From the NCBI GenBank assembly GCA_019057635.1, contig DXJL01000209.1, positions 1 through 10,496 on the forward strand: 10,496 bases of DNA, in the 5' to 3' direction. A program made the position numbers and the translations under genes. The notes below the pieces were generated by a model. That model did not search any database, had not been told where the DNA came from, and saw only the letters and a list, made by a program, of their open reading frames with translations. Of the stretch, positions 1 through 10,496 are shown one piece after another (position 1 is the first letter of the stretch; each line of letters begins with the position of its first letter). The DNA comes from Candidatus Heimdallarchaeota archaeon (GTDB lineage Archaea > Asgardarchaeota > Heimdallarchaeia > Hodarchaeales > Hodarchaeaceae).

Positions 1-237
1 ATTGAAAGAGAATTACGAATGGAAAGAATGGAACATGTAGGTACCGTTATAATCAAAGGTAATGTTCCTTGCCTTACTTGTGGCCAAGGTAGCACCTGTG
101 AAATGAGTGGAGTACCCATGATATATGGAAAGGGAACAAAAGCATCAAGTGAGCTTTGTGTAGATGTCGAAAATCAACGCAAAGTATGGTACGAGATTAC
201 TAGAATAGGTAAGCTATTAGGTGAGCGTCTTTCGTAA
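1..237 (+). CDS. 3' part of a flavodoxin-fold protein (NADPH-dependent FMN reductase / iron-sulfur flavoprotein-like), truncated by the window edge
   Basis: Frame is open from base 1 (IERELRMERMEHVG...) to TAA at 235-237. The GNVPCLTCGQGSTCEMSG segment and the final helix (VENQRKVWYEITRIGKLLG) resemble C-termini of this family as I recall them; the N-terminal FMN-binding motif is outside the window. Confidence 0.6.
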   Translation: MERELRMERMEHVGTVIIKGNVPCLTCGQGSTCEMSGVPMIYGKGTKASSELCVDVENQRKVWYEITRIGKLLGERLS

Positions 238-257
238 TTGCATTAGTTTAAGAACTT

Positions 258-473
258 TCAAATTAATTCTGAGAGAAAGCTCGAATATTCCTGCATAATG
301 GCTTTTGTTTGTTTTTTCTTGATATTAGGACTGATATGTTCAAAACCTTCAAATTCAACAAGTTTTACATTTTTTAATCGTGGGACTAGGTCTCTTGCAA
401 GTTCAATAGGGGTGACTTTATCTTCTGTGCCATTAAGTAATAATATGGGCTTATCTCCTATTGAGCTAATACA
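258..473 (-). CDS. 3' segment of the split alpha/beta hydrolase (71 codons plus stop, no start codon of its own)
   Basis: Manual translation: CISSIGDKPILLLNGTEDKVTPIELARDLVPRLKNVKLVEFEGFEHISPNIKKKQTKAIMQEYSSFLSELI*. It contains the typical P-x-L-x-x-x-G-x-x-D-x-x-x-P catalytic-acid motif and the G-x-x-H catalytic His region. Same frame as ORF 828..1526; absent from the ORF track. Confidence 0.9.
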   Translation of the reverse strand, partial: CISSIGDKPILLLNGTEDKVTPIELARDLVPRLKNVKLVEFEGFEHISPNIKKKQTKAIMQEYSSFLSELI

Positions 474-477
474 TGAT
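472..477. repeat. 6-bp direct repeat CATGAT, left copy (putative target-site duplication)
   Basis: Identical to 829-834 and lies exactly where hydrolase-like coding resumes. Confidence 0.8.
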
Positions 478-834
478 CATTTTTATCCTACAATTCCATA
501 GTTCTCATATTCGTTGACCTCTCTCTCTTAGTAACTTAAAAGGTGTCCCTCCCGTACTTCATCAAAGCCGAAGTGATGACAAAAAGATTTACTTAGCTCT
601 TAGGTCATATTCCCTTGCAACTTCGTTAGACGAGTTACCCGTGAAAGGCAAGAGAAGAATGATCCAGATTGGTCGAAAAGTATTGGTGTTTGGGGTGTTG
701 CAAGAAGATCTGATTCAAGTAATCCCAATGGAAAGCATACATACTCTTGTTGCGAACCTGCCGGACATTGGATGTGTGACTCATCCTGTCCAGAACTCTT
801 TTTCAAATAGTTGTCTAACAAATTTAGTCATGAT
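478..834 (-). mobile_element. 357-bp non-coding insertion (351 bp plus one repeat copy) interrupting the hydrolase; class unknown
   Basis: Deleting it joins ...GAT ACA TCA TG|T ATT AGC... in frame (EFDTS-CISSIGDKP). It carries in-frame stops (828-830, 600-602, 477-479), no transposase, about 40% GC by hand count versus about 33% in 301-480, and many hairpins. Confidence 0.75.
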
Positions 835-1526
835 GTATCGAATTCAATTTCTTTTTCGATATCCTGAGCATAATATCTAAAGAACAGCTCAAGTGTTCGA
901 ATTAGTGTTCCTGTAAGTAAAGGAAAAGCCCGTCTTCCTAATATCCAACTAATAATTTTTTCTTTCAGATTTAATTCCGAATAGGTCTTTTGGAATATTT
1001 TAGGAATGTATATTGTTCTTATAACCCGTTTATAATTCGTTGTATTGATTCTTTCAGATAAGGTATCATTCAATATCAGTAGGCCTTCTAGTCGCTCCGT
1101 AAAAAGATGCTGCTCCTCCTCAAGTTTCGGGCCTAGAAGATTCACTATGCCATAGCCAGCAAGACTAACTACTCTGTCGGGAAATAATCCAGTAAAAATT
1201 TGACCGACCATAGATCCTTTGCTTACGCCAAAGAGGTGGGCTCTGTCAATTTTCAAGTAATCGAGTAAACCTAGTAATTCATCTACAAGACCTTGTAGTG
1301 TAAACTGCTTATCTCTTGATGAAGATTTCCCGATTCCCTGATAATCGTAGAGAACATAGGAATACCCCTCCTCCGTTAAATTCCGAAATGCAGGTAAATA
1401 AGTCGCCATCCATTGTCGATGGTTGAATATTGAACCATTTAGAAAGACAACAGGTGGAGCACTAACATCTCGTTTCTCGTAAAGATAATCTATCTCAATG
1501 TTTTCTTTAATCTTAGCTAAAGGCAT
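828..1526 (-). CDS. Alpha/beta fold hydrolase, 5' segment (232 aa of a reconstructed 303-aa protein spanning 258..1526)
   Basis: PPVVFLNGS oxyanion strand, YDYQGIGKS motif and nucleophile elbow GVSKG (G-x-S-x-G). It lacks the catalytic Asp and His, which are in 258..473. Confidence 0.9.
   Translation of the reverse strand: MPLAKIKENIEIDYLYEKRDVSAPPVVFLNGSIFNHRQWMATYLPAFRNLTEEGYSYVLYDYQGIGKSSSRDKQFTLQGLVDELLGLLDYLKIDRAHLFGVSKGSMVGQIFTGLFPDRVVSLAGYGIVNLLGPKLEEEQHLFTERLEGLLILNDTLSERINTTNYKRVIRTIYIPKIFQKTYSELNLKEKIISWILGRRAFPLLTGTLIRTLELFFRYYAQDIEKEIEFDTS
829..834. repeat. 6-bp direct repeat CATGAT, right copy
   Basis: Identical to 472-477; overlaps the premature TGA of ORF 828..1526. Confidence 0.8.
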
Positions 1527-1541
1527 GAAATCATCTTTCCC

Positions 1542-1640
1542 TTATCTACTAAAAATGTCTAAAATGATCATAATCGACTAAAAATCAGCCTTTAAATCGA
1601 TTTGGCTAATAATCGAAATCCTGCTTTATCTACTAAAAAT
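1542..1640. repeat. 15-bp direct repeat TTATCTACTAAAAAT (1542-1556, 1626-1640) enclosing shorter CTAAAA(A)T and AATCGA units
   Basis: Read directly; lies just upstream of the hydrolase start. A central palindrome AAATCGATTT (1594-1603) sits between AGCC (1587-1590) and GGCT (1604-1607). Confidence 0.7.
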
Positions 1641-1785
1641 CTACGACCATGTATGAGAGGAAAGAGAGTAAATCCCAAAGCGTCACTTCAAAAATATGAA
1701 TTTCTGACAGGAATTGACGTTAAATCATATTGATTTGGGTTAAGCAATAAATTTATTGTAAGTTGAGTGATTTTTAATAATTTTG

Positions 1786-1809
1786 AAGGATAAAAAAAAG
1801 AGGATAAAA
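1786..1809 (-). terminator. Probable archaeal oligo-U terminator of the membrane protein gene
   Basis: T8 tract (1792-1799) within a pyrimidine-rich run on the minus strand just past the stop at 1816. Confidence 0.5.
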
Positions 1810-1815
1810 CCACGC

Positions 1816-2460
1816 TTAATACTCTGCGACTGTTGGTTCTATCTTGGTGGGAATACTAGGCGGTTGTGCTGCCCTTCTAGAGCCATAAATTAGTAAAATC
1901 CAACCAATGAAAAATAATGCTAATAATAGAATATTAATTTGTGGAATGGTCACTGTTCCTCCTATTCCCCCCATAACCTCAGCAAGAGCCTCCCAATCTT
2001 CGCTAATAATAGTTACGGTGATAATTGCCCATTCACCTACAGTACCTATCAATCCCAATATTACTCCACCTGTGTTGAGTAAAGGGTTCGGATTGTCCCC
2101 ATTCATCTTCATAAAGGCATAGAAAGCAACTGCTCCACCACCGAGAAGAGTCAGAAGCAGATATATTAGTCCCCAAAGTTGTGTTATATTCCAAAGGATT
2201 CCAGCCTGGCTACCTTCTGCCATACTATTGTAACTTACAGTAAGAGTCATTGAAAAAATAAAAACTACCGTTTCTTCTATACCATCCCACATATACTCAT
2301 TTTTTTGGGTGATAGTTGTACCTAGAGACTCTAGAGTCACTTCTTGATTATAAAAACCTCCCACTAATCCTGCGAAAGGAATAACGAGAGTTAAAACGAG
2401 AAACACAATTGCACAAATTATAGCTATGGTATGATCGTTACTTTTACTTGACATTTCCAT
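1816..2460 (-). CDS. Hypothetical integral membrane protein, about 4 transmembrane helices
   Basis: 214-aa ORF with hydrophobic stretches near aa 11-33, 88-116, 130-152 and 175-193 and a polar Pro-rich tail. Confidence 0.8.
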   Translation of the reverse strand: MEMSSKSNDHTIAIICAIVFLVLTLVIPFAGLVGGFYNQEVTLESLGTTITQKNEYMWDGIEETVVFIFSMTLTVSYNSMAEGSQAGILWNITQLWGLIYLLLTLLGGGAVAFYAFMKMNGDNPNPLLNTGGVILGLIGTVGEWAIITVTIISEDWEALAEVMGGIGGTVTIPQINILLLALFFIGWILLIYGSRRAAQPPSIPTKIEPTVAEY

Positions 2461-2789
2461 TCTTCCTATTCAAATGAAATTAAAAATTTGGGAATCATAA
2501 GTTGCGTTTTAAATATTTTGACATTGCGATGAATCTTCTTAGAAAATAAGCTAGGTCTTTCAGAAATCTCAATTCAAAAAGCGGAATCACTTCTTTGATT
2601 ACTATCTTAATCAATGAAGATTTATTAGTGAAATGTATTCTCAGGATTCCTTTTCTACATCAGGAAGAACAGCTCCAACGGTTGTTTCGAATAATTTTTC
2701 CCAATTGTTCCTGGTAGCCTATTTGAGTAAGTCTTTCAGAACGGTAGAACAAAACTAGAATGAACAAAAAATATTGGAAAGACAATATT

Positions 2790-2814
2790 GAGAAAAAAGA
2801 GAGAGTATGAGAAA
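2790..2814 (-). terminator. Probable U-rich terminator of the acl operon
   Basis: TTTCTCATACTCTCTCTTTTTTCTC on the minus strand directly after the aclA stop. Confidence 0.45.
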
Positions 2815-2816
2815 CG

Positions 2817-4649
2817 CTAATCAGCGAATAGAATCTCATCCCAAGGTTGTCGGTATAACGCTGCTCTTTGTCGTTTTTGGTCAAAAATATGACCCATCAT
2901 ACCAATAGATCGACCAAGCACAAAGAATCCATTTAACATTTCTGTTTCAACTACATCGTTCTTTTCTTCTTCAGACAAATCTAAATTTTCAAGTAAATCC
3001 ATGAAGCAAATACCAATACAACCATCGACGTTGAGGATAAGATTATTCCGTTTTGATGTAGTAATCATTTCTACTTCGAGTGCATAGTCCAAAAAAGGAT
3101 GTTTTTCGAAATTATTTAAAACGAATTCCTTTAGTAGTTTGACACGGACATCAGGGTTTTGAACAGATTTTATTCGGTGACCAATTCCAGGAATATTGAT
3201 GCCTACTACATTCTTCATATAATCTACAAATTCCTGGGGTGTCATTTTTTTATCTAGTGCTAATTTGATATATTTTGCAGCATCGGAAATGGCTCCACCA
3301 AATCGTGGACCAATTGCTAAGATTCCAGTAGCTAGCGAAGACATTAAATCTTTTCCAGCTCGGGCGGTGACTATCGCATTATGAGCCCCCGAAACAGCTG
3401 GTCCGTGGTCGGACGTGAGCTTAATGACTATCTCGATATAATCTTGGGCAAACTTTGGAAGTTCTTTTTTAAACCAGAGTAATCCAATTGTATAGCCGAT
3501 AGACTTATTCTCACTTACGACGGTATCCAATCCCACTCCTGAGAACATGGGAACATCACCCCGTTCGTCGGAAATGGTGCTGATAACAGTGGTTGGTCGT
3601 CTCACTATCCCAAGTTTAGCTGCTTGGGCATAATCCATGGGTAATTTAGGTGGTTCAAAGTCGTCCACTGGATCAATTTTTCCTTCAGCTTTAAGTTTTT
3701 CGAAGGTTGTCTTAATCTTATCGCCTAAATCATCATAAGACTCAGGAACAATGACTCCTACTTCGGCCAGTGCTTTGTTCTTAGCATGTGCAGTTTCCAT
3801 ATCACTACCCGCCATAGCACCCGCATGCCCAAATTGTAACCCTGCGGGTAGAAGTGCTGCAGCTGTACCGATGCACCACATCACTAAAGGTTTAGTAAGT
3901 CTGCCAACTTTTACTGCATTCACAATATCGATTTCTCCCGTACCACCGACTTCACCCAAACAAACCATCATCTTAATTTTAGGATTTGCTTCATAACGTA
4001 GCAGATGGTCAATTAATGATGAGCCAGCGTAACGATCGCCTCCTATAGCGATTCCCTCGAATACACCATCGGAATTCTGAGCAATCATGAAATTCATTTC
4101 ATTACTCATACCACCACTTTTAGAAACAAAACCTACACTTCCAGGTCGATAGAGCTTCGACAGTACAACATTTTCAATGGTACCAGCGGTGTTACCGATC
4201 TTGAATGCACCAGCTTGTATTCCTCCAACGGTAGCAGGGCCAATGATAACCTTTCCCTTTTCCTTTGCTAGTTTATACATCTCCCGGCTTCGTCGTTCAG
4301 GAATTCCTTCAGCAATAACAGCAATTGTATTGATTGTCTCTGCATTTAATGCTTCCATAGATGTTGGATAAGCTGACCGAAATGATGAAAAGTTGATTAA
4401 CACATCTGCATCGGGATGTTTCTTAATGGCCAAGTCTAGTTTCCTATAAATTGGAACAACAATCTCTGTTCCACCCCAAAAGACTTTATGATAACCTATA
4501 GCTCCTGCTTGACTAGGACGGATAATAGCAGCCACTGAGGGAGTCTCCCGTTTACATACAAAATCGAAGTCAAGCATCCGTTGAATTGCATTTCGTTGAA
4601 AACCATAAATAATGGCTCGTGTGTCACGATTAAATAGTTCTCTTGTCAT
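2817..4649 (-). CDS. aclA: ATP citrate lyase, large (alpha) subunit
   Basis: QRMLDFDF, IAEGIPE, IGPATVGG, VSKSGGMSNE, IGGDRY, phospho-His motif QFGHAGA, and C-terminal citryl-CoA lyase domain SDHGPAVSGAHN / GIGHRIKS / LILNVDG; 610 aa is the expected size. Confidence 0.97.
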   Translation of the reverse strand: MTRELFNRDTRAIIYGFQRNAIQRMLDFDFVCKRETPSVAAIIRPSQAGAIGYHKVFWGGTEIVVPIYRKLDLAIKKHPDADVLINFSSFRSAYPTSMEALNAETINTIAVIAEGIPERRSREMYKLAKEKGKVIIGPATVGGIQAGAFKIGNTAGTIENVVLSKLYRPGSVGFVSKSGGMSNEMNFMIAQNSDGVFEGIAIGGDRYAGSSLIDHLLRYEANPKIKMMVCLGEVGGTGEIDIVNAVKVGRLTKPLVMWCIGTAAALLPAGLQFGHAGAMAGSDMETAHAKNKALAEVGVIVPESYDDLGDKIKTTFEKLKAEGKIDPVDDFEPPKLPMDYAQAAKLGIVRRPTTVISTISDERGDVPMFSGVGLDTVVSENKSIGYTIGLLWFKKELPKFAQDYIEIVIKLTSDHGPAVSGAHNAIVTARAGKDLMSSLATGILAIGPRFGGAISDAAKYIKLALDKKMTPQEFVDYMKNVVGINIPGIGHRIKSVQNPDVRVKLLKEFVLNNFEKHPFLDYALEVEMITTSKRNNLILNVDGCIGICFMDLLENLDLSEEEKNDVVETEMLNGFFVLGRSIGMMGHIFDQKRQRAALYRQPWDEILFAD

Positions 4650-4656
4650 TTTTGTG

Positions 4657-4662
4657 CCTCCT
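4657..4662 (-). promoter_or_regulatory. Shine-Dalgarno AGGAGG for aclA
   Basis: 7 nt upstream of the ATG at 4649, abutting the aclB stop; the 13-bp gap implies an operon. Confidence 0.75.
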
Positions 4663-5946
4663 TTAGCTGTCTCCTTTAAGTGATAATGGAACGATTCGTG
4701 TCATATGAGTGTATCTATCATAAACTTCGATGGGTACTCCGATCTCTTCACCTACATCTTTCATAAGTTTAAGACCTTCCTTTTCATTGGGTCCACCTCT
4801 TCGCACATAGATCTTTACATTAGCGTTCCGTAATTTTTCAGCGGATTTTCTCAATGCCGCTACTATGCCCATAAAGGTTGCTTTGACATCGGTAAAGTTA
4901 GCAATACCTCCACCGATCAGTAAGATTTTGGGTCGTCCTTGAGGATCAGGTTTTTCCGTTAACACATCAATCAAAGTTTGTGCATAGAGTTCTGTATGTT
5001 CACGATTAGGATTCCCAGAATATTCCCCATAGTTACCTAGTTCTTTTGCAAATCCCATATCTGCAATAGTATCTGTATAGACAACAGATCCACCACCACC
5101 AGCGACCATGGTCCAGACACGTGCATCTCTATTCAGAATAGTGAATTTTAATGAGGCACCTGTCTTTTCATCCATATCTGCGATGAACCGCTCTTCTTTG
5201 GAGAGTACCTGGCCGAAAGCTCGTGGAAATTGAATCGGATTCTCTGGACTCGCCCACGTATTAATATGTTGAAAACTGGCTGTATCATCTAACTTCGCTT
5301 TTAAGTCAAGTGGAACGACAGTTCCGTCCGAGGTTACAGCAAAAGGATTGATTTCCAAAAATGCGAAATCTTGGTCAATATACACTTTTAGTAACCCTTT
5401 AACAAAAGGAACTAAAGTAGTTTTTAGATCACCCAGATCTGGTAACTTGTTAGCCAAATCAAATGAATCTACATCTGTACCTATAGGTACAGAAACATGG
5501 GTTACTTTATCCCAGTTTTCTTCGACAAAAATACCACCTTCAAAGGAAAAGTGAATAGTGTCACTATCCATATCAGAAGTAATTGAAACATAGAATTCTT
5601 TTTCATGTGGTACAAACGGTTCAACAAGGAATCGATTAAGGGTTCCCTTAATACCCCCTATTTCGACTTCTTTGTTCATTCTTTCATTAATAAATGCTTT
5701 CAATTTATCTAGATTCGCATCTAATAATAAAAGATTGGCTTTCCCTCGTTTACCGAAAAGCTGGTCAGGTTTAGCCGCTAGTTTGTCTGTATTAAGCCAA
5801 GGATTCTCAGCAACTAATTTATTCCAGTCAGTTTCGGGAGAAATTACTGCGAGTTTCCCGTGATAATTATACGCGGGAAAATACTTGGGCAGTTCCGTCA
5901 TCAGTAATTTTTTAGCAGAAAATTCATATATACTCTTTTGTGCCAT
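4663..5946 (-). CDS. aclB: ATP citrate lyase, small (beta, ATP-grasp) subunit
   Basis: KPDQLFGKRGK, VEPFVPH, LEINPF, KLDDTA, GASLKFTILN, WTMVAGGG, NYGEYSGNP, IGGGIANFTDV, VRRGGPN; adjacent to aclA. Confidence 0.97.
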   Translation of the reverse strand: MAQKSIYEFSAKKLLMTELPKYFPAYNYHGKLAVISPETDWNKLVAENPWLNTDKLAAKPDQLFGKRGKANLLLLDANLDKLKAFINERMNKEVEIGGIKGTLNRFLVEPFVPHEKEFYVSITSDMDSDTIHFSFEGGIFVEENWDKVTHVSVPIGTDVDSFDLANKLPDLGDLKTTLVPFVKGLLKVYIDQDFAFLEINPFAVTSDGTVVPLDLKAKLDDTASFQHINTWASPENPIQFPRAFGQVLSKEERFIADMDEKTGASLKFTILNRDARVWTMVAGGGGSVVYTDTIADMGFAKELGNYGEYSGNPNREHTELYAQTLIDVLTEKPDPQGRPKILLIGGGIANFTDVKATFMGIVAALRKSAEKLRNANVKIYVRRGGPNEKEGLKLMKDVGEEIGVPIEVYDRYTHMTRIVPLSLKGDS

Positions 5947-6220
5947 TTTACTTCCTCTCTAAGTTGATTAGAAAAGATACTCTTTCGTGATACGGAAAAA
6001 AAGACGAAATTAAATTCTTTTTGTGTGAAATTCTCATTTTCAAATATATATCTTAAGAGAGGTAAACGCCATACAGCAACCTAATAAAGAAATTCTTCTT
6101 CATACCTCCTCTGTTTTAGTTAAATATAGACTTGGATGAGTAGTAGAAAACTTAATAGATAATAGATGATGCATTAACCAACGTGTAACGTAAACTTTAG
6201 AGTTATTTTTGGCTGATTAC

Positions 6221-7420
6221 TCAAGGATGGTTGAACAATCCTAATTCTTCATGTTTTTGTACAATTTCTTCAATAAGGTTATCCAAAAGGGCAAAATCTT
6301 CATCACGTGGTTTTCCTTTGATGATCACAGGATTAAAGAGGTCAACTTTTAATTTAGGAATCAAATTGACGATTTGATCAACTATACTACCTTTCCAACC
6401 ATATGACCCTATCACAGTAGCAAATTTCACTTTTGGTCGAAGTAAATTAGCTAGGTAAACAGCGTAAACCACCGCTGGATGTGGACCTGTCAGGACAGTT
6501 GGTGAGCCTATAACAATCGTGGCAGTATCAACGAGACTCATTGCTAACTCTCCTATGTCAGTTGCTGTTAACATGAATGGTTTTACAGTTATTCCCCTTT
6601 TAATCAGATTTTCAGTGAGATATTTTACCATTTTTTCAGTACTGCCGTACATTGACACATAGGGAATGACCACTTCATTTTTTACTGTATCTGACACCCA
6701 CTCTTTATACGCGTTTATTATGAACTCAGGATCATTATAGATTAGACCATGACTTGTAGCTATGAGACTAATGTTTAGTTTATCAATAATTTCTAGGTGT
6801 TTTTTGATGATCTTTCTGAAAGGCATCATTATTTCAGCATAGTACCGCTTTGCAGCATTATATACATAATTATCATTAGATGAATAAATCTCACTTGAAG
6901 CAATATGATTTCCTAAAAAGTCACCAGAGAATAATATATTTTCTTCATTCAAATAAGTAAACATCGTTTCAGGCCAATGGACCCACGGAGCGGGTATAAA
7001 ATTCAGTGTTCGTCCACCTAGATCAATAGAACTCTCCTTTGTCACGATCATGAATGTCTCTGGTGCGATATGAAGTAGATTCACTAAGATCTCTTTACAT
7101 TTTTCCATGCACACAATTTTTGCGTTTGGATACAAGGCTAATACATCCTTAATAGCACCAGAATGATCAGGTTCTGCATGATTGGTAATAATATAGTCGA
7201 TTTTTTCTAGCGATAAGGATTGAAGATCGTTCAAGAATGGCTCAATCTTTCGGATATCGGATGAATCAATTAAAGCATTATGAGTAGTCCCTTTAATCAC
7301 ATAAGCATTATAACTTGTTCCATCTGGTAAAGGAATCAATTCATCAAATAAGCGTCTTTCCCAATCATTAGTGGAGATTATCCAAATTCCAGTTTTAATT
7401 TCTTTGAGCATCTTTTTCAC
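6221..7420 (-). CDS. fprA: Flavodiiron protein (FprA / A-type flavoprotein; metallo-beta-lactamase plus flavodoxin domains)
   Basis: GTSYNAY, di-iron ligands HAEPDH, HWPE, SGDFLG, SHG, and flavodoxin loop SMYGST / GSPT / GSYGW. GTG start at 7420 (ATG at 7411 is an alternative). Confidence 0.95.
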   Translation of the reverse strand: MKKMLKEIKTGIWIISTNDWERRLFDELIPLPDGTSYNAYVIKGTTHNALIDSSDIRKIEPFLNDLQSLSLEKIDYIITNHAEPDHSGAIKDVLALYPNAKIVCMEKCKEILVNLLHIAPETFMIVTKESSIDLGGRTLNFIPAPWVHWPETMFTYLNEENILFSGDFLGNHIASSEIYSSNDNYVYNAAKRYYAEIMMPFRKIIKKHLEIIDKLNISLIATSHGLIYNDPEFIINAYKEWVSDTVKNEVVIPYVSMYGSTEKMVKYLTENLIKRGITVKPFMLTATDIGELAMSLVDTATIVIGSPTVLTGPHPAVVYAVYLANLLRPKVKFATVIGSYGWKGSIVDQIVNLIPKLKVDLFNPVIIKGKPRDEDFALLDNLIEEIVQKHEELGLFNHP

Positions 7421-7949
7421 CCATTATATCTGTTAATTTTCCCGAATAAGCAATCTCTTTGGTTCTTGTTGAGTATTTCCTGTGATAAATAATTTTCTAT
7501 TATGAATATACACCCATTTTGCCATTGAATAACTTCCTTAATTCTTGAGAGCTAATCGAATGACTCCCAAATCCAAGACCGTCTCAAAGATGAATGAACA
7601 TCAGAGCCAATATTTCCAAAATATATGGAACTTTTATTAGTGAAATCGAGGTATACTCAACGATATGGATTTCTAATAAGTATAACCTATGAAAACAAGT
7701 CTTAACGAAATGAGAGAAGGTGATATTTATTGATATACAATTGAGTATATTCGTTATTAGCAGTTTATTCTTAAGAGTATATCTATTCTTTGAAGATTAA
7801 CAAATAAAATCATTCAAATCAATAAAAATATGTTTTTATTACCCCACACACACACTGGGGTCGTGAGAGGTATTTACCTTGTCGAAAATTACGATATTTA
7901 CGTGTTAATTTGGTTCTTATTTTGCTTTGTGTAATTTCGTGGAACATTG

Positions 7950-8417
7950 TTAGACTTCGGATAAAACTACACTAGTCACTGTCTTCTCAACTCCCTCAAT
8001 ATCCCGAAGTTTTTTCACAACGAAAGAATTGAGGTCATCTACATCGGCAACGGATACCTTAATGATTAAATCAGTCTCTCCTGTGACAATAGCCACTTCA
8101 TCAACTTCCGTAAGGGCATTGATTTGTCGAGCTACTCTAGGTTGACTTATTTTTTCCCCAGTTGAGGTTCGATATGAAATCGTACAAAAGATGTAAGCAG
8201 ATAATCCTTTCCCAATTAACTTTTTATTCAGCTTTACCGTATATTTCTCAATAACTCCATCAGACTCCAACTTTTTCATTCGGTTGTAAACTGTTGTTTG
8301 AGGAATATTTGTTTCTTTATAAATTTCGTTTGTATTTAACCGTGAATTCTGTGTAAGGAGTTTAAGAATTTTTTTATCTTTATCATCTAAGGTGCGAACT
8401 TGAGAAGATTCTGGCAT
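7950..8417 (-). CDS. Lrp/AsnC family transcriptional regulator
   Basis: LDDKDKKILKLL...NSR...TVYNRMKKLESDGVI helix-turn-helix and VTGETDLIIKV RAM domain. I prefer the start at 8417 (MPESS) to the track's 8441 because the extension overlaps the operator-like palindrome. Confidence 0.93.
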   Translation of the reverse strand: MPESSQVRTLDDKDKKILKLLTQNSRLNTNEIYKETNIPQTTVYNRMKKLESDGVIEKYTVKLNKKLIGKGLSAYIFCTISYRTSTGEKISQPRVARQINALTEVDEVAIVTGETDLIIKVSVADVDDLNSFVVKKLRDIEGVEKTVTSVVLSEV

Positions 8418-8511
8418 ATGGAAAAATTTTCCACTTTTCATTATAAGTTTAACTATATATGAATATTTTTTCCACTTTTTTTGCGTTAATATTATATGAA
8501 ACTAATTTTTA
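8416..8511. promoter_or_regulatory. Divergent promoter region with putative Lrp operators
   Basis: Perfect 7-1-7 palindrome TGGAAAA-A-TTTTCCA (8419-8433); degenerate copies TGAATATTTTTTCCA (8460-8474) and TGAAACTAATTTTTA (8497-8511). 8416-8438 and 8457-8479 match at 19 of 23 positions. Confidence 0.6.
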
Positions 8512-8536
8512 TGGAGAGATAGTTAATTATTTTGAT

Positions 8537-9493
8537 ATGGTGAATACAGTGACATTAAAGACAGTTCAACGTGTATCTTTACCTACATTGACTACAAGTG
8601 AAGATCTAGCAACAACTTTGAAAATTCAGACAGTAATCTTAAAGTCAATTCATGATTTTTTGTACAAAGAGGGATTAATCCAATTAATGCCAGTAATCCT
8701 CTCTCCAATTACAGATCCTTTGTCCCATCCTGTTCACAAGGCTGAGATTGACTATTTAGGACAAAAATTACAATTAATGAAAAGCATGATTCTTCATAAA
8801 CAAATTGCAATAGCAAAATTGGAAGTGAAGGGAATATATATCGTGTCTCCTAACATCAGGCTTGAGTCAGGAGAAAAGTATCTCTCCAGTGACAAGCACC
8901 TACTCGAATTTTCACAGGTAGATATCGAGCTAAGAAATGGGACCTCTGAAGAATTTATGTCCCTTTTAGAAGATCTAATTGTTTATATATTTTCGAAACT
9001 CCAAATTGACTGCAAGGAGGAATTAGCTCGTTTAGGTGTGGATTTAGGAGGCCCTTCTCCCCCATTTAAACGGTTTAGTAGCCATCAATTAAAACAACAA
9101 TTTGGAGATGATTTTGAAAAACAAATTTCCTTAATGGAGAAAGAACCATTTTGGATTACGGATTTTGAGCGAGAATTTTACGATAAAGAAGACCCCGCAA
9201 GTAAAGGCCATTATTTAAACTATGATCTGGTTTATCCTGAGGGCTTTGGTGAGGGCCTTTCAGGTGGTGAACGGGATTTCCAATATGACATTTTACTGAG
9301 AAAGCTGATGGAACGCAAACAAGATCCTAAAGACTTCACTTACTATATGGATTTGGCGAAAAGTGGGAGCTTAGTTCCAAGTGCGGGAGGAGGATTGGGA
9401 GTAGAACGTCTTGTTAGATTCATTACAAAGAAGAAAAAAATTTCAGAAATAACTCCGTTTCCGAAAATACCTAGTAAGAAAATTCTATTGTAG
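8537..9493 (+). CDS. asnA: Archaeal-type ammonia-dependent asparagine synthetase (AsnRS/AspRS catalytic-core paralogue lacking the anticodon domain)
   Basis: PVILSPITDPL, SMILHKQ, SPNIRLE, HLLEFSQVDIE, REFYD, NYDLVYPEGFGEGLSGGER, SAGGGLGVERL. Likely start is ATG 8537; the track's 8459 extension runs through promoter DNA. Confidence 0.9.
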   Translation: MVNTVTLKTVQRVSLPTLTTSEDLATTLKIQTVILKSIHDFLYKEGLIQLMPVILSPITDPLSHPVHKAEIDYLGQKLQLMKSMILHKQIAIAKLEVKGIYIVSPNIRLESGEKYLSSDKHLLEFSQVDIELRNGTSEEFMSLLEDLIVYIFSKLQIDCKEELARLGVDLGGPSPPFKRFSSHQLKQQFGDDFEKQISLMEKEPFWITDFEREFYDKEDPASKGHYLNYDLVYPEGFGEGLSGGERDFQYDILLRKLMERKQDPKDFTYYMDLAKSGSLVPSAGGGLGVERLVRFITKKKKISEITPFPKIPSKKILL

Positions 9494-9495
9494 CA

Positions 9496-9519
9496 TTTAC
9501 TTGTTTTTCCTTTCTTTCT
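9496..9519 (+). terminator. Probable U-rich terminator
   Basis: TTTACTTGTTTTTCCTTTCTTTCT directly after TAG 9491-9493. Confidence 0.45.
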
Positions 9520-9541
9520 AGTAGAAATAAACTATAGGTAA

Positions 9542-9712
9542 GATTATCCTATCTACAGAGTAATGGGAATTGGATTGAAACGAATGACAGGTGTTGGTAA
9601 TGGTGACCAAATTTGTGATTTTAGGTTTAAGAAATCATATAACACTTCTTATGGCTGGCCCCCAGAGGAATTACCTGAATTAAAGCTTGAGGATGAAAAT
9701 TTAAGAGTGTAA
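9542..9712 (+). pseudogene. C-terminal relic of an L-2-amino-thiazoline-4-carboxylic acid (ATC) hydrolase family gene
   Basis: Manual translation DYPIYRVMGIGLKRMTGVGNGDQICDFRFKKSYNTSYGWPPEELPELKLEDENLRV* fits the family pattern D-[FY]...G-x-x-L-x-R...G-x-x-x-C-D-F-R-F as I recall it. An in-frame TAA (9539-9541) precedes it and there is no room for the N-terminus. Confidence 0.65.
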
Positions 9713-10200
9713 GCGACTATTTCAGTAGGAATTAACCAAAGTTTTTACTTATCATAGCAGCTGACTCATCAGCGTTATAACATTCATTAGGTAAAGATTT
9801 TCCCTTTTTTTTCTATTCCGTAGATAATATAAGGCTGAGATACATATGAGTTCTACAAAGCAACATGATTTTTTTTTTAAAACCCCTTGTCGAGGATGAG
9901 TTTGATTATTTCTCTCTTTCGAGTAATAATATTTATTCCTTCTAGAGCAGATTCTTGATATTCACACCTGAAAAAAGAAAAGTAAGATAGCAAACTCCTT
10001 CTGGGTCGATGAAGTCATAGACTCTTTAAAGCTTCGATACAAGTAAACAGAATAAGCTCCTTAACATTACGAATTTAACAAGGAAATTTGTTATTTATCT
10101 GTTAAAAACAGTTTTCCAACCTTTAAAAACCTATTTTGGGATTGATATTCTCAGGAAAAGAAATTTGAATATTAAATAATAGATAATGGGGTTAATTAAT

Positions 10201-10496
10201 ATGATCACAAAAACAAAAATCATCTGTACCATTGGACCAGCCTCTGAAGATCCAGATGTCTTTAAGAAGTTAATTGAGGAAGGAATGAATGTATGTCGCC
10301 TTAATTTCAGCCATGGTACTTATTCAGATCATAAAACTCGATTTGAGCTTATTAAAGAGAATAACGACGATCTAGCAGTCTTGATTGATTTATGTGGTCC
10401 GAAAATTCGAACTGGAGAAATAATGGAAGGAACCGTGATTGCGACAGATCAGGAATTTAGAATCACAGCAGATATGGATCTAGAAGGAAATTCTGA
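10201..10496 (+). CDS. pyk: Pyruvate kinase, 5' part (runs off the window)
   Basis: Manual translation MITKTKIICTIGPASEDPDVFKKLIEEGMNVCRLNFSHGTYSDHKTRF...AVLIDLCGPKIRTG; TKIICTIGPAS, RLNFSHG and D-x-x-GPKIRTG are diagnostic. An in-frame alternative ATG lies at 10186. Confidence 0.96.
   Translation, partial: MITKTKIICTIGPASEDPDVFKKLIEEGMNVCRLNFSHGTYSDHKTRFELIKENNDDLAVLIDLCGPKIRTGEIMEGTVIATDQEFRITADMDLEGNS

Follow-up and report, generated by a model that had tools for sequence, protein, structure and literature searches.

A 357-bp MITE derived from a TnpB-only insertion sequence very probably inactivates an alpha/beta-hydrolase gene in a Heimdallarchaeota archaeon

Introduction

The window analysed here, a stretch of 10,496 nucleotides from a Candidatus Heimdallarchaeota archaeon, carries on its minus strand an alpha/beta-hydrolase gene in two pieces (831–1526 and 261–473) with 357 bp between them. 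Is the insert a mobile element that destroys the gene, or an intervening sequence that the cell removes before the enzyme is made? A preliminary description had allowed for both, proposing either a recent insertion of an unclassified non-autonomous element or removal at the DNA, RNA or translation level. We conclude with high confidence that window positions 474–830 are a MITE, derived from a TnpB insertion sequence (IS), whose insertion at a CATG target knocked out a 303-codon hydrolase gene; this confidence applies to the identification of the MITE knock-out and excludes the choice of transposase.

Results

The N-terminal part of the hydrolase (831–1526, minus strand, 232 codons), delimited by Pfam and the orthologue alignment, includes the G-x-S-x-G nucleophile region (GVSKG) and matches positions 1–102 of the 245-position Abhydrolase_1 profile PF00561 (E 5.9e-10). 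The C-terminal part (258–473, minus strand, 71 codons plus the stop at 258–260), delimited in the same way, matches positions 198–240 of PF00561 and also PF08386 (E 4.6e-6); its coding portion (261–473) reads CISSIGDKPILLLNGTED..GFEH.. in the same frame as the N-terminal piece. The alpha/beta-hydrolase fold is assigned from the Pfam matches on both pieces and from contiguous orthologues; no NCBIfam equivalog for the hydrolase reached its cut-off. Minus-strand translation of 240–1526 revealed no further stop or frameshift in either half. A TGA at 828–830 (minus strand), which is contributed by the right terminus of the insert (..AGTCA read on the minus strand), cuts the product at residue 232, ahead of the predicted catalytic Asp (NGTED) and His (GFEH). 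Both residues lie on the C-terminal piece, which lacks a start codon of its own, and translation, Pfam matches and orthologue alignment agree on this arrangement.

Without the 357 bp, the hydrolase is a 303-aa frame in line with its orthologues, which are uninterrupted in all 11 cases from related genomes (295–309 aa) and contiguous across the position of ..DTS/CISS.. (slash, junction). The nearest orthologue, from genome G010 (77% identity, 303 aa), aligns without gaps over the junction, its ..YAS/CINS.. corresponding to ..DTS/CISS.. in the window. Thus, the earlier account of a single gene split by 357 bp, with the catalytic Asp and His stranded in a start-less segment and both halves otherwise intact, is borne out.

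The occupied junctions are bridged by independent contigs of X1, the likely source run, which came from another assembler (410–519 with 0 differences; 800–1799 with 4 differences). The same run also contains the empty allele: one contig (depth 5.4) joins 471 directly to 829, skipping 357, with a shorter side of just 33 nt and a minimum likeness of 88%. A 708-nt contig of X2 has the same 471-to-829 joint with 25 differences. The presence of both alleles in metagenome contigs indicates that the insertion is polymorphic. An assembly artefact, that is to say, a repeat misplaced into an intact gene during MAG assembly, has almost no probability: the element does break this assembly elsewhere, with many of its ends at contig ends, and an empty-site contig does occur in the likely source run, but contigs of a different assembler cross both junctions, and the window copy is unique, with at most 91% identity to any other copy.

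The search for further copies proposed in the preliminary description was productive. In the organism's own genome (G000, 3.19 Mb), a DNA search yielded 45 matches, 11 of which cover query positions 1–357 at 76–100% identity, and a profile search yielded 51 matches, 18 of them full-length; these 18 represent 17 distinct loci, two having identical flanks. Seven of the 21 other genomes of the genus set (22 genomes) hold further copies, and G000, G002 and G020 are copy-rich. All copies begin TGATCA.. and finish ..TAGTCA. The terminal inverted repeat (TIR) pattern, with at most one mismatch, occurs 66 times in G000, 69 times in G002 and 27 times in G020, whereas a reversed-pattern control gave 0 in all 22 genomes. 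Each TIR is 20 bp long and imperfect, with 15 of 20 positions matching in the consensus of the family and 12 of 20 in the decayed window copy, so that the earlier denial of a clean terminal inverted repeat does not hold for the family. In the window, the left repeat (474–493, plus strand) is TGATCATTTTTATCCTACAA; its family consensus, TGATCATTTTTGTCCGACAA, includes the palindrome TTGTCNGACAA, in which the window copy has 2 substitutions. The right repeat (811–830, plus strand) is TTGTCTAACAAATTTAGTCA, with the consensus TTGTCTGACAAATTTAGTCA.

Six complete long elements (1332–1420 bp) share these ends and carry TnpB alone, as their single ORF. The protein matches PF07282 (E 1.2e-23, 83.5 bits), PF01385 (E 7.8e-18, 65.3 bits) and NF040570 (223.5 bits against a cut-off of 100), and four tnpB copies have open frames of 422–431 aa. 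Judged by these profiles, the protein of the parent element is a member of the TnpB family, a predicted RNA-guided endonuclease. MITE positions 243–357 align with the last 115 bp of the long elements, and positions 139–175 align with an internal piece of tnpB. The MITE is thus an internal-deletion derivative of a 1.33–1.42-kb TnpB-only IS of an Asgard archaeon (Heimdall/Hod lineage); it retains both TIRs of about 20 bp, a promoter-like left end, a 37-nt tnpB piece and the 115-nt right end. Still shorter derivatives of 142 bp and 29 bp also exist.

We designate the 357-bp insert (474–830, plus strand) a MITE on the basis of copies with the same ends, kinship to the TnpB elements and empty sites. 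It is short, non-coding and multi-copy (351–363 bp per copy) and is flanked by a short target duplication, AT; in the window copy, no open stretch exceeds 104 codons, and the one of that length is a remnant of the tnpB 3′ end. Its sense strand, which is also the tnpB sense strand, is the plus strand of the window and is antisense to the hydrolase. The left end contains a TATA-like box, CTTAAAAGG (535–543, plus strand), which is kept across the MITEs and whose counterpart in the long elements, TTATAAGAG, precedes tnpB; from its sequence and position we regard it as a putative promoter. The core, CCCTTGYAACTNCGTTAGACGAGTTACCCGTSAAAGG (612–648, plus strand), is the most conserved part of the MITE and includes a hairpin of 9 bp; it corresponds to 37 nt in the interior of tnpB that code for ..LVTTSDGLLVKG.. 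The right end (716–830, plus strand), which the MITE has in common with the tnpB 3′ end of the long elements, is structured and ωRNA-like, with two covarying hairpins; in the long elements, the stop codon of tnpB falls within the right TIR. Across 57 right-end sequences, 113 cells were changed on both sides of a pair compared with 35.6 ± 4.8 after shuffling (0 of 500 shuffles reached 113), and pairing was 94.4% compared with 24–53% with slid partners. A covarying hairpin about 10–18 nt from the terminus is present at the right end only.

Flanks of 37 copies from the three copy-rich genomes, 20 of them taken from G002 and G020, define the target as YATR (CATG in the window). On the left, position −2 is C in 32 and T in 5 copies, and position −1 is A in 35 and C in 2; on the right, +1 is T in 36 and G in 1, and +2 is G in 36 and A in 1. 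An AT lies beside both element ends (473–474 and 830–831 in the window, the element proper being 475–829) and is single in 6 empty sites. Four G002 copies (L130, L134, L136 and L139) correspond to G000 empty sites CATG, CATG, CATG and TATG, respectively, and the long element C69 corresponds to the G002 empty site ttcTATGttt; the C69 and L139 sites limit the shared bases to AT. One further empty site, that of the MITE C31, is inexact (G002 cttcTTAtttt against the expected CA + TA, 1 nt off). The CATGAT noted earlier on both sides of the gap is indeed present at 472–477 and 829–834, but only its central AT is duplicated, the remainder being due to the CATG preference and chance. Presence/absence differences occur between genomes about 94–96% identical and inside one sediment population, and they show that the family is currently mobile.

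These junctions bear on a rival assignment, according to which the family is an ordinary IS200/IS605 and the 357-bp copy a PATE moved as single-stranded DNA by a Y1 TnpA and inserted 3′ of CATG without duplication. TnpB is the hallmark accessory gene of that group, ωRNA-encoding PATEs are reported in the sections of PMC10055086 consulted, and compensatory changes mark a subterminal hairpin about 10–18 nt from the right terminus; two TnpB relatives (L095 and L101) also lie beside ORFs that look Y1-like by eye. However, the element terminates in inverted repeats, and its right flank is conserved at the first two bases as strongly as the left flank, giving a symmetrical Y-A/T-R. The C69 empty site is incompatible with a register that places all of CATG on the left, and Y1 transposase (PF01797) has 0 matches in the incomplete MAGs G000, G002 and G020. 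We therefore regard an IS200/IS605 origin as quite improbable and retain the TIR-bounded MITE.

It is likewise hardly conceivable that the insert is a functional intervening sequence (group I or II intron, bulge-helix-bulge intron, intein or bypass segment) whose removal from RNA or protein would still allow the hydrolase to be made. The 357 bp of the insert are divisible by three, but most other full copies (351–363 bp) have lengths that are not. The two pieces share one frame free of stops and frameshifts, but the insert itself has in-frame stops at 828–830 (TGA), 600–602 (TAA), 528–530 (TAA), 483–485 (TAA) and 477–479 (TGA), and 2 TGA with 3 TAA admit neither a single codon reassignment nor an intein reading. 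The inverted repeats could pair in RNA, but the strand that carries the structure and the tnpB sense runs antisense to the hydrolase, and the junction, read by eye, lies within a helix without 3-nt bulges. Rfam (E ≤ 1, both strands of 1–2000) gave no match and thus no intron, and a tRNA scan of the window found none. Copies also avoid genes: the window copy is the only clearly mid-gene one among the 17 distinct loci of its own genome, compared with 83% of 2000 random positions that fall within open frames of at least 150 aa, which indicates that genic insertions are harmful and not spliced out. Removal at the RNA or translation level therefore has no support, and the hydrolase gene is restorable at the DNA level only, by precise excision or by recombination with an empty allele.

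The evidence on the age of the insertion is divided. Relative to the consensus of its subfamily, the window copy carries 29 changed positions, of which 20 are private to it; no other of the 9 copies has as many, and three of the changes sit in palindromes that are otherwise conserved. Such divergence is hard to square with an insertion that is very recent and a gene that is otherwise intact. In the hydrolase, in turn, 3 columns that are otherwise invariant carry private replacements, compared with 0–1 in its five closest orthologues, which fits early decay of the gene. Private replacements were counted in place of the dN/dS proposed earlier, because a nearest full orthologue at 77% identity would make dN/dS a record of the history before the insertion. 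An old, tolerated interruption, in which the 232-aa product or the two pieces still function and the gene is split but not knocked out, would account for pieces that lack stops and frameshifts although no copy in the subfamily has diverged further than this MITE; it is nevertheless very improbable, given a C-terminal piece without a start codon, an N-terminal piece without Asp and His, an empty allele still in circulation and the excess of private replacements at conserved columns. We infer that the 357-bp insertion is an ordinary, probably recent one that is predicted to knock out the hydrolase in part of the population. The term "recent" is thus supported by the polymorphism in metagenomes and not by the divergence of the copy, and "unclassified non-autonomous element" holds for a non-autonomous mobile element that is now classified as a MITE from a TnpB-only IS.

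The enzyme that moves the family was sought in MAGs that are incomplete (84–93%). In addition to PF01797, which among the 22 genus genomes is found in 2 (G018 and G013), DDE_3 (PF13358, IS630-type) has 0 matches in the incomplete G000, G002 and G020, and Cas1 (PF01867) has 0 in G000. A PF00239 search of G000 identified two IS607-type serine transposase elements, C54 and C56; as a source of the cognate transposase they were rejected, their ends being unrelated to those of the MITE family, and the repeated junction sequence of C54 is TATCAC, not CATG. A resolvase in G002 was rejected as well, being a classical resolvase/invertase with no family ends nearby. When the 2484 open frames with a length of 150 aa or more were clustered against one another, no multi-copy transposase emerged, the repeated families being TnpB (8 copies), a Ras-like GTPase (6) and a second TnpB (4). 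In G000 and G002, stretches bounded by ends that are unpaired or far apart contain host genes only.

Outside these genomes, the exact left-end pattern occurs at 5 loci in JGI metagenome contigs, three of which are 29-bp fused ends; no transposase is present at any of the 5. Two viral-contig scans gave 0 and 1 matches to the end motif, and the single match was taken as chance, as it lies among other ORFs with no second end motif and no MITE-profile match. BLAST of the upstream ORFs of 69 TnpB-relative loci against the two local serine transposases gave 1 match, at L057, which adjoins a serine recombinase and, at 35% identity, is the nearest of the TnpB relatives that have a transposase next to them. 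The two distant relatives adjoining ORFs that resemble Y1 transposases by eye, L095 and L101, have 27–28% identity.

Discussion

We propose that the element would move as double-stranded DNA, with a transposase supplied in trans that would recognise the inverted repeats and act by exchange or stagger at the central AT. A serine-recombinase-like enzyme exchanging a 2-bp core is our tentative first candidate for the mover. DDE cut-and-paste with a 2-bp duplication is possible but doubtful, another or a new enzyme is unlikely, and Y1 peel-and-paste is improbable. The left-end promoter of the MITE itself may drive an ωRNA-like RNA for which the right flank would be the guide; TnpB from long copies could then cut the empty allele, which would favour retention of the insertion.

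A broader reading, which we consider rather unlikely, is that the TIR-bounded TnpB-only elements and MITEs form an undescribed Heimdall/Hod Asgard IS family, with a new transposase or moved by TnpB and with MITEs as guide-RNA genes; "undescribed" is subject to the lists of ends supplementing PMC10691335, which may already include the family. Under this reading, the lack of a recognisable cognate transposase in the copy-rich genomes would point to a new kind of transposase or to TnpB, an enzyme of the RNase-H/RuvC fold, taking a direct part in moving the element, and the MITEs, down to 142 and 29 bp, would be stand-alone, promoter-bearing guide-RNA genes programmed by the right flank.

The finding as posed matters little: what looked "precisely removable" is one copy of a transposon. 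As a TIR-bounded, TnpB-only IS variant of Asgard archaea, the family appears to be new. It provides, from the archaeal lineage that is nearest to eukaryotes, cleanly delimited TnpB elements for which the ends, the target, empty sites and over 50 right ends showing covariation are available; these elements have moved recently, and no transposase for them was found in the MAGs searched. Its natural derivatives of 357, 142 and 29 bp delimit the requirements of the transposase. It is raw material for the question of how TnpB/ωRNA systems pair with different transposition chemistries, and opens no long-standing question.

Among known systems, PATEs are minimal non-autonomous IS200/IS605 derivatives with fused ends that often encode ωRNA, according to the parts of the Haloquadratum (PMC3119063) and Geobacillus (PMC10055086) studies drawn on here. 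The MITE resembles them as a non-coding deletion derivative of a TnpB-bearing IS that keeps the right-end RNA region and depends on proteins in trans. It differs in that (i) PATEs, as defined in those parts, have no TIRs or target duplications, whereas the present family has 20-bp TIRs and flanking ATs; and (ii) no Y1 transposase was found for the family in the incomplete MAGs of G000, G002 and G020. IS200/IS605 elements themselves have asymmetric ends with subterminal hairpins and without TIRs, and they insert 3′ of a motif in the left flank while the right flank is unconstrained, in contrast to inverted-repeat ends and a right flank with T at +1 and G at +2 in 36 of 37 copies each.

IS607 elements (serine TnpA plus TnpB) exchange across identical 2-bp cores, which are usually GG, and leave precise joints in the donor, as described in the portions of PMC6188088 and bioRxiv 10.1101/2023.11.20.567912 used here. 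The present family shares with them the same dinucleotide at both junctions, found once in the empty site, and a TnpB cargo, and its relative L057 adjoins a serine recombinase. By contrast, IS607 is described in those portions without TIRs, the core here is AT and not GG, none of the copies contains a serine transposase with its N-terminal HTH and resolvase catalytic domain, and the resident IS607-type elements have unrelated ends.

IStrons combine a group I intron with an IS605 or IS607 TnpB element, as outlined in the part of bioRxiv 10.1101/2023.11.20.567912 consulted. With them, as characterised there, the window copy shares the placing of a TnpB-family element inside a protein-coding gene, from which scarless removal is conceivable in principle. 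It differs in having no group I intron signal in Rfam, in lying antisense to the gene and in belonging to a family whose copies avoid genes.

Elements of the IS630/Tc1-mariner type duplicate TA, whereas in the present family it is the AT in YATR that is duplicated, and the three copy-rich genomes, as incomplete MAGs, hold 0 DDE_3 matches. In the sections of PMC10691335 on which we rely, TnpB genes are also carried within DDE (IS630-type) transposons with symmetrical ends, and solo TnpBs share such ends. As in the elements described there, TIRs surround the TnpB gene, the 3′ end of tnpB lies near the transposon end, and solo TnpB copies are presumably mobilised in trans.

The alpha/beta-hydrolase gene is split by a 357-bp element

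The hydrolase gene on the minus strand lies in 2 pieces. The N-terminal segment of 232 residues (831–1526, minus strand) ends in translation at a TGA at 828–830, and the C-terminal piece (CISSIGDKPILLLNGTED...GFEH...; 261–473, minus strand, stop at 258–260) is in the same frame and has no start codon. The 357 bp between them contain 5 in-frame stops (TGA, 3 TAA, and TGA) in the minus-strand translation of window 240–1526. The N-terminal piece matches positions 1–102 of the Pfam Abhydrolase_1 profile, and the C-terminal piece matches positions 198–240 of 245. With the N-terminal piece as query, a search across 41 related genomes revealed 11 close orthologues, all uninterrupted, with frames of 295–309 aa; the nearest (303 aa, 77% identity, in genome G010) aligns without a gap across the junction, reading YAS/CINS where the window reads DTS/CISS. 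The split is genuine and not a chance pattern, with the limits that the preliminary description had assigned to it, and the CATGAT that it reported on both sides of the gap is present in the sequence.

The TGA directly after hydrolase codon 232 is contributed by the right terminus of the inserted element, a MITE (474–830, plus strand), and lies 5′ of the predicted Asp and His. The window hydrolase carries 3 private replacements (P70S, A81V, and L216F) at columns invariant among the other 11 sequences, versus 0–1 in the 5 closest orthologues; a looser criterion gives 7 versus 0–2. These counts, though small, fit relaxed constraint on the gene.

Elsewhere in the window, positions 2817–5946 encode a two-subunit ATP-citrate lyase (a 427-aa citrate-binding/ATP-grasp and a 610-aa CoA-ligase/citrate-synthase subunit), neighbored by a flavodiiron-type protein, an Lrp/AsnC regulator, a class II aaRS-like AsnA-type gene, and the start of a pyruvate kinase gene. 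Ras/Roc small-GTPase proteins are typical of Asgard archaea, and the same genome holds a six-member family of about 400 aa (C20:19723–20937 and 5 paralogues) with such a C-terminal domain (PF00071, E 3.3e-36).

Copies, ends, and minimal derivatives of the MITE

The further copies of the insert that the preliminary description had proposed to look for were found. A DNA search of the window's own genome (G000; 3.19 Mb, 214 contigs, 91.6% complete) with the 357 bp gave 45 matches, 11 of which span positions 1–357 at 76–100% identity, and a profile built from MITE copies gave 51 matches, 18 of them full-length. These amount to 17 distinct full-length loci when 2 contig-end copies (C182:43–400 and C133:39–395) are counted once; their flanks are identical and their element sequences slightly different, and they probably represent two strains or a double assembly of one locus.

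All MITE copies start with TGATCA(T/A)(T/A)TTTGTCNGACAA and end with TTGTCTGACAAATTTAGTCA. The ends form an imperfect 20-bp inverted repeat, matching at 15 of 20 positions in the consensus and at 12 of 20 in the window copy, in which the otherwise conserved palindrome TTGTCNGACAA has 3 substitutions. Within its subfamily of 9 members, no copy has diverged more than that in the window, which differs from the subfamily consensus at 29 positions; 20 of these are private, and 3 of the 29 fall in the terminal palindromes. This copy may have lost the ability to be mobilised, in which case the hydrolase knock-out would be permanent unless recombination regains the empty allele.

When up to 1 mismatch is allowed, G000 has 66 occurrences of the end motif, and 2 other MITE-rich genomes (G002 and G020) have 69 and 27, respectively; the reversed motif, used as a control, has no occurrence in any of 22 genomes. 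The MITE is present in 7 of 21 same-genus genomes and was found in none of the 19 genomes searched outside the genus. The sequencing runs that contain the window stretch are marine-sediment and cold-seep metagenomes.

Shorter relatives were also observed. In 29-bp "solo" elements, the left inverted repeat overlaps the right one on TTGTCNGACAA (9 nt + 11 nt + 9 nt). They are located in G000 (C84:3073–3101, C104:23052–23080, and C152:1635–1663), in G002 (C8:64501–64529, C35:1464–1492, and C50:11149–11177), and in metagenome loci (L189:1116–1144, L191:401–429, and L193:125–153), and 3 of the 5 metagenome matches to the left-end motif are of this type. Read outward, both flanks of the best-preserved ones (C84, C104, L189, and L191) are ..CA or ..TA; those of C152 and L193 are not. 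The solo elements represent either minimal mobile units or the products of deletion between the two palindromes. A 142-bp mini-derivative (L175:146–287, corresponding to G002 C57:96045–96186), flanked by CA and TG, consists of about 95 nt of the left end fused to the terminal hairpin and right repeat.

Target site and empty sites

The flanks of 37 full copies from 3 genomes are symmetric from −2 to +2 (−2, C 32 and T 5; −1, A 35 and C 2; +1, T 36 and G 1; +2, G 36 and A 1). T is absent from position −3 (A 15, C 14, and G 8), whereas the mirror position +3 is mostly A, so the target preference is not perfectly palindromic.

Comparison between G000 and G002, whose flanking DNA is about 94–96% identical, revealed that (i) a long element in G000 (contig C69) with the MITE's ends is absent from G002, where the site reads ttcTATGttt; (ii) 4 G002 MITEs are absent from G000, where the sites read CATG, CATG, CATG, and TATG; (iii) a fifth, more diverged G002 MITE place is also unoccupied in G000, with a poorly aligning junction; and (iv) both genomes have the C82 MITE. 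The C69 empty site assigns the base after AT on one side to the flank, and the empty site of the G002 MITE L139 does so for the base before AT on the other side. From these 2 registers, only AT is on both sides of the element and single in the empty site, within the target motif YATR. The G002 empty site of the C31 MITE is one base off expectation, which we take as a probable substitution between the genomes. The G002 MITE L140 is the only full copy with the right flank TA; its flanks are 1207 bp apart in G000 (C83:20433–21641), with other sequence in between.

The window locus itself occurs without the MITE in metagenome contigs, with a joint of 471 to 829 that skips 357 (6 ambiguous bases). 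Run X1, which best matches the window stretch and is possibly its source sample, has contigs from a different assembler that cross both occupied junctions (410–519, 0 differences; 800–1799, 4 differences), and it also contains the empty joint, in a single contig of depth 5.4 whose shorter side measures 33 nt. In run X2, the empty locus is in a 708-nt contig with 25 differences. Allele frequencies cannot be read from contigs, and the empty contig in X1 is short; with this reservation, the population seems to be polymorphic for the insertion. In X2, a 96.5%-identical relative certainly carries the empty allele.

The preliminary description had left open whether the 357 bp were an insertion or an intervening sequence. 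If the MITE were harmlessly removed from transcripts, genic copies would be expected to be common; 83% of 2000 random G000 positions fall within open frames of 150 codons or more. Of the 17 distinct loci, only that in the window clearly lies mid-gene, with 237 codons on one side and 71 on the other, and this rarity argues against transcript removal. The insertion reading holds, with a multi-copy MITE as the insert: rather than a novel intervening sequence, the feature is a knock-out caused by insertion of a MITE, and it is polymorphic in nature.

The MITE derives from a TnpB-only element

Matches to only the last 70–115 bp of the MITE led to 6 complete elements of 1332–1420 bp with the MITE's ends and a single ORF. 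This ORF encodes TnpB (PF07282 and PF01385; NCBIfam guided_TnpB, 223.5 bits, cut-off 100); it is open over 422–431 aa in 4 copies, and its stop codon falls within the right inverted repeat. The last 115 bp of the MITE align with the tnpB 3′ end, which is why the window plus strand shows ..LPDIGCVTHPVQNSF..; MITE positions 139–175 match a 37-nt internal tnpB segment, and the left ~120 bp are the counterpart of the long elements' promoter-like left end. Thus, the MITE is a non-autonomous internal-deletion derivative of the long element. Its sense strand is the window plus strand and hence antisense to the hydrolase. Among named genomes, close TnpB relatives (69–95% identity) with the MITE's ends were confined to MAGs of Heimdallarchaeota and Hodarchaeota.

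Conservation in the MITE is highest at window 612–648 (columns 147–193 of the full-length alignment), in the 37-nt tnpB coding piece (..LVTTSDGLLVKG..). This piece forms a perfect 9-bp hairpin within a covarying outer stem in the MITE; in the long elements it precedes the right-end region by about 540 nt. Columns 105–114 (window about 576–585) read GAGGTGATGA, nearly invariant in MITEs with no ORF behind it; this looks like a Shine-Dalgarno-like motif plus the ATG of tnpB, and an upstream C-rich run, CCTCCC, could pair with it.

Predicted RNA structure

TnpB elements encode an ωRNA at the right end, as described in PMC8612924 and PMC10055086. When 57 distinct right ends, from MITEs and long elements alike, were aligned over their final 125 nt, pairing in the predicted structure reached 94.4%, versus 24%–53% with partners slid by 1–3 columns. 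Both-side changes occupy 113 cells versus 35.6 ± 4.8 in shuffles (none of 500 reaching 113), counts that are inflated by the relatedness of the copies. The covariation falls in two hairpins, the terminal one and a variable one within the coding end of tnpB. The predicted structure is as would be expected of an ωRNA. In the alignment of 33 full-length MITEs, the 2 inverted repeats pair and the central domain (612–648) is nearly invariant; its outer stem changes from UUG/CAA to UCG/CGA in a divergent subfamily.

Search for a transposase

No match to the Y1 transposase (PF01797) or IS630-type DDE (PF13358) models was found in G000, G002, or G020, nor to Cas1 models in G000; among ORFs of 150 aa or longer, the G000 assembly has no multi-copy transposase. 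Resolvase searches gave only a classical resolvase in G002 and no match in G020, and end-motif searches of metagenome and viral contigs found no larger element. G000 has 2 IS607-type elements with a serine TnpA immediately upstream of TnpB. The one delimited against an empty G002 site has ends unrelated to the MITE's; it is a 1919-bp element (C54:about 5747–7665; L043:239–2157) with a 195-aa TnpA and a 407-aa TnpB, carries TATCAC at each junction, against a single TATCAC in the empty site, and has tnpB-only relatives in G002, G020, G018, and G010. For the MITE family, we favor a double-strand mechanism that would act on the inverted repeats, AT being the point of exchange or stagger; the enzyme would be encoded elsewhere or not assembled.

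Comparison with known systems

Gene-splitting MITE insertions are commonplace. Non-coding TnpB-element derivatives retaining the guide-RNA region are known as PATEs (PMC3119063 and PMC10055086). According to PMC6188088 and bioRxiv 10.1101/2023.11.20.567912, IS607 elements exchange over an identical 2-bp core with precise donor joints and have no terminal inverted repeats. TnpBs within DDE transposons have inverted terminal repeats, and solo TnpBs can share ends with transposase-bearing copies (PMC10691335). IS200/IS605 elements are widespread in Asgard genomes according to the Asgard survey PMC13343696, which mentions "MITE" once and "TnpB" not at all. In the titles and abstracts returned for TnpB/Asgard/transposon, TnpB/MITE/IS1341, and Asgard mobile elements, none describes this family, which the end tables of PMC10691335 may include. 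Compared with PATEs and gene-splitting MITEs, the present family has a TnpB-only parent, 20-bp inverted repeats, and an AT duplication in YATR, in a different host lineage. It has both inverted repeats and an AT core, and none of the 3 named families matches it in every tested feature.
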